In this document: piece by piece, positions 1-64,000 of the stretch | Layout of the letters: each line of letters begins with the position of its first letter | Position numbering within the stretch: position 1 is the stretch's first letter | DNA from: Dehalococcoidia bacterium | Lineage (GTDB): Bacteria; Chloroflexota; Dehalococcoidia; Plut-88900 | DNA length: 64,000 nucleotides | Assembly: GCA_965207225.1 (NCBI GenBank) | Contig: CBDBLV010000004.1 | Location: forward strand, 480,001 to 544,000 | Direction of reading: 5' to 3' | Translations under genes and position numbers: made by a program | Notes under the pieces: generated by a model | The model's input: the letters and a program-made list of their open reading frames with translations, nothing else | Databases searched by the model: none | Told to the model about the DNA's origin: nothing

Positions 1-1
1 C

Positions 2-1663
2 ATGTGGTTCGGTGACCTGGTAACCATGGAATGGTGGGACGACCTCTGGCTTAACGAAAGCTTCGCCTCCTGGATGGGCAACAAGGCCACCGACGCCCTC
101 TTCCCCGAGTGGTCCATGTGGACCCAGTTTCTTTACCAGGATGTCGGCGAGGGGCTCCGCATCGACGCTCTCCGCAACTCCCACCCCATCGAGGCCAACG
201 TCAAGGACCCCGGAGAAATCCGCGAAATCTTCGACGCCATTTCCTACAACAAGGGCGCCTCCATCCTTTGGATGCTGGAGCAGTACCTTGGCGAGGACAC
301 CTTCCGAGACGGGCTCCGTGTTTACCTATCCCGACACAAGTACGGCAACGCCCAGGGCGCAGATCTTTGGCGGGCTATGGAAGAGGAGTCAGGGCGGCCC
401 GTCATATCCCTCATGGACTCCTGGATAAAGCAGACCGGCTTCCCCGCCCTCACCGTCGATCCCTCCCCCGACGGCTCATCTCTAATCTTGACCCAGAAGC
501 GCTTTCTCTATGACCAGCTGCTGGGTGAAGACTCCGGAGATACCACCTGGAAGGTCCCCGTCAGTATCGCCCGCTCCGACGGCTCCTCTACTCCCCCCAC
601 CCTGATGGAGAGCCCTAACCTGACCATTCCCGTCGGCACTGATCAAGCCTGGACGAAGGTTAACCCCGGCCAAAATGGATTCTACCGAGTCCGCTATGCC
701 CCCGACATGCTGCCTCCCCTCCTCTCCGCCGCTTCCTCCTTCGAACTTCCCCCCACCGACCGCCTCGGACTCCAGTCCGACCTCTTCGCCTTGGTCCGCG
801 CTGGGATGGAACCCGCTACCCGCTATCTTGACTTAGTCGGTGCATACAGAGGTGAGACGGACGCCACGGTCTGGACCGACCTCTCCACCAACCTCCGCGA
901 ACTGGAAGTCCTCCTCGCCGATAACCCCAGCTTGGACCAGTTACGCTCCTTCAACAAGACTGTCTACGAAAACATAGTTGACAGGCTGGGATGGGAAGAG
1001 TCCTCCGGAGAAGGCCACCTCGACGCCCTGCTCCGCACGACTGTGTTGGCGAGAGCGGGAGGGCTCGGCAACGACGCCGTTCTTGAAGAAGCCCGTGACC
1101 GATTCCAGCGCTATCTCCAGGACCCTGCATCCCTCCGCCCCGACATCCGAGGAGTCGCCTACTCCCTCGTAGCCCTTGATGCCGACCGGGACCTCTACGA
1201 GACCCTCTGGGACCTCGAAGACAAGGCCACCCTCCAGGAAGAAAAACGTCGCCTGTTGGGTGCCGTCTCCCGCCTCCGGGACCCGGGCCTCCTGCAGGAG
1301 ACCCTCGAACGCTCCCTGTCGGATAGGGTTCGCGCACAGGACGCGCCCCTGGTCATAATCAGCGTCGCCGCTAACCGCTTCGGCCGAGACCTGGCCTGGG
1401 ACTTCGTCAAGGACAACTGGGCTGAATTCGACCGCCGCTACGGCAAGGGCGGTTTCATGATAATGCGCTTGGTGTCAATCACCGAGACCTTCACAACCAT
1501 CGAAAGGGCCGATGAAGTGGAGGGCTTTTTCCAGGCCAATCCCGTTGCCGGAGCCCAACGCACCGTCCAGCAAGCTCTGGAGAGCATCCGTCTCAACGCC
1601 CGCTGGCTGGAGCTCAACTCCGACCCCGTATCCGCTTGGCTGAACGCTCACCCTTCAGCCTGA
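2..1663 (+). CDS. pepN: M1 family aminopeptidase (5'-truncated by window)
   Basis: H-MWFGDLVTMEWWDDLWLNESF zinc-binding region, FDAISYNKGA, ERAP1-like C-terminus. Confidence 0.9.
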   Translation: MWFGDLVTMEWWDDLWLNESFASWMGNKATDALFPEWSMWTQFLYQDVGEGLRIDALRNSHPIEANVKDPGEIREIFDAISYNKGASILWMLEQYLGEDTFRDGLRVYLSRHKYGNAQGADLWRAMEEESGRPVISLMDSWIKQTGFPALTVDPSPDGSSLILTQKRFLYDQLLGEDSGDTTWKVPVSIARSDGSSTPPTLMESPNLTIPVGTDQAWTKVNPGQNGFYRVRYAPDMLPPLLSAASSFELPPTDRLGLQSDLFALVRAGMEPATRYLDLVGAYRGETDATVWTDLSTNLRELEVLLADNPSLDQLRSFNKTVYENIVDRLGWEESSGEGHLDALLRTTVLARAGGLGNDAVLEEARDRFQRYLQDPASLRPDIRGVAYSLVALDADRDLYETLWDLEDKATLQEEKRRLLGAVSRLRDPGLLQETLERSLSDRVRAQDAPLVIISVAANRFGRDLAWDFVKDNWAEFDRRYGKGGFMIMRLVSITETFTTIERADEVEGFFQANPVAGAQRTVQQALESIRLNARWLELNSDPVSAWLNAHPSA

Positions 1664-1690
1664 ACGCCCTCTCCCCTCGATCGAAAGATG

Positions 1691-1721
1691 AGGGGACTGC
1701 CTCAAGCGGCAGTCCCCTTTT
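1691..1721 (+). terminator. Intrinsic terminator hairpin
   Basis: AGGGGACTGC-loop-GCAGTCCCCT followed by T-run, between convergent genes. Confidence 0.75.
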
Positions 1722-1761
1722 CTCATTTAGTGGAGAAGGCTATAGAGAGGCGGCTTTTCTC

Positions 1762-2739
1762 CTACAGCACTTCCTTCAGCCCCGACTCCAGCTCATCCAA
1801 CGACGCGTACCCCTCGTATTTGGCGGTTATCAGTCCGTCTGAATCGATAATGAAGACCCAACTCTCATTCAGGTAGTCTTCGGATTTCGTCAGGCCCCAC
1901 TCCACCACCACCGGTGAGTAGATGCCCATGTCCAAGCTCGACTGGATTTCAATCGGGTTGTCGTAGATTTCTACGTGGATGAAGTTGGCCTGGTCCGCAT
2001 ACAGGTTCTTGAGCTCCGTAACAGTGTCGACCTGTGGTCCGCAGGTCGGGGAGGTGCAGAACCCGGGGCTCGACATCACCACCACCAACGGCATCCCCGA
2101 CTCCAAAGCCTCCGGTATGGTCGTCTGGTAAAGGTCCAGGTCCGCCCTCGGCCAGGTCGTTATTTCCGTCAACCCTGTTTCATCAGTAGCCGTCTTGTTC
2201 ACCGTCAAAGGCGGCGCTGAGCCAATGGCCGGAGTGTAACTATCCTCCTTGACTTCAACATCCATTACCGCGGAGGCGAGGGTCTCCTCGCCCCGTGCTA
2301 TCACTGCTTCTATCTGCCATGCTCCGGGCCTGTCGAACGTCAACTCGGAAACGTAGTTGCCCCTCGTCCCGAAGGGCCAGAGGTGGAACCTGCCACTTGC
2401 CCTTTCGACTTCTTCTCCCCCAAACAGGGTTCGCACTTGGATCTGGGGCAGCGACACCAACCCCTCCGAGGTCTGCAGCACGAAGGAGACCCTGTTGGCG
2501 CCCACCCCTAGGTCCTTAGTCCCCAGCAAGCCCTCAAGGTCTGGGAACGAGGCTACGCCCATTGCGACGGGCGTTTCTCCCGGCTCCGCGGCAGGTTCGT
2601 CTCTGGCCTCTTCGGCCGGTGCCTGGGTCGCTTCGGCGGTCGGGGCCGCCGTGGGGGGTGTCTCTCCTCCGCCGCACGCCATGAGTATTAGCAAGCCCGC
2701 GATCAGAACAAGGACAACGACGGCACTTCGCAGGCGCAT
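1762..2739 (-). CDS. Lipoprotein with thioredoxin-like C-terminal domain
   Basis: GGAGGAG SD then MRLRS, lipobox LMAC, Pro/Ala/Glu linker, FCTSPTCGP motif. Confidence 0.7.
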   Translation of the reverse strand: MRLRSAVVVLVLIAGLLILMACGGGETPPTAAPTAEATQAPAEEARDEPAAEPGETPVAMGVASFPDLEGLLGTKDLGVGANRVSFVLQTSEGLVSLPQIQVRTLFGGEEVERASGRFHLWPFGTRGNYVSELTFDRPGAWQIEAVIARGEETLASAVMDVEVKEDSYTPAIGSAPPLTVNKTATDETGLTEITTWPRADLDLYQTTIPEALESGMPLVVVMSSPGFCTSPTCGPQVDTVTELKNLYADQANFIHVEIYDNPIEIQSSLDMGIYSPVVVEWGLTKSEDYLNESWVFIIDSDGLITAKYEGYASLDELESGLKEVL

Positions 2740-2758
2740 TCGACTCCTCCTCCCCTGC

Positions 2759-4030
2759 CTAGAACCCCGTCGAGTACGACCCGAAGGTGAAGGCGTAAAC
2801 ATTGAAGTCCTCCGAATTGGAGCTGAGCTTGAGTTCGTGGCTGCCGTAGGCGGGCAGACGGATTAGCCGGTACATGCGGGGTTCGTCCACCGTTATTACC
2901 GTCATGTCCTGTCCGTTCAGCTGCAGGTCGTCACCCCAGGCGTCCATGGGCACCGGCTGGTCGTCCAGTGTAATCACCACGTCGTACGGGTCCACGTCCT
3001 CAGAATTGATAACTACGTTCACTGAAGTCCCGAAGAACTTCAGTGCAATGTAGTCTTCCAGGTTCTCCGTCTGCCTGTCGTGCTCGATGCTCTCCGGTCC
3101 GTTCACCCACACCCCTTCCAGGTACAGGAAGTGGTTTGTGTGGTTGCCAGGGTCCGAATACACCGCCGACGTATTCAATGGCGTGAAATAGTATTCATTG
3201 TTGCCGTGATACGGAATCTGTGCTCCCAGGTTCCTGTGCGTGCCCGCATACAACTCCCGGGTCTGAAGCACCCGGCCCTCTTCATCGTAAGCCCCCTCAT
3301 CCAGCCTGGGGCCCGTGTCCACATTCACCTGGATGTCTGAAACATCCGACCCGATCTCCTCGAGCAGCATTCGGATCCATTCCTCGGTCTCATCGTAGCG
3401 CCCCTCTCCAAAGTGCCTGTATCGGATTACGCCGTCCTGGTCGATCAGGTATTTGGCCGGCCAGTACCGGTTGTTGTAAGACCGCCACGTCCTGAAGTCG
3501 TTGTCCTGCGCCATCCTCCAGCCGAGCCCATGCTGCTCCACCGCCGCGACCACGTTGTCGTAGTCCTTTTCAAACTCAAACTCCGGCGTGTGTATCCCAA
3601 CAATGTTCAGCCCAAGGTCGTCATACTTTTCATGCCAGTCCTTCAGGTAGGGCAGCGTTCGCAGACAGTTGACGCATGTATATGTCCAGAAGTCCACCAG
3701 AACCACCTCTCCCCGCAGACTCCCAAGGGTGAACTCGTCCGTGTTTATCCATCCGGATATTCCCGAAAGATCCGGCGCTATGCTCCCGACTTCCCCCGCT
3801 ACTTCTGAATACACCTTCGACGTGGCCGTAGGCACGGGCCCCGAGGGCGTTGCCGTAGGATCGGCGGCTGCCGTGGAATCCGATGTCTGCTGTTCGCCTG
3901 TCGAGACAGTCTCCCCTTCGCCGGATGTTTCACTGGCATCTCCTCCGCATGCTGCAATCGTCAGCACGGTAAAGAGCAGCACCGTAACCAGCGCAAGGCC
4001 CATTTTCCTCAACCGGAATTGTCTCTTCAT
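2759..4030 (-). CDS. DipZ-like redoxin lipoprotein
   Basis: Lipobox IAAC; VDFWTYTCVNC, GIHTPEFEFEK, YWPAKYLID, C-terminal YAFTFG typical of DipZ. Confidence 0.85.
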   Translation of the reverse strand: MKRQFRLRKMGLALVTVLLFTVLTIAACGGDASETSGEGETVSTGEQQTSDSTAAADPTATPSGPVPTATSKVYSEVAGEVGSIAPDLSGISGWINTDEFTLGSLRGEVVLVDFWTYTCVNCLRTLPYLKDWHEKYDDLGLNIVGIHTPEFEFEKDYDNVVAAVEQHGLGWRMAQDNDFRTWRSYNNRYWPAKYLIDQDGVIRYRHFGEGRYDETEEWIRMLLEEIGSDVSDIQVNVDTGPRLDEGAYDEEGRVLQTRELYAGTHRNLGAQIPYHGNNEYYFTPLNTSAVYSDPGNHTNHFLYLEGVWVNGPESIEHDRQTENLEDYIALKFFGTSVNVVINSEDVDPYDVVITLDDQPVPMDAWGDDLQLNGQDMTVITVDEPRMYRLIRLPAYGSHELKLSSNSEDFNVYAFTFGSYSTGF

Positions 4031-4144
4031 CTCGATCCTTTCATTTACTCACCGTGTCCTAAATACACAAATGAGCAGCCAATTGTCTTCCCTAGTGGTT
4101 AACGTATAAATCTTCCAAAGGTAATGCACACGTCAGTCGTTACA

Positions 4145-5431
4145 TCAATTTTGCCATATTACTCCCGCTATTGAGACCAATGACCCTCCCATCGGGTCAG
4201 CCGGGCACTGATCATACGCCGTGACCGAACCCGATACCTCGTTTCCAAGTGTCCTGAGTGCCAGGTAGATCGGCGTTAATCCGCAGACCCGCCTCTGGTC
4301 CCTCTCCAACCTCATCCCGTCCAGGAATCTCTCCGCGTCACCTTTGCAGATTGCCTCTAACGACAATTCGTCTGCCCTTTTCAGCGCAGCCCTTTCGTTT
4401 CCACCCCACGGCCTCGGGTCCCCGAAGGCCGGGCCTACGTGTGCTAGGTCCCCCGCCGCCACCACCAGCGTCCTCCGACTCTCCGTCACCCTCCTCAACT
4501 CAGCCGCGACGAAGTCGAGCCTTCTACCTCCCTCTCCATCCCCACCTCCGTGCACGTAGCTCCCTATGTGCCCGCAAAGTATCGGTAGGACCCGGGGCCT
4601 GTCCCCGTTACGACCCACCTTCCTCACGAGGTAGTGCAGCCACACCAGCGCTAGCTCCACGGAATGCTCCCTGATATGGTGCTCCTCCTCTCCAAACGCT
4701 GATTCCCCACCCAACCCTGCCACCAGGGAATCTACCAGTTCCCTGTCCGTCGGGAGTGGGCCCCAAGGGGTCGCATAGCTCTGCAGTGTAGGCGTGATCT
4801 TGCAGTCTCCCCCGGCGTGGTCTGTGCCCAGGATTATCGCCAGTTCGCACTCCCGGGCGGCTTCTTCAAGATACCGCCACGTCCTCGCATAGCTACGATG
4901 TCCCCGCTGGTAGTCGATATGCGGACTCAACACCCCCACTACACTTCCGGTCTCCTCTACCTTGATCAAAGAAGGTTGGGGTGAGGGCAAAGGTGAGATT
5001 GCATCTTCCCCCACTTCCTTCATGTACCCGTCCAGCAGACTCTCTAATGCTTCCGGGTCTGCGGGGTAGCTCGGCCCTGCCAATGCAGGCTTCCTGTAAG
5101 GCAATCCGCGGTACTCCTCCAACGCCTTCCCCCGAGCCTCTTCAAACCGAGGCCCCTCCAGCAGCAAAGCCTCGTCCAGCCGCAGAAAAAACGAATCGAC
5201 CTGCTCTTGGGTAACCGAGAGGCCGTGCATCAGCGTGGCCGCCGCCCGGATGCTCCCCAGGTCCCTTTGCCCGTCGCTCAATGCCAATAGGGGAATCAAT
5301 TGCACGGACGCGAGCAGTTCCTCGCCAGAAAGTGACATCGGGTCCCGCAAATGCAAGTAGTCCCGACCCCCCTGCCTCACCCTTTTGATATCCAGTGCCC
5401 TGAGCTTGGGGCGCATCTTTTGATCACTCAT
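4145..5431 (-). CDS. AmmeMemoRadiSam system protein B (MEMO1 family)
   Basis: SPHIDYQRG, GTDH, EHSVEL, GDLAHVG, VCG motifs. Confidence 0.85.
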   Translation of the reverse strand: MSDQKMRPKLRALDIKRVRQGGRDYLHLRDPMSLSGEELLASVQLIPLLALSDGQRDLGSIRAAATLMHGLSVTQEQVDSFFLRLDEALLLEGPRFEEARGKALEEYRGLPYRKPALAGPSYPADPEALESLLDGYMKEVGEDAISPLPSPQPSLIKVEETGSVVGVLSPHIDYQRGHRSYARTWRYLEEAARECELAIILGTDHAGGDCKITPTLQSYATPWGPLPTDRELVDSLVAGLGGESAFGEEEHHIREHSVELALVWLHYLVRKVGRNGDRPRVLPILCGHIGSYVHGGGDGEGGRRLDFVAAELRRVTESRRTLVVAAGDLAHVGPAFGDPRPWGGNERAALKRADELSLEAICKGDAERFLDGMRLERDQRRVCGLTPIYLALRTLGNEVSGSVTAYDQCPADPMGGSLVSIAGVIWQN

Positions 5432-5463
5432 AGCTTCCCAAAATACCACACCGCTATCGATTC

Positions 5464-5871
5464 TTAATTCTGGTCACGTTCCTCTTGATTTTTCATTTTG
5501 TCTAAGGAACCCTCCCATACCCCCTCCCCGATTGTCTCAAGCCACGAGACTATCCCCGACAATTTCTTGTAGGCCTCCAGCCTCGCCCCGTCCTCCCCAG
5601 AGCCCTCCGCCTCCTTCACAATCGCCGCCATCTGCTTCACCACCCGAGGACCCAACTCCATCGCGCCCTCACTTCCAGAGGTCGCCCACTTCACCAGCAC
5701 GTAACGGGCGATTACTCCCACGGGTAGACCCAGGTTCCGGCTCATGCCTTCCAGCGTCGGCATAGGGTCGATTCGACTGTACAAAGCTACATCCTGCTTG
5801 AAGTTAGCGTCGGGATCGTCTTCCTCTATTGGGTCTTCGAAGATTTCCAGGCTAACGATAGGACATTTCAT
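5464..5871 (-). CDS. Conserved hypothetical protein
   Basis: AGGAG SD upstream of MKCPIV; protein-like composition (DDPDANFKQDV, RYVLVKWA). Confidence 0.65.
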   Translation of the reverse strand: MKCPIVSLEIFEDPIEEDDPDANFKQDVALYSRIDPMPTLEGMSRNLGLPVGVIARYVLVKWATSGSEGAMELGPRVVKQMAAIVKEAEGSGEDGARLEAYKKLSGIVSWLETIGEGVWEGSLDKMKNQEERDQN

Positions 5872-5952
5872 GTCCGGATTTCCTTTCTCCTTGATCTGCG
5901 ACTCAATGATATAATGCGCCATCCTTCCCCACCCCCAGCCCTTTCTCCGTCC

Positions 5953-6945
5953 ATGACCTCCCCCGACTACAACCAGGATTCCCTGATCTTCGGCGTCGAC
6001 ATTGGCGGCACCTCTGTGCGAGCCGCCCTCGCCCATTCCCCAACTCTAATCCTCGCCAAGACCCGCCGCCCCTCCCCCGCCAACCAGCCTCCCGAGGCCA
6101 TGGTCCATGCTGTCAAAGATATATACCACCACCTCCTTTCAGAGGTTGGAGCCAAGACTGCCAGCGCCGTCGGAGTCTCTTCTCCAGGGCCCGTGGACAC
6201 CGTAGCAGGTACTCTGGTAGACCCCCCAAATTTACCGTTATACGAAACAGTCCCCCTGAGAGACATGCTGCAGGAATCGCTTGGCCCGCCCGTGGCCCTT
6301 GAAAACGACGCCAACGCCGCCGCCATCGCCGAACACCGGGTTGGTCAAGGCAAGGACACGCTGCATTTGGCCTATGTCACCTTGAGCACGGGAATCGGCG
6401 CAGGAATCATATCCGACGGTCGACCCGTTCGCGGCGCTCGTGGTGCGGCAGGAGAGGTCGGGCACATCAAGCTCATGGTCGATGGACCCCAGTGCGGCTG
6501 CGGTCAAAGGGGGTGCTGGGAAGCTCTTGCATCCGGTTCTGCGATGCAAAAGGAGGCCCTCCGTTTTGTCGGAGAAGGTCATCAGACTTCCCTGTCCAGC
6601 CTTGAACCCTCCGAAATCGACGCCCAGGCCATCTTCCACGCCGCCCGGTCCGGCGACTCCCTCGCCAACCGCATCTTGGACAAAGCTGCCTACTTCACCG
6701 GCATCGGCCTCGCTGCCATCGTCGACGTCCTAAACCCCGAGATAGTGGTAGTCGGGGGCGGCCTCACTCAAATGGGCCCCCGACTCCTGGACCCCGCCTT
6801 CAAAACTTGCCGTGAACACATCTTTCCGCTCCACGAAAGATTTCTTCGATTGGAGGTCAGCAACCTCGGTGACGATGTATCATTGGTCGGGGCCCTCGTC
6901 CTTGCAGAAGAACTTGCTCGCCATTCACGCGGCGTTGAGGAGTAA
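5953..6945 (+). CDS. ROK family sugar kinase (glucokinase-like)
   Basis: GVDIGGT, LENDANAAA, GEVGH, CGCGQRGCWE. Confidence 0.9.
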   Translation: MTSPDYNQDSLIFGVDIGGTSVRAALAHSPTLILAKTRRPSPANQPPEAMVHAVKDIYHHLLSEVGAKTASAVGVSSPGPVDTVAGTLVDPPNLPLYETVPLRDMLQESLGPPVALENDANAAAIAEHRVGQGKDTLHLAYVTLSTGIGAGIISDGRPVRGARGAAGEVGHIKLMVDGPQCGCGQRGCWEALASGSAMQKEALRFVGEGHQTSLSSLEPSEIDAQAIFHAARSGDSLANRILDKAAYFTGIGLAAIVDVLNPEIVVVGGGLTQMGPRLLDPAFKTCREHIFPLHERFLRLEVSNLGDDVSLVGALVLAEELARHSRGVEE

Positions 6946-6951
6946 TCAATC

Positions 6952-8253
6952 ATGAAGTTCGATAAGTCCATAGAGCTCCATAAAAGGTCCAGCCGGTCCC
7001 TCGCTGGCGGTGTCAGCAGCCACCACCGCCGCGGCGAACTCCCGGTGCCCCTGTTCTTCGATCACGGCAAAGGCTCCCGAACGTACGACGTGGACGGCAA
7101 CGAGTTCATCGATTACTTCATGGGCAATGGGGCGGCAATATTCGGGCACTCCCCCGACTTCCTCCTGAACTCCGTCCGTGATGTGCTGGACCGCGGGCAG
7201 ATGTTTGCCGGCCAGCACGACCTCGAAATCAAAGTCGCCGAGCTAATCGCCGAAACAGTGCCCTCGGCGGAGATGGTACGCTATGGCAGCTCTGGCACCG
7301 AGGCAGTCCTGGCCGCAGTCAGGATCGCCCGCGCCTACACCGGCCGGTCCCTGATCATCAAGTTCGAGGGCCACTACCACGGCTGGGCCGACCCAGTCCT
7401 CTACAGCGTCGCACCCAACGTCCAGGACGCGGGCCCCTACGACTCCCCCCTCCCTGTCCCCGAATCGTTGGGCCAGTCCCCCGGCTCCGCAGAAGAGGTG
7501 ATCATTCTTCCCTGGAACAACCTGGAAGTCGTCGCGAACGCAATCCGCAAGCACCCCGACGAAATAGCAGCCGTCATCATGGAGGCCGTCCCGGTAAACA
7601 CCAACAGCGCCTTTCCGGGACCCGGCTACCTGGAGGGCGTCCGCAATCTTTGCGACGAGAACGGCATTATGCTGATCTTCGACGAAGTCATTACCGGATA
7701 TCGGCTCGCAGTCGGTGGGGCGCAGGAACTTCTCGGCGTCACCCCCGACCTGACAACGCTGGCCAAGGCAGCTGCCGGTGGATTCCCATTCTCAGCCGTC
7801 GCCGGCAAGCGGGAAGTCATGCAACCCGTCGCCGATGGTCGGGTCATGCACGCAGGGACCGCCAGCGGCAACGTCGTCTCCCTGGCCGCCTCCGAGACCA
7901 CCATCAACAGCCTCAGGGCCAACGAAGCCGAGCTTATTCGGCACATGCACCACGTCGGGGGCCTGCTGATGGACGGCCTCCGGGACCTGGCCGGCAAGCA
8001 CGAGGAAGATGTCCTTGTCCAGGGCCCCTCCCCCATCTTCACCATGGCATTCACCCCGGAGTCCTCTCTCCCCGACTACCGCTCCTTCTACGAGAAGGTT
8101 GACCACGAGCGCTACAACGTCTTCCGTCAAAACCTGCTTGAAAACGGAGTCAGGACAACCATGCACGGTAAATGGTTCCTCTCAACCGCCCACACCGAGC
8201 AGGATATAGAGCAGACGCTAGACGCTGCGGACAAAGCCCTTCGTGCGCTTTAG
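6952..8253 (+). CDS. Class III PLP aminotransferase (glutamate-1-semialdehyde aminomutase-like)
   Basis: DVDGNEFIDY, SGTEA, FEGHYHG, IFDEVITG, PDLTTLAK. Confidence 0.85.
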   Translation: MKFDKSIELHKRSSRSLAGGVSSHHRRGELPVPLFFDHGKGSRTYDVDGNEFIDYFMGNGAAIFGHSPDFLLNSVRDVLDRGQMFAGQHDLEIKVAELIAETVPSAEMVRYGSSGTEAVLAAVRIARAYTGRSLIIKFEGHYHGWADPVLYSVAPNVQDAGPYDSPLPVPESLGQSPGSAEEVIILPWNNLEVVANAIRKHPDEIAAVIMEAVPVNTNSAFPGPGYLEGVRNLCDENGIMLIFDEVITGYRLAVGGAQELLGVTPDLTTLAKAAAGGFPFSAVAGKREVMQPVADGRVMHAGTASGNVVSLAASETTINSLRANEAELIRHMHHVGGLLMDGLRDLAGKHEEDVLVQGPSPIFTMAFTPESSLPDYRSFYEKVDHERYNVFRQNLLENGVRTTMHGKWFLSTAHTEQDIEQTLDAADKALRAL

Positions 8254-8300
8254 CATTTCAAAGCGTCGATCAGTTTTCAGGAACGGAGTGAGTTCTTCCC

Positions 8301-9878
8301 CTACACCCGGGTCCCGAATCTCCCCTTCGGCCCCAGTCCGCTCTGGATAGCCCCCTGCGACGCCTTCACGAACCGGTACACGTAATACCTCGTCTCCACC
8401 GGGTCGATCATCTCCTCCAGCCCGAATGCCTCCGCAGTCTTCCACGGCGAAGAGTCTTCGAGTAGCTTCGCCTCGATCTGGCTGCGTTTGGCGTCGGGGT
8501 CATCCGCCGCTTCAATCTCCCTGCGGAACGCCGCAAATACGCCGCCTTCCACCGGCATATCCCCGAACTCTCCCGTGGCCCATCCTATGCGCAGGTGCAG
8601 GCGGTCAGGGTTCGCCGTCGAGTTGCACGCCATCCCGAACGCTTTCCGCATGTGCACCGTCACCATCGGCACCGTGGACTCCATCATTGCCTGAAGCGCC
8701 CTCATCCCCTTCCGTAGAGTCCCTTCTCTCTCAGCCGCCTCCCCGATCATAAATCCGGGCACATCCACCAGGTAGACAATCGGCAGATTGAAAGTATCGC
8801 AAAGCTCGATGAACCGGGCCTGTTTCGTGGACGCCTGGGCATCCAGCGCTCCGCCAATGTACATGGGGTTGCTTGCCAGGACGCCCACCGAGTAACCACC
8901 GATTCTCGCCGGCCCGACTATCAGCGATCTCCCCCAGTCGGGCCCGATTTCGAAGAACGACCCCCGGTCGAAAATCACATCGATAAGGTCGTGAGAATCA
9001 TAGGCCTGGCGCCGGTCCTCGGGTATCAGCTTTAACAGGATGTCATCCTGCCTGTCCGGTGGGTCTCCGGTCTCGACAAAGGGAGGCATCTCCCACACGT
9101 TCTGTGGGAAGTAACTCAGGAATCTTTTCATCTGCCTGACCGCATCCGCCTCGTCATCCGCCACGTTATCCACCGTCCCCGAAATCTGCGTATGTATCTG
9201 TGCTCCCCCGAGCTCGAACTTGTTGACCCTGTGCCCGAGCGCCCTTTCGACCACCGGCGGCCCGCCCGCAAACACGCATGCCGTCTCCCGGGTCATAATC
9301 GAAAAGTGGGAGACCACCAACCTCCCCGCCGACCCTCCCGCACAGGCCCCCATGCCCGCCGCGATGACCGGCACCTCCCCCAGCAGCTGGTAACACCTGC
9401 CAAAACTCGCCGAGCTCACTATGGGCGCGTGCCCCGTGGTCTGCTGCATCCCCACCCCTCCACCAACACCCTCAACGAATATCATCAGTGGGATCCGGTA
9501 CTCATGGGCCAGGTCCTCCAGGAAGCCGCCTATGCCGCCCTTCTTCCGGTCCAGCCCTATGGTGTGACCCGCGCTGACGGTAAAGTCCTCACCCCCGAGC
9601 GCCACCGGCCGACCGTCCACTTCAGCCAGACCCATGATGTAGCTGGCCGGAGTCGGCTCCAGTTCCTTGCCCTGGGAGTCGTACCGGTGGTCGATGGCCA
9701 TGGTCCCCACTTCCAGGAAGCTGTCGGGGTCGGCCAGCATGCCGATCCGTTCTCTCACAAGGCCTCGGCCCTGCGACCTCTGCTTCTCTACGGCACGGTC
9801 CCCGCCGTGGGTCAACGACCGCTCTCTGCGGTACCTGAGCTCTTCTCTTGCCTTTTCCCATGTGAACGACTGGGTCAT
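8301..9878 (-). CDS. Acyl-CoA carboxylase carboxyltransferase (beta) subunit
   Basis: EDFTVSAG, AGGPPVV, ELGGAQIH, CDTFNLPIVYLVDVPGF. Confidence 0.85.
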   Translation of the reverse strand: MTQSFTWEKAREELRYRRERSLTHGGDRAVEKQRSQGRGLVRERIGMLADPDSFLEVGTMAIDHRYDSQGKELEPTPASYIMGLAEVDGRPVALGGEDFTVSAGHTIGLDRKKGGIGGFLEDLAHEYRIPLMIFVEGVGGGVGMQQTTGHAPIVSSASFGRCYQLLGEVPVIAAGMGACAGGSAGRLVVSHFSIMTRETACVFAGGPPVVERALGHRVNKFELGGAQIHTQISGTVDNVADDEADAVRQMKRFLSYFPQNVWEMPPFVETGDPPDRQDDILLKLIPEDRRQAYDSHDLIDVIFDRGSFFEIGPDWGRSLIVGPARIGGYSVGVLASNPMYIGGALDAQASTKQARFIELCDTFNLPIVYLVDVPGFMIGEAAEREGTLRKGMRALQAMMESTVPMVTVHMRKAFGMACNSTANPDRLHLRIGWATGEFGDMPVEGGVFAAFRREIEAADDPDAKRSQIEAKLLEDSSPWKTAEAFGLEEMIDPVETRYYVYRFVKASQGAIQSGLGPKGRFGTRV

Positions 9879-9924
9879 CGATAAGCCTCCTGAGAACTTT
9901 ACTGAGTATTTGTGCTTCGAGATT

Positions 9925-11082
9925 TTACTTAACAACCAGGTCCAACGGCATCCTTGACAGCCGCTCCGCTCCCGACTCCGTTACCAGCACCGTCTCCCCC
10001 GGCGACATCGTAATCCCCCTGGTGCTGTCCAGCAGGATCATGTGCATGAATATCACCATGTTCGGCTGGATCACTACCGGGTTGCCGGTAAACAGCATCG
10101 GGTAGTCCATCCACGTCGGCGGATAAAGCGCCCCGAGGCTGTAGCCACATGCGTTCAGCCTGTGCTCCCTGAACCCTGCATCATCGAAGGCTTTGGCGTG
10201 CGCATCGAACACGTCCCCGAAAGTGTTGCCCGGCTTGGCCGCCGCCTGAGCTGCCTGCAGAGCATTCACACCGGCCTCGTGCATTCTTTCATACTGCGGG
10301 TCATATTTTCCTGTTAGAGCTGTGCGCATCAGGCACGAATGGTAGTGCCGGTAAGCCGCCCCGAATTCCAGCTGCACCTGGTCATTCTCCCCAATGTCCC
10401 CGTGGCCCGTGATGTGCCTCACCATCAACGCCCGATCGCCCGACCCGATAATCCACCTCCCCGCCGGGTAGTCTCCCCCGCCCCTGAATATCGCCGCGTG
10501 CATACCTGCAAAGAGTTCCAGTTCCGGCACCCCCGGAGCGATCAACTCGTAGGCCACTTCCAGGGCGTCATCCGCCAGCGAGGCGGCTTTCCTAACGTAT
10601 TCGATCTCCTGCGGGCTCTTCGTGAGCCTTATCTCGCTCACCAGGTGGGAGGCATCCTCCCACTCGCAAAAGCCTTCGATTGCGCTCTTCATCATCTCCC
10701 ACCGACGCCCGGTCAGCGTCCAGGCCTCAAGCTCCGCCCCCAGCTTCTTGCCCCTGCACCCCTTCTCTTCCAGCACCTTCTTCACGTCGAGCCCCGGGTT
10801 TGCATCCCCGCTGTCCACCCAGATCCGCACGTCCTCAATCACCGACGTGAACGCCGACTGCCGCAGGTCCGCTGACCTCGTGATCAAGGTCATATCCCCG
10901 TCCGCGCCCAAGTACAGGCACTGGAATTGGGAGTACCCCATCGTGTCGTACCCCGTCAGGTAGTACATCGTCTCCTGCCGGAATATAAGCAGCCCGTCCA
11001 GCCCCTTCTCCTCCATAGACTCGCAGGTCTTCCGCCTCCGCTCCGCCAACTCTTCTTCACTGAAATGCAGGTGCTTGGCCAT
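9925..11082 (-). CDS. M24 family, creatinase/ectoine hydrolase (DoeA)-like
   Basis: KSPQEIEYVR; metal-ligand positions replaced (EFGAAYRHYHSCLMRT, CGYSLG) as in metal-independent creatinase/DoeA members. Confidence 0.75.
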   Translation of the reverse strand: MAKHLHFSEEELAERRRKTCESMEEKGLDGLLIFRQETMYYLTGYDTMGYSQFQCLYLGADGDMTLITRSADLRQSAFTSVIEDVRIWVDSGDANPGLDVKKVLEEKGCRGKKLGAELEAWTLTGRRWEMMKSAIEGFCEWEDASHLVSEIRLTKSPQEIEYVRKAASLADDALEVAYELIAPGVPELELFAGMHAAIFRGGGDYPAGRWIIGSGDRALMVRHITGHGDIGENDQVQLEFGAAYRHYHSCLMRTALTGKYDPQYERMHEAGVNALQAAQAAAKPGNTFGDVFDAHAKAFDDAGFREHRLNACGYSLGALYPPTWMDYPMLFTGNPVVIQPNMVIFMHMILLDSTRGITMSPGETVLVTESGAERLSRMPLDLVVK

Positions 11083-11105
11083 CGAAAGTTCTCTCCTTGG
11101 TTTGC

Positions 11106-12854
11106 TTAGTTGGGAATCACCGGCAACGTCACGCGAGACGGATACGTCCCATTGTGCAGCACCGTCTGCGACGCGGGCTTGGACTCCGTCCCCCCACCCA
11201 GCACACCCCCCGTATTGGGGTTCCTGTCGAATCTTGGGAAGTTGCTGCTGGAAATCTCCACCCGGATCCTGTGCCCCGGCTTGAAAAGGTTGCTCGTTGC
11301 CCAGAGGTCTATCTTGTATTCGTGGACCTCTCCCGGCGTAATCAGCTTCGCCTCTTCCGTCGACTCTCGGTACCGCGCCCGGATAATCCCGTCCGTCAGG
11401 TTCACCGCCCCGCCGCACGGGCACGCGTCCACCAGCTTCGCCGTGAAGTCCGTGTCCACCGCCGATGATGCTGCATACAGCGTCACCGTCACCGGCCCTG
11501 TCACCTCAACCGGGATCTCCAACGGCTCGGTCGAGTAGACGAGCACGTCCTCCCGAGCCTCTATCGCACTTTGATTAAACGACCCCGGCGGAGATGCAGC
11601 CTGATTGCAGCACAAGCCCCCACCCCGAGTCGGCACAGGGTTGTTCGGGTTGTATAAGTAAGCATCGTAGGGCTCATCAGCCGGGGCCTCAGTGCTCAGC
11701 GATCCGTCACCCTTCAGACCGTTCGCCCGACCCTCGCTGTGCAGATAGTAGTCCGTGTATTGTGTTCGGGCCAGGGGCCATTCCTTCTCGCTTCGCCACT
11801 CATTGGCCCCCATCACGAATATCCGTACCGGGTCCTCCTCCCCGACCCCGTTGTCCTCCCCCTTCAGCCAGTAGTCGTACCAACGCAGCTTAGTCCCCTG
11901 GAAGTCAAACGAGACCGCGCTGGCCCTCGGGCCAAAGTTCACCTCCCCTCCCACACTCCCCGGTGTGTCGTCATGAAACCAGGGTCCCACCAGCAGCCGC
12001 TGTCCGTTCCTCGCCGCCTCTGTCGCACCATTCTTCTGCATCCCGACAAAGTTCCTGATTGTCCCGCCCAGGAAGATGTCGAACCATCCGCCCATGCTGT
12101 ATGCGGGCACTTCAACCGTGGAGTGCCTCTCCTGGATGTTCACCGACTTCCAGTAGGAGTCGTCCTCTGAGTGACGGACCCAATCGTTGAAATAGGGGGC
12201 CATGGCCGGGTTCTTGAACAGCGGGTGCTCGGCGAAGTTCAGAGTCTCGAAAGCGCCGTCCATATCCTCCAGGGCCTCCATCATCCGGGCCGAGTCCGCC
12301 GAAACGTCCCCGTGGTCCCGCTCGATGTGCTCCAGGTTAGCCATAGCCAGCGACACCGCCCAGCTCAGTGTGAAAAACAGCTGGTAAGCCCCGCCCTGAT
12401 AAGTCCAACCTTCGTAGTAATCGTCGCTGGTTATCGACGGGATGATGCACTTCAGGTGCGGAGGCCTCGATATCGCAGCCAGCCACTGCGTAGCCCCGAC
12501 ATACGAACCCCCATGCATCCCCACCGCCCCCGTTGACCAGGCCTGCGAAGCCGCCCATTCCACCGTGTCGTACCCGTCGTTTATCTCGTTCTTGAAGGTG
12601 TAGAACGTCCCCTCGGAGTTGTACCGACCCCGCACGTTCTGCATCACGAACGCGTAACCCTCCCTTGCTGCCCGGATCGGGTCCAGGCTGTCCACCCGGG
12701 TCCCGAATGCATCCTTGTCATAGGGAGTCCGGCACAGAATCACCGGGTACCGACCCGGCGTGTCAGGCCTGTAGACATCGGCATATAGAATCGTCCCGTC
12801 CCGCATCCGGGCCGGAACGTCCTGCTCCACCCTGACCGTAACCGGCTTGCTCAT
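11106..12854 (-). CDS. CocE/NonD family hydrolase
   Basis: MRDGTILYADVYRP, RTPY, GGSYVG nucleophile, GGWFD, GPWFH, SSNFPRFDRN. Confidence 0.9.
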   Translation of the reverse strand: MSKPVTVRVEQDVPARMRDGTILYADVYRPDTPGRYPVILCRTPYDKDAFGTRVDSLDPIRAAREGYAFVMQNVRGRYNSEGTFYTFKNEINDGYDTVEWAASQAWSTGAVGMHGGSYVGATQWLAAISRPPHLKCIIPSITSDDYYEGWTYQGGAYQLFFTLSWAVSLAMANLEHIERDHGDVSADSARMMEALEDMDGAFETLNFAEHPLFKNPAMAPYFNDWVRHSEDDSYWKSVNIQERHSTVEVPAYSMGGWFDIFLGGTIRNFVGMQKNGATEAARNGQRLLVGPWFHDDTPGSVGGEVNFGPRASAVSFDFQGTKLRWYDYWLKGEDNGVGEEDPVRIFVMGANEWRSEKEWPLARTQYTDYYLHSEGRANGLKGDGSLSTEAPADEPYDAYLYNPNNPVPTRGGGLCCNQAASPPGSFNQSAIEAREDVLVYSTEPLEIPVEVTGPVTVTLYAASSAVDTDFTAKLVDACPCGGAVNLTDGIIRARYRESTEEAKLITPGEVHEYKIDLWATSNLFKPGHRIRVEISSSNFPRFDRNPNTGGVLGGGTESKPASQTVLHNGTYPSRVTLPVIPN

Positions 12855-13000
12855 CCTTCACCTCCCAGGTAAATCTCTGTCCTTCCGGGGCCCTTTTCCA
12901 TACCATTCCGAGGCCCCGCGAGGAATCTCAAGCATTAGCCATAACGAGCATCCCGCATATCCCGGCAGCGTCTTTCTCCGGGGGAGGGAGGCGAACTCCG

Positions 13001-13798
13001 TCAACCCCGCAGAAACTCCCTCACCAGCCCCGACACCCTCTCCCTCTGCTCCAGCTGCGGTATGTGACCCGCACCGTCCAGGATCTCAGTCCTCACCATC
13101 GAGTTCACCATCCTGTCCGAAAACTCCCGGGCGTACTCCGGCGGCACCAGGGCGTCCTGCTTGCCCCACAATATCAACGAAGGCGCCGACACCCGGTAAA
13201 TCCTGTTCTTCAGCCCCTTGTCCGGAATCGGCCACGTGAACTTGGAAGTGCAGGCGATGGCCCACGTCCTGGCAATGGTGAAGTCCTGGAACTCCTCCTC
13301 GTCCTCCGGGACCTGCAGGAACCCCTTGGCGAACTCACCTTCGGGGTCGGCGAACAGGGCCCCGACCAGCGCCTCGGGGCTCATGGCCGTCCAGTCGAGC
13401 ACCGGGTGCTCGTCCAGCCAAAACCCGACGGGGTTCATCAACACCAGCTTGCTCACGCTCCCCGGGTTCGTCGCCGCTATCTCCGCCGCCAGCATCCCCC
13501 CATAGGAATGCCCGATGATCGCCGGCGACTCCAGACCCAGCTCTTCGAACAGGTCGTAGTGGTAAAGCACCAGGTCCCACAGGGTGTCGATTTTTCGGAT
13601 GTCGTCAGGATCGTGCAGGCCCGGGTGAAGGGGCGCGTATACCCTGAATTCAGAGGCCAGGTCGTCGAGGAAGCCGTCCCAGCGCAACCCCCCCGCCCCG
13701 TGCAGGAACACCACCGGCGGTCCCTCCCCTGCCGTCATCACCTTCGGGTTCAGCAGCCCGTCTCGGATTTTGGGAAACTTCTCAGCCACTGTGACCAT
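13001..13798 (-). CDS. Alpha/beta hydrolase
   Basis: FLHGAGG, GHSYGG, WGKQD, AGH. Confidence 0.85.
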   Translation of the reverse strand: MVTVAEKFPKIRDGLLNPKVMTAGEGPPVVFLHGAGGLRWDGFLDDLASEFRVYAPLHPGLHDPDDIRKIDTLWDLVLYHYDLFEELGLESPAIIGHSYGGMLAAEIAATNPGSVSKLVLMNPVGFWLDEHPVLDWTAMSPEALVGALFADPEGEFAKGFLQVPEDEEEFQDFTIARTWAIACTSKFTWPIPDKGLKNRIYRVSAPSLILWGKQDALVPPEYAREFSDRMVNSMVRTEILDGAGHIPQLEQRERVSGLVREFLRG

Positions 13799-13830
13799 CA
13801 AATTCTCCTGCTCGAAATCTCTCCCGACGA

Positions 13831-15066
13831 CTACCCCACCACCGGCGCCGGGGCTTTAGTCTTCAGTTTTTCCGGCCACCAGTGGTTCTCCCATTCGTCG
13901 TCCCACATGTCATGAACGTGCGGCAGCACTTCCTTCGAAAATAGCTCGATGTTCTTCAGTGTAAGCTCGTGGGGCATGGACCCTATGTGCAGAAGCACCA
14001 TCAGGTTCCCGACCCGCAGCCGCTTCACCGCGTCCTTCAACTGGTCTACCACCGAGGCCGGCCCCCCGCTTATCACATATTGTCTGTCCACGAAGTCCTT
14101 GAACTTCCACTCTTTCCACTGGCCCGTCTGCTCGGCCCGACCCCCGCTCAGCTGCTTGACCCGCGTCACCAGGCTCTTGTAGTCCTGGTAGCCGGGCGCC
14201 GCCTGGAACTCGGGGGCCACGGCCATGCACTTGTTGAAGAAATACTGGATGTGCTTTTCGTAGTCCTTCTCCGCCTGCGCATCCGTCTCCGACACCGCCA
14301 CGAGCTGTAGGAATCCTGCCCTGTATGGGTTCACGTCCAGCCCGTTTTGCTCCACCCTCTCCCAGAACCTCTCCATGATCTTCGTTGCGAAGATGTTTCC
14401 GTAGTAGCTCAGATAGCAGTAGCAGTAGTTCATTTCACACACGAAGTCCCACGTGCTGCTGCTCCCCCCGCCCGGGACCCAGATCGGCGGATGAGGCTTC
14501 TGTATCGGCTTCGGCCACACGTTGACATACCGAAGCTGCGTGTACTTGCCGTTGAACGCAAACACCTCGTCCCGAGTCCACGCATCCACGATCAAATCGT
14601 GCGCTTCTCGGTATCTCTCCCTTTGGACGATAGGCGGGATGCCGTAGCTGAAATTGGCGTCCGCCGATGTCCCCAGCGGCATCCCTGCAATCAGCCGACC
14701 CCCGCTTATGCAGTCCAGCATCGCGTATTCTTCCGCGATTCTGACCGGAGGGTGCGTGGTCGGCAGAGTTGCCCCCATCTGCACCAGCGCCGCATTCTCC
14801 GTCGAGCGCGCCAGCACCGACCCCATTACGTTCGGATTGGGCATGAAACCATACGCGTTCTGGTGGTGTTCGTTAACGCATATCCCGTCCATCCCCATCT
14901 TGTCGGCATAGATGAGTTCGTCCAGCGTCCAGTTGTAGTACTGGCCCACTCTCTCCGGGTCCGCCAGCTCCGACCACGGAGGGTCCACCCACACCGAGTG
15001 ATACCTGTCTTCGAAATCGTCGGGAAGTTCCCGGTGCGGCATAAGGTGGAACATGGATACCTTCAC
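13831..15066 (-). CDS. Luciferase-like flavin-dependent monooxygenase (LLM)
   Basis: NEHHQ, RIAEEYAMLDCISGGR, PIQKPHPPIW. Confidence 0.9.
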   Translation of the reverse strand: MKVSMFHLMPHRELPDDFEDRYHSVWVDPPWSELADPERVGQYYNWTLDELIYADKMGMDGICVNEHHQNAYGFMPNPNVMGSVLARSTENAALVQMGATLPTTHPPVRIAEEYAMLDCISGGRLIAGMPLGTSADANFSYGIPPIVQRERYREAHDLIVDAWTRDEVFAFNGKYTQLRYVNVWPKPIQKPHPPIWVPGGGSSSTWDFVCEMNYCYCYLSYYGNIFATKIMERFWERVEQNGLDVNPYRAGFLQLVAVSETDAQAEKDYEKHIQYFFNKCMAVAPEFQAAPGYQDYKSLVTRVKQLSGGRAEQTGQWKEWKFKDFVDRQYVISGGPASVVDQLKDAVKRLRVGNLMVLLHIGSMPHELTLKNIELFSKEVLPHVHDMWDDEWENHWWPEKLKTKAPAPVVG

Positions 15067-15181
15067 GATTGCACCTCCGTAGCGCTATGGTTCTCCCTCG
15101 CCACCCGAGGGTCTAAACGTTCGTGCATATTAGCACAATGACTTTCGCCTTTCTGCCCTCTCCATTCGGATTTCTATTACG

Positions 15182-15212
15182 AAAAAAGCCGGCTGGCTAA
15201 GCCAGCCGGCTG
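15182..15212 (-). terminator. Intrinsic terminator
   Basis: AGCCGGCTGGC/GCCAGCCGGCT hairpin followed by T6 on minus strand. Confidence 0.75.
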
Positions 15213-15235
15213 ATGATTAAAGTCTTGCTTATTCG

Positions 15236-16009
15236 TTAGCCCAGCCCGTCCAGGAACTTCAACATCAGGCTATTGAGAATGTCCGGGTGTTCGATCATTA
15301 TCGGGTGCCCGCAGCCCGAGATCAGGTCGTACTGCGCCCCCGACACCTTCTCAGCCACCATCTGCGATCCCGGGATCGACATCTCGTCCTCGTCCCCCAC
15401 CACGACCATCATGGGCACCGTTACTTTGCTGAAGTCCGGGTTCGGGTCGAACGTGCCACAGGCCGCCAGGTCCGAATAGCACACCTCTCCGGGGGTCCCC
15501 GCCAGTTCCCTCGCGGCCCACTCCCTGATTTCCTTCGAGGTCCCCTCTGCGAAACCTTCCCCCAATTCAACTCTTGCCTTATCCGGGTCTTCTTTCCAGG
15601 GCCTCAACTCTTCTTCGCTAATCTCCCAGCTGGGACTCGACCCCACCATTACCGCACCCTTGAGCATGTCTCCGTGGTGTACCGCGAAGTCCAGGGCCAT
15701 GGAGCCCCCCATAGAGTGTCCTGCAAACACGAATGGCGCCAGGTCCAGGGTCTCGGCCAGCGCCTTTACAAACGCCCTGTAATCTTCCGCGTTGTCTATC
15801 CCTTTACCACCGGAGTCCAGGTGGCCGGGAAGGTCTACGGCAATCGGACTGTGCTCCCGAGAAAGGGCCTCTACCTGGTGATGCCAGGCCCTGTGATTGT
15901 TCGTCGCGCCGTGGACCATCAGGACTGTATGCCCTTTACGATTGCCTTCCGCAAAACCCTCGGGCGCCTGGAAATTCACATTGCTGCCATTGACTACTAT
16001 GCTGCCCAT
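15236..16009 (-). CDS. Alpha/beta hydrolase
   Basis: VHG, DLPGH, GHSMGG, GDED, CGH. Confidence 0.85.
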   Translation of the reverse strand: MGSIVVNGSNVNFQAPEGFAEGNRKGHTVLMVHGATNNHRAWHHQVEALSREHSPIAVDLPGHLDSGGKGIDNAEDYRAFVKALAETLDLAPFVFAGHSMGGSMALDFAVHHGDMLKGAVMVGSSPSWEISEEELRPWKEDPDKARVELGEGFAEGTSKEIREWAARELAGTPGEVCYSDLAACGTFDPNPDFSKVTVPMMVVVGDEDEMSIPGSQMVAEKVSGAQYDLISGCGHPIMIEHPDILNSLMLKFLDGLG

Positions 16010-16041
16010 GACTACCCCCAAAGCATCAGTTTTTTTAGTCG

Positions 16042-16479
16042 CTACTCCGAAGGAGCGACAACCAGGGCTTGCCCCGTGACCGCCCTTCGCCCCTCCGTGT
16101 TTTCGATATACACGTCCACGTCTATGCAGTTCTCGCCTTCCCGCACTTCCTTATCCGTCACCACCCCGACGCACTGGATCTCCTCCTCGTGCTTCACCGG
16201 CGCCCGAAAGATTATGTCCAGCTTCTTAAGCCTGATGTTCGGCGCCCAGTCAGTTATCAGTTGGGACAGGTACGCCATGCTCATTATTCCCGGGATGATT
16301 AGCTGGTCCACACCCTCGCTCTTCGCCGTCTCAAGGTCCGTGAATCGCGACTTCTCCTCCAACCCGTACGCCCGACAAAACGCTTCCACCTGCTCTAGAG
16401 TCGGCTTCTTGGTCAACGGGCCTAACTCGTCGCCAACGTCTACCTGGTCGAAATAGACCGCTCCGCTCTGTTCACTCAT
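16042..16479 (-). CDS. MaoC-family dehydratase (hot-dog fold)
   Basis: YFDQVDVGDEL, IIPGIMS, FRAPV. Confidence 0.75.
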   Translation of the reverse strand: MSEQSGAVYFDQVDVGDELGPLTKKPTLEQVEAFCRAYGLEEKSRFTDLETAKSEGVDQLIIPGIMSMAYLSQLITDWAPNIRLKKLDIIFRAPVKHEEEIQCVGVVTDKEVREGENCIDVDVYIENTEGRRAVTGQALVVAPSE

Positions 16480-16485
16480 TACCTT

Positions 16486-16896
16486 TTACTTTCTCCTTAC
16501 CGTGGACATTCCCACCCGGGCCACGGTCTCGCCGTGCTGGTTGGTGAATGTATGCTCCCTCACCACGAAGGCCATCGGCCCCGACCTCCCAGTCTTCTTG
16601 TACACCGACTTCACCCTCGCAACGCACGTCAGCACGTCCCCCGCCCTCACGGAGGTGCAGGGTTCGAGGTACTGTCCTGCCATGTAGTCGAATCCCTCGA
16701 AGTCCAGGTTCAGGTCATCTGGCCCTTCAAAGTTTGCAAACAGGGTCGCTATCAGCGCCGGAGCTTCTGTCCCGTCCCCCGACCCAGTACCTTCGTGAAA
16801 GTCCCGGATCATCTCTCCGGTCACCTCGAAATTGCCCAGGTTGTACTCCTCGTCAAGTACGCTTTTGTTGAATAGCAATTCGTCCTGCTGTGTCAT
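16486..16896 (-). CDS. MaoC-like N-terminal domain dehydratase
   Basis: VRAGDVL, KTGRSGPMAFV, FTNQHGETVA. Confidence 0.75.
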   Translation of the reverse strand: MTQQDELLFNKSVLDEEYNLGNFEVTGEMIRDFHEGTGSGDGTEAPALIATLFANFEGPDDLNLDFEGFDYMAGQYLEPCTSVRAGDVLTCVARVKSVYKKTGRSGPMAFVVREHTFTNQHGETVARVGMSTVRRK

Positions 16897-17084
16897 TTGT
16901 GTCCCTGTCTCACGCCTCTCCCAAATTTAAGCGCATTAGGCCAAAAGGTGCCCTTGAACGCGACGCCTGATGATAAGCCACTGGCCATACTCTGTCCACT
17001 GAGCCGGCCTCACACCAGTCCACTTGCTGTGGTAGGGTGGGTTTCCGGATCCGGTCCTTATCGTACCCGGCAAAGGAATGTGAC

Positions 17085-19007
17085 ATGTCCGAAAACAGCA
17101 TACAGATCGACAGGAATCAACTGGTTCGCCTAAGCGACGGGGTCCACGTCGCAGCTGACGTGTATAGGCCCCGGGGCACGGGTCCCTTTCCGGCTCTATT
17201 CGCCTACACGCCATATCGCAAAGATGACTTGGGTAGCTCCTTCTCGACCCACGAGTGTCGTTTCTTCGCTCGCCACGGATACGCCTGCGTCCTGGCCGAC
17301 TTCCGGGGCCTCGGCAACTCGGAGGGCGTCGCTTGGGATGCCATGGACTCACCGCATGAGGCTCAGGACGCCGCGGAGATTGTAGAATGGATTGCCGCTC
17401 AGCCCTGGTGCGATGGAGGGGTGGGTATGTGGGGCACCTCCTACGAGGCCATTACCTCCATAGAGGCCGCAGCTCTGAATCCACCCTCTCTAAAGGCCAT
17501 AGCTCCTAATCAGGGAGCCTTCGATATCTACGACGATTGGTTCTACCCGGGTGGCTGCGCCAACATGTTGGGAGCGCCGGGGATGTGGGGCTCCTTCATG
17601 CTTGGCCTCAGCCTCATGCCCCCCACCCTCCAGGACCCCGATGGCCGGTGGTACAGAGTCTGGAAAGACAGGTTGGAGACCAACCGACCGTTCATGCTCC
17701 CCTGGCCCTCCCACCCCGACAAGGACGAATACTGGCGCTCCCGCATCATCGACGTCGCCGGCATCTCCGTCCCCACTTACGTTATGGGAGGCTGGTGGGA
17801 CATCTTCCCTCAAGCCATGATTTCCCTGTACGAAAAAATCTCCGGACCTAAGAAACTGTTGATGGGGCCCTGGATGCACGGTTCTCCCAATGGAGCAGAT
17901 ATCGAACCCGTGGACCACTACCGGGACCTGCTCCGCTGGTGGGACTACTGGCTGAAGGGTATCGACACCGGCATCATGGACGAACCGCCGATAGCCTTCT
18001 ACACCCAGGGCAGGGGCTGGAATCACGAAGACGAATGGCCTGGCTCTGCCGTCCAGCCGACGGAACTGTACCTTTCTGGCAACGGCAGGCTGTTGACGGA
18101 AGAGTCATCAGCCCAGGCGATTGACTCCTATCAGGCCGACCCAACCGTCGGCACGGCGTCTTCCTTATGGGACCCCAAGTCCCTGGGCATAGGCAGACCT
18201 CTCGACCAGGGCGCCGATGACCTCCTCTCCCTAACTTACACCTCAGAGCCTTTGGCAGAATCGCTGGAAATTCGCGGTTCCCCCGAGGTTTTGGTAAGCG
18301 CCACCGTCGAGGGCGGCGAAGACGTGAACATCGTAGCCAAGCTCTGTGAAGTGGACGACCGCGGCAGGTCTTCCCTCATCACCACAGGCTGGCTTAGGGG
18401 AAGCCATCACGCCTCTAATGAGAAGGCTGATCGCCTCCAACCCGACCATGAATACCAATTCCGCGTGCCTCTATGGGTTACCGCCTACGTCATACCTGAA
18501 GGGCACAGGCTGCGCCTCAGCCTCTCTTGCTCCGACTTTCCTCGCATCTGGCCCACTCCATCCAACCCCACCATCCATGTGAACACTGCCCGCTCTCAGG
18601 TCCTTTTGCCCATCGTCCGCGGGAGCTCCGACTTCCCACGGCCCACAATCGTCCGCCCCGAGACACCTCTCGAGCACAGCATTGTGGAGACTGCCTCAAC
18701 CCCCTATCGCATTATCGAAAAAGACTTGGCCAGAGACTCCGTGAGCGTCCGCTCTGGGAAATACTCCGAATTGGCTTTGGAAGATCGTGGCCGGTTCATT
18801 TACGACCACGTTGCCACCGCTGCCACCAGCCGGAGCCGTCCTGACGGTGCCGGCGTGACATCGGAAACGCATTTCAGTTTCATATCACCGCTTTCGGGGA
18901 CCATAGAACTTCATGCAGACACTTGGTCCTCTCACCAGGCGATGTCGCTCAACGTCCATATCACCGTGGACGGCCACGAATTCTTTCGCAAAAGCTGGCG
19001 GCGCTAA
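17085..19007 (+). CDS. CocE/NonD family hydrolase
   Basis: LSDGVHVAADVYRP, TPYRKD, GTSYE, GGWWD, GPWMH, DFPRIWP. Confidence 0.88.
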   Translation: MSENSIQIDRNQLVRLSDGVHVAADVYRPRGTGPFPALFAYTPYRKDDLGSSFSTHECRFFARHGYACVLADFRGLGNSEGVAWDAMDSPHEAQDAAEIVEWIAAQPWCDGGVGMWGTSYEAITSIEAAALNPPSLKAIAPNQGAFDIYDDWFYPGGCANMLGAPGMWGSFMLGLSLMPPTLQDPDGRWYRVWKDRLETNRPFMLPWPSHPDKDEYWRSRIIDVAGISVPTYVMGGWWDIFPQAMISLYEKISGPKKLLMGPWMHGSPNGADIEPVDHYRDLLRWWDYWLKGIDTGIMDEPPIAFYTQGRGWNHEDEWPGSAVQPTELYLSGNGRLLTEESSAQAIDSYQADPTVGTASSLWDPKSLGIGRPLDQGADDLLSLTYTSEPLAESLEIRGSPEVLVSATVEGGEDVNIVAKLCEVDDRGRSSLITTGWLRGSHHASNEKADRLQPDHEYQFRVPLWVTAYVIPEGHRLRLSLSCSDFPRIWPTPSNPTIHVNTARSQVLLPIVRGSSDFPRPTIVRPETPLEHSIVETASTPYRIIEKDLARDSVSVRSGKYSELALEDRGRFIYDHVATAATSRSRPDGAGVTSETHFSFISPLSGTIELHADTWSSHQAMSLNVHITVDGHEFFRKSWRR

Positions 19008-19046
19008 AAGGCCCTGGGGCCCTCCCCGGCAGGATTCCTGGGAAAT

Positions 19047-20921
19047 TCAGCCTCTGGTCTCCTCCCCCGACTCCTCGTCCTCTATCTCAGGCAGGAACGT
19101 CCTTATCAACCCCCGCGCAATAACCCTGTAAATCTTCCGGGAGACATACAGTACGGCAACGGAAATAAGCACGATGACTCCAATCGTCACCGGCGTCGTT
19201 ATGCTCCCCAGGAAAAGCAATTGGGATACCAGTGGAATGCTCCAGATGAACACCACCAACATCAATAGTAGCAGGAGCCCATCACGCATTATTAGGGCAA
19301 ACCCTCTTCGGTAAGTGCTGCTGGGCGGCAGAATCCCCCCGGGAATACGCTGCGCAATGCTGTCGTTTACGTAAGCGCCAACACCATCTGCTACCTTTCG
19401 CAATGACCACCAGATCCCGATGGATGCGGGAAATCCAAGCGCGATGACCGTTCCGCCTATAACCAGGCCTACCGTCTGCTCGCTGACGTTGATAACTTCC
19501 GATATCCCTTCGTTGAAGCGCATTACTACGCTCCCGACTATCAGCAATAGTATTATCACGCCCGCGTTCAGCAGCGTCAGCCGCCAGTGGTATTGCACCC
19601 TTATCGCGTTCTCACTTCTGAGACGTAACAAATTCCTCGTCGACCTGATCCACTCGGTCGTGTAGTTCAAATACTGGCGCGCCACTCTCGGAGAGAACTT
19701 CTCCAGAACATTCGCCAGCGGATCGGCGCTCCGGAATATGAACGGATAAAAGACTGACGTGATGCCCGTGGCGACCGCGACAATCGGATACAGGAATGGG
19801 GATACAGCCCCGTGAAGCGCACCGGTGCTCACTATTGCCAGCGAGAACTCCCCTATCTGGGTCATCCCCGTCCCTACCTTCAGCGAGGTCCGCCCGTCTT
19901 CTCCCGTAGCGAATGTCGCGACCGTATCAGCAACCAGTTTTCCGCCTATGAAAACTGCGGAAATGATTAGTGCAGGCCCAATGTGGTCCGCCATATCCGA
20001 CAGGTTGACCAGCATCCCTATCGAAATGAAGAACAATGCCGCGAAGAAGTCCTTGACCGGGGATACAATCTTTACAATCCTCTCGGATTGGACGGTGTCT
20101 CCTAGCACCGCCCCGACCAGGAACGCCCCCGCCGCCGGCGAAACGTCTAGCTCCTGTGCAATCAGGGCAAGGCCAAAGCACATGGCAAGTGACGCCAGAA
20201 GCATGATCTCTTCCGACTTGTATCTCGCTATGAAGCGTACGGCCCAGGGCGCCACCAGGGCCCCGATTGCCAGCGCGGCAAATCCAAATATCAACAGCTT
20301 CAAGGCCAGCGAGCCTACAGCCACCGGTTCCACCGCGCCCGTGGTCGCCACCCCCGACAGCACCGTGAGCAGAATGACCGCCGCAATATCCTCTATAACC
20401 AGGATGCCTACGATAATCCGTCCCTGGATCTGGTGCAGTTGCCCCGTGTCCCTCAGCATCTTGTAGAGAATCGCCGTGCTGGATATCGAAAGCGCCGCAC
20501 CCAGGAATACGGAATCCGTCCCGGTCCAGCCCAGGAGAGTCCCTATCTCGTAACCCAGAGACATCATCAGCGATATCTCTAGGACTCCGATAACTACCAC
20601 CCGGAACCCGACGCTCCTGAGCCTCTTCCACCCCAGGTCCAGCCCCAGCGAAAACAGCAGGATGATCAGCCCCAGGTCCGCCAGCGCGATGATGTGTTCC
20701 AGGTTTTCCACCGGCGGATTGGAAAATGTGTACGGGCCAACAAGGAGCCCGCCGAGCAGATACCCCAGGATCGGGGGCTGCTTCAGGAAGCGGAACAGGA
20801 CCACCGCCCCACCCGCCACCGCCATCACGACTGCAAAGTCGCGCAGCAGGGCGAAGTGCTCCGTTTCCGACTGATCTGCCACCGCTCCAAGCGGCAGCAT
20901 TATTTCCAGCAGCTGTTCCAT
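19047..20921 (-). CDS. Cation:proton antiporter (CPA2 family)
   Basis: QPPILGYL, SISSTAI, GILVIEDI, FFISIG, QIGEFS. Confidence 0.88.
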   Translation of the reverse strand: MEQLLEIMLPLGAVADQSETEHFALLRDFAVVMAVAGGAVVLFRFLKQPPILGYLLGGLLVGPYTFSNPPVENLEHIIALADLGLIILLFSLGLDLGWKRLRSVGFRVVVIGVLEISLMMSLGYEIGTLLGWTGTDSVFLGAALSISSTAILYKMLRDTGQLHQIQGRIIVGILVIEDIAAVILLTVLSGVATTGAVEPVAVGSLALKLLIFGFAALAIGALVAPWAVRFIARYKSEEIMLLASLAMCFGLALIAQELDVSPAAGAFLVGAVLGDTVQSERIVKIVSPVKDFFAALFFISIGMLVNLSDMADHIGPALIISAVFIGGKLVADTVATFATGEDGRTSLKVGTGMTQIGEFSLAIVSTGALHGAVSPFLYPIVAVATGITSVFYPFIFRSADPLANVLEKFSPRVARQYLNYTTEWIRSTRNLLRLRSENAIRVQYHWRLTLLNAGVIILLLIVGSVVMRFNEGISEVINVSEQTVGLVIGGTVIALGFPASIGIWWSLRKVADGVGAYVNDSIAQRIPGGILPPSSTYRRGFALIMRDGLLLLLMLVVFIWSIPLVSQLLFLGSITTPVTIGVIVLISVAVLYVSRKIYRVIARGLIRTFLPEIEDEESGEETRG

Positions 20922-21047
20922 GTCCAGATCCAGGGCTATCTTACGCCATCATTATAGGACTAGGGATACGAGCCCACCCCCCTCCCCCGAATCCTATATA
21001 ATCCCTCCCATCGCCCCAGCCACCCATCCCTCAACAGGAGGTCTACC

Positions 21048-22181
21048 GTGGCCGAATACAAGATAGTCTCCGCCGACTCCCACGCCGAGGAACCGGGAAC
21101 CATCTACGAAAAGCTCCCCGAAGACCTCCGGCACCGCAAACCCCACATCAAGGTCGTCGACGGGCACAGGTACCAGGTCCTCGACGGCCAGCACCCCATC
21201 CTCCTCGACACCCCAAACCCCCTCAACGAGACCGACCTCCGCAAGGAGTTCCGGGGCGGCGAGGACGTGGGCGTGGGAGTCAACCGTGAATGGGGCACCG
21301 ACGTAGACCTCCGGCTCAAAGACCAGGCCGAGGACGGTGTATCCGCCGAGGTCATCTACCCCAACGGCATCTTCGAGGCCTTCTCCTCCCCCGAGCCCCG
21401 CTACCAGATGGCAGTTTGCTCCCTCTATAACGATTTCTACTGGGACGTTTTCTCCTCCCACTCCGACGTCTGCATCCCCTCCGCCACCATCCCCGTGATC
21501 GACGTAGACGCCGCCGTCACCGAGGTAAAGCGCATCGCCGCCATGGGATACCGCTCCCTCTCCGTACCGGTCAACTACGCCACCACCCCCTACAACCTCC
21601 CCGTTTATGAGCCCCTCTGGGCCACCGTTGCAGAACTGGGCCTGCCCCTGAGCTTCCATGTCTTCACCACCTCCGACTCCGTGCCCGACGAAAAATCTCG
21701 CAGGTATCTCACCAAGGAGGAGACCCACGGCAGAGATCTCGTTGGCATGGTGCTAGGTATGGCCGAGGCCATGGCCCCCCTCACCGCCCTCACCGCCGCC
21801 GGAGTCTTCGACCGCTACCCCGATCTCCGCATCGTCCTCGTCGAATGCGGCATCGGGTGGCTCGCCTGGGCCCTCTATGCCATGGACGACGTCTACAAGG
21901 CCCGACACATGTGGCAATACCCCAACCTCGACAGGATGCCCAGCGAGTACTTCAAGACTAACGGCTTCATAACCTTCGGAGACGACCCCATTGGTCTTAA
22001 CAATCTCGACTACACCGGCGTTGACGGCCTGATGTGGGGCAGCGACTACCCCCACGACGAAGGCACCTTCCCCCACTCCCGAGAAGTCATAGAGCGCACC
22101 TTCTCCGGGATCTCCCAGGAGGACAAGGAGAAGATCGTGGGCCGCAACGCCGCCCGACTCTACGGTATAAACCTCAACTAG
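21048..22181 (+). CDS. Amidohydrolase_2 family protein
   Basis: SADSH, LSFH, VECGIGW, WGSDYPH, NAARLY. Confidence 0.88.
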   Translation: MAEYKIVSADSHAEEPGTIYEKLPEDLRHRKPHIKVVDGHRYQVLDGQHPILLDTPNPLNETDLRKEFRGGEDVGVGVNREWGTDVDLRLKDQAEDGVSAEVIYPNGIFEAFSSPEPRYQMAVCSLYNDFYWDVFSSHSDVCIPSATIPVIDVDAAVTEVKRIAAMGYRSLSVPVNYATTPYNLPVYEPLWATVAELGLPLSFHVFTTSDSVPDEKSRRYLTKEETHGRDLVGMVLGMAEAMAPLTALTAAGVFDRYPDLRIVLVECGIGWLAWALYAMDDVYKARHMWQYPNLDRMPSEYFKTNGFITFGDDPIGLNNLDYTGVDGLMWGSDYPHDEGTFPHSREVIERTFSGISQEDKEKIVGRNAARLYGINLN

Positions 22182-22210
22182 CCCCTACCCCACCTCCGGA
22201 GCTTCAACAA

Positions 22211-23332
22211 ATGTCAGACATATACGCCGAGCTCGGCATCCGCCGCATTGTCAACGCCGTCGGCACCGCCACCGTGGTCGGCGGCGCAGTCCTGAGCCCC
22301 CGGGTCCAGGAGGCCATGGATCAGGCCAGCCGGTCCTTCGCCGGCATGGACGAAGTCGTGACCCGTGCCGGCGAGGCCATCGCCTCGGACCTCGGCGCCG
22401 AGTCCGCCTTCGTCACAGCCGGCTGCTTTGCCGCCCTCGCCCTCAGTGCCGCCGCCGCAATGACCGGCCCCGACCCCGACCTCATCGCCCAGCTCCCCGA
22501 CACCACCGGCCTCCGCGACCAGTTCCTCATCCAGAATCGCCATCGCTACCATTACGACCGCTCCATACAGGTCCCGGGCGGCAAACTCGTTGAGGTCGGC
22601 GATGAAAACGGGGTCACCCGCTCCCAGTTTGAGGAAGCCATTGGGCCCAGGACCGTCGGAGTCCTCTATCCCGCCCACATGGACGGCGAGGAGGGGACTG
22701 TCTCCCTCGCCGACGTCATCTCCATAGCCCACTCCCGAGACATAGCCGTCATCGTAGACGCCGCCTTCCAGGTCTATCCCGTCCAGCGCATGAAGGACAT
22801 CGCCAACTGCGGCGCCGACTCCATCTGCTTTAGCCTCAAGTACATGGGCGGCCCCAACTCCGTCGGCTTCATGGTCGGCAAGAAGGACCTTGTGGACGCC
22901 GCCCGACTCCACGGCTTTACCGCCTTCGAGCTGGAAGACAACCGCGCCTTCGGCCGGGGCTACAAGGTAGATCGCGGAGAGACCGTAGCCGCCGTCGCCG
23001 CCATGCGTGAGTGGTTCACCCTTGACCATGACGAGCGCATCCGGGACCAGGAACGCCGCTTCCAGATCCTCGTCGAGCTCCTCGGAGAAATCCCCAATGT
23101 GACCCTCCAGCAAGGCTGGTTCGGCCAGATCCCCTGGATGCAACTCAGAGTCGTACTCGACGAAGAAGCCCTCGGCATGTCCGTCGATCAGGCCTCCGAC
23201 GCCCTTAAGGCGCTCGAACCCTCCATCTGGACCAGGCCCGACGGTGACGCCCTTTCCGTCGCCGTAATCACCCTCAACCCCGGCGAAGAACAACTCGTAG
23301 CCCAGGGCCTTCGCCAAGTCCTCATCCGCTAA
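22211..23332 (+). CDS. SelA-like PLP enzyme (DgaE-type)
   Basis: IVNAVGTAT, VIVDAA, FSLKYMGGP, GRGYKV. Confidence 0.75.
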   Translation: MSDIYAELGIRRIVNAVGTATVVGGAVLSPRVQEAMDQASRSFAGMDEVVTRAGEAIASDLGAESAFVTAGCFAALALSAAAAMTGPDPDLIAQLPDTTGLRDQFLIQNRHRYHYDRSIQVPGGKLVEVGDENGVTRSQFEEAIGPRTVGVLYPAHMDGEEGTVSLADVISIAHSRDIAVIVDAAFQVYPVQRMKDIANCGADSICFSLKYMGGPNSVGFMVGKKDLVDAARLHGFTAFELEDNRAFGRGYKVDRGETVAAVAAMREWFTLDHDERIRDQERRFQILVELLGEIPNVTLQQGWFGQIPWMQLRVVLDEEALGMSVDQASDALKALEPSIWTRPDGDALSVAVITLNPGEEQLVAQGLRQVLIR

Positions 23333-23511
23333 AGTGAGGCCTCGTTTTGATCGTCATTCCTGCGGAGGCAGGAATCCATCCCTCCTGAATAATCTCGCCA
23401 TCCATTGCCGCGCACACTTCCCACCCCCCCAGTATTGAACTAGAGGCAGGCGCATGGGCAAAGCTCATGTGCCTGCCTCTGTTCTTCGCTCCCCCTCTCC
23501 CTTACAGGCCC

Positions 23512-24780
23512 TGTATAGACCGGGGAGAAGGGTAACAGTTGTTCGGGGAGATAGGTAACACATTTCCTACTTACTTAGATCTATGGTAGCAATGGGTTGT
23601 ACGGAGAAGAAGACTTTCCACGTGCCGTCTTTGGACCCGGGTCTAAGGGCGACACACTTTCTTCGGAAGGCTTTCCCCACCTTAAAGGTTCTGCCCTTGA
23701 ACCATATGCGGCCGTTGACGTCGACCTTGCGCACCTGGTCATTGGTGTCGTACTCGATGGCAGGCAGGACCTCGGGGAAGGGCCGGGGGCTGGGGGTGTA
23801 TCGGCTGGAGGGGGTATTGAGGTCCAGGGCATGGTGAGGACGCTGGAGGTTGTAGAAGTCTCTCCAGGTGTCGAAGCTGCCCTGGCAGTGGTGCAGGTCT
23901 GTGTAGATGCTTCCCTGGAGCAGTTCGCTCTTGAGGGACTTGTGGAAGCGTTCAAGCTTGCCGAGAGTCTGGGGGTGGTGGGGTCTGCTGTGGATCACCC
24001 TGACTCCCAGTTGCAGCAACCAGACGGTCAAGGGCGTGAAGGGATGGTAGAGGTCGTGGCCCCAGGGGGCGCCGTTGTCTACCAGCATAGTGACGGGCAT
24101 GCCGTAACGGCGGAATACAGAGGTGAGGTGGCCACGGACCGTGGGAGTCTTCTCATCTGGGCAAGCCCTTACAGCCAGGGAGAACCTGGAGTGATCATCG
24201 AGGATCGTCAGAGGGTGACATCTTCCACCACTGGACATGGGTATATGTCCCTTGAAGTCCATCTGCCAAAGGTCGTTGGGCCGGGGGTGCTCAAAGCGGC
24301 GGTAGGGCTTGTGCTTGAGGCTCTGGGCCGGCTCTATAAGTCCATGTCGACTGAGGATGGCTGTGACGGTGCTCTTGGCCGGTACACCGCCGTACCCTCT
24401 GTCCTTGAGCATCTTGGCCAGCACATGACCCCCCTTGGTGGGGAACTCCCTTCGAAGGTCTATTACCAGTTGCTCCATATCGGCGCTGGTGCGGTTCGGC
24501 GAGTGATGGGGACACTTGGAAAGGTCTTCCAGACTCCCCTTACCCCCTTCCAGGTATCGTCTCAGCCACTTGTAGCCGGTCTTACGGCTGATCCCGCTGC
24601 GCAGACACAGCTCACTCATGTTCACACCCTCGGACTGGGCCAGGACCACAAACTCTTCCCGTTGAGACATGACCGTTCCAACCTTCCATGGCATAGAAAC
24701 CCTCCTCTTACAGAATCGCTATGCCTAATGGTGTAACCTATGTCTCCGAACATGTGTAACCTATGTCCCCGGTCTATACA
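23512..24780 (-). mobile_element. IS481-family insertion sequence, 1269 bp
   Basis: TGT...ACA ends, ~50-bp imperfect inverted repeats (TGTATAGACCGGGGA...), 5-bp duplication GGCCC at 23507-23511 and 24781-24785. Confidence 0.93.
23567..24694 (-). CDS. IS481 DDE transposase
   Basis: HTH ISRKTGYKWLRRY, WQMDFKG, DDHSRF, DNGAPW, GKLERFH, YNLQRPH. Confidence 0.93.
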   Translation of the reverse strand: MPWKVGTVMSQREEFVVLAQSEGVNMSELCLRSGISRKTGYKWLRRYLEGGKGSLEDLSKCPHHSPNRTSADMEQLVIDLRREFPTKGGHVLAKMLKDRGYGGVPAKSTVTAILSRHGLIEPAQSLKHKPYRRFEHPRPNDLWQMDFKGHIPMSSGGRCHPLTILDDHSRFSLAVRACPDEKTPTVRGHLTSVFRRYGMPVTMLVDNGAPWGHDLYHPFTPLTVWLLQLGVRVIHSRPHHPQTLGKLERFHKSLKSELLQGSIYTDLHHCQGSFDTWRDFYNLQRPHHALDLNTPSSRYTPSPRPFPEVLPAIEYDTNDQVRKVDVNGRIWFKGRTFKVGKAFRRKCVALRPGSKDGTWKVFFSVQPIATIDLSK

Positions 24781-24973
24781 GGCCCTAAGGGAGAGGGGGA
24801 TAAAGGGGGAGAGGGTTCCCCTCCGCCGCTGGAAATGCAACCCCTCTTCCCTGTAATCATGTCAGCGAATTACCTGGCATCCACAATTCCAACGCCCCGC
24901 AATGAACTTGGCGTAATGTACAATCAGAGGAAGCTCCATGAGGGAGGTTGGGAATACATCCCAGCACAACACC

Positions 24974-25933
24974 ATGCCAACCATCAACTCCGTCCTCGGC
25001 CCAATGAACACCGCCGACATGGGCTTCACCCTCTCCCATGAGCACGTCCTCGTCTCCTCCGCCGGTATCCAGCAGATCTACCCCGAGTTCATCCCCCGAG
25101 ACCCGATCATTGAGCGGGGCATCCGGGACCTCTCAGCCGCTAAAGTTGAAGGCGTCCAGACCATCATCGACGTCACCACCATCGACCTCGGCCGCGACAT
25201 TCGCATGTTGGAAGACGTGTCCCGGGGCTCGGGTGTGAACATCATCGCCGCCACCGGCACCTGGCGCGACATACCCAGGGTCTTCTGGGAAGCCTCCCCC
25301 GACTCCATAGCCGCCCTTTACATACGTGAAATCGAGCAGGGCATCGAGGGCACCAACATCAAGGCGGGCGTTATCAAGGTTGCCAACGACAAGGGAGGCG
25401 TCACTCCGCAGGGCGAGATCATCCTGCGCGCCGCCGCCCGGGCCCACAAGGCCACCGGCGTCCCCATCTCCACCCACACCTGGGCCCCTGAGAGAGTCGG
25501 CCTCCAGCAGGCCATCATTTTCGAAGAAGAAGGTGTCGACCTGAACCGCGTCTACGTCGGCCATAGCAACGACACCACGAACGTCGCCTATCTCATCGAA
25601 CTCCTCGAAAAAGGCGCCTGGATAGGCCTCGACCGATACCCCGGCTGGGCTTCCGAAGGCACCGACACCCCGGACTGGCGCGACCGCACCCGCACCGCCG
25701 TCCGCCTAATCGAGGCCGGTTACGGCCACAAGATCATGCTCAGCCACGACTGGTCCATCCCCATCTCCCGACCCAGCGAGGAAGAGGTCGCCAAACGTGA
25801 AGCCCGCAACGCAGACGGCTACCTCTTTATCCACCGCCACGTCATCCCCCTCCTCCGTGAAATGGGAATCTCCCAGGACGCCATCGACCAAATGATGGTC
25901 CACAACCCCCGCAACTTCTTCTCCAACTCCTGA
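24974..25933 (+). CDS. Phosphotriesterase-related protein
   Basis: TLSHEH, GRDI, AGVIK, ISTH, VGH, LSHD, NPRNFF. Confidence 0.88.
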   Translation: MPTINSVLGPMNTADMGFTLSHEHVLVSSAGIQQIYPEFIPRDPIIERGIRDLSAAKVEGVQTIIDVTTIDLGRDIRMLEDVSRGSGVNIIAATGTWRDIPRVFWEASPDSIAALYIREIEQGIEGTNIKAGVIKVANDKGGVTPQGEIILRAAARAHKATGVPISTHTWAPERVGLQQAIIFEEEGVDLNRVYVGHSNDTTNVAYLIELLEKGAWIGLDRYPGWASEGTDTPDWRDRTRTAVRLIEAGYGHKIMLSHDWSIPISRPSEEEVAKREARNADGYLFIHRHVIPLLREMGISQDAIDQMMVHNPRNFFSNS

Positions 25934-26112
25934 CCCCACCCAGGGCCTTTGCATTACTGTCATTCCGATGCCCCGCGAGGAATCTGGGGTGGGGTTTTAG
26001 GTGTGGATTACACGGCCAGTTCTTGCAGTGTGTTCCAGATTAGAGGATTGCGCATAGGTCTCTCGATAGGTGAAGGTGATCCCGTCACCAAAAGCCCAGT
26101 TTCGCAAAACTC

Positions 26113-27066
26113 TCAGTTCGCCTCAGTTCCGCGCGATCGCAATACGCGATGCCCGGCAACCCGCCGGGCCAGTTCGGGAAACGCCGGGTCTATCTCGTAC
26201 CGATACCCGTCCCAGTATCCGTCCCGACCGGGATCAAAGCGTCGCGGCTGCGTACCACTGGCCAGCGCTGCCTGCTTCATCCGCCTTTCAATCTCTCCAC
26301 TCCGGGATACCGCATCGTCGGGAGGCACTGGCGGAAGCACCCTGACGCTCATAGCCTGACCCGTCCGTAGAGTCGAAGAAAACGGGTGCTCCCAGACCCG
26401 GTGCCCGCCCGAGACCACTACCGGAAGCACCGGCCTCCCAAGCCTCCTCGCCAGGCAAAAGGCCCCCGGCTGAAAAGCCAGTTCAATGCCCAGGATCGAG
26501 CCCTGCGGAAAAATGAGGACGCTGTCCCCCGCATCGATGGCGGCGCCGGCCTCTCGCAGCAGAATACGCATCGCCTCCCTTGGGCGCTCTGGCCGGACAA
26601 AGATATGTCTCGCCCGCCTCAGATGGCCCCCGAGAAGCGGAAAGTCCGCCAGTTCGTCTCGGGCCACGGAGGTGAGTTTGAGGGGCAGACTGTAAAGGGC
26701 AAGGCCATCCGCAAACCCTTCGTGCAGCGACACCACCACGTACCGCTCCTTCGGGTCGATGTTTTCGAGTCCCTCGACTCGAATCCTCAATCCCAGGAGC
26801 CGGGCTGCCGACCAAGCCCACAATCGTTCCGTCCCCCGACACCACGCCCGCCCGTCAATGAGCTTCACACCTATCAGCATCGCAGCCATGCGAAGGACAG
26901 CCCTTCCCGGGCCTAAGAGAAGGATGGCAGCCACCCACGCCCTGGACCATTCAGGGATGGAACCTACCGAAAATCGACCGCCCAGGAGTCGGAATGAGGC
27001 TCTTTCGGAGACTTTGGAAACCGACTGATCAAGCATCCTCTCCACCAGAGACGCCCTTGCCCCCAT
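26113..27066 (-). CDS. Lysophospholipid acyltransferase (PlsC-like)
   Basis: HX4D (HEGFAD), IFPQG, PVLPV; start uncertain. Confidence 0.75.
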   Translation of the reverse strand: MGARASLVERMLDQSVSKVSERASFRLLGGRFSVGSIPEWSRAWVAAILLLGPGRAVLRMAAMLIGVKLIDGRAWCRGTERLWAWSAARLLGLRIRVEGLENIDPKERYVVVSLHEGFADGLALYSLPLKLTSVARDELADFPLLGGHLRRARHIFVRPERPREAMRILLREAGAAIDAGDSVLIFPQGSILGIELAFQPGAFCLARRLGRPVLPVVVSGGHRVWEHPFSSTLRTGQAMSVRVLPPVPPDDAVSRSGEIERRMKQAALASGTQPRRFDPGRDGYWDGYRYEIDPAFPELARRVAGHRVLRSRGTEAN

Positions 27067-27373
27067 TCAGCATCAGCACACTCCTGAGCCCGTCCTCGTC
27101 TGGTACAACTCCCTGCGACGTGACCTTCCCATCGATAGTTACAACGGGTGGGTGCCAGCCCCCTCGCCGCAGCGCATCGAACAGGTTATTGAACCACGGC
27201 TTGACTCGTACTTCTACGTGGGGCAGGTCCGCCGCAACGCGCTTGACCAGCCGCACCGTCAGATCGCACTCCTCGCAGAAAGAATGTGGAACGTTGAAGA
27301 AGAGTTGCCGACCGGTCATCGGATAAACGGTCACTACTGTTGGAGATTGGACTTCCTTCGCTGAATCAATCAC
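27029..27373 (-). CDS. Glutaredoxin/thioredoxin-like protein
   Basis: CEEC motif, HPPVVTIDG, GVVP. Confidence 0.7.
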   Translation of the reverse strand: MIDSAKEVQSPTVVTVYPMTGRQLFFNVPHSFCEECDLTVRLVKRVAADLPHVEVRVKPWFNNLFDALRRGGWHPPVVTIDGKVTSQGVVPDEDGLRSVLMLNGGKGVSGGEDA

Positions 27374-27509
27374 AAGTTCACAGGTGAAACCTCGGGCCCC
27401 GACCCGACTTAAATCTCTAAAATAAGGCGATCAACTCCTAACCAAAGTTTAACTCAGTTACCGCATTAACCGGCTCCCCTCACCCGCACCTACAGGCAAC
27501 ACCAATACC

Positions 27510-28392
27510 TCTTTCCCGACTCCCATCGGGAACCCATCCCCAGGGGCAGGGGTTCCGTTCGTCCTGAGCGGAATCGAAGAGCCTGCCCCGAGTCCCTAGA
27601 GGGGGAGAGGGGGACCAAGGGGGTGAGGGCTCCCTCCCCAGACGGAGGGGCCGCTCATGCTGAGGTCACTCGAAATATGAGCGGGGGGCGGCCCGCGCAT
27701 TGCTCAACTATCGCCTTGCCCTACCACCAACCCGCGCCCCTCCTTTTCCATTCCGATGCCCCGCGAGGAATCTCAAACGCCTTTCACTAAACCCACCCTG
27801 TTCCTTACCTCTCCCATCCTTCCATCGCACCCCCCTTGGTAACGAATTAACAGAAATGCTGCCTAGCAGCATTTCTGATAATTCAATAAAACAGGGCGGG
27901 CGGGTGGGACTCCTATTATTCCCGATGGGTCGGGGAAAGGGTCCTCTCTTTCCTTTCCACCCCCCCGACCCGGGCCTCATCCCTTCCTTCTCCCTCAAAG
28001 TACTGAACTGGAGGCAGCTGTCATTCCGATGCCCCGCGAGGAATCTGGGGCGGGGCGCCTCCATCCCCGGTACTGAGATAGAGGCGGAGGTTGGCGCATC
28101 AAAGCCAGCCTCCGCCTTTGTTCTTCTCTCCCTCCACCGTAGGGGTGCCCCTCGCGGGTACCCTGCCCGCCACCCACGCCAAGACTTGCATCGCCCCAAA
28201 ACCGAGCCATCCCCCTCCTCACCAGTACTGAACTAGAGGCAGGCGTGGGTGCGTTGCACCCACGCCTGCCTCTGCTCTTCTTTCCCCCTCTCCCTTATAG
28301 GCCCTAAGAGCCTGCCCCGTACCCCAATACGGGGGAGAGGGGGACCAAGGGGGAGAGGGTTCCCTTGGGGGGCTGGGGGGTATTCCCCCAAA
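27510..28392. repeat. Mosaic cluster of REP-like palindromes
   Basis: CATTCC..GGAATC, CCCCTCTCCC..GGGAGAGGGG, GTAG-type and AGTACTGAACTAGAGGCAG hairpin units, shared with 23353-23511, 24781-24822 and 48146-48490. Confidence 0.8.
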
Positions 28393-28407
28393 GCCGTACA
28401 TTTGCTC

Positions 28408-28436
28408 TTGACACAGCTGTCCGACCGTACTATCAT
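28408..28436 (+). promoter_or_regulatory. Sigma70-type promoter
   Basis: TTGACA-17 nt-TATCAT with no ORF downstream. Confidence 0.75.
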
Positions 28437-28442
28437 ACCCTG

Positions 28443-29032
28443 CGTCCGATCGAACGCTAACTCACATAAGCAAAGGAGGAACCAAAAACCTAAGGGAAGC
28501 CCCCGAGACCCGACACCGAGGACTCAACACCCTAGCCCATCCCAATACCTCTCCCCTCTCTTGTAGGGGCGACCGGCCAATCGCCCTCCCTTCTGAGGCG
28601 GGCAGGTTGCGGCACAAGCGAACAGCGCCATCTCCTCATCTTCACGGGTCCCGTGTCCCTTCCCTACCCATCCAGGCGATGGAAGGTCCACAACATTAAC
28701 CGGCACGCTCCTCACAAGGGAGCCCTGCCGAAAAACCTCGGGCTATTACGCCCTTGGAAAAATCTCCCCCGTCGTTCCCCTCGGAGATTCCCTTTAACCC
28801 AGCGACGGCAGCGAGAAAACGTGTTCCCCACCCCTCCGAGTGGGTCGAGCCAAACTGAAAAACTGGTGGTAGAGATGCCCTCTGGCGAGAAGTCCTCGCT
28901 TGTCTGCCATGTGACACAGGAACACGGGGCTGAACCAGGCTGGCCTCCCGCCCCCTGAAACTGAGTCCCGGACCTTCCATCGCCGACCCCCTCCAAAACA
29001 GACAAAACGAAAAAGAAAACCCTACAACTGAA
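28443..29032 (+). ncRNA. Putative large structured ncRNA, copy 1 (unassigned family)
   Basis: Scaffold shared with 48568-49197, long-range stems, upstream promoter, no conserved ORF. Confidence 0.55.
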
Positions 29033-29152
29033 TGCGGTCGTGATGTCTCTCATAGCCATCCGAACGAGTACACCGCCTTGAACCCGAGCCCCCCATCCCC
29101 GATAATGCCCCTATCTCGACCCCCTGACGCAACCCTTGGGAGGAGGAACGCT

Positions 29153-30544
29153 ATGAGGGCCACCGACGCCGCGATCGCATTTATCCACAACACCACGCTC
29201 GACGACATGCCGCCCGAGGTGCAACACCTCGGCAAGCGCGCCATTCTCGACACCGTAGGCGTGTCCCTGGCCGCCGCCAGGGACGAGGCCGTAGCCATCC
29301 TATCCGAGACCCTCGCCGGCCGCGGCGGCAACCCCACGGCCACCGTCATCGGCCGCGACCAGCGCGCCGACGCCCTCTCAGCCGCCCTCGTCAACGGCGT
29401 CATGGCCCACGCCCTCGACTATGATGACGTCAACGATTCCTGCATGGGCCACCCCAGCGCCCCCCTCGTCCCCGCCGTTCTCGCCCTCGGCGAAGAGCTC
29501 GGGTCGTCAGGGGCCCAGGTCCTGGAGGCCTTCCTCATAGGCTTTGAGCTCGAATGCAAGCTTGGCCTGGCCATCGGCAACGCACACTACGCCAGGGGCT
29601 GGCACGCCACCGCCACCACCGGCACCATGGCCGCCGCGGCCGCCTGCTCCAAGCTGCTGGCCCTCAACCCCGACCGCATAGGCATGGCCCTCGGCATCGC
29701 CGCCTCTTCATCCGCCGGCATGAGGATCAACTTCGGCACCATGACCAAGCCCTTCCACGTCGGGCAGGCCGCCCGGGCCGGCCTGATGGCGGCCCTTCTC
29801 GCCTCCAACGGCTTCACAGCCTCCGCCGACATCCTTGACCACCCCATCGACTACACTCGCGTCTTCGCCGACAAGGACGAAGCCGACTCCTCCCGCATAG
29901 TTGGCACGTTGGGCAACCCCTGGGACATCGTCTCCCCCGGCCTCGTCGTAAAGAAGTTCCCCTGTTGCAACAGCACCCACCGCACCATCGACGCCACCCT
30001 CGCCCTCGCCCACGAGCACACCCCCTCCCCCGACTCCATCGACAACGTCGTCATCTCCATGCCCCCCGGCGAGGACATCCCCCTCATCTACAGCCGCGCC
30101 ACCACCGGCCTCGAGGGCAAGTTTTGCATGCAGTACTGCGTGGCATCCGCCATCCTGGACCGCAAGGTCACCCTCGACACTTTCCAGCAGGACCACGTCG
30201 ACAGGGAGGAAGTGCAACGCCTCTCAGGCCTGGTCAAGCTCGAATACGATGACACCCAGGAGCCCGTCGTGGTCAACGCTGGCGGCTACATCGACGTCAC
30301 CATCAATATGAAGGACGGCAATTCTTTCACCCGGCGCATCGACAAGGCCCGCGGCACCCCCGAGTACCCCCTCACCGACGAAGAGCTCACCGACAAGTTC
30401 AACTCCTGCGCCGTCAGAACCCTCGACCCCCCCCAGGTCAAACAGGCCGCCTCCCAAATCTTCGCTCTCGATGACCTCTCCGATGTCAGGGATCTGATGG
30501 CCACCATCGCGGCCCCCGCCCTGGCTCCCGCCCGCGGCAGCTGA
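29153..30544 (+). CDS. MmgE/PrpD family protein
   Basis: HALDYDD, GHPS, RGWH, GTMTKPFH, KKFPCC, GKFC. Confidence 0.9.
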   Translation: MRATDAAIAFIHNTTLDDMPPEVQHLGKRAILDTVGVSLAAARDEAVAILSETLAGRGGNPTATVIGRDQRADALSAALVNGVMAHALDYDDVNDSCMGHPSAPLVPAVLALGEELGSSGAQVLEAFLIGFELECKLGLAIGNAHYARGWHATATTGTMAAAAACSKLLALNPDRIGMALGIAASSSAGMRINFGTMTKPFHVGQAARAGLMAALLASNGFTASADILDHPIDYTRVFADKDEADSSRIVGTLGNPWDIVSPGLVVKKFPCCNSTHRTIDATLALAHEHTPSPDSIDNVVISMPPGEDIPLIYSRATTGLEGKFCMQYCVASAILDRKVTLDTFQQDHVDREEVQRLSGLVKLEYDDTQEPVVVNAGGYIDVTINMKDGNSFTRRIDKARGTPEYPLTDEELTDKFNSCAVRTLDPPQVKQAASQIFALDDLSDVRDLMATIAAPALAPARGS

Positions 30545-30639
30545 GGCAGTGCCTCCAACATTAGAATTCCATGCATTCCCGGGCCACAAGGCCCGGTAGC
30601 CACGGGCTAGAATCGGGCCGATTGCCCAGCAGTTGCGTA

Positions 30640-30700
30640 TTGACTACGTACCGCCCGCGTGGTAAATTCTCCTTCACCTGTCCGCACCTTAACAACTGAA
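30640..30700 (+). promoter_or_regulatory. rRNA promoter and boxA-like leader
   Basis: TTGACT-17 nt-TAAATT with extended -10 TG; GCACCTTAACAACTGAA boxA-like. Confidence 0.7.
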
Positions 30701-30740
30701 TAGTGGAAGGAAGCCAGCAGCTAGGTAAGCAAAAGAAAAC

Positions 30741-32340
<1,600 letters not shown>

Positions 32341-32475
32341 GGGAGTAACTCTCCCGCCCACAGGGTGCGGAGACAGCTCCTAGGTCGGTCTCTCCGGCTA
32401 GCCCGGAGAGCTTTATCCTCCCACTGGGAGGACCCGGCTTCCTTCCACTATTGAGTTGCTAAGGCGACAGGAAAA

Positions 32476-32508
32476 GACGGGCCGGAATATCCGGCCCGTC
32501 TCTCTTTA
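32476..32508 (+). terminator. Terminator of 16S transcript
   Basis: GACGGGCCGGA-AT-ATCCGGCCCGTC then TCTCTTT. Confidence 0.75.
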
Positions 32509-32553
32509 TTAGCCACAGTCACCGTGTGATAGACTGATTTGCAGGAGGCCGAT

Positions 32554-32766
32554 ATGCAAAGCATTGAAGTTGTCTTGTATAAAGAAAATGAGGTGTGGGT
32601 GGCACAGGCATTAAACGTTGATGTTTCGTCTTTTGGAGACACCCGCGAAGAGGCCCGCTCTGCCATTCAAGAGGCTTTGGAACTGTATTTCGAAGACGCG
32701 GAAAGCGCAGACGTTATCGAAGTCTCCGACGTGAAGTTAGAGACGGTCAGCGTTGCCGTCTTATAG
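32554..32766 (+). CDS. hicB: HicB-family antitoxin
   Basis: SSFGDTREEARSAIQEALELYFE. Confidence 0.85.
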   Translation: MQSIEVVLYKENEVWVAQALNVDVSSFGDTREEARSAIQEALELYFEDAESADVIEVSDVKLETVSVAVL

Positions 32767-32983
32767 CAACCTCGAAGTAGTGCGGGCATTGGAGCGTTTA
32801 GGATTTCGGAAAGTGTCCCAGCGAGGAAGCCACCTCAAAATGAGGCTGAAAACCCCAGAAATAACCAGGGCAGTTATCGTAAAGATGGGTGCCAAAGATG
32901 TGCCACCGGGCACAATGGCTTCAATCCTTCGTCAGGCAGGGCTTAGCCGGGAAGAATTCCGGGCTGCGGTTAGAGGCGATTAG
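32753..32983 (+). CDS. hicA: HicA-family mRNA interferase toxin
   Basis: ALERLGF..SQRGSH..GTMASILRQAGL. Confidence 0.88.
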   Translation: MPSYSNLEVVRALERLGFRKVSQRGSHLKMRLKTPEITRAVIVKMGAKDVPPGTMASILRQAGLSREEFRAAVRGD

Positions 32984-33001
32984 GCAGGGGTCCTAAACTC
33001 C

Positions 33002-35059
33002 CTACCCCTCCAAAGACTCCGCCAATATCTCCACCAGGTCCTTCGCCTCCAGCTTCCCTTCCTGTTCCTTCACCCGGATCCCGTCCTCGAACATCTGCAG
33101 ACAGAACGGGCACGACGTCCCCACCACCTCCGCCCCCGTATCCAGCGCATGCTCCGTCCTCACGTGGTTGATCCTCTTCCCCTTGGACGACTCCTCGATC
33201 CACATATGACCGCCCCCCGCCCCGCAGCAGAACCCCCGACTCCGGTTCCTCGCCATCTCCAGAGTCTTGATCCCCGGGATCTTCTTCATCATTCTTCGAG
33301 GCTCTTCATAGACTCCGTTGTGCCGACCCAGGTAGCACGAATCATGGTAGGCGACCTTCTTGTCGATAGGCTTCTTCGCCTTTATCTTGCCCTGCTCCAT
33401 CAGCTGGTCGATGAACTGATTATGGTGCAGCACCTCGAACTCGCCCCCGAACTGCGGATACTCGTTTTTCAGCGTGTTGAAGCAGTGCGGGCATGCCGTG
33501 ACTATTCGGTTGATGCCGTGCTTCTTTAGCGTCTCGATGTTCTGCTCCGCCATCAGCTGGAACAGGTACTCGTTCCCCATTCGCCGTGCCGGGTCCCCGT
33601 TACACGTCTCCTCATCCCCAAGGATCGAGAAGTTCACCCCTGCCGTATTCATCACCGACGCCAATGATTTGGCTATCCCCTGGCTCCTCTCCTCCAGCGC
33701 AGGCGTACACCCGACCCAGAACAGCACGTCGGGGTGGGGATTATCTGAGATCAGCTTGACGTCCACGCCCTCCGTCCAGTCAGTCCGAGTGAACTTTGTG
33801 CCGGACCAGGGATGGCCTCGTGTCTCCATGCTTCGGAGGGCGGCCTGGCCGGTCTCGGGCATCTTGCCTTCTTCCAGCACCAGGTGCCGGCGCATGTCTA
33901 CTATGCTGTCTATGTGCTCGATGGCCACCGGGCATTCCTGCTCGCAGGCGCCGCAGGTAACGCAGTCCCAGATCGCCTCCTCGGACACGGCATGCCCGAT
34001 GACCGGTATCGACGAACCGTTCCCGTTCTCACCCTCGGCCTTGATAACCCCAGGCCCGACTTCAAGCAGGTGGTCCTTTATCCCCTCCACCACGTGCATC
34101 GGCGAAAGCACCTTGCCCGTCAGGTTAGCAGGGCAAGCGTCCGAGCATCGACCGCACACCGCACAGGCGTAGCCGTCCAGCAGCTCTTTCCATGTGAACT
34201 CGTTGACCAGGTTAGCCCCGAAGCTCTCCGCAGTCTCGATGTCCTTGATCGGGTGAAGGGTGCCTCTCGGGTTTACGTCGTGGAGGAATGCGTTGATTGG
34301 CGCCCCGATCATGTGCATGTGCTTGGAGAACGGAATGTACATGCTGAAGCCGATAATCAACGCCAGGTGAGCCCACCAGAAGATCCCGTGTAAGGTGTTC
34401 ACCACCCCGAAGCTCGCCCCGTCGAACAGCTTCCCGAGCAGTGTCCCTACCGGCGAGGCCGCATGCGGGCTCACTTCCGCCACCGCATCCTGGTTGACCA
34501 TTGCGTTATAGAAACCTTCAACCAGGAATGTGAGAATCATCAGGTTGGCTATTGCCGCGACGATGATTACTGCATCCGAACTCCGGGTCAGGTCGAAGCT
34601 CAACCGCCTTGGCTTCGCCAGCCACCGCCGCACCAGCGCCCAGGTAAGAGCCGTCAGAATCGCAAGCCCAAGGGCGTCCAACACGAACACGTATACCTTG
34701 ACCCCGGTGTCGGTCAGTATCGTCTCGGAGATGTGCGGGTTAATCGAGTCCAGGAACACGAAGAGCACGTAGCTCAGCGCGAAGCACAGGAATCCCCAGA
34801 ACACGAAAACGTGCCCGAGCCCGGCTTTGTCCTTCAACGATACCCTCTGGAGTACCTTCCTCTGGCCCAGCACCACCACCAGGGCGTTCATGCTTCTCTG
34901 GATCGGGTGGTCGAACCGGTTCTCCTTCTTACCCAGCATCACCAGGCGGAACACACGGGTGTAGACCACGTAGCCCGCAAACCCGAACCCAAGCACCGCA
35001 AATGCGAACACTCCGATCCAGAGCGGTATGAATCCAAAAATCTCGCCTGGTGGCACCAT
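33002..35059 (-). CDS. FadF/HdrD-like membrane Fe-S oxidoreductase
   Basis: TM region, CAVCGRCSDACP and CVTCGACEQECP, two CCG domains. Confidence 0.88.
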   Translation of the reverse strand: MVPPGEIFGFIPLWIGVFAFAVLGFGFAGYVVYTRVFRLVMLGKKENRFDHPIQRSMNALVVVLGQRKVLQRVSLKDKAGLGHVFVFWGFLCFALSYVLFVFLDSINPHISETILTDTGVKVYVFVLDALGLAILTALTWALVRRWLAKPRRLSFDLTRSSDAVIIVAAIANLMILTFLVEGFYNAMVNQDAVAEVSPHAASPVGTLLGKLFDGASFGVVNTLHGIFWWAHLALIIGFSMYIPFSKHMHMIGAPINAFLHDVNPRGTLHPIKDIETAESFGANLVNEFTWKELLDGYACAVCGRCSDACPANLTGKVLSPMHVVEGIKDHLLEVGPGVIKAEGENGNGSSIPVIGHAVSEEAIWDCVTCGACEQECPVAIEHIDSIVDMRRHLVLEEGKMPETGQAALRSMETRGHPWSGTKFTRTDWTEGVDVKLISDNPHPDVLFWVGCTPALEERSQGIAKSLASVMNTAGVNFSILGDEETCNGDPARRMGNEYLFQLMAEQNIETLKKHGINRIVTACPHCFNTLKNEYPQFGGEFEVLHHNQFIDQLMEQGKIKAKKPIDKKVAYHDSCYLGRHNGVYEEPRRMMKKIPGIKTLEMARNRSRGFCCGAGGGHMWIEESSKGKRINHVRTEHALDTGAEVVGTSCPFCLQMFEDGIRVKEQEGKLEAKDLVEILAESLEG

Positions 35060-35140
35060 ATTTTTCGTGTCTCCTGAGGGGGAATTTACGAACGGAAACC
35101 GGGCCGCGAGTGTAGCACGCCCCAAACTCCGCCAACAAGC

Positions 35141-35167
35141 GAAGGGGCCGCACATGGCGGCCCCTTC
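35141..35167. terminator. Hairpin between the HdrB-like and FadF-like genes
   Basis: GAAGGGGCCGC-ACATG-GCGGCCCCTTC. Confidence 0.5.
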
Positions 35168-35194
35168 TTGACTATCTTTCTTCTCGGAATATCC

Positions 35195-36079
35195 CTAAAC
35201 CCCAGCCTTCCTCTTCGCCTTCTCCTCCACTGGCGCAGTCGACACCAGGTGCCTCTGCATCTCCATCTCCTTCGGGCTGAACCCGAGCGCCAGCCCGACC
35301 AGCTGCGGCAGATGCAGCACAGGCAGGTTTATCTTCTTACCCTTGTGCTGTTCCGCCCGACTCTGCGTCCCGTCCAACTCCAGGTGGCAGAGTGGACAGG
35401 GGGTTACCATCGCGTCGGCGCCCTTGTCCTTTGCCTCCAGCGTGTGAGTCCCGCACATCTCCAGGCTGTTCCGCTCGTTGGGGTACAGGATCGGGAACCC
35501 ACAGCACTTCCCTTTGCCCTTTGTCGCGACAACATTGCCACCGAGAGCCTTGATGGCGTTCTCTAGCGACACCTTCCGGCTCTCCTTGCCCTTCGGCACT
35601 ACCACCTCCGGTGGACGCCGCAGATAGCAGCCGTAGAAGGCAGCGACATTGAGCTCCTCGAGGGGGTTCACCACCATCTCCTGCAGCTTGTCCAGCCCAT
35701 AGTCCTCGTCCAGGACCCACAGGAAGTGCTTTACATCCGTGGTGCCTCTGTATTCAAGGCCTTCCTCCGCCAGGTACTCCCGGTTGATCCTGTCCCGGTA
35801 CTCGGGATCGTTGACCAACCGATGGTTAGCCTGCATCAGGCAGCCCTGGCAGGTGCTGCAGATCGTCATTATCGGTAGGCCCATAGCCTCGGCTTTAGCC
35901 AGCGTCCGGGCGTTGATCGGGTCTGAAACCTCCCTGCTCAGCACCCCTGCCCCCGTACACCCGACATCCTTCATCTCGAACAGCTCGATCCCAAGCTTTT
36001 CGGCTACCTTTATCGCCGCCGGGTACAGCTCGGGGCAGCCGCCTTTTGCTACACAGCCCGGGTAAAATGCGTATCTCAT
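35195..36079 (-). CDS. HdrB/SdhE-like CCG-domain subunit
   Basis: YPGC..ICSTC; FYGC..CCG..TPCPLC. Confidence 0.88.
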
Positions 36080-37032
36080 TTGCTGCCTTTCTCCCACGTT
36101 TCGAATATCCTCTTGATGTGCTTGGCGCCCGGCCTCTTCTTGTGCAGATATGGCAGAGGCGCTTTGCGATGCGCCATCGCCTTGGCCGCCGTAGGCACCA
36201 GGTGCATCAGCCCTCCGATATTGGTCAGACCCTCGCTCTCGATGGCGAGCCGGGCCTCGTCCAGCCACCCGCTCGACTTTATCGACTTAGCAAAGCTGTC
36301 GTTGTGTCGCACCACCCGCGGAGTCCCGATGCCCCTCTTTATCGCCTCGTCCCTCAACGACAGAATCCTGTCCGTCGGGTCGATGCCCTTGGGGCAGTGC
36401 TCCGTCGCCTCGAAGCAGTGGACGCAGTCCCACATCCCCCTCTTCTCGCTCAGCTCCGAAAGCCGTCTTTCGATCACCTTGTCCCGGGGATCAGCCACCG
36501 GCTTGAACGCCCTCGTCAGCGCCGCCGGCCCGAGGAACGTCTTGTCGATGACCAGCACCGTGCATCCCTCGTCGCACATCCCGCACAACGTGCAGCTGGA
36601 GGCCTCCTGTAGTTCCTTGATCTTCTCCTGGGAGACTATGTGTTCCTCCGCAGGCCCGGGCGGCGAAGGCTCGATCCAGGGCTTCGTGGTTGCATACTTG
36701 TCGAACAGGAACTCTTCCTGGTCGTAGATCAGGTCCTTCACTTCCTTTACAAGCCTGGGCGGATCGAGCGTGATCTCTCCATCCACCTGGGCCTTGGAGA
36801 CCGGCATTCTGCACGCCCACTTCGCCTTGCCGTTAACCCTCATCGTGCAATCGCCGCAGAAGCCCGTCCGGCACGAGCCCCGGAACGACAAAGTCGCGTC
36901 CTGCTCATCTCGCACCTGGATCAAGGCATCCAGCACCGTGCTCTGCTCCTCCACCTCTACGGAGTAGGTCTGCCGGCTCCCGTCCCCGTTCGACACGGGA
37001 TCGTAGCGTCTTACATTCAGATTCACCTGCAT
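36076..37032 (-). CDS. sdhB: Succinate dehydrogenase/fumarate reductase-like Fe-S subunit
   Basis: [35 protein letters not shown]. Confidence 0.85.
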
Positions 37033-38655
37033 CTAGCTGCTCCCTTCCGGCTGCCATCTGGTGACCGTTACGGGTTCATAGTCCAGTTTAACCCCGTCGC
37101 CCGAACCCCGGGCCACGGTATGCTTAAGCCAGTTCTCATCGTCCCTGTTCGGGAAGTCCGTCCGGGAGTGCGAACCCCTGCTTTCTTCCCGCGCCAGCGC
37201 CGAGGCTACAATAACCCCGGCCACGTCCAGCATGTTCCCCAGCTCGATTATCGAGCCGATCTCCGTGCTGTATCCTGTAGCTGGCCCCTGCACCCCAACC
37301 GCATCGCACCTTTCCCTCAACTCCGACAGTTTCGCTGCCGCCGCATCCAGCCCCGAGCCGTCCCTGTATATGCCCGCGTTTTCCTGCATCAGGGAGGCCA
37401 GCTCCCCCCTGATAACGCCTGCGCTATCGCTGCCCTTCCCCCGGGCCGCAATTGCCGCGACCTTCCTCTCCTCATCCGCCTGGTGGGATGCCAGGTCGGG
37501 TGCAGGCCCCACAGACCCAGCGTGCCCCGCCGCCGACTCCCCCGCTCTCCGGCCAACCACTACGCTCTCCAGAAGCGAGTTGCCGCCCAGCCGGTTCGCC
37601 CCGTTCAGCCCCGAGTTCGCACACTCACCGGCAGCATACAACCCCGCCACCTCCGTCGAGCCTGAACCGTCGGTCTTTATCCCGCCGATGGGCCGGTGCA
37701 TCACCGGCCTTACCGGGACCGGGTCCTTGCTTATGTCAATGCCGGCTAGGTCCTTTATCAGCGCCCGGGTCTCGGCCAGCCGCCCCGAGTCAACACTCGT
37801 GAAGTCAAGAGATACATCCCCGTTTACAAGCTCTTTTGCCACAGCCTGCGACACCACGTCGGAGCTTGCTAGGGAGTCGACCTGTGAACTATTAGATCCC
37901 ACCAGCACCGCCCCCTCTCCCCGTGCTGCTGCGGTTATCAAGACTCCATTCGGGGCCAAAGCAGTGGGTGCGAATTGCACCATCTCCATGTCCCTCAAAG
38001 CCGCTCCCGCTCGATACGCCATAGCCACCCCGTCGCCCGTGGAAGCCGTGGATGCCGTGTTGTCCCGGTACATTCGACCCATTCCACCCGTCGCCAGCAC
38101 CACCGCCCCCGACGAATACGCGACCAGCGAACCATCCCTCAGGCTTCGCGCAAACACCCCCTGGCAGGACCCGTCATCCATCATGATCAATGACACCGCC
38201 GAGCAGTCGTGGTGTACGGGTATCTGCACCCTCAAGACCTGTTCGTAGAGCGTCTGCAGGACGTTGTGGCCCGTGGCGTCACCGCAGTAGCAGGTGCGTG
38301 CCTCGGAAGACGCCGGGAACTTTATCTGGTCTATTCTCCCGTCGCCGTTCCGGTCGAATGGCACGCCCATGTGCTCCAGGCCAATGACCCTGGCAGCCGC
38401 CTCCTGGCAGATGCTTTCAACCACATCCTGGTCGGACAGGTAGGCGCCCGCCTTGACCGTATCCAGCCCGTGCGACTCCCAAGCATCCGCCCCCCTCAGC
38501 CCCGCATTTATCCCACTCTGCGCCCCCGACGAATGACTGCGCAACGGGTGCTGCTTGGTAACTATGCAAACGCTCGCCCCCTGCTCCCGGGCCGACAGGG
38601 CGGCGCTCATACCGGCGAAGCCTCCGCCAACTACTACTACGTCATATCGAGGCAA
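37033..38655 (-). CDS. SdhA-like flavoprotein with altered active site
   Basis: GGGFAG, RSHS, GANRLGGNSL, REESRGSH; QFHPT, TE and RD motifs altered; TTG start after AGGAGG. Confidence 0.85.
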   Translation of the reverse strand: MPRYDVVVVGGGFAGMSAALSAREQGASVCIVTKQHPLRSHSSGAQSGINAGLRGADAWESHGLDTVKAGAYLSDQDVVESICQEAAARVIGLEHMGVPFDRNGDGRIDQIKFPASSEARTCYCGDATGHNVLQTLYEQVLRVQIPVHHDCSAVSLIMMDDGSCQGVFARSLRDGSLVAYSSGAVVLATGGMGRMYRDNTASTASTGDGVAMAYRAGAALRDMEMVQFAPTALAPNGVLITAAARGEGAVLVGSNSSQVDSLASSDVVSQAVAKELVNGDVSLDFTSVDSGRLAETRALIKDLAGIDISKDPVPVRPVMHRPIGGIKTDGSGSTEVAGLYAAGECANSGLNGANRLGGNSLLESVVVGRRAGESAAGHAGSVGPAPDLASHQADEERKVAAIAARGKGSDSAGVIRGELASLMQENAGIYRDGSGLDAAAAKLSELRERCDAVGVQGPATGYSTEIGSIIELGNMLDVAGVIVASALAREESRGSHSRTDFPNRDDENWLKHTVARGSGDGVKLDYEPVTVTRWQPEGSS

Positions 38656-38812
38656 TGGCTCCTCCTGTAAGGGAAAATGCGGCGGTTTCATTCAGGGGTG
38701 ACCGCGCGGGGATTATATTTAATGGCTGGGCTGGGTGTCAAAAGCCTCAGGCATGATTTGCTCGTGATATCATATCTCCGGTTCCCGTCATCCCCGCTGG
38801 AGGTTAATTAAC

Positions 38813-40093
38813 ATGGTCTTGGGCTGGCTTACGGTGGAGGAGGCCTTGGAGAAGATCCTCGGTTACGTCAAGAGGCTGAGCGTCGAGGAGAAACCCCTCC
38901 TGGACTCCCTCGGACAGGTCCTGGCGGAAGACGCAGTCTCAGAATTCTCCATACCTCCCCGCGACAACACCGCAATGGACGGATACGCCGTCCGCTGGGA
39001 CGACATCCGGTCCGCCTCCTTCGACTCCCCGGTAGACCTAAAGGTCATCGAAGAGCTCCCCGCCGGCAAGATCGCAGTCAAGGCCGTTTCCGAAGGCGTT
39101 GCCATCAGGATTATGACCGGCGCCCCTATGCCCGATGGCGCCGACACCATAGTCCCCTTTGAAGACACCGACGAACTGGACCGTAATCCAAAACCCGGAC
39201 CCGGTGGTGTTGATGAGATTGGTATCCGTAAGGCATGGAAGATTGGCTCAAATATCCGCCGCGCCGGAGAAGACGTGGTTCCCGGAACAGTCATCATAAA
39301 GGCAGGCACTGTCCTACGTCCCGCCGAGATCGGAGTCCTTGCCTCCCTCGGAATGCCTACGGTCAAGGTCTATCGCAAGCCCGTTATCTCCGTTCTAGCC
39401 ACCGGGGACGAGCTCTTGGAAGTGGGAGAGGCCCTCGCCCCCGGCAAGATCTACAACAGCAACAACTACAGCGTCGCAGGCCTCGTGCTGCGATACGGCG
39501 GCATCCCCAAGGTCCTCGGTATCGCCCGGGACAACATGGACTCCCTCCAGGCCAAGATAGCCGAAGGCGTGGACGCCGATATGGTGATCACCTCCGCGGG
39601 AGTCTCCAAGGGTGACTATGACATCGTGAAGGACGTCCTCGCCCAGGAGGGCGAAATAGCCTTCTGGATGGTCAAAATGAAGCCCGCCCGGCCCCTCGCC
39701 TTTGGCCTCCTGAAGACCCGCGACACCTCGGGCCGCATGCGGGAGGTGCCCCACCTCGGACTTCCCGGCAACCCCGTAAGCTCCATGATCGCTTTCGAGC
39801 AGTTCGGGCGTCCTGCCTTGCTTAAAATGCAGGGCAAGAAAGACCTCGCCAAGCCCACCATAGAAGCCGTGATGGAGGACTCCATAGTCAACACTGACGG
39901 CCGACGCATTTTCGCCCGAGCCGTCGTCACCAAGCGCAACGGCCAATACTACGCCCGCACTACCGGGCCCCAGGGCTCCGGCATCCTGACTTCCATGTCT
40001 CTGGCCAACGGCCTCGCCATCGTCCCCGAGGATGTGGCCGCCGTCAGCGCGGGTGACTTTGTCCAGGTCCAGATGCTCGACTGGGGAGCCTAG
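38813..40093 (+). CDS. moeA: Molybdopterin molybdotransferase
   Basis: AMDGYA, IMTGAP, TGDEL, LPGNPVS, QGSG. Confidence 0.93.
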   Translation: MVLGWLTVEEALEKILGYVKRLSVEEKPLLDSLGQVLAEDAVSEFSIPPRDNTAMDGYAVRWDDIRSASFDSPVDLKVIEELPAGKIAVKAVSEGVAIRIMTGAPMPDGADTIVPFEDTDELDRNPKPGPGGVDEIGIRKAWKIGSNIRRAGEDVVPGTVIIKAGTVLRPAEIGVLASLGMPTVKVYRKPVISVLATGDELLEVGEALAPGKIYNSNNYSVAGLVLRYGGIPKVLGIARDNMDSLQAKIAEGVDADMVITSAGVSKGDYDIVKDVLAQEGEIAFWMVKMKPARPLAFGLLKTRDTSGRMREVPHLGLPGNPVSSMIAFEQFGRPALLKMQGKKDLAKPTIEAVMEDSIVNTDGRRIFARAVVTKRNGQYYARTTGPQGSGILTSMSLANGLAIVPEDVAAVSAGDFVQVQMLDWGA

Positions 40094-40103
40094 CCCCGAC
40101 GCC

Positions 40104-40385
40104 TCAGTCCACCCTGAACCCGATATACTGCTCCTCCGCATCGGACCAGCATGCCTCCACTGCCTCTACCTTGGCAGCCGGTGGGCCTATGTGAAGACGC
40201 TCCAAAAGACGTTCCAACTCCACTCTTGGCCCCTCCGCAACAACCTCCACGGAACTGCCGTCGACCCGATTGTACGCGTATCCCGTCAGTCCGCGTGAGA
40301 TGGCTTCGTTCTGCACAAAATACCTGAAGTAGACTCCCTGCACCCGTCCACGGACCAGTGCGGTGACTCTGACTGCGTCACTCAT
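40104..40385 (-). CDS. acyP: Acylphosphatase
   Basis: GRVQGVYFR, N..DGS, GPPAAKV. Confidence 0.9.
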   Translation of the reverse strand: MSDAVRVTALVRGRVQGVYFRYFVQNEAISRGLTGYAYNRVDGSSVEVVAEGPRVELERLLERLHIGPPAAKVEAVEACWSDAEEQYIGFRVD

Positions 40386-40515
40386 GTGGTTGTCTCAAGC
40401 CAGGGAGAATCGGCAGCACAGCCTACTTCACTTTCCTTGGTCGCGACATCCCCATTCGCATTGCGTGGCGAAATGTCGCAAGCCTATAATGACATCCCCC
40501 GGAGGAGAGCATTCA

Positions 40516-41103
40516 GTGAATCGACACCGCCGCAGGGACAACCAGTTCGAGCGCATTGCCCCAGACAGGCCGGGTGAGGACGTCCTGCGCCGAAGAGTCC
40601 GGTCCAATCCTCAGCTCAGGCTGAGGCCTGGTCTGCCAGGCGTCGTGAATTTCGGAAAGGTGCTCTTCACCGAGACTCCCCTGCTCCTTTCACTGTCCAT
40701 TGTAGCCTTCATGGCCGGCATCGTAGCCACCCTTATCTACTTTTTGGAAAGGACCGCCAATCCCAACGTAGGTAGTTTCGTAGATGCGCTATGGTGGGCC
40801 ATCTTCACCATGCAGACCGCCGGAAACAGCTGGAGGCCCGAGACCCTATGGGGCGGCATCGTCGGTGGAGGCTGGTCCATTATCGGCACCATCATGTTCT
40901 ATGGCGCAATTATCGCGAGCGTCACCGTCTTCTTCATACGCAGGCGGGAACGCACCGATGTGGAATTGATCACCACAATCAAGCGAAACTTGGATGACCT
41001 GGACAACCTCACGCTGGAGGAGTTGGAGCTCCTTAGAGAGTCCACCAGCAATCTGGTTGCCCTCCATATTGAACAGATCAAAATGCGCACCCCGAACAGG
41101 TGA
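40516..41103 (+). CDS. Two-TM potassium-channel-like protein
   Basis: SFVDALWWAIFTMQTAG pore helix between two TM segments; GTG start after GGAGGAG. Confidence 0.65.
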   Translation: MNRHRRRDNQFERIAPDRPGEDVLRRRVRSNPQLRLRPGLPGVVNFGKVLFTETPLLLSLSIVAFMAGIVATLIYFLERTANPNVGSFVDALWWAIFTMQTAGNSWRPETLWGGIVGGGWSIIGTIMFYGAIIASVTVFFIRRRERTDVELITTIKRNLDDLDNLTLEELELLRESTSNLVALHIEQIKMRTPNR

Positions 41104-41143
41104 TTGACCCACTCTTCCATCCTCCGAGTTAAAATACAAAACG

Positions 41144-41578
41144 ATGATTTACAGACGTATCATGGTGGCCGTAGACGGCAACACCGCCGACGAAGAGGCC
41201 GTATCTCTCGCCTGTAGGTTCGCCCAGGAAAGCAAGGGCACGGTCTTCGTACTCTACGTCATTGAAGTTCCTCGCTCATTCCCCCTGGATGCGGAAATGG
41301 GGTTGGAGGTCCGAAAGGCAGAGGCTGTCCTTGACTACATGGAAAGCCTGGCCAAGGGCCAGCACACATCGGTACAGACCGAAGTTGTCCAGGCCCGACA
41401 CTCGGGCCTGGGCGTTGTCAAGGCAGCAGCTGATCGCAGGATCGACCTGGTGGTGATGAACACCCTCTACGAAAGAAAATACGGGGAGTTCACCCTTGGC
41501 AGCGCCGCACCATACGTCTTGGAAAACGCGAAGTGCCACGTTTGGCTCTACCGCGGCCCTATGAATGGCGCAGGTTAA
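41144..41578 (+). CDS. Universal stress protein
   Basis: IMVAVDG, DLVVM, LGS, AKCHV. Confidence 0.85.
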   Translation: MIYRRIMVAVDGNTADEEAVSLACRFAQESKGTVFVLYVIEVPRSFPLDAEMGLEVRKAEAVLDYMESLAKGQHTSVQTEVVQARHSGLGVVKAAADRRIDLVVMNTLYERKYGEFTLGSAAPYVLENAKCHVWLYRGPMNGAG

Positions 41579-41642
41579 CCTTGCCCTATTGTCTCATCGG
41601 AGTGAGCAGTTCGACTCCGCTGGAAATCTTCGTGAGTACACA

Positions 41643-42041
41643 ATGAATATAGTAATTGTAGGATGCGGCAGGGTCGGCGGCAGGCTTGGAACTGTCCTGG
41701 ATGCTGAAGGCCACAAGGTCACGGTCATGGATATCGACGAGGACAGCTTCCGTTTCTTGGGCCCCAGCTTCCGAGGTGAAGCGTTGATCGGCGACGGCAC
41801 CGACGATGACGACCTCGTCCGAACGGACATCGACGATACCGACGTTCTCATCGCGGCAACCGAGGATGACTCTTGCAACTTGCTCGCCGCTCAGAAGGCC
41901 AAGGTCCAGTACAAGGTCCCGAAAGTCGTCTGCCGGGTCTATGACCCCGTCCAGAAAGAACTCTTTAGAGATTTAGGAGTCGAAACCGTCACCCCGACTA
42001 CAGTTACCGTGGAGCTTCTCAAGGACGCGATCGAGAGGTAG
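41643..42041 (+). CDS. trkA: TrkA-N (RCK-N) potassium uptake regulator
   Basis: VGCGRVG, GDGTD. Confidence 0.8.
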   Translation: MNIVIVGCGRVGGRLGTVLDAEGHKVTVMDIDEDSFRFLGPSFRGEALIGDGTDDDDLVRTDIDDTDVLIAATEDDSCNLLAAQKAKVQYKVPKVVCRVYDPVQKELFRDLGVETVTPTTVTVELLKDAIER

Positions 42042-42052
42042 GTGCCGCCAAC

Positions 42053-42736
42053 TTGTACATACTCCTAGTCGGGGGAGGCACCCTCTCCCATAACCTCGCC
42101 AAGGACCTCCTGCTGCGTTCCCATGAAGTGCTGATTGTCGAGCGTGATAGGGAGCGCGGCGAAGAGCTGTCTCGGATACTCGGCGATGTGGTATTGCGCG
42201 GTGACGGTTGCGAGGCTTCCGTCCTCGAAATGGCAGGTGCCAGCCGCGCCGACACCCTCATCGCCACCACCCGCGAGGACAAGGACAACCTGACTGCCTG
42301 CCAGGTCGCAAAAGCCAGGTTTCGCATCCCCCGCACCATATCCACCATCAACGACCCCCGCAACGAGCCGCTCTTCAAAAGGCTAGGTGTGGACGTGACC
42401 ATCAGCGTTACGGACATTATCCTCTCCAACATAGAACACCGGATACCGGAGCGTTCCGTAGTGCCGCTCTTTGAAATTGAGGAGTCGGGCGCCGAGCTCG
42501 TATCCGTCAAAATCCCCCCCGACGGCGGAATCAATGGTAAGCGGCTTGAAGATATCACGCTCCCGGAGGGCACAATCGTCACCCTAGTTATAGATAAGGA
42601 CGGTGCCGCCCAGCCCCCCAAACCCGACCTCGTACTCAATGAAGCCGACGAAGTAATCGCCTTGACCTCGTCTGAGGAAAAAGAGACCTTGCGCGCCACG
42701 CTTTCCGGCGAACTAATCCCTAGTTCCGATGACTAA
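42053..42736 (+). CDS. trkA: TrkA-family protein (RCK-N plus RCK-C)
   Basis: VGGG, GDGCE, DKDNL, LGVD, C-terminal TrkA-C. Confidence 0.82.
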   Translation: MYILLVGGGTLSHNLAKDLLLRSHEVLIVERDRERGEELSRILGDVVLRGDGCEASVLEMAGASRADTLIATTREDKDNLTACQVAKARFRIPRTISTINDPRNEPLFKRLGVDVTISVTDIILSNIEHRIPERSVVPLFEIEESGAELVSVKIPPDGGINGKRLEDITLPEGTIVTLVIDKDGAAQPPKPDLVLNEADEVIALTSSEEKETLRATLSGELIPSSDD

Positions 42737-43556
42737 GCGCCTCGGGTTCCTCGGCCCTCCCGGTACCTTCACCGAAGAAGCCGCTGTTCTTTATGACTCC
42801 GGCGCCCACCTCGTTCCCCTTCCATCCATCTCTGCCGTGGGCTCCGGAGTCGTCTCCGGCATGGTCGAAGAGGGTGTGGTTGCCATCGAAAACAGCATCG
42901 AAGGCTCCGTCACCGACACCTTGGACCTCCTCATTCACGGCTCGGACCTCGCCATCAAGTACGAGGTCGTTCTGCCCATCCGCCACTGCCTCCTCGTCCA
43001 GCCCGGGGCCCAGGCCAACGACATCAAGGTCGTCTATTCCCACCCCCAGGCCCTGGCCCAGAGCCGCCGCTTCCTCGAAAGGTGCTTCCCCAAGGCACAA
43101 ATGGAAGCCGCCCTCAGCACCGCCGCAGGCGTGGAGGAAGTGAAGAAGAGCGACGGCTCAGCCGCAGCCGTCGCAACCAGGCGCGCCGCCGACCTTTACG
43201 GCGTCCACGTCCTCGCCTCCGACATTCAGGAGACCGTGACCAACGTCACCCGTTTCGTCGTCTTGGCTACCCAGGACCACCCTTCCACCGGCGCCGACCG
43301 CACCTCTCTCTGCTTCTCTTTCGATGACGACAAGCCCGGCATCCTGGTCGAGGTCCTCGGAGAGTTTGCCGGCCGGGGCATCAACCTCGGGAAAATTGAG
43401 TCCCGACCCTCCAAGGACGTCCTCGGCCGCTACATCTTCCTCGTAGACCTCTTCGGCCACCGCCTCGACCCCCCCGTCAAAGAAGCCCTTGACCGCATTA
43501 GTGAAATATCGTCCCGGCTCAGGGTATTCGGGTCCTATCCCCGCTTCACCTCATAA
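42729..43556 (+). CDS. pheA: Prephenate dehydratase
   Basis: LGPPGTFTE, IENSIEG, SHPQALAQ, NVTRF, IESRP. Confidence 0.93.
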   Translation: MTKRLGFLGPPGTFTEEAAVLYDSGAHLVPLPSISAVGSGVVSGMVEEGVVAIENSIEGSVTDTLDLLIHGSDLAIKYEVVLPIRHCLLVQPGAQANDIKVVYSHPQALAQSRRFLERCFPKAQMEAALSTAAGVEEVKKSDGSAAAVATRRAADLYGVHVLASDIQETVTNVTRFVVLATQDHPSTGADRTSLCFSFDDDKPGILVEVLGEFAGRGINLGKIESRPSKDVLGRYIFLVDLFGHRLDPPVKEALDRISEISSRLRVFGSYPRFTS

Positions 43557-43580
43557 CCCGACCAACTGAGCCGAGCGCTC

Positions 43581-43859
43581 TCACCTCGCCCCGGCTTGCC
43601 CCTCCTCCTTTGCCCCGGGGCCCCTCAGCCGCTGCACCATCTCGTTGAGTTCCGCAATCTTCTCGTCCGCCGCCTTCTGACCTTCTTCAAACGCCTCTTC
43701 AAGCTTCTCTCTGAATTCCGTCTGCACATCCTCCCCCGACAGCCCGTCGGGCTCTTTTCCCTCGCCCTGGTACTGGAACTGGGGCGAGGTAGCTAGCACT
43801 ATGGCCGCTCCCGCCGCCCCTCCCATCAGGAACCCGAGAATAAATGCAAACACGCTCAT
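43581..43859 (-). CDS. YtxH-like small membrane-anchored protein
   Basis: N-terminal GFLMGGAAGAA..P then charged helix. Confidence 0.6.
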   Translation of the reverse strand: MSVFAFILGFLMGGAAGAAIVLATSPQFQYQGEGKEPDGLSGEDVQTEFREKLEEAFEEGQKAADEKIAELNEMVQRLRGPGAKEEGQAGAR

Positions 43860-43935
43860 AACTCCTTGTTCATTGGGAAACCGTCAACCCTGGACGCGAC
43901 TCCCACCCGACCCACATCCTCTCCCCGATTAGACG

Positions 43936-44232
43936 CTACTTGCCGGAGAACTTGCTCAGGAATGAAAATGCTTTCTTTGCGCCGGCAGCCACACTCCATG
44001 CCTTGATGAGAGGCCTGATCACTGCGTCAGTGATCATCGTCGAAGACGCTGCCACGTTTCCCAGGGTCACCCGGGTGTTGTCCAAGTTTCCCTTGATCGC
44101 ATCCAGCAGCCCTCCCAGCTTGCGGTACAGCAGGAAGGCAATCAGAATCAGGATAACTACCAGCAGAGTCCCGAGTCCGAAGAAGACAATCAGGACTATG
44201 TCCCTGATAGTTCCTATAACAAGCAGGTCCAC
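43936..44232 (-). CDS. Small membrane protein (DUF948-like)
   Basis: GGAGG SD plus GTG, TM segment then amphipathic helix, next to YtxH-like gene. Confidence 0.6.
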   Translation of the reverse strand: MDLLVIGTIRDIVLIVFFGLGTLLVVILILIAFLLYRKLGGLLDAIKGNLDNTRVTLGNVAASSTMITDAVIRPLIKAWSVAAGAKKAFSFLSKFSGK

Positions 44233-44321
44233 GACTAATTCCTCCAAAAAGTCCGGCGAGATGGTAGCACACGCCTTCTCGCCCCGCCAACCTGACCAAA
44301 GGCCTCGAAAATCGTTGGCCG

Positions 44322-44486
44322 GCATCGGGACGGAGGTATCGCCATCGCATTTGTCTGCTCAGCGAGAAGGCAGGACCCCCTTCACCCGTGCCCCGAGTCA
44401 GAAGCGCCCATCAACACGACGCAGGTCAGGCTTTTGCCCTGTATTCGATCTCCGCATCGAAGCGCGTAAGCACGCAAGGCCCGATT
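44322..44486 (-). ncRNA. Candidate small structured RNA (6S-like?)
   Basis: TATATT -10 at 44493-44498, ATCGGG/CCCGAT closing stem, several internal stems. Confidence 0.3.
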
Positions 44487-44577
44487 AGAAGAAATATACC
44501 GGTATCCGGGTCCCCGTCCCCGCCTCACAGACCCCCAATCGCTGGGGGCATTGATGTCAGCTGTAGTGACTGAAGAT

Positions 44578-44790
44578 CTAGCGGACCCTGGGCATATGGC
44601 CCACGCCGCTCCCGATCGGCTCGTTAATGAAAACGTCGCCGTTTCGGATCTTCAGGTTGTAGCCGCACTTCGGGTTACTGCACACCCATGCCTTGTATCG
44701 TATCGGGGCTCCCTGGCCACCGAAGTCCGATAGCGGCAACAAATCTCCGCTGCTGCAGGCCTGGCATGTGGGAAATGATTCAGACAACAC
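44578..44790 (-). CDS. Small four-cysteine (zinc-ribbon-like) protein
   Basis: CQAC...CSNPKC, SD upstream. Confidence 0.7.
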   Translation of the reverse strand: MLSESFPTCQACSSGDLLPLSDFGGQGAPIRYKAWVCSNPKCGYNLKIRNGDVFINEPIGSGVGHMPRVR

Positions 44791-44808
44791 CTCTCGCTCC
44801 CCTCCACA

Positions 44809-44826
44809 TTGTTAATTTTTTTACAA
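44809..44826. promoter_or_regulatory. Rex-like operator
   Basis: TTGTTAA-TTTT-TTTACAA vs Rex consensus TTGTGAA-N4-TTCACAA, just downstream of minus-strand TGgTATATT -10. Confidence 0.55.
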
Positions 44827-44951
44827 AGTGGCTAGGCTTAAATATACCACCACGCCACCCTGATTTGCAAGCAACCTGGGAAGAATGCCGCCACCTCCTG
44901 CGCCTCCCTCCGATGGCAAACTCTTCGGTACCGCCCCTGGCCCGTTGCCCT

Positions 44952-45530
44952 TCACTGCCCCTTAGGGGTCCGGGCAATGGCATCCCGCACCTCGGGATAG
45001 GCATGCTTGGTCATCCGAGGCGGAATCTTCGGCTTGGGCCCCGAGTCCTCCACCATCAGGCAGACCAGCGTCGGGCCCCGCTTCTCCAGGATTTCCGGCA
45101 GGGTCAGTGCGAACTCCTCTAGTTCATCGAACTCGAAGACATTAGCGTATCCCGCCGCCTTTGCCATCCCTGTGAAGGAGAACTTCCCTACCCCCGGCAG
45201 GGGCTGCGCCCCGCTCAGCCCGTACACATTGTTCTGGTATACGAAATGGACGAAGTTCTCCGGCGCCATGTTGGCTATCGTCACCAGGCTCCCGAGGTTC
45301 ATCAAAAGGCTCCCGTCCGAGTCCACTACCTGCACCTTCAGGTCCGGCCTGCCCAGCGCCAGCCCGAGTCCTATCGACGATGCCTTGCTCATCGAGTTGA
45401 TCAACGGCAGGTGAAACTCCTGCCTGTCCGATATCGAGTCCCAGACCGTATACGGAGTCTCCGTGGTTATCACCACCGAGTCCCCCTGGTTCCGGGAAAT
45501 CACCTTGAGCGCTTCTATGCCGGGTATCAT
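44952..45530 (-). CDS. TPP-dependent decarboxylase beta subunit (sulfopyruvate decarboxylase ComE-like)
   Basis: SMSKASSIGLG, DGSLLMNLG..NN TPP motif. Confidence 0.8.
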   Translation of the reverse strand: MIPGIEALKVISRNQGDSVVITTETPYTVWDSISDRQEFHLPLINSMSKASSIGLGLALGRPDLKVQVVDSDGSLLMNLGSLVTIANMAPENFVHFVYQNNVYGLSGAQPLPGVGKFSFTGMAKAAGYANVFEFDELEEFALTLPEILEKRGPTLVCLMVEDSGPKPKIPPRMTKHAYPEVRDAIARTPKGQ

Positions 45531-46036
45531 CCTTGCTGGTACTCCGCTCCAATCAATACGGCCACGGGCTTCGACTTCTCCTGGGTCTCGGAGTACGCCG
45601 TCGATATCCGACCGACGTCCTCGTCCGTCTCCACCAGGTGGTATTCCATCCCCCACGCGCCGAGGATTGGCTCCAGGTACGTCGCCGCCGTGTCCACAAT
45701 CTCACCCTCCCGCTTGAACCCCCGATACCCGATGAATATCAGCAGCGGCAGCCCCACGTCCAGCGCCAACCCCCTCACCGCATCCCCCGATTCGTAGAAT
45801 CCCGTGCTCTGGATCATGCACACCGGCTTCTGCCCCGCCAGGATCAGGCCCATCGCTATGGGGATCGCCTCACCTTCGCGGCAAACCGGCACCAGCTTGA
45901 TGTCCGGGTCTGACGCCACCGCATCATATAGGAACCGGCTCTCCGTATCCGGGAGCCACACAATGTGGCTCACGCCCAGCTTCTTCAGCTCCTCAAGGAT
46001 CGAGGTCGGGGTTAGGGTCTTTTCACCTGTAGTCAT
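45527..46036 (-). CDS. TPP-dependent decarboxylase alpha subunit (ComD-like)
   Basis: WLPD, CREGEA, IQSTG, GYRG. Confidence 0.8.
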   Translation of the reverse strand: MTTGEKTLTPTSILEELKKLGVSHIVWLPDTESRFLYDAVASDPDIKLVPVCREGEAIPIAMGLILAGQKPVCMIQSTGFYESGDAVRGLALDVGLPLLIFIGYRGFKREGEIVDTAATYLEPILGAWGMEYHLVETDEDVGRISTAYSETQEKSKPVAVLIGAEYQQG

Positions 46037-46068
46037 GGTTTGCAGCGTTGCGTCCTTTGCCCGGCGCC

Positions 46069-46437
46069 CTAGTCCGCAGGTATCACCGCCCGACGGTGCG
46101 ATGCGACCCCGATCTTCTTGTCACCCTCGTACGCTTCTATCGAATACGTCAGTTTGTTATTGTCCACTTCCGTCAGCTCCGACTTCACCGTCACCTTCCC
46201 ACCGACAGACGTGGGCGCGATGTGCCGGAGCCTGTCAACGGCGAACCCCACCGTGGTGAAACCTTTGGGCAGTAGGTGGTCCGTGGCCTTGATGCTCGTG
46301 TCTTCCATCAACCCCAGCATTGCCGGCGTCGAAAGCACGTCTGCGCCCTCCTTGCCCGTCCGGTTCGTGGTCAGGTCCTTTGTGACGGTAACTTCTTGCT
46401 CTGCGCTTTGGCCGGGTCGGATTGCACTCAAGTCCAT
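46069..46437 (-). CDS. Thioesterase (fluoroacetyl-CoA thioesterase-like)
   Basis: VLSTPAMLGLME, TTVG, HIAPT, HRRA. Confidence 0.8.
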   Translation of the reverse strand: MDLSAIRPGQSAEQEVTVTKDLTTNRTGKEGADVLSTPAMLGLMEDTSIKATDHLLPKGFTTVGFAVDRLRHIAPTSVGGKVTVKSELTEVDNNKLTYSIEAYEGDKKIGVASHRRAVIPAD

Positions 46438-46504
46438 GGTATCCAGTCCTTCTGCAGATTATTTGGCCCAAACCCCATTTTACAACAGCCCCGCCCCGCC
46501 GACC

Positions 46505-46705
46505 CTACCCCCGACCCCCCAGCCTGTACCTGTAGTACACGTACAACGTCACCAATGCCGTCGGGATTAACAGGATGATTGCACCCAGGATCAGTACCGC
46601 CGCCCATCCATCCACACCGAACATCGTGTCGATCCGGTGCATTATGGCGTCCAGCAGGTCGGGGTCGATAGCCCCTTCATGGTGGGCCGTGATAATTGGA
46701 AGCAA
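46505..46705 (-). CDS. Small membrane protein
   Basis: GGAGAG SD plus TTG, single TM, basic C-tail. Confidence 0.5.
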   Translation of the reverse strand: MLPIITAHHEGAIDPDLLDAIMHRIDTMFGVDGWAAVLILGAIILLIPTALVTLYVYYRYRLGGRG

Positions 46706-46720
46706 AGTCAGGTCTCTCCG

Positions 46721-48043
46721 TTAGGAGGCCAGCGCTGGCTCGGGCTCCTGGTACCTGATCGAATATTTCTTTTCCCGGATCGTGAAGGAGGATAGCGCAG
46801 CCGGAATTAACATCAGCCCTACAATAGCGAAGGGAATGAAGTAGCTTCCGGTCACGTCTCTCATCTCGCCGCCAAACTGCACGGCTGCCGCACTGCCAAT
46901 CTGGTGGGCCAGGAAAGCAATACTGTTCATGGTTCCCAGGCTCCTCAGCCCGTAAACGTCTGCAGTCAGTGAAGTCGTCAGCGGCGCGGTCGCCCACCAC
47001 GAAAATCCCCCGATACCCACGAAAGTCCATATCCCCCATCCCCCCGGCAGCAACAGCAGCGCCGCATACCCCAACCCCCTGGTCGCATATACCAGCGCCA
47101 GCAGGTTCTTCCGACCCATCTTGTCCGAGATCAGGCTTATCCCCACCAGCCCGAATATGTTCAGCCCGTTCATTATTCCGAAGGCCAGCGCCGCCGTGGA
47201 TTCGGTGACTCCCTTGTCAACCGCGTATGGCACGAAGTGAGTCCCCATGATTGCCGTGGTTGCCCCACAGACGAAATACGCCCCGCACATCTGCCAGATC
47301 GGCGCCGACCTCAGCGCCCTCCTCCAGGACTCCGTCTCCAGCGGGCCCTTAGCTTCAACAGCCTGCAGTTTCCGGTTCCGCCCCACTTGCCGCACTGGCT
47401 CGGCGTCTCCGTCGGGCTGCAGGCCCATCTTCTCGGGGCTCTCCCTGAAGATGAAGAAAGCCGCCGGCAATGCGAATATCAGAATCAGCGCTCCCAGCAC
47501 CACCCAGCCCGTGCGCCAGTTGGTCGTCGATATCAGGTACTGCGTGAACGGCACCAGCAGCATCCCGCCAATCGAAGCCCCGGCCATGCTGATTCCCAGC
47601 ACCGTCGCCCGATGCTTCCGGAACCACTTCGCCAGCATCGCCCCGGTTATCGGGTCCCCTGCACCGCTAGTCGCAACCGCCTGGACAATGCCGTACATCG
47701 CGATCAGGAAAACCAGGTGGAAAGTCTGCATCAGCAGCAGCATGGACACGCCCAGGATAATCAGGCTGGGGACAACTACTCTCCGGGCCCCGTATCGGTC
47801 GTATACCCGGCCCAGGAACGGCTGTGAAAACCCGTTGACCAACAGCCCGATCGAAGCGGCCAGCGAGATCTCGCCCCTGTCCCAGCCAAAGTCCGCCTCC
47901 AGCGGTAGGATGAATACGGTAAAGCTACTCCGACCCCCGATTGACACGAAATTGATTAGCAGGCACACGCCCACGATGAGCCAGCCGTAGAACAGCGGAC
48001 TGCGGGAGTCTCTGTCAGTCGGTGTGATGGTGCCTTCAGCCAT
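46721..48043 (-). CDS. MFS transporter
   Basis: FYGWLIV, GRVYDRYGAR motif A, WFRKHR, DKMGRK. Confidence 0.9.
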   Translation of the reverse strand: MAEGTITPTDRDSRSPLFYGWLIVGVCLLINFVSIGGRSSFTVFILPLEADFGWDRGEISLAASIGLLVNGFSQPFLGRVYDRYGARRVVVPSLIILGVSMLLLMQTFHLVFLIAMYGIVQAVATSGAGDPITGAMLAKWFRKHRATVLGISMAGASIGGMLLVPFTQYLISTTNWRTGWVVLGALILIFALPAAFFIFRESPEKMGLQPDGDAEPVRQVGRNRKLQAVEAKGPLETESWRRALRSAPIWQMCGAYFVCGATTAIMGTHFVPYAVDKGVTESTAALAFGIMNGLNIFGLVGISLISDKMGRKNLLALVYATRGLGYAALLLLPGGWGIWTFVGIGGFSWWATAPLTTSLTADVYGLRSLGTMNSIAFLAHQIGSAAAVQFGGEMRDVTGSYFIPFAIVGLMLIPAALSSFTIREKKYSIRYQEPEPALAS

Positions 48044-48145
48044 AATCAAGTCGTGGGAACGGCGTCAGATTACCACCCCCCTGGCGTAATTGGCAAAGAG
48101 CAATCCACCTTAAATACACGGACGCCATCACCCCCGACTGTTCCG

Positions 48146-48490
48146 TAATTCCCGCCTCGGCGCGGGGCCGCTCGCCCTGAGGCCCCTCGAAGAGCCTGCC
48201 CCTGCGAAGGCAGGGGGTCAAGCGGGGGGTGGCCCACCCCCCGACAACCCCTCACTTCCATCCATCGCCAACCCCCGCCCCTCTCTGTCATTCCGATGCC
48301 CTGCGAGGAATCTGGGGCGGGGTGGGTGGTCCCCCTCCTCCCTCCAGTACTGAACTAGAGGCAGACGTGGGTGCGCTGCACCCACGTCTGCCTCTGTTCT
48401 TCTCTCCCCCTCTCCCTTATAGGCCCTAAGGGAGAGGGGGAGAAAGGGGGTGAGGGTTCCCCTGGGGGGTTGGGGGGTATTCCCCCAAAA
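48146..48490. repeat. REP-like palindrome cluster
   Basis: Same unit types as 27510-28392. Confidence 0.8.
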
Positions 48491-48507
48491 CCCGTGCCCA
48501 AAAGCCC

Positions 48508-48535
48508 TTGACTTCTATTACACCCGTGCTAAACT
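48508..48535 (+). promoter_or_regulatory. Sigma70-type promoter
   Basis: TTGACT-16 nt-TAAACT with extended -10 TG, at the position equivalent to 28408-28436. Confidence 0.65.
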
Positions 48536-48541
48536 GTTTCA

Positions 48542-49197
48542 CAGTTCGAACTGATATTCAGTAACTTAAGGAGGAACCAAAAACCCAGGGAAGCCCCGAG
48601 ACCCAACCCGAGGACTCAACGCCCTAGCCCATCCCAATGCCTCTCCCCTCCCATAGGGAGGCGACCGGCCAATCGCTCCCCTTGCGAGACAGGAAGGTTG
48701 CGGCACAAGCGAAAAGCGCCATCTCCTCACCTCACGGGTCCCCGTGTCCCTTCCCTGACCCACCAGGCGATGGATGGTCCATCGACTCTATGCGGCATCA
48801 GGCCTCTCTATGACGACGCCCTTGCCGATACGACGCCCCTTACCCAGGCGTATACGCCTCGCCGACTTAACCCTCGCCGAGGAATTCCGCGAGTCTTCTG
48901 ACTCGTTTTCCAGGGCCTTAGTGCCCTTATGCGGCTCCTCCCGCCCACGGCGGCTTCGAGCCGATATGCCGTCTCGTACAGCGGTCGAGCGCTGATGCCG
49001 GACGGATGTGCCCCGCGCAGAGACGCCCTCGACGCCGGCAAGTCTCCCAAGGCATGCGTGTAGGGAAAGGCAGGACAGCCGCCGATGCCACAAGCGTCAG
49101 CGTAGGTGCCAAAGAGATCCTGCATCTGAGTCCTGGACCTTCCATCGCCGACCCCCTCCAAAACAGACAAAATGCAAACCCAAACCCCACAACCGAA
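48542..49197 (+). ncRNA. Putative large structured ncRNA, copy 2
   Basis: Scaffold shared with 28473-29032, different internal domain. Confidence 0.55.
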
Positions 49198-49591
49198 CAA
49201 CACCTCCCCCACCGTCATCCCCGACTTACCCACCTGTCATTCCCGACTCCGATCGGGAATCCATCCCGAGGGGCGGGGTCGGGTTCCCGTAGGGACGACC
49301 CGCCGGTCGCCCTCCCCAGTGAGGAAGGTGAGGGTTCCCTCCCCGTTCCTTAAACAATCAAAGCCGTGCCTGAAACTGCAAAACAATCAAACACCCGCCC
49401 CTCCCTCTTGCCCCTGCACCACGCGAAATCCCCAGAAATCCCTTTAGGCGTCATTCAATCAAACCAGCTATGAGTTCAATCAAAACTCCACCCCCGCAGC
49501 GGACGACTCCAAGAGGCTCACCCACCCCTCCCAACGTGATAACCTACCCGCAGGAAGTCTGCGCAATGCAAGCAGACCGGAGGTGCCAGCC

Positions 49592-50938
49592 ATGACCACC
49601 ACGAGACCCGCCTTCCTCACCGATACCTACGCCGGTTACCACCACCGTGACGTCCCGACCGAAGACATCGACCTTACCCACGTCGGCCCCGGCACTCCCG
49701 CGGGTGAATACCTCCGACGCTTCTGGCAGCCCATCGCCCATTCCAATGACCTGGAGGACCTGCCCGTGAGAGTCCGCATCCTCGGCGAAGACCTCGTCGT
49801 CTTCCGGGACGGCGCCGGGCGGGTCGGGCTGCTGGAGCTGCACTGCTGCCACAGGGGGACATCCCTGGAATACGGCAAGATCGAGCCGGTCGGCATCAGG
49901 TGCTGCTACCACGGCTGGCTCTTCGACATATCCGGCAAAATCCTGGAGACCCCCGGCGAACCCGAGACCAGCACCCTGAAAGACCGTCTCTACCACGGCG
50001 CCTACCCCGCACACGAATATAACGGCCTCGTCTTCGCCTACATGGGCCCTCCCGACAAGATCTACCCTTTCCCCATCTACGACGCCTACACCGCGCCCGG
50101 CATGTCCCTCGCAGTCGGGACCGGGAACTCGAAGGACTGCAACTGGCTCCAGGTAATGGACAACGTTGTCGACCCCGTCCACGAGGCCTTCCTCCACGCT
50201 CGCATCAGCAACGTCCAGTTCACCGACTCCGAAGGTAAGCCAATCGATGCCCTCCTCGACGTTGGCGCCTTCGACGTTCTGGAGTCCCCCATCGGCCTCA
50301 TGTGCTGCGTAACCCGCCGCATCGACGGCCACATCTGGTCCCACAACGTCGAGTACATCGCCCCCAACATCGCCCACATCCCCCTCCCCCCCGACCTCCC
50401 CCTCAAGTACAACGAGGGCCAGGACCAGGTCTGCATTTACCCCACCCTCTTCCGGTGGCGCGTCCCCCAGGACGACACTACGACATTGGAATTCACCTTC
50501 ACCCGCACCCCCGAAGGCCAGGTCGACGAGTACACCAACAACCCCGAGTTTGCCACCATGGCCCAGAACGCCGGCGCCGCTCGGCCCTACGAGGACCGCC
50601 AGCGATTCCCCGCCGACTACGACGCCCAGGTCGGCCAGCGCGAAATCGCCGTCCACGACCTTGAGCACCTCGCCACCACCGACAGGGGCGTGATAATGAT
50701 GCGCCGTATGATCCGAGACGGCATCCTCGCCATCGAACAGGGACGGGACCCCGTCGGCGTCTTCCGGGACCCCCCACCCGACCCCATCCCCACCTACGGC
50801 TACGAGACCTCCGCCAAAATCCCCCCCGCCCCCACCCCCGAACAAGACGAGAAGCTCATAAAGGAGACTGGCTTGAACTTCGCTAGAAGCTACCTTTCCC
50901 AACCCCCCGCCCAGTCCCCCTGTTTGAGAATCCAGTAG
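49592..50938 (+). CDS. Rieske aromatic ring-hydroxylating oxygenase (phthalate dioxygenase-like)
   Basis: CCHRG..CCYHGW Rieske ligands, DPVHEAFLH, EHLATTD. Confidence 0.9.
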   Translation: MTTTRPAFLTDTYAGYHHRDVPTEDIDLTHVGPGTPAGEYLRRFWQPIAHSNDLEDLPVRVRILGEDLVVFRDGAGRVGLLELHCCHRGTSLEYGKIEPVGIRCCYHGWLFDISGKILETPGEPETSTLKDRLYHGAYPAHEYNGLVFAYMGPPDKIYPFPIYDAYTAPGMSLAVGTGNSKDCNWLQVMDNVVDPVHEAFLHARISNVQFTDSEGKPIDALLDVGAFDVLESPIGLMCCVTRRIDGHIWSHNVEYIAPNIAHIPLPPDLPLKYNEGQDQVCIYPTLFRWRVPQDDTTTLEFTFTRTPEGQVDEYTNNPEFATMAQNAGAARPYEDRQRFPADYDAQVGQREIAVHDLEHLATTDRGVIMMRRMIRDGILAIEQGRDPVGVFRDPPPDPIPTYGYETSAKIPPAPTPEQDEKLIKETGLNFARSYLSQPPAQSPCLRIQ

Positions 50939-50947
50939 AGCCCATCT

Positions 50948-52168
50948 ATGCCCGACTCTCAATTCGACATCGCCATTATCGGCGGCGGCATTATCGGCCT
51001 CGCCACCGCCCTCCAGATCTCCCGACGCTTCCCTTCCGCCAAATGCGTCGTCCTCGAAAAGGAAGCCTCCCTCGGACAGCACCAGACCGGCCACAACAAC
51101 TGCTGCATTCACACCGGCATCTACTACCGCACCGGCTCCCTCAAGGCCCGGAACTGTGTACGCGGCGCCCGGCTCCTCAAGGAGTTCTGCGACCAGAACG
51201 GCGTCGACTACGAAAACTGTGGCAAGGTCATCGTCGCAACTTCCGAGTCCGAGGTCCCTTCCCTTGAAGAGCTTTACCGCCGGGGCACGGCCAACGGCGT
51301 ATCCGGCCTCCAGGTCATAAGCCCCGAGAGACTCCGCGAAATCGAGCCCCACGCCAGCGGTGTCAAGGCCATCCACTCCCCCGAGACCGCCATCGTCGAC
51401 TACAACGAAGTCACCGACGCCTATGCCAGTCTCTTACAGGAGTCGGGGGGAGAAGTCCTTACGGGCGCGCGCGTCTCCTCTATCGCCTCCCGATCCGACG
51501 GCCTGACCATCAACACCACACGGGGCTCGGTCTCCACCCGCTACCTCGTCAACTGTGCAGGTCTTCACGCCGACAGCATTGCCGCCATGGCCGGTGTCCG
51601 GACCAATGTCCGCCTCATCCCCTTCCGCGGCGAGTTCTACGCCCTTAAGCCCAACGTCAGAGGCCTAGTCCGCAATCTCATTTACCCCGTCCCCGACCCG
51701 CGCTTCCCCTTCTTGGGCGCTACCTTCGGCAGGATCAAGGGCGGGGTCATCCGATGCGGCCCCAACGCCATGGTTGCCGGGTCCCGGGAGGGGTACTCAA
51801 TCACCACCCTTGATCCGTCAGAGGTCTGGTCCATAGCCTCCCAGCCCGCCTTCTGGCGCATGGCCGCCCGCTACTGGCGCACCGGATTCCAGGAAATCTA
51901 CTTCTCCCTCAGCAAGGCCGCGTTTGTCCGGTCTATGCAGAAGCTCGTCCCCGAGATCAACCCCAGCGATCTGGAAAAGTGGGGCAGCGGAGTCCGGGCC
52001 CAGGCCATCCTCCCTGACGGCTCCCTAGTAGACGATTTCGTCATCGAAGAGACATCCAACGCCGTCCACGTCATCAACGCCCCGTCACCCGGGGCCACAT
52101 CTTCACTCTCAATTGGACTCTACGTTGCGGACCGCGCAGCCGCCATCTTCGACCTTCCCACCCCCTAG
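50948..52168 (+). CDS. L-2-hydroxyglutarate oxidase-like FAD enzyme (divergent)
   Basis: GGGIIG, HQTGHN, YPVPDPRFPFLG, GVRAQA, NAPSPGAT. Confidence 0.85.
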   Translation: MPDSQFDIAIIGGGIIGLATALQISRRFPSAKCVVLEKEASLGQHQTGHNNCCIHTGIYYRTGSLKARNCVRGARLLKEFCDQNGVDYENCGKVIVATSESEVPSLEELYRRGTANGVSGLQVISPERLREIEPHASGVKAIHSPETAIVDYNEVTDAYASLLQESGGEVLTGARVSSIASRSDGLTINTTRGSVSTRYLVNCAGLHADSIAAMAGVRTNVRLIPFRGEFYALKPNVRGLVRNLIYPVPDPRFPFLGATFGRIKGGVIRCGPNAMVAGSREGYSITTLDPSEVWSIASQPAFWRMAARYWRTGFQEIYFSLSKAAFVRSMQKLVPEINPSDLEKWGSGVRAQAILPDGSLVDDFVIEETSNAVHVINAPSPGATSSLSIGLYVADRAAAIFDLPTP

Positions 52169-52171
52169 CCT

Positions 52172-52930
52172 CTACTCCTTCACCCCCCAGCACCACGCAG
52201 CCGGAGTACCCACCCCCCTTACCCCTACTACCCGTCCCCCTTGGCCTTCCACCCACGCCGATACTTCCTCTCCGTCAATCGGCGCCCCGTCCCAGGTCTT
52301 TCCCGCTTCCCGGGTATCGATCCCGAACAGACGGGGCAAAAGCGGCACCTTGCACCTATCCAAAACGCCCCAAATTACCCTCTCCCTCCACCCGATCTTT
52401 CGCTCCGTCTCACCGTTGTACTGGAACAAGAATCCTCCCGCGGGCCTCAACGTCCGCAGCATTTCAGCCACGTTCCTGAGGACTATCTCCTTTTCCGGCA
52501 CATGCTGGAACACCAGGAAACTGAAGGCAAAGTCCAGGCTCCCGCCCTCAATAGACGAGAGGTCAAATCCGTTCGTGATCTCCCACCTCACATTACCCAG
52601 TTCGGAGCAATAGCCTCGGGCCCGTTCAACCATCTCCCCCGATACGTCCGTTGCGTGCACAGACCTAAACCGCGCCGCCAACGCTCTCGTCATCCGCCCC
52701 ACCCCACACCCCAGCTCTAGCATCCCCGACTTGCTGGCATCCAACCCGAGTTCTCTAATCACGGGGTCCACGAACAACTCGCGGTCCCTCTTCCCTGACT
52801 CGAAGAACTCTTCTATGTCCCATTTGTGCCCGACCTTCCACGTCGAGTAGTAGAATGCGTCCGCCCGCGCCCGCTCATCCCAGTCCCGGCTCATCCTCGT
52901 GCCCCATTCACTCTTGGTCCGTTCGTTCAT
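52172..52930 (-). CDS. Class I SAM-dependent methyltransferase
   Basis: LELGCGVGR, DVS, VFQHVP, LRPAG. Confidence 0.85.
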   Translation of the reverse strand: MNERTKSEWGTRMSRDWDERARADAFYYSTWKVGHKWDIEEFFESGKRDRELFVDPVIRELGLDASKSGMLELGCGVGRMTRALAARFRSVHATDVSGEMVERARGYCSELGNVRWEITNGFDLSSIEGGSLDFAFSFLVFQHVPEKEIVLRNVAEMLRTLRPAGGFLFQYNGETERKIGWRERVIWGVLDRCKVPLLPRLFGIDTREAGKTWDGAPIDGEEVSAWVEGQGGRVVGVRGVGTPAAWCWGVKE

Positions 52931-53058
52931 TATCTTTCTGTACTGAATATCACCCGAACGCAACCTCCATTGCCCGAAAGACGGAGCCGGGCGTGAGGAG
53001 GTAGAATGGCCGTCGGCGGCCTTGCCGGGTTCTGAAGGTTAGCAAAGGTGTACATTAA

Positions 53059-53889
53059 ATGATTCGACGCGTAGCAATTATAGGCGCCGGCAGGTTCGCA
53101 GAGGTCATGCTCGACGTCATGACCACCCCCGAGGAGCGCGCCGCGGGATTCGAAGTCGTCGCTTCCCACCGCCGTCCCGAACGTCGGGCCGAACTCCAAC
53201 AGCGCTACAACATCACCGTCTACGCTGACAACCGTGAGGCCTGCCACGATGCAGACGTTGTATACACCCTTGTCCGTCCTGACCAGATGGCCAACCTAAT
53301 GAAGGAAATCGGCCCTGTCATCACGGATGACCAGGTCCTCGCTGCTGGGGCCGCGACCCTTCCCATGTCGTTCTACAGGCCCTTCCTCGCCTCCAAATGC
53401 ACCCTGTCCTGGGTTTTTCCTACGCCCTTCATGCGCCAGAAATCCGGTTTCCTGGCGCTCTGCCCCGAGCCCGGCTCCAACCCCGACCGCATCCATGACC
53501 TCGAGTCCTACTGGTCTCGCTTCTGCGAGCGGATAATCACCATCGACGAGCGGGCCATGGACACCTTCGTCCTGCTCCACGCCGCGGGTCTCACATTCCT
53601 CTGGCCGATTATGAAGGCGTACGTGGAATTCGGAGCAGCCAACGGTCTTACACGGGAAGAGGCGCAGGCAATAACCCTCAGCACATTTGTAAATGGCGGA
53701 CACTGGATGGAGCAAAACGACTCCAGCCCCATGGGCATCGAAGGCATGATGGAGGAATTCTCCGTTCCCGGAAGCCTGACTGCAGCCGGCCTGTCAGTCC
53801 TCCGCCGTAACTTCGTAGAGTCCCTCTACGCCCAGACCCTTGAGACCGGCATGTCCCAGGCCCGGGCCAACAGAGAGATTGCAGGCTAG
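53059..53889 (+). CDS. Pyrroline-5-carboxylate reductase-like NAD(P)-binding protein
   Basis: IIGAG, DN..ADVV..VRP, GLTREEA, PGSLTAAGL. Confidence 0.7.
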   Translation: MIRRVAIIGAGRFAEVMLDVMTTPEERAAGFEVVASHRRPERRAELQQRYNITVYADNREACHDADVVYTLVRPDQMANLMKEIGPVITDDQVLAAGAATLPMSFYRPFLASKCTLSWVFPTPFMRQKSGFLALCPEPGSNPDRIHDLESYWSRFCERIITIDERAMDTFVLLHAAGLTFLWPIMKAYVEFGAANGLTREEAQAITLSTFVNGGHWMEQNDSSPMGIEGMMEEFSVPGSLTAAGLSVLRRNFVESLYAQTLETGMSQARANREIAG

Positions 53890-54254
53890 CAGCCCTCCGC
53901 AAGGACAAACTCATTGCCGTCCGGGTCTGCAAAAATGGCGAATGACCCCCATTTCATCTTCGTGGGCATCTGCGAAAACTCCACCCCCAGCCCCGACAAC
54001 CGACGGTATTCTGCATCAACATCCTCGCACCCAAACACAACCGAAGGCTTCCGCCTGTCCCAGTCCTGCATCATCTCCCGCGGGTAAATAACAATTCGAG
54101 ACTGCGCCCCCGGAGGCGCCACTTCTAACCATCTCCCCTGCCGGCCCATTGAAAGATCTGCCCTCACCTCAAACCCTAGCGCCTCCGTGTAGAAACGTAG
54201 CGCCGCATCCTGGTCAGAAACGTACACCCCAACAGTCCTGATATTGCTTATCAT
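53886..54254 (-). CDS. VOC/glyoxalase family protein
   Basis: VSDQDAALRFY..LGF, RWLEV, FADPDGN. Confidence 0.88.
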   Translation of the reverse strand: MISNIRTVGVYVSDQDAALRFYTEALGFEVRADLSMGRQGRWLEVAPPGAQSRIVIYPREMMQDWDRRKPSVVFGCEDVDAEYRRLSGLGVEFSQMPTKMKWGSFAIFADPDGNEFVLAEGC

Positions 54255-54274
54255 CCATCAAATTCTCCGGCTCA

Positions 54275-54306
54275 TTGACTCAGAGGTCAAACTCTGAGGA
54301 TAACGT
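54275..54306 (+). promoter_or_regulatory. MerR-type promoter/operator candidate
   Basis: TTGACT-20 nt-TAACGT with dyad CTCAGAG-N6-CTCTGAG across the spacer. Confidence 0.5.
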
Positions 54307-54386
54307 CCCATGTCGGACGGGTGGCTACCCGACCTTTTTCTGGCATACCCTAGACACAACGAATTCTCTTACACATCAGGAAGGAC

Positions 54387-55631
54387 ATACCAGTTACCAC
54401 TAGACCGAGGCTCTTTTACGGCTGGTGGATCGTCATCGCCGCGGTCCCCGTATCCATCATCACCGGCGCATTCTTCTATGGCTTCTCCGCCCTCTTCGAC
54501 CCCATTCTCGAAGAGTTTGGATGGTCCAGAGCCGTCACCTCCGTGGCTTTTGCCCTTCAGCAGGGCGAAAGTGGCATCGCCGCGCCCCTTGTGGGCGTTC
54601 TTGTAGATAGGCTCGGCCCCAGACGCGTGATCTTCGTAGGAGGCATTGTATACGGCCTCGGCTTCCTGCTACTCGGTCGCATCGATAGCCTCTGGCTTTT
54701 CTACGCTACCTTTCTCGTCATCTCTGTCGGCAGCAGCGGTTGCAACCCTATCGTCATGTATATCGGTGCCGCCCAGTGGTTCCGCCGCAAGCAGGGCCGG
54801 GCTATGGCCCTTATCGCCAGTGGGTCGGCTTTCAGTGGCATCATGGTCTACCTACTGGTCGTCCTCATCAACGCCTACGGTTGGCGAAACACCGTTTTCG
54901 TCATGGGAGTCGCATCCTGGATCATCGTCCTTCCCCTGGCCTTGGTCTTTCGACATCGACCCCAGCAATACGGCCTCTCCCCCGACGGCGGATCCGTCAC
55001 AAGAGCTTCCACCTCCCACCCCCGACGCCAGGAGATCGACTTCCCATTCCGCAGGGCCATAGCCACCCGCACATTCTGGTATCTGGGCGCCGTCTTCACC
55101 CTATGGACCCTAGTCCACGGCGCCGTCATTTCCCAGCTTATCTCCGCTCTCACCCTGGATGGCGAAGTTTCCAGGAACATAGCCGGTATTGCTGGTGCTG
55201 CCGTACCCCTCTTCAGCCTGATCGGCCGCCTCGGCTTCGGTACCCTCTCGGATTTCGTAGACAAGAACCTGGTAGTTGTCATCAGCCTTGCCATTCAGGC
55301 CGTGGGCCTGGTCCTATTCGTCAACCCCGCTTCACCCTTCCTGGCCATAGCCGGGTCCTTCTTCTACGGGGTGGGGTCGGGTGGGGTTATACCTGTCCGC
55401 TCTGCCCTCCAGGCCGACCTTTTCGGGGCCCGAAACTTCGGCGCCATCCAGGGCGGCCTCCGATTCCTCGCCACCGCCGGTGGCATAGCAGGTCCTATCA
55501 TGGCCGGCTTCATCGCCGACGTGCAGGACTCCTACGCCCTCTTCTATTTCATCGCCATCGGTGCCCTCGCCCTCACCGCCGTCTTCGTCATACTCCTCCG
55601 CCAGCCCCACCCCCCAAGGCGCCTCGCTTAG
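54387..55631 (+). CDS. MFS transporter (likely non-canonical ATA start)
   Basis: Frame extends 52 codons upstream of GTG 54543 through RLFYGWWIV; motif A GVLVDRLGPR. Confidence 0.8.
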   Translation: MPVTTRPRLFYGWWIVIAAVPVSIITGAFFYGFSALFDPILEEFGWSRAVTSVAFALQQGESGIAAPLVGVLVDRLGPRRVIFVGGIVYGLGFLLLGRIDSLWLFYATFLVISVGSSGCNPIVMYIGAAQWFRRKQGRAMALIASGSAFSGIMVYLLVVLINAYGWRNTVFVMGVASWIIVLPLALVFRHRPQQYGLSPDGGSVTRASTSHPRRQEIDFPFRRAIATRTFWYLGAVFTLWTLVHGAVISQLISALTLDGEVSRNIAGIAGAAVPLFSLIGRLGFGTLSDFVDKNLVVVISLAIQAVGLVLFVNPASPFLAIAGSFFYGVGSGGVIPVRSALQADLFGARNFGAIQGGLRFLATAGGIAGPIMAGFIADVQDSYALFYFIAIGALALTAVFVILLRQPHPPRRLA

Positions 55632-55640
55632 CAAGCCATT

Positions 55641-56765
55641 TCATCGTAAAGTGGTTGGCTGGCCTGCAGAATTCTCCCGCCCTAACCCATACCTCCCCAC
55701 TACCCTCGACTCCTCCCCTCTCCACACCTCCCTCGCCACAGTCTGCCCCACGATAGCCGCAAGAGTTATCCCACTGTGCATAGCCGCCACATACACCCCC
55801 TCCACCCCCGGCACCCGACCTATCAGCGGCAGACCATCCTCCGGCATCGGCCTCAACCCGATCCTAAACTCGGTTATCTCCAGCTCTCCGAGCCCCTTGA
55901 TATCCCGTGCTGCTACATCTCTCAGTCCATACAGCCAGGAAGGCACGCTAGAAGTTTCCGTGTATTCATCGGCAAGGACATCGAAAGCGTCACTGCCAAT
56001 CTGCAAGCCCCCGTCTTCGGTTGGCCTGCAGTGATAAATGCCCGGGTAGACGACACCCTTCAACAGGGGCTTCGGCGGCTTGAAGACCGCCAGCACCCCC
56101 ACCGTCCGACCCATCGGCAGCTGGTATCCGAGCGGCGCCAGCAGCCCCCCACTCGACACTCCTGCCGCTACAACCACCTCGTCTCCGGCAACGAAACCCT
56201 CCGTAGTATCCACCCCTCTCACCCTACCCCCGCAGATCGTGATCTCAACCACAGAGCACGAGTCCGCAATCCGCGTGCCCATTTCCGTCGCTCTTTCGCA
56301 GAGCGACCGGGCCAAAGTTGTCCCTTCTACCCACCTCTCGTTGGGCAGGTGCAGCACCGGGCCCCAGTGGTCCCTGACCCGGACATTTGGTTCTATCTCC
56401 GCCGCCTGCTCCGGGTTCAATACTTCGTGGGGATAGTCCCACTCCTCCAACTCGGCCAGAACTCTGTCAAACGTCTTCAGCCCACCGACCATGGAGGCCG
56501 GCCAATGCAGCGCCCCCCGAGACCCTATCCCACTCCCCGGCCCCAGTTCTTCCTCGAGTCTGTCATATGCCTCGACACCTAGCCGGCTGAACCTGTGATA
56601 GTGCTCGGGCCGCTTCAAAACAGCGTTGACGTAAGCAGTGGACGCCCCCGACGTCCCACCCCCCACCCTACCCCGCTCTACTACAGTCACCCGTGCACCC
56701 TCTTTGCTGAGGTAGTAAGCTATGGCCGAACCGACAACCCCGGCTCCAATTACAATTACCTGCAA
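55641..56765 (-). CDS. FAD-dependent oxidoreductase (DAO/glycine oxidase family)
   Basis: IGAGVVG, GLRPMPEDGLPLIG, HSGITLA. Confidence 0.85.
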   Translation of the reverse strand: MQVIVIGAGVVGSAIAYYLSKEGARVTVVERGRVGGGTSGASTAYVNAVLKRPEHYHRFSRLGVEAYDRLEEELGPGSGIGSRGALHWPASMVGGLKTFDRVLAELEEWDYPHEVLNPEQAAEIEPNVRVRDHWGPVLHLPNERWVEGTTLARSLCERATEMGTRIADSCSVVEITICGGRVRGVDTTEGFVAGDEVVVAAGVSSGGLLAPLGYQLPMGRTVGVLAVFKPPKPLLKGVVYPGIYHCRPTEDGGLQIGSDAFDVLADEYTETSSVPSWLYGLRDVAARDIKGLGELEITEFRIGLRPMPEDGLPLIGRVPGVEGVYVAAMHSGITLAAIVGQTVAREVWRGEESRVVGRYGLGRENSAGQPTTLR

Positions 56766-56829
56766 GTTGTGACCTCTAGAGCAATACCGAAATTACCAAC
56801 CCGGACGACTGGAACGGAATCATACACTA

Positions 56830-57606
56830 ATGACCATTGAAGATCTCAAGCTGAAGGCCATCAACATAGCTCCTATCAAGTCCCTCGGACTTTCCCACCC
56901 GACAACTGTCCATGTCGTAGAAAAAGGCATTGTCGAAGATCGGCGCTTCCACGTTATCGACGACAGGGGCAGGCTGATGACCCAGCGGCAGATCGCCCGC
57001 ATGGTGCAGATTCAGGCCGATTACCGCCTCGAACCCGAGAGCCTCTCCCTGACCTTCCCCGATGGGACTTCAATCCAGGGCCCGCCGCAAACGGAAGAGA
57101 GCGTGTCTACCTTCATATTCGGGCGCATGGTCAAGGGAAACGTTGTAGCCGGAGACTTCAATCAGGCACTATCTACCTTCTGCGGCGCCAATCTCCGGCT
57201 GGTCAAGTCCGAAACTCCCGGCCAGGCCCAGGACGCCTACCCCATTTCCATCCTATCCCAAGGCTCACTCGACCAGCTCGCCAATCAAGCAGGCCTCGCG
57301 ACTCCCTTGGACAGCCGACGCTTCCGCCCCAACTTCCTCATCCACAACTCCACCCCCCACGAAGAAGATGCATGGGTGGGAAGCGAAGTTGCAGTCGGTG
57401 ATGAAGTGCTAATCAGCGTCGTCTCCCGGGACCCGAGGTGCGCCATCACCACCCACGACCCTAACACCGGCCAGCGGGACATGAACACCCTCCGCATAAT
57501 CCTAGGCTACCGCCCCGACCCCCAGGCCGCCTATTTCGGCGTATATGGCAACGTTTCGTCCCCTGGTTCCGTATCCCTAGGGGACGCGGTCGCCCCTTTA
57601 GCCTAG
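56830..57606 (+). CDS. MOSC domain protein
   Basis: PIKS, DRRF, RRFRPN, ED.W, RCAIT, FGVYG. Confidence 0.88.
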   Translation: MTIEDLKLKAINIAPIKSLGLSHPTTVHVVEKGIVEDRRFHVIDDRGRLMTQRQIARMVQIQADYRLEPESLSLTFPDGTSIQGPPQTEESVSTFIFGRMVKGNVVAGDFNQALSTFCGANLRLVKSETPGQAQDAYPISILSQGSLDQLANQAGLATPLDSRRFRPNFLIHNSTPHEEDAWVGSEVAVGDEVLISVVSRDPRCAITTHDPNTGQRDMNTLRIILGYRPDPQAAYFGVYGNVSSPGSVSLGDAVAPLA

Positions 57607-58241
57607 TCTCCCACCCCCGGCACCCACAGCCCCTTACGCCTGCGGTCCTGGTCTATACGCTCCATCACCTGCTGGAACACCTCGTAAGGTTGTGCCCCGG
57701 AAATCAGGTACCGGTCCATGATGAACGCCGGCACCCCTGATATCCCATACGTCCGGGCCTGCATAAGTTGTTGGTCTACCGCCGGCCTGAATCTCCCTCC
57801 TCCTCCCGAGTCCTCGTACTCCTCCCAGTCCATCCCGCACTCCTCGAACAGGTCCTGCAATACGTCATCGGTGCCTATGTTCCGCCCCTCCTCCCAGAAT
57901 GCCCTGAAAACCGCCTTGTGAAAGTCGTCAAATTTGTCCTTCTCTTTTGCGAACTCCGTCGCCTGGAAAGCGGGAATCGTGTACGGCGTGATCTCCTGCC
58001 TCCGCATTTTCGACAGGCCCGCCTCCTCGGCCGCATCCTTCATGTGACCCCGAAGATCCGACGTTTCACCTTCCTTGAACGGCCGGGGAGTGCCCTCGGG
58101 GGGTGTTCCGGGGACCAGCTCAAATGCCTTCCACTCGATGTCTACGTCGTACTCCTCTGCCAGTCTTTCGGTCCGTTCCAGGCCGATGTAGCACCACGGT
58201 CAAATGTAGTCCGAGAATACCTGTACTTTCACGGGTTCCAT
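57603..58241 (-). CDS. DsbA/FrnE-family oxidoreductase, selenoprotein (UxxC)
   Basis: MEPVKVQVFSDYI-TGA-PWCYIG continues in frame into GISGVPAF..GAQP; TGA at 58200-58202. Confidence 0.8.
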
Positions 58242-58324
58242 GTCAAATCACCTGCCTGTCGCTTGGCTTTTTAAGGACGCCAATCGAGTCTAGGTAGGGA
58301 GTCTGCACATGTCAATCGAGCCCC

Positions 58325-59290
58325 TTATAGCTTAGGCAATACCTCTTCCACCAATTTATGGGTATGCTCGTTCGGATCGTAGACTGGATTGAGCATCAGC
58401 ATGTCCAAGTCCTCCTCAACCACCCCGGACAGCTCTTCCGTCACCTGCTCTACCGTCCCGAACACCGCCACCCGGTCCGCCAGGTCGGCATCGTGGTAGT
58501 ATTCCCCGAACCACTGCCGCATCTTTAATCGAACGGACTCCCTATCCTCCCCAATCCCTAGAAATATCCTCTTCGATATCGGGTAAGTCCTCGGGTCCCG
58601 ACCCTCCTTCTCCAGCAAACCCCTCACGAACTTGATCTGTACCTTGAAGTCTGCAATCGTAGAGGCCCCCGCTCCCATCCATCCGTCCGCGTACTTGACT
58701 GCCCGCACGAGCGCCGCCTCAGCATGACCCCCTATCCAGATCGGAGCTCGGGGTTCCTGCAAGGGCTTCGGTGCCACTGTCGCATGGTTGAGCCGCAGGA
58801 ATCTTCCATTCAGGTCCACTGTTTCTTGTGTCCACAGCGCCTTGATGACCTCAATTTGCTCCTCGAACCTCGCCACCCGACCCTTGGGAGTCATCCCGAA
58901 CGCCGGATAAACGTGCGTGTCGCTCCCTATCCCTAGCCCCAGGATAAACCGACCCCCGCTTATGTGGTCCAGGCTTGCCCCCGACTTCGCCAGATGCACG
59001 GGGCTCCTGTAGGGCGTCACCACCACTGATATACCCAGCTTGACCCTTGTAGTGTGGCGAGCTGCGCAGGCCAGCAGCACGAACGGGTCCAGCGTTTGGA
59101 TTGTGCCTATAGCCTGGTCGTGGGTCCACACGCTGTCGAACCCCTGAGACTCCATCAGCTTCAGGTTCTCTTCGATTATCGAGATGTCGAACGGGCCATC
59201 GGGAAATGTCTGCGGAACGGCTATCCCCACCCTGGTCCGTTTGCCTATAACAATTCCGATTGTCTTGCTCCTCGCCTGGGCTGGGCCCAT
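58325..59290 (-). CDS. LLM class flavin/F420-dependent oxidoreductase
   Basis: GFDSVWTHD, LDHISGGRFILGLG, PIWIGG, ADGW; start uncertain. Confidence 0.85.
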   Translation of the reverse strand: MGPAQARSKTIGIVIGKRTRVGIAVPQTFPDGPFDISIIEENLKLMESQGFDSVWTHDQAIGTIQTLDPFVLLACAARHTTRVKLGISVVVTPYRSPVHLAKSGASLDHISGGRFILGLGIGSDTHVYPAFGMTPKGRVARFEEQIEVIKALWTQETVDLNGRFLRLNHATVAPKPLQEPRAPIWIGGHAEAALVRAVKYADGWMGAGASTIADFKVQIKFVRGLLEKEGRDPRTYPISKRIFLGIGEDRESVRLKMRQWFGEYYHDADLADRVAVFGTVEQVTEELSGVVEEDLDMLMLNPVYDPNEHTHKLVEEVLPKL

Positions 59291-59349
59291 TGTAGCAGTC
59301 GGGCTTCCGACTGTGGACTCACCTCCCACTTGGCGTTAACCTTATTATC

Positions 59350-60702
59350 ATGGCCGAGACCTCCGCAGAGAGCCACGATCCAAGCCTTCTATCGGGCCCG
59401 GGCACCCGGGCAATCGAAAAGAGACCCCGGATCTTTTATGGCTGGTACATGGTCGCTTGCGGGTGGGTCTCCCTCACCCTCGGTTATGGAGTCCTCTTCT
59501 CTGCTCCGCTCATCTTCTTCGAGTCCTGGTCCGATACCTTCGGCTGGGCCCGAGGCACCATCTCCAACGCCTTCTCCCTAACCCTTCTCGTAGTGGCACT
59601 GACTTCTCCAGTAGCAGGCAAGATAACCGACAAATACGGTGCCCAGCCCGTAATGTTCTTCGGCGGCGTCACCATGGGGCTGGGCATACTACTGCTCCGC
59701 TGGATCGCCGAGCCTTGGCACCTCTACGGCGCCCTCATGATCGCCGCCCTCGGTTTCGCTTTTGCCGTTGCCGTTCCCGTCAACGTCCTTATAGCCCGCT
59801 GGTTCGAACGCAGAAGGAGCCTCGCCATCGCCATCACGTACACCGGTATCGGTGCAGGAGGTCTGGTCGGCATCCCCATAGCCGCCGCATTCATCAATCT
59901 CTACGGCTGGCACCTTACCAGTACGATCTTGGCCATTTCCGTGTGGGCTCTACAGATCCCTCTTAGCATCTTCGTCGTCCGCCGGGATCCCCAATCCCTG
60001 GGCCTCCTCCCCGACGGAGGCCCGGAACCCGTAGCCCTGCCCGAAGACCGCCTCGCCCGCTCGTCCCCTCTCCCCGAATCCATACCGGGTGTCACCCTCA
60101 GCAAGGCTACCAAAACCCTCAGGTTCTGGGTTGTTGGAATACTCTTTTTCATAGCCCTCTGCAGCTCTTTTGGCACCTTTACCCAGACCCAGCCCTTTCT
60201 CGGCGATCTTGGCTATGCACCCGAAGTCGCTACTGCCCTTCTCAGCATCAACGGCGGGATCGTCATTTTCAGCAAATTCATGTACGCCTACCTCAGCGAC
60301 AAGGTGCCCATTAAAGCCATACTTGGCACAGCCACCATCGGCGCAATGATGGCCCCGACCTTCATGTTCAGCGTAGTCTTCCTGGAAGGCCCGACCTTTA
60401 TGGGGCTGCTCATACCCCTTATCCTCGCCAGTGCGGGAACGGCTTTCAGTGCAATTGTGCCCATCGTCGCCGCCTCGTCTTTTGGGATCAGGCACGTGGG
60501 CGCCATTTCAGGAGCGCTGGGGAGTTTTGCCCTTTTCGGCATGGCCGCCGGCCCGACCGTCATCGGCAACCTCTACCAGCTGAACGATAGCTATTCCCTG
60601 CCCTCCGGCCTTTTCATGAGTTGCATGTTCGCCGCTTTCCTGATGCTCATCCTGGGCCCCTCCCTCGGCGGAGGTAAGTTCTGGGTCAAGAAGTCATCAT
60701 GA
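59350..60702 (+). CDS. MFS transporter
   Basis: IFYGWYMV, GKITDKYG, WFERRR. Confidence 0.88.
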   Translation: MAETSAESHDPSLLSGPGTRAIEKRPRIFYGWYMVACGWVSLTLGYGVLFSAPLIFFESWSDTFGWARGTISNAFSLTLLVVALTSPVAGKITDKYGAQPVMFFGGVTMGLGILLLRWIAEPWHLYGALMIAALGFAFAVAVPVNVLIARWFERRRSLAIAITYTGIGAGGLVGIPIAAAFINLYGWHLTSTILAISVWALQIPLSIFVVRRDPQSLGLLPDGGPEPVALPEDRLARSSPLPESIPGVTLSKATKTLRFWVVGILFFIALCSSFGTFTQTQPFLGDLGYAPEVATALLSINGGIVIFSKFMYAYLSDKVPIKAILGTATIGAMMAPTFMFSVVFLEGPTFMGLLIPLILASAGTAFSAIVPIVAASSFGIRHVGAISGALGSFALFGMAAGPTVIGNLYQLNDSYSLPSGLFMSCMFAAFLMLILGPSLGGGKFWVKKSS

Positions 60703-61916
60703 CTCCCGACTACGATGTAGCAGTGATAGGTGGCGGCATCCTCGGACTATCCTCCGCCCGGGAACTCCTCCTCCGATTCCCCCACCTCTCTGTCCTAGTC
60801 ATCGAAAAGGAGCCCGACCTCGCCCGACACCAGACCGGCCACAACAGCGGTGTCATCCACTCCGGCATCTACTATCGGCCCGGCTCCCTCAAGGCCCGCA
60901 ACTGCGTGGAAGGCGCCCGGCTCCTCACCCATTACTGCAACGAACGCGGCATCTCCTACGAAAAATGCGGCAAGGTCATCGTCGCCGTCGACGAAACCGA
61001 GGTTCCCGCCCTCGAGGAACTCTATCGCCGCGGTGTGGCTAACGGCGTCCCAGACCTTCAACGCATCGGTCCTGGCGAATTGAAGCGCCTCGAACCCCAC
61101 GCCCGGGGCGTCGCCGCTCTCCACTCTCCCGACACCGGCATCATCGACTACAGGCAAGTCACCGAGGCCTATGCCACCGACTTCCGAGAGTCGGGCGGCC
61201 AAATATCTTTATCAATCTCTCTTAACGGCATTCGGGGCCTTTCCCATGGCATGGAATTGCAGACCTCCCGGGGCGCAATCCGTGCCCGACACCTCATCAA
61301 CTGCGCGGGGCTATACGCTGATGTCGTGGCCAACATGACCTCCCCCGACAATCAGGTCCGCATTATCCCCTTCCGCGGCGACTACTACACCCTCTCTCCC
61401 CACGCCGAGTCCATGGTGAACGGCCTCATCTACCCCGTCCCTGACCCCGCCTTCCCTTTCCTCGGCGTCCACTTCACCAGGACTGTTCACGGTTATACTG
61501 AAGCTGGGCCCAACGCCGTTCTCGCCTTCGCTCGGGAGGGCTACTCAATCGGAAAAGTGAACGTCGGAGAGTTTGCGCTGACAATTTCATATCCCGGCTT
61601 CTGGCGCCTCACTTTGCGCTACTGGCGCATGGGCTCCCAGGAGCTCTACCGGTCCCTCAGCAAACGTGCCTTCTTAAAAGCCGCCCAAAGGCTCCTGCCT
61701 GAAGTCCGCCTTAAAGACCTAGTCAACCGCGGCTCGGGCGTCAGGGCCCAGGCCGTAGACCGAAAGGGCCGGTTGCTGGATGACTTTGTCATAGCCAGGG
61801 GCAATAATGCAGTGCACGTCAGGAACGCCCCTTCGCCCGGGGCCACGGCATCCCTCGCTATTGGAAAGCACATCGTCGACATAGTCCAGGAGACCTTTGA
61901 CCTGACCGGAAGCTGA
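60699..61916 (+). CDS. lhgO: L-2-hydroxyglutarate oxidase
   Basis: HQTGHNSGVIHSGIYY, PFLGVHFTR, GVRAQA, NAPSPGAT. Confidence 0.85.
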   Translation: MTPDYDVAVIGGGILGLSSARELLLRFPHLSVLVIEKEPDLARHQTGHNSGVIHSGIYYRPGSLKARNCVEGARLLTHYCNERGISYEKCGKVIVAVDETEVPALEELYRRGVANGVPDLQRIGPGELKRLEPHARGVAALHSPDTGIIDYRQVTEAYATDFRESGGQISLSISLNGIRGLSHGMELQTSRGAIRARHLINCAGLYADVVANMTSPDNQVRIIPFRGDYYTLSPHAESMVNGLIYPVPDPAFPFLGVHFTRTVHGYTEAGPNAVLAFAREGYSIGKVNVGEFALTISYPGFWRLTLRYWRMGSQELYRSLSKRAFLKAAQRLLPEVRLKDLVNRGSGVRAQAVDRKGRLLDDFVIARGNNAVHVRNAPSPGATASLAIGKHIVDIVQETFDLTGS

Positions 61917-61985
61917 AATAGGCGACAAATCGCAGCTGCTCCCGTCCTCGGCTCGCAGAACTTCGACCAGGGAGACACAAGTAGC

Positions 61986-62636
61986 TTGACAACCCGGAAC
62001 AGCAACTCAGGGCCCCTCGTCCTGGTCATCGACTACGGAGCCAGCAATCTCCGAAGCGTCCAGAAGGCCTTCGCCAAGCTGGGCCACGACGCCCGCGTCT
62101 CTTCCAAACCCACTGACCTCGCCGCCGCCGATGCCCTCGTCCTCCCAGGCCAGGGCGCTGCTCCTCCTACAATGAAGGGCCTCAAAGACCGCGGTCTCCT
62201 CAACCCAATGCTCACCGAAATCGCTAGCGGCAAACCCTTCTTCGGGGTTTGCATGGGACTACAAGTCCTGTTTGACTTCTCCGCTGAGGGACAGCAGGGC
62301 TGCCTCGGCGTCTTCTCCGGCGAAGTTGAGCGCCTCCCCGACACCGTCAAGCAACCCCACATCGGCTGGAACCAGGTCGCCCTGTCCAGACCCAGCCCCC
62401 TCTTCAAAGGAATCGCCGACCGCTCTTATTTCTACTTCGTCCACAGCTACCACCCCGTGCCCCGGGACTCGGGACTCATCCTTGCCAGCACCGAATACGG
62501 ACGCATCTTTTGCTGTGCAGCCGCCAGGGACAACGTAGTCGCCACCCTCTTCCATCCCGAGAAGAGCGGTACACTTGGCCTCAAGATGTACGAAAACTTC
62601 ATGAATAGCTGGGTGTTTAAACAGCTATGGAAGTGA
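61986..62636 (+). CDS. hisH: Imidazole glycerol phosphate synthase glutaminase subunit
   Basis: IDYG, LPGQG, GVCMGLQ, PHIGWN, YFVHSY, FHPEKS. Confidence 0.93.
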   Translation: MTTRNSNSGPLVLVIDYGASNLRSVQKAFAKLGHDARVSSKPTDLAAADALVLPGQGAAPPTMKGLKDRGLLNPMLTEIASGKPFFGVCMGLQVLFDFSAEGQQGCLGVFSGEVERLPDTVKQPHIGWNQVALSRPSPLFKGIADRSYFYFVHSYHPVPRDSGLILASTEYGRIFCCAAARDNVVATLFHPEKSGTLGLKMYENFMNSWVFKQLWK

Positions 62637-63340
62637 TACCTGCTATAGATTTGAAGGACGGCCGCTGTGTCCGCCTCCTCCAGGGTGACTTTGACAAAGA
62701 GACCCTCTTCTCCACCGACCCCGCTGCCGTCGCCCGACGCTGGCAGGAAGCCGGCGCACCCAGAATCCACGTGGTCGACCTCCAAGGTGCGGCTTCCGGC
62801 AGACCCCGCAACACCGAGGCTGTGGCCAGCATTCTGGACAGTGTGGACATCCCAATCCAACTTGGCGGCGGCGTCCGCGACATGGTCACCCTGGAACTAT
62901 GGCTGTCCCGAGGCGTCCAGAGGGTGGTACTGGGCACCTCCGCCGTGGAAGATCCCGACTTCTTGATAGAGGCTTGCTCACGGTTCGGGGATTCGGTAAT
63001 CACCGGTATAGACGCGAGGAATGGCAAGGTGGCAGCCTCAGGCTGGACTAGAACCACGGATGTGGAAGCCATTTCCTTCGTTGAATGGGTTGGCGAGGTT
63101 GGTGCCCGACGCATCATCTACACCGACATCGCCACCGACGGTATGCTATCAGGCCCCAATTTGGGCTCCGTCCGTCAGGTAATGTCCCACACCCGACTCC
63201 CCGTCATCGCCTCCGGCGGCGTCACCACCATCGACCACCTCATTTCCCTAAGCGCTATGGGGGTAGAGGGAGCCATAATCGGACGGGCCCTCTATACCGG
63301 AGACCTCGACCTACGGGAAGCTATCAAGGCCGTCAGTTAG
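62627..63340 (+). CDS. hisA: ProFAR isomerase
   Basis: IPAIDL..CVRL, HVVDL, QLGGG, TDIATDG, IASGG. Confidence 0.93.
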   Translation: MEVIPAIDLKDGRCVRLLQGDFDKETLFSTDPAAVARRWQEAGAPRIHVVDLQGAASGRPRNTEAVASILDSVDIPIQLGGGVRDMVTLELWLSRGVQRVVLGTSAVEDPDFLIEACSRFGDSVITGIDARNGKVAASGWTRTTDVEAISFVEWVGEVGARRIIYTDIATDGMLSGPNLGSVRQVMSHTRLPVIASGGVTTIDHLISLSAMGVEGAIIGRALYTGDLDLREAIKAVS

Positions 63341-63354
63341 TTGGGAGTGCGTAG

Positions 63355-63639
63355 ATGCCTGCAGAACGAGCCAAATCAACCGTCCTTATCGACAACGACA
63401 GAGTGCGAGTCCTGGAGTGGCGTTTCTCTCCGGGCGCAGAAGTCGGCCACCACCGCCACGAACTGGACTACGTCGTCGTTCCCATCATGGATGGCAATAT
63501 CCGTGTGCTGACTACGGACGGCGAGTCCGTCAATCAACTAGCGGTCGGCCGGCCCTACTTCAGAAACGCCGGAGTTGAACACAACGTCATCAACGCCAAC
63601 CCGACCGAGTTCGCATTCGTAGAAGTGGAGATTAAGTAG
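63355..63639 (+). CDS. Cupin domain protein (BauB-like)
   Basis: DNDRVRV, HRHELDYVVVP, GVEHNV. Confidence 0.8.
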   Translation: MPAERAKSTVLIDNDRVRVLEWRFSPGAEVGHHRHELDYVVVPIMDGNIRVLTTDGESVNQLAVGRPYFRNAGVEHNVINANPTEFAFVEVEIK

Positions 63640-63653
63640 GCCCGAGTCTTTCC

Positions 63654-63965
63654 CTACCGCCACTCCTCATCCGAAGGGTAGATGTTCGTGCATAGCGTCC
63701 GGGTGTAGGGCTTTGCCAGCCAGTCCTTGGTCGTGTCCCGCCACTTGACGAAGTGCGGAGCTTCTCTGTGCGCCGCTATCGCCGCCTCGTCTTTGTACAC
63801 CTCGTACAGGTGGATTCGATTGGGGTCTTCGTTGTCCTGCAGAACGTCGAACCTCAGGCATCCGGGCTCCACGTCATTCGCCCCCTTGGCGTCCAACATC
63901 AGCTCTTCCATGAACCGCTCTTTGTACTCGGGTTGGATATCTATGGTGACCAGCAATGCGATCAT
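63654..63965 (-). CDS. Antibiotic biosynthesis monooxygenase / LsrG-like
   Basis: EPGCLRFDV, YEVY, AHREAPHF. Confidence 0.85.
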   Translation of the reverse strand: MIALLVTIDIQPEYKERFMEELMLDAKGANDVEPGCLRFDVLQDNEDPNRIHLYEVYKDEAAIAAHREAPHFVKWRDTTKDWLAKPYTRTLCTNIYPSDEEWR

Positions 63966-64000
63966 TATTTTCTCCCAGTTGGTTTTTGGCCATAAGTCGC

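What the first reader, a model, noticed from the sequence alone, without database searches (positions are those of the whole stretch)
28408..29032. Two-copy promoter-driven ncRNA-like element: conserved scaffold plus swappable variable domain
Seen: 28473-28689 and 48568-48780 are close homologues, as are the tails 28961-29032 and 49126-49197. The middles (28690-28960, ~270 nt; 48782-49125, ~345 nt) do not align. Each middle is bracketed by an inverted repeat GGCGATGG(A/T)... (28675-28689/28970-28984; 48766-48781/49134-49149). Each copy follows its own sigma70 promoter, where the boxes are kept but the spacer has diverged. The scaffold pairs internally (AGGGAAG/CTTCCCT, GACCC/GGGTC, GCGA/TCGC), and GGACTCA (28520; 48612) can pair with TGAGTCC (28962; 49127) across the variable domain. 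No ORF is conserved. Inference: a family of ~600-650 nt RNAs with a constant core and modular cargo. I cannot match it to RNase P, tmRNA, SRP, group I/II introns, retron msr-msd or omegaRNA, and no partner protein is adjacent.
Basis: partly seen in the sequence, partly recalled or inferred. Interest (0 to 1): 0.88.

Follow-up and report, generated by a model that had tools for sequence, protein, structure and literature searches.

The report
Promoter-bearing modular repeat upstream of genes
The two look-alike stretches are members of a family of about forty non-coding, promoter-carrying modular elements per genome that sit in front of unrelated genes in one genus of uncultured Dehalococcoidia, and what their RNA does is still unknown.

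Summary
It is not a two-copy feature. The genome holds about 40 co-linear copies, and all 8 other species of the genus carry dozens. Nothing convincing was found outside the genus. Each copy reads: terminator hairpin/REP, promoter, AAGGAGG box, nested scaffold, stem-closed exchangeable middle (at least 6 types), C/A-rich tail. No Rfam family matches and no ORF is conserved. A strong promoter sits at a fixed distance in 134 of 136 instances. Of 37 copies with a called downstream gene, 35 point at it; the 20 tested belong to 20 different Pfam families, including RpoB, NusA, LeuRS and Def. Middles differ between species at the same locus. Structure support is moderate and does not decide the strand. 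The GGACTCA/TGAGTCC pairing is not supported. No RNA data exist. Best reading, about 0.4: a cis-acting promoter plus structured-leader cassette reshuffled by recombination. Rivals are a trans-acting ncRNA family and a selfish mosaic repeat.

The parts
28222..28395 (+). Upstream module of copy A. It holds a 19-bp terminator-like hairpin (28234-28274) followed by a T-rich run, then a C-rich/G-rich REP-like palindrome.
   Evidence: One search finds the hairpin. One search shows homology with 48344-48495. The module has 188 BLAST hits in the genome at 113 non-overlapping hairpin loci, and 27 of these lie within 400 nt upstream of an element on the same strand.
28408..28436 (+). Sigma-70-like promoter of copy A (TTGACA-17-TATCAT).
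   Evidence: scores it 11/12. Across 136 instances, 134 have a match of at least 9/12, and the -10 ends 30-39 nt before the AAGGAGG box in 128 of them. Control windows inside the elements give 0 of 136.
28473..28499 (+). 5' box AAGGAGGAACCAAAAACC(T/C)(A)AGGGAAG. It combines a Shine-Dalgarno-like AAGGAGG with no start codon after it and the 5' strand of helix P1 (28493-28499).
   Evidence: The box is nearly invariant in 48 aligned elements from 9 genomes. It is complementary to the 16S 3' end ...CACCTCCTTTCT read in this window. The sequence shows no ATG, GTG or TTG within 20 nt downstream.
28500..28674 (+). Scaffold of copy A. It contains P2 (GACCC 28507-28511 with GGGTC 28646-28650), whose loop carries optional inserted modules; the P1 3' strand CTTCCCT (28659-28665); and the junction to the closing stem.
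   Evidence: One search shows scaffolds of 67 to 244 nt that differ only by nested insertions in the P2 loop. One search gives P1 92.8% paired and the main run of P2 94.6% paired.
28675..28689 (+). 5' arm of the closing stem (b), GGCGATGGAAGGTCC.
   Evidence: 98.8% paired. One search shows that the stem extension changes with middle type but stays complementary.
28690..28969 (+). Middle domain type A (midA).
   Evidence: There are 14 full copies in the genome at 89-96% identity, and it is conserved across the genus with invariant blocks. RNAalifold predicts helices, of which helix 564-571/580-588 shows compensatory changes. No coding signal is seen.
28970..28984 (+). 3' arm of the closing stem (b'), GGACCTTCCATCGCC.
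28985..29032 (+). C/A-rich, G-poor tail ending ...CCCTACAACTGAA.
   Evidence: The tail has 32 hits in the genome. Over 110 tails the composition is A 45%, C 40%, G 10%, T 5%, with a median length of 47 nt.
29078..29106 (+). Second, gene-proximal promoter (TTGAAC-17-GATAAT) in front of the MmgE/PrpD-family gene, whose ATG is at 29153 and whose ORF ends at 30544.
   Evidence: scores it 9/12. One search shows the GATAAT context kept in other species. One search gives the Pfam match MmgE_PrpD_N at 7e-67.
48344..48495 (+). Upstream terminator-hairpin/REP module of copy B (hairpin 48356-48396).
48508..48535 (+). Sigma-70-like promoter of copy B (TTGACT-16-TAAACT, with TG before the -10).
   Evidence: Promoter type B has 12 hits in the genome.
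48568..48780 (+). 5' box, scaffold and 5' arm of the closing stem of copy B (b = 48766-48780, GGCGATGGATGGTCC).
48781..49135 (+). Middle domain type B (midB).
   Evidence: There are 6 full and 4 partial copies in the genome, all inside elements.
49136..49197 (+). 3' arm of the closing stem (49136-49150) and the C/A-rich tail of copy B. Further REP-like modules follow (49198-49330), then a Rieske-domain gene (49583-50938).
   Evidence: One search gives the Pfam Rieske match at 1e-17.

Best explanation
The finding covers two members of a genus-restricted family of about 40 non-coding modular elements per genome.

Shown by the calls:
- Each copy has a fixed order of parts: (1) a terminator-like hairpin plus REP; (2) a strong sigma-70-type promoter; (3) about 25-30 nt after the predicted start, an AAGGAGG box complementary to the 16S 3' end, with no start codon; (4) a nested scaffold (P1, P2) whose P2 loop accepts extra hairpin modules; (5) a 14-18 bp closing stem around an exchangeable middle of about 180-500 nt; (6) a C/A-rich, G-poor tail.
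- Copies sit in 5' intergenic regions and point at the downstream gene.

Inferred:
- The element is transcribed from its own promoter as a long, untranslated, structured RNA that runs towards the downstream gene.
- It acts in cis as an insulated upstream promoter/leader cassette.
- The hairpin stops incoming transcription.
- The AAGGAGG box binds 30S subunits and shields the 5' end from RNase J, as STAB-SD does.
- The G-poor tail is where Rho either ends the untranslated RNA or lets it read into the gene.
- The family is kept alike, and its promoter, scaffold and middle modules are reshuffled, by recombination between copies rather than by a dedicated transposase.
For: Copy number and co-linearity:
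- Module hits in the genome are scaffold 65, tail 32, midA 14 full, midB 6 full plus 4 partial, promoter A 18 and promoter B 12. They are always in the same order, giving 40 clusters.

Promoter under constraint:
- 134 of 136 instances from 9 genomes have a promoter match of at least 9/12 at a fixed distance. They carry many different spacer sequences. Control windows give 0 of 136.

Position and orientation:
- 35 of 37 copies with a called downstream gene are co-directional with it.
- In tandem gene contexts the count is 16 co-directional against 0 opposite. Nineteen copies lie in divergent regions. Only 2 lie in convergent regions, and one of those two is split by an insertion sequence (own rough gene caller).
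- Downstream genes are unrelated: 2 weak similarities among 35 proteins, and 20 of 20 tested fall in different Pfam families.

Same genes in other species:
- 19 of 21 G000 element-associated genes whose orthologue start lies in the fetched loci have the 5' box upstream there too. This sample is biased, because the loci were fetched for holding the element.
- In the unbiased sample of copy A's gene, the canonical element is present in 4 of 9 genomes and a related variant in the others.

What follows the tail:
- Only 7 of 107 tails are followed by the terminator REP within 150 nt.

Host factors and closing stem:
- The 16S 3' end reads CACCTCCTTTCT. RNase J scores 562 bits against a cut-off of 400. 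Rho scores 596 bits against a cut-off of 509.
- The closing stem is kept with different sequences in different middle types.

Literature:
- STAB-SD is described in passages of PMC12970973.
- Promoter-bearing repeats and putative mobile promoters are described in PMC3575422, read whole apart from the end of its reference list.
Against: - No transcript data exist. No RNA run holds the locus, so the start, the end and even the transcribed strand are unproven.
- The structure does not pick the strand. The minus strand folds to a lower energy in 48 of 48 elements, and its consensus structure has similar covariation support.
- Many genes have their own proximal promoter after the tail: 44 of 107 by scan, including rpoB, nusA and copy A's gene. 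The element is therefore not needed as the only promoter.
- Seven of 107 copies are followed directly by a terminator and cannot be leaders.
- Distance from the end of the detected modules to the gene start varies from 45 to over 1000 nt.
- The strong conservation of the middle domain has no role in this model.
- The orientation bias could come from selection against antisense or head-on transcription alone.
- The gene calls behind the orientation count come from my own simple caller.
Confidence: 0.4

Rival explanations
1. The family is a set of stand-alone, trans-acting structured ncRNA genes of about 450-800 nt. Each copy is its own transcription unit: promoter, RNA, then a Rho-dependent or hairpin stop at or after the tail. 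The conserved middle domain is the working part, for example a protein-binding or catalytic domain.
For: - Each copy has its own constrained promoter.
- midA has long invariant blocks across 9 species, while the flanking intergenic DNA is unalignable beyond about 60-230 nt.
- Predicted helices are 97.5% paired against 39-49% when partners are slid. Cells with changes on both sides number 33 against 8.2 in shuffles, 0 of 500 reaching the observed value.
- Seven of 107 copies are bracketed by terminators.
- A gene-proximal promoter often follows the tail, as expected if the element is a separate unit.
- A midA-like domain occurs with a different 5' scaffold at copy A's locus in other species.
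Against: - About forty copies with at least 6 unrelated middles is unusual for a trans-acting RNA.
- The 16:0 orientation bias in tandem contexts and the near-absence from convergent regions are not expected for free-standing RNA genes.
- No terminator follows 100 of 107 tails.
- Pairs with a change on both sides number only 6 against 4.1 in shuffles, with 80 of 500 reaching the observed value.
- There is no RNA evidence.
Confidence: 0.25
2. The family is a selfish, non-autonomous mosaic repeat of BIME/MITE type. It spreads or is homogenised at the DNA level. Copies survive only where a terminator plus outward promoter does no harm, which is upstream of and co-oriented with genes. The stems are DNA palindromes or relics of nested insertions, not RNA helices.
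For: - The family is multi-copy, restricted to one genus, and mosaic in promoter type, scaffold length and middle type.
- Small palindromic modules are nested inside scaffold loops.
- Copy B's locus shows gain or loss: the 5' box lies within 1.5 kb upstream in 2 of 9 genomes.
- The closing-stem extension behaves like terminal inverted repeats of each middle.
- Both strands fold equally well.
- Known precedents carry promoters: Correia elements, ERIC and REPIN are named in PMC3575422.
Against: - No middle occurs as a full-length solo copy outside the scaffold. All 14 full midA and all 10 midB copies lie inside elements; elsewhere there are only 45-80 nt fragments.
- No target-site duplication or outer terminal inverted repeat was seen in the 14-copy flank alignment.
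- No Y1/RAYT or TnpB-type gene is in the genome.
- Many positions are shared between species.
- The -35 and -10 hexamers are kept while spacers diverge, which indicates selection for transcription.
Confidence: 0.25
3. The element is a guide- or template-type RNA for a nuclease, recombinase or reverse transcriptase encoded elsewhere, in the manner of omegaRNA/reRNA, bridge RNA, or retron or DRT ncRNA. The variable part specifies a target.
For: - The layout is a constant scaffold plus a variable part.
- Four RVT_1 genes exist in the genome.
Against: - No Cas12f1-like_TNB/OrfB Zn-ribbon (PF07282) or Y1_Tnp (PF01797) match is found in the genome, although the same searches ring in control genomes.
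- The RT genes lie at least 16 kb from any copy, by comparing the coordinates.
- The variable middles are themselves repeated 6-14 times, so they are not unique guides.
- No Rfam match to HEARO, group II intron or retron families reaches any threshold.
- IS110-family genes were not searched.
Confidence: 0.05

Closest known systems
Putative mobile promoters (PMPs; Matus-Garcia, Nijveen and van Passel 2012, as summarised in PMC3575422, read)
   Same: Highly similar non-coding sequence, at least 80% identical over far more than 50 nt, lies upstream of non-homologous genes in one genome. It has no Rfam match and an unknown means of spread.
   Different: This unit is far larger, about 0.6-1 kb. It has a fixed multi-part anatomy: terminator, promoter, SD-like box, structured scaffold, exchangeable domain and tail. 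It usually lies upstream of a second, gene-proximal promoter. PMPs were defined on the -150 to -50 window only. The PMP lists in the NAR paper's supplements were not seen.
BIMEs/REP mosaics and promoter-bearing small repeats (Correia, ERIC, REPIN)
   Same: These are dispersed intergenic mosaics of palindromic modules, some carrying promoters and co-transcribed with neighbours. They are named in PMC3575422 and in the abstracts of PMC2817692 and PMC2229807 (search listings).
   Different: Those units are about 30-200 bp. REPs depend on RAYT (Y1) transposases, and Correia elements have terminal inverted repeats with TA duplication (recalled). Here no Y1 gene is found, no outer inverted repeat or duplication was seen, the unit is 3-10 times longer, and its orientation relative to genes is nearly fixed.
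STAB-SD 5' stabiliser of Bacillus thuringiensis cry3Aa mRNA (Agaisse and Lereclus 1996; passages in PMC12970973)
   Same: A perfect Shine-Dalgarno-like sequence lies in a long 5' untranslated region, is not used for initiation, and is complementary to the 16S 3' end. The organism has RNase J.
   Different: STAB-SD is a single short element in a few cry genes, acting at a processed 5' end. Here the box belongs to a repeated 0.6-kb cassette, and no stabilising effect has been measured.
   Same: The size range fits, helices are nested with optional insertions in loops, and each copy has its own promoter.
   Different: No Rfam match reaches gathering score, and in e-value mode only sub-threshold hairpin-type hits appear, nearly all on the upstream hairpin/REP module rather than on the scaffold, middle or tail. 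Copy number is about 40 per genome, and no partner gene is adjacent or, for TnpB and Y1, present at all.

Membership tests
Any Rfam 15 family | Covariance-model score at or above the family's gathering threshold | tested here: not met
   Over the whole window at gathering threshold, the only hit is SSU_rRNA_bacteria at 30741-32337. In e-value mode on 28150-29150 and 48300-49400 the best hits score 25-29 bits against thresholds of 95-96. Nearly all hits fall on the upstream hairpin/REP module.
Putative mobile promoter (PMP) | At least 80% identity over at least 50 nt upstream of genes that are not paralogues, within one genome | tested here: met
   Module identities are 80-97% over 70-340 nt. 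Downstream proteins are unrelated, and 20 of 20 tested fall in different Pfam families.
Putative mobile promoter (PMP) | The similarity lies in the -150 to -50 window before the start codon | not tested
   The detected modules end 45 to over 1000 nt before the called starts. The window criterion was not applied copy by copy.
MITE | Terminal inverted repeats at the outer ends and a target-site duplication | tested here: not met
   The flank alignment of 14 copies shows homology ending at ...CCCCACAAC(T/C)GAAT, with no matching inverted copy at the 5' end and no shared duplication. The only long inverted repeat is internal. Empty sites could not be aligned finely enough to be decisive.
REP/BIME mobilised by RAYT | A Y1 (IS200/IS605-type) transposase gene in the genome | tested here: not met
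   PF01797 gives 0 matches in the own genome, which is 92% complete, while the control genomes ring.
IS200/605 PATE with omegaRNA/reRNA | A TnpB or IscB-type nuclease in the genome, and a unique guide next to the scaffold | tested here: not met
   PF07282 gives 0 matches. The variable parts are repeated 6-14 times. IscB-specific domains were not searched.
Group II intron (ORF-less) | Domain V/VI signature (Rfam Intron_gpII and related models) | tested here: not met
   No such hit appears even at E up to 10.
STAB-SD-type 5' stabiliser | SD-like sequence complementary to the 16S 3' end, near the mRNA 5' end, not followed by a start codon | tested here: met
   AAGGAGG lies 30-39 nt after the -10 in 128 of 134 instances with a promoter match. 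The 16S 3' end is CACCTCCTTTCT. The sequence shows no ATG, GTG or TTG in the next 20 nt.
STAB-SD-type 5' stabiliser | Measured increase in mRNA half-life that depends on the box | not testable with these tools
   This needs RNA decay measurements. Only the presence of RNase J was shown.
Structured RNA (generic) | Helices supported by compensatory changes beyond what relatedness gives | tested here: inconclusive
   Cells paired reach 97.5%, against 39-49% when partners are slid. Cells with changes on both sides number 33 against 8.2 in shuffles (0 of 500). Pairs with such changes number 6 against 4.1 (80 of 500). The opposite strand gives similar figures. The closing-stem extension covaries between middle types.

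The most novel reading that the evidence does not exclude
The elements are a genus-wide system of cis-acting modular leader RNAs, a common 'expression cassette' placed in front of about 40 unrelated genes including rpoB, nusA, leuS, def and folD. A shared 5' ribosome-binding stabiliser and a Rho-entry tail would set a common post-transcriptional control. The exchangeable stem-closed middle domains would act as alternative sensor or protein-binding modules, swapped between genes by recombination. That would be a modular RNA regulon of a kind not described in bacteria.
Probability: 0.15. Interest if true: 0.8.

Novelty: new variant of a known kind. Interest (0 to 1): 0.5.

Why it matters
If the cassette is functional, about 1% of this genus's genes, including core transcription and translation genes, share one transplantable promoter-and-leader unit with interchangeable RNA domains. 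That would be a natural example of modular expression cassettes. It would also show recombination rewiring gene control in an uncultured lineage (Dehalococcoidia), where almost nothing is known about RNA-level regulation. If it is only a selfish mosaic repeat, it is still useful. It explains assembly breaks in these genomes, marks 5' regions and gene orientation, and gives a genus-specific sequence signature.

Tried and rejected
**Rejected or unresolved readings**
- Known RNA family: Rfam at gathering and at E up to 10 gave nothing relevant.
- Hidden ORF: variable sites fall 16/18/20 over the three codon positions in midA, 1-nt indels are present, and no frame stays open in all 14 copies.
- Autonomous copy with a cargo gene: the one 3.1-kb 'long' copy (C1:66973-70072) is a scaffold split by an inserted two-gene element on the other strand. 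From its 526-aa and 264-aa ORFs I read it as IS21-like. That name is recalled and was not tested against Pfam.
- Strand from structure: G.U cells outnumber A.C cells 257 to 55 on the plus-strand structure. This is circular, because the minus-strand prediction shows the mirror bias, folds to lower energy in 48 of 48 elements, and has similar shuffle statistics. I dropped it as evidence.
- GGACTCA/TGAGTCC pairing: not supported.

**Searches that found nothing or could not answer**
- Wider distribution: BLASTN found nothing in 3 other genera of the family or in 29 other families. A core covariance model run on 151 genomes of the class gave one marginal hit outside the genus, E 0.0013. The exact 5' motif gave 0 hits in viral contigs and 0 in JGI metagenome contigs. 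These mean 'not found in those searched', not 'absent'.
- Expression: the look-up of sequencing runs listed no RNA holder. Read laying had only Logan contigs of 4 runs. Those contigs break up in the repeat, and their joints correspond to other scaffold forms. Nothing about expression, ends or strand can be drawn from them.
- Boundaries from empty sites: the region upstream of copy B's gene is too diverged between species for fine mapping. Only about 60-230 nt next to the gene aligns.
- Literature: the search (Dehalococcoidia with repeat, MITE, noncoding RNA and mobile promoter terms) had no Dehalococcoidia paper among its 8 listed results. I found no description of this element.
Full report
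**1. The observation**

The two regions were read directly and aligned.
- The scaffold 28473-28689 matches 48568-48781 at 88% identity, and the tails match at 88.9%.
- The middles do not align.
- The 15-nt inverted repeat brackets each middle. It is perfect in copy A and has one T.T mismatch in copy B.
- Each copy follows a sigma-70-like promoter: 11/12 at 28408-28436 and 9/12 at 48508-48535. Shuffled sequence gives 0.2-0.3 such sites per region.
- Homology also extends upstream into a 19-bp terminator-like hairpin with a T-rich run and a REP-like palindrome, at 28222-28395 and 48344-48495.

**2. Scope**

BLAST of the parts against the window's own genome (4.03 Mb, 5 contigs, laid) shows that this is not a two-copy feature.
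- Hit counts are scaffold 65, tail 32, midA 14 full copies at 89-96%, midB 6 full plus 4 partial, promoter type A 18, promoter type B 12, and the upstream hairpin/REP module 188.
- The hits cluster into 53 places. Forty of these are co-linear elements, always in the order promoter, scaffold, middle, tail.
- Further middle types (C to F and others) share the same ends.
- One copy is split by an inserted two-gene element that I read as IS21-like (the name is recalled).
- All 8 other species of the genus have dozens of matches. Three other genera of the family and 29 other families of the class have none by BLASTN.
- The exact 5' motif occurs in 93 stretches of the 185,579-species collection. All 80 listed are titled 'Dehalococcoidia bacterium' MAGs.
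- An 80-position covariance model of the core found the element in the own genome and in 5 of 5 genus genomes in a 151-genome sample of the class. It gave one marginal hit (E 0.0013) elsewhere.
- The motif has no exact match in viral contigs or JGI metagenome contigs.

**3. Anatomy**

Sorting scaffolds by length shows a nested design.
- The minimal 67-nt form reads AAGGAGGAACCAAAAACCC-AGGGAAG-...GACCC-loop-GGGTC...-CTTCCCT-...-GGCGATGGA.
- Longer forms, up to 244 nt, differ only by insertions in the GACCC/GGGTC loop. Some insertions are small palindromic modules that also occur elsewhere in the genome.
- The closing stem has a constant 9-bp part (GGCGATGGA/TCCATCGCC). Its extension changes with the middle type but stays complementary: GGTCC/GGACC, AGACGCCC/GGGCGTCT after a one-base bulge, or AGATGC/GCGTCT.
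- The tail is 45% A, 40% C, 10% G and 5% T, with a median of 47 nt over 110 tails.
- Among 136 distinct instances from 9 genomes, 134 have a promoter match of at least 9/12. The -10 ends 30-39 nt before the AAGGAGG box in 128 of those 134. They carry many different spacers. Control windows inside the elements give 0 of 136.

**4. Not coding, not a known RNA**

- Rfam finds only the 16S gene in the window. Around the two copies it finds only sub-threshold hairpin-type hits.
- Variation in midA shows no three-base periodicity (16/18/20), single-base indels are present, and no frame stays open across the 14 copies.
- No start codon follows the AAGGAGG box.

**5. Context**

I built a simple codon-usage gene caller to place each element relative to its neighbours.
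- Of 37 elements with a called downstream gene, 35 point the same way as that gene.
- In tandem gene contexts the count is 16 to 0. Nineteen elements lie in divergent regions and 2 in convergent regions, and one of those two is the split copy.
- The orientation of the upstream gene is random (19 opposite, 18 same).
- The 35 downstream proteins are unrelated, with only two weak similarities.
- The 20 I tested belong to 20 different Pfam families: MmgE/PrpD (copy A), Rieske (copy B), RpoB, NusA, LeuRS, Glu/Gln-tRNA synthetase, peptide deformylase, catalase-peroxidase, FAD synthetase/riboflavin kinase, FolD, Lgt, MoaA, and assorted hydrolases, transporters and oxidoreductases.
- After the tail, 44 of 107 copies have a further promoter-like site, often 40-49 nt on. 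Seven have the terminator REP, and 56 have neither.
- rpoB, nusA and copy A's gene each have a strong proximal promoter of their own.

**6. Evolution**

- The same genes carry the element in other species: 19 of 21 checkable genes. This sample is biased, because the loci were fetched for holding the element.
- Two loci were sampled without that bias.
  - Copy A's gene has the canonical element in G000, G008, G005 and G007. G001, G006 and G003 show a related variant with the closing-stem 3' arm and a midA-like region; in G006 the upstream part also shows a promoter and a different 5' part. G004 and G002 are similar but more diverged.
  - Copy B's gene has the 5' box within 1.5 kb upstream only in G000 and G008.
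- At the ribF and luciferase-like monooxygenase loci the middle type differs between species. The middle is therefore exchangeable in evolution.
- Flanking intergenic DNA is unalignable beyond about 60-230 nt between species, yet the 5' box and blocks of midA are invariant in 48 elements.
- No Y1 transposase or TnpB-type domain is found. Four RT genes exist but lie far from any copy.

**7. Structure**

- On 48 midA-type elements (alignment A2), RNAalifold predicts 79 pairs.
  - It is 97.5% paired, against 39-49% when partners are slid.
  - Thirty-three cells carry changes on both sides, against 8.2 in shuffles (0 of 500).
  - Only 6 pairs carry such changes, against 4.1 in shuffles (80 of 500).
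- One midA helix (columns 564-571 with 580-588) has clear compensatory changes.
- The GGACTCA/TGAGTCC pairing is not supported. Its 5' half is absent from 13 of 48 elements. Among the rest, 25 cells are unpaired, against one wobble and one double change.
- The strand cannot be told from structure. It rests on the promoters and on orientation.
- RNAalifold also offers an alternative in which the CTTCCC tract pairs with the AAGGAGG box instead of with AGGGAAG. That could hide or expose the box, but I did not test it.

**8. Reading**

Shown:
- a genus-restricted family of about 40 copies per genome;
- a fixed modular anatomy;
- a constrained promoter;
- placement upstream of, and co-oriented with, unrelated genes;
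- exchangeable middles;
- no coding signal and no known RNA family.

Inferred, at about 0.4: a cis-acting, insulated promoter/leader cassette.
- The AAGGAGG box would work like STAB-SD (passages in PMC12970973). It is complementary to the 16S 3' end, and RNase J is present.
- The G-poor tail would be a Rho entry site, and Rho is present.

Rivals:
- a trans-acting ncRNA family (0.25);
- a selfish mosaic repeat that survives only in harmless orientation (0.25);
- a guide or template RNA for a distant partner (0.05).

No RNA data exist. The closest described kinds are putative mobile promoters and promoter-bearing repeats (PMC3575422, read). This unit is much larger and has a fixed multi-part anatomy, so I file it as a new variant of a known kind.

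Noticed in passing
window 30741-32337: A full-length bacterial 16S rRNA gene (1509 bits). It has an insertion of about 98 nt relative to the Rfam model near model position 82, and stands apart from any 23S in the following 1 kb of ORF listing.
   Followed up: no
window 28234-28274 and 48356-48396; genome-wide: A 19-bp terminator-like hairpin plus REP module occurs at 113 non-overlapping loci. Where no element follows, the downstream gene is still co-oriented in 57 cases and opposed in 28, so the hairpin is more than a plain end-of-gene terminator.
   Followed up: partly
L043 (G000:C1:66500-70500), about 540-3180: A two-gene insertion (526-aa and 264-aa ORFs, which I read as IS21 IstA/IstB-like) splits one element copy. 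The reading was not tested against Pfam.
   Followed up: partly
L191, L193, L194, L195, about -500 to -190 before the MmgE/PrpD gene start: In four other species a small conserved ORF lies between the element variant and the gene. It begins MPRGGRRPGAGAPKGNYNAFKHG... . It is missing at copy A in this window.
   Followed up: no
L193 upstream region (about -1450 to -560 before the gene): At copy A's locus in another species, a promoter (TTGACC-17-TATATT) is followed by a different 5' part, but then by a midA-like domain closed by an ATGGAAGGTCCC/GGGACCTTCCAT stem. This hints at a wider superfamily that shares the middle domain.
   Followed up: partly
scaffold loops, e.g. L047, L011, L008; window 49230-49260: Small palindromic modules of the type (GTCAT)CCCCGAGACGTCGGGG(AC) or GTCATTCCCGA...TCGGGAATCC are nested inside scaffolds. 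They also occur on their own in intergenic DNA.
   Followed up: no
G000:C2:158087-158773, C5:1548409-1549095, C5:1553608-1554405, C5:1671488-1672288: Four reverse-transcriptase (RVT_1) genes are present. Two show identical Pfam matches in 586-aa frames, and two lie in 641-aa and 652-aa frames with the domain match split in two. None is next to an element.
   Followed up: no
window 27600-28221: The stretch upstream of copy A holds several further short repeats shared with other intergenic regions. The 178-aa ORF at 27700-28236 was not supported by my codon-usage caller.
   Followed up: no
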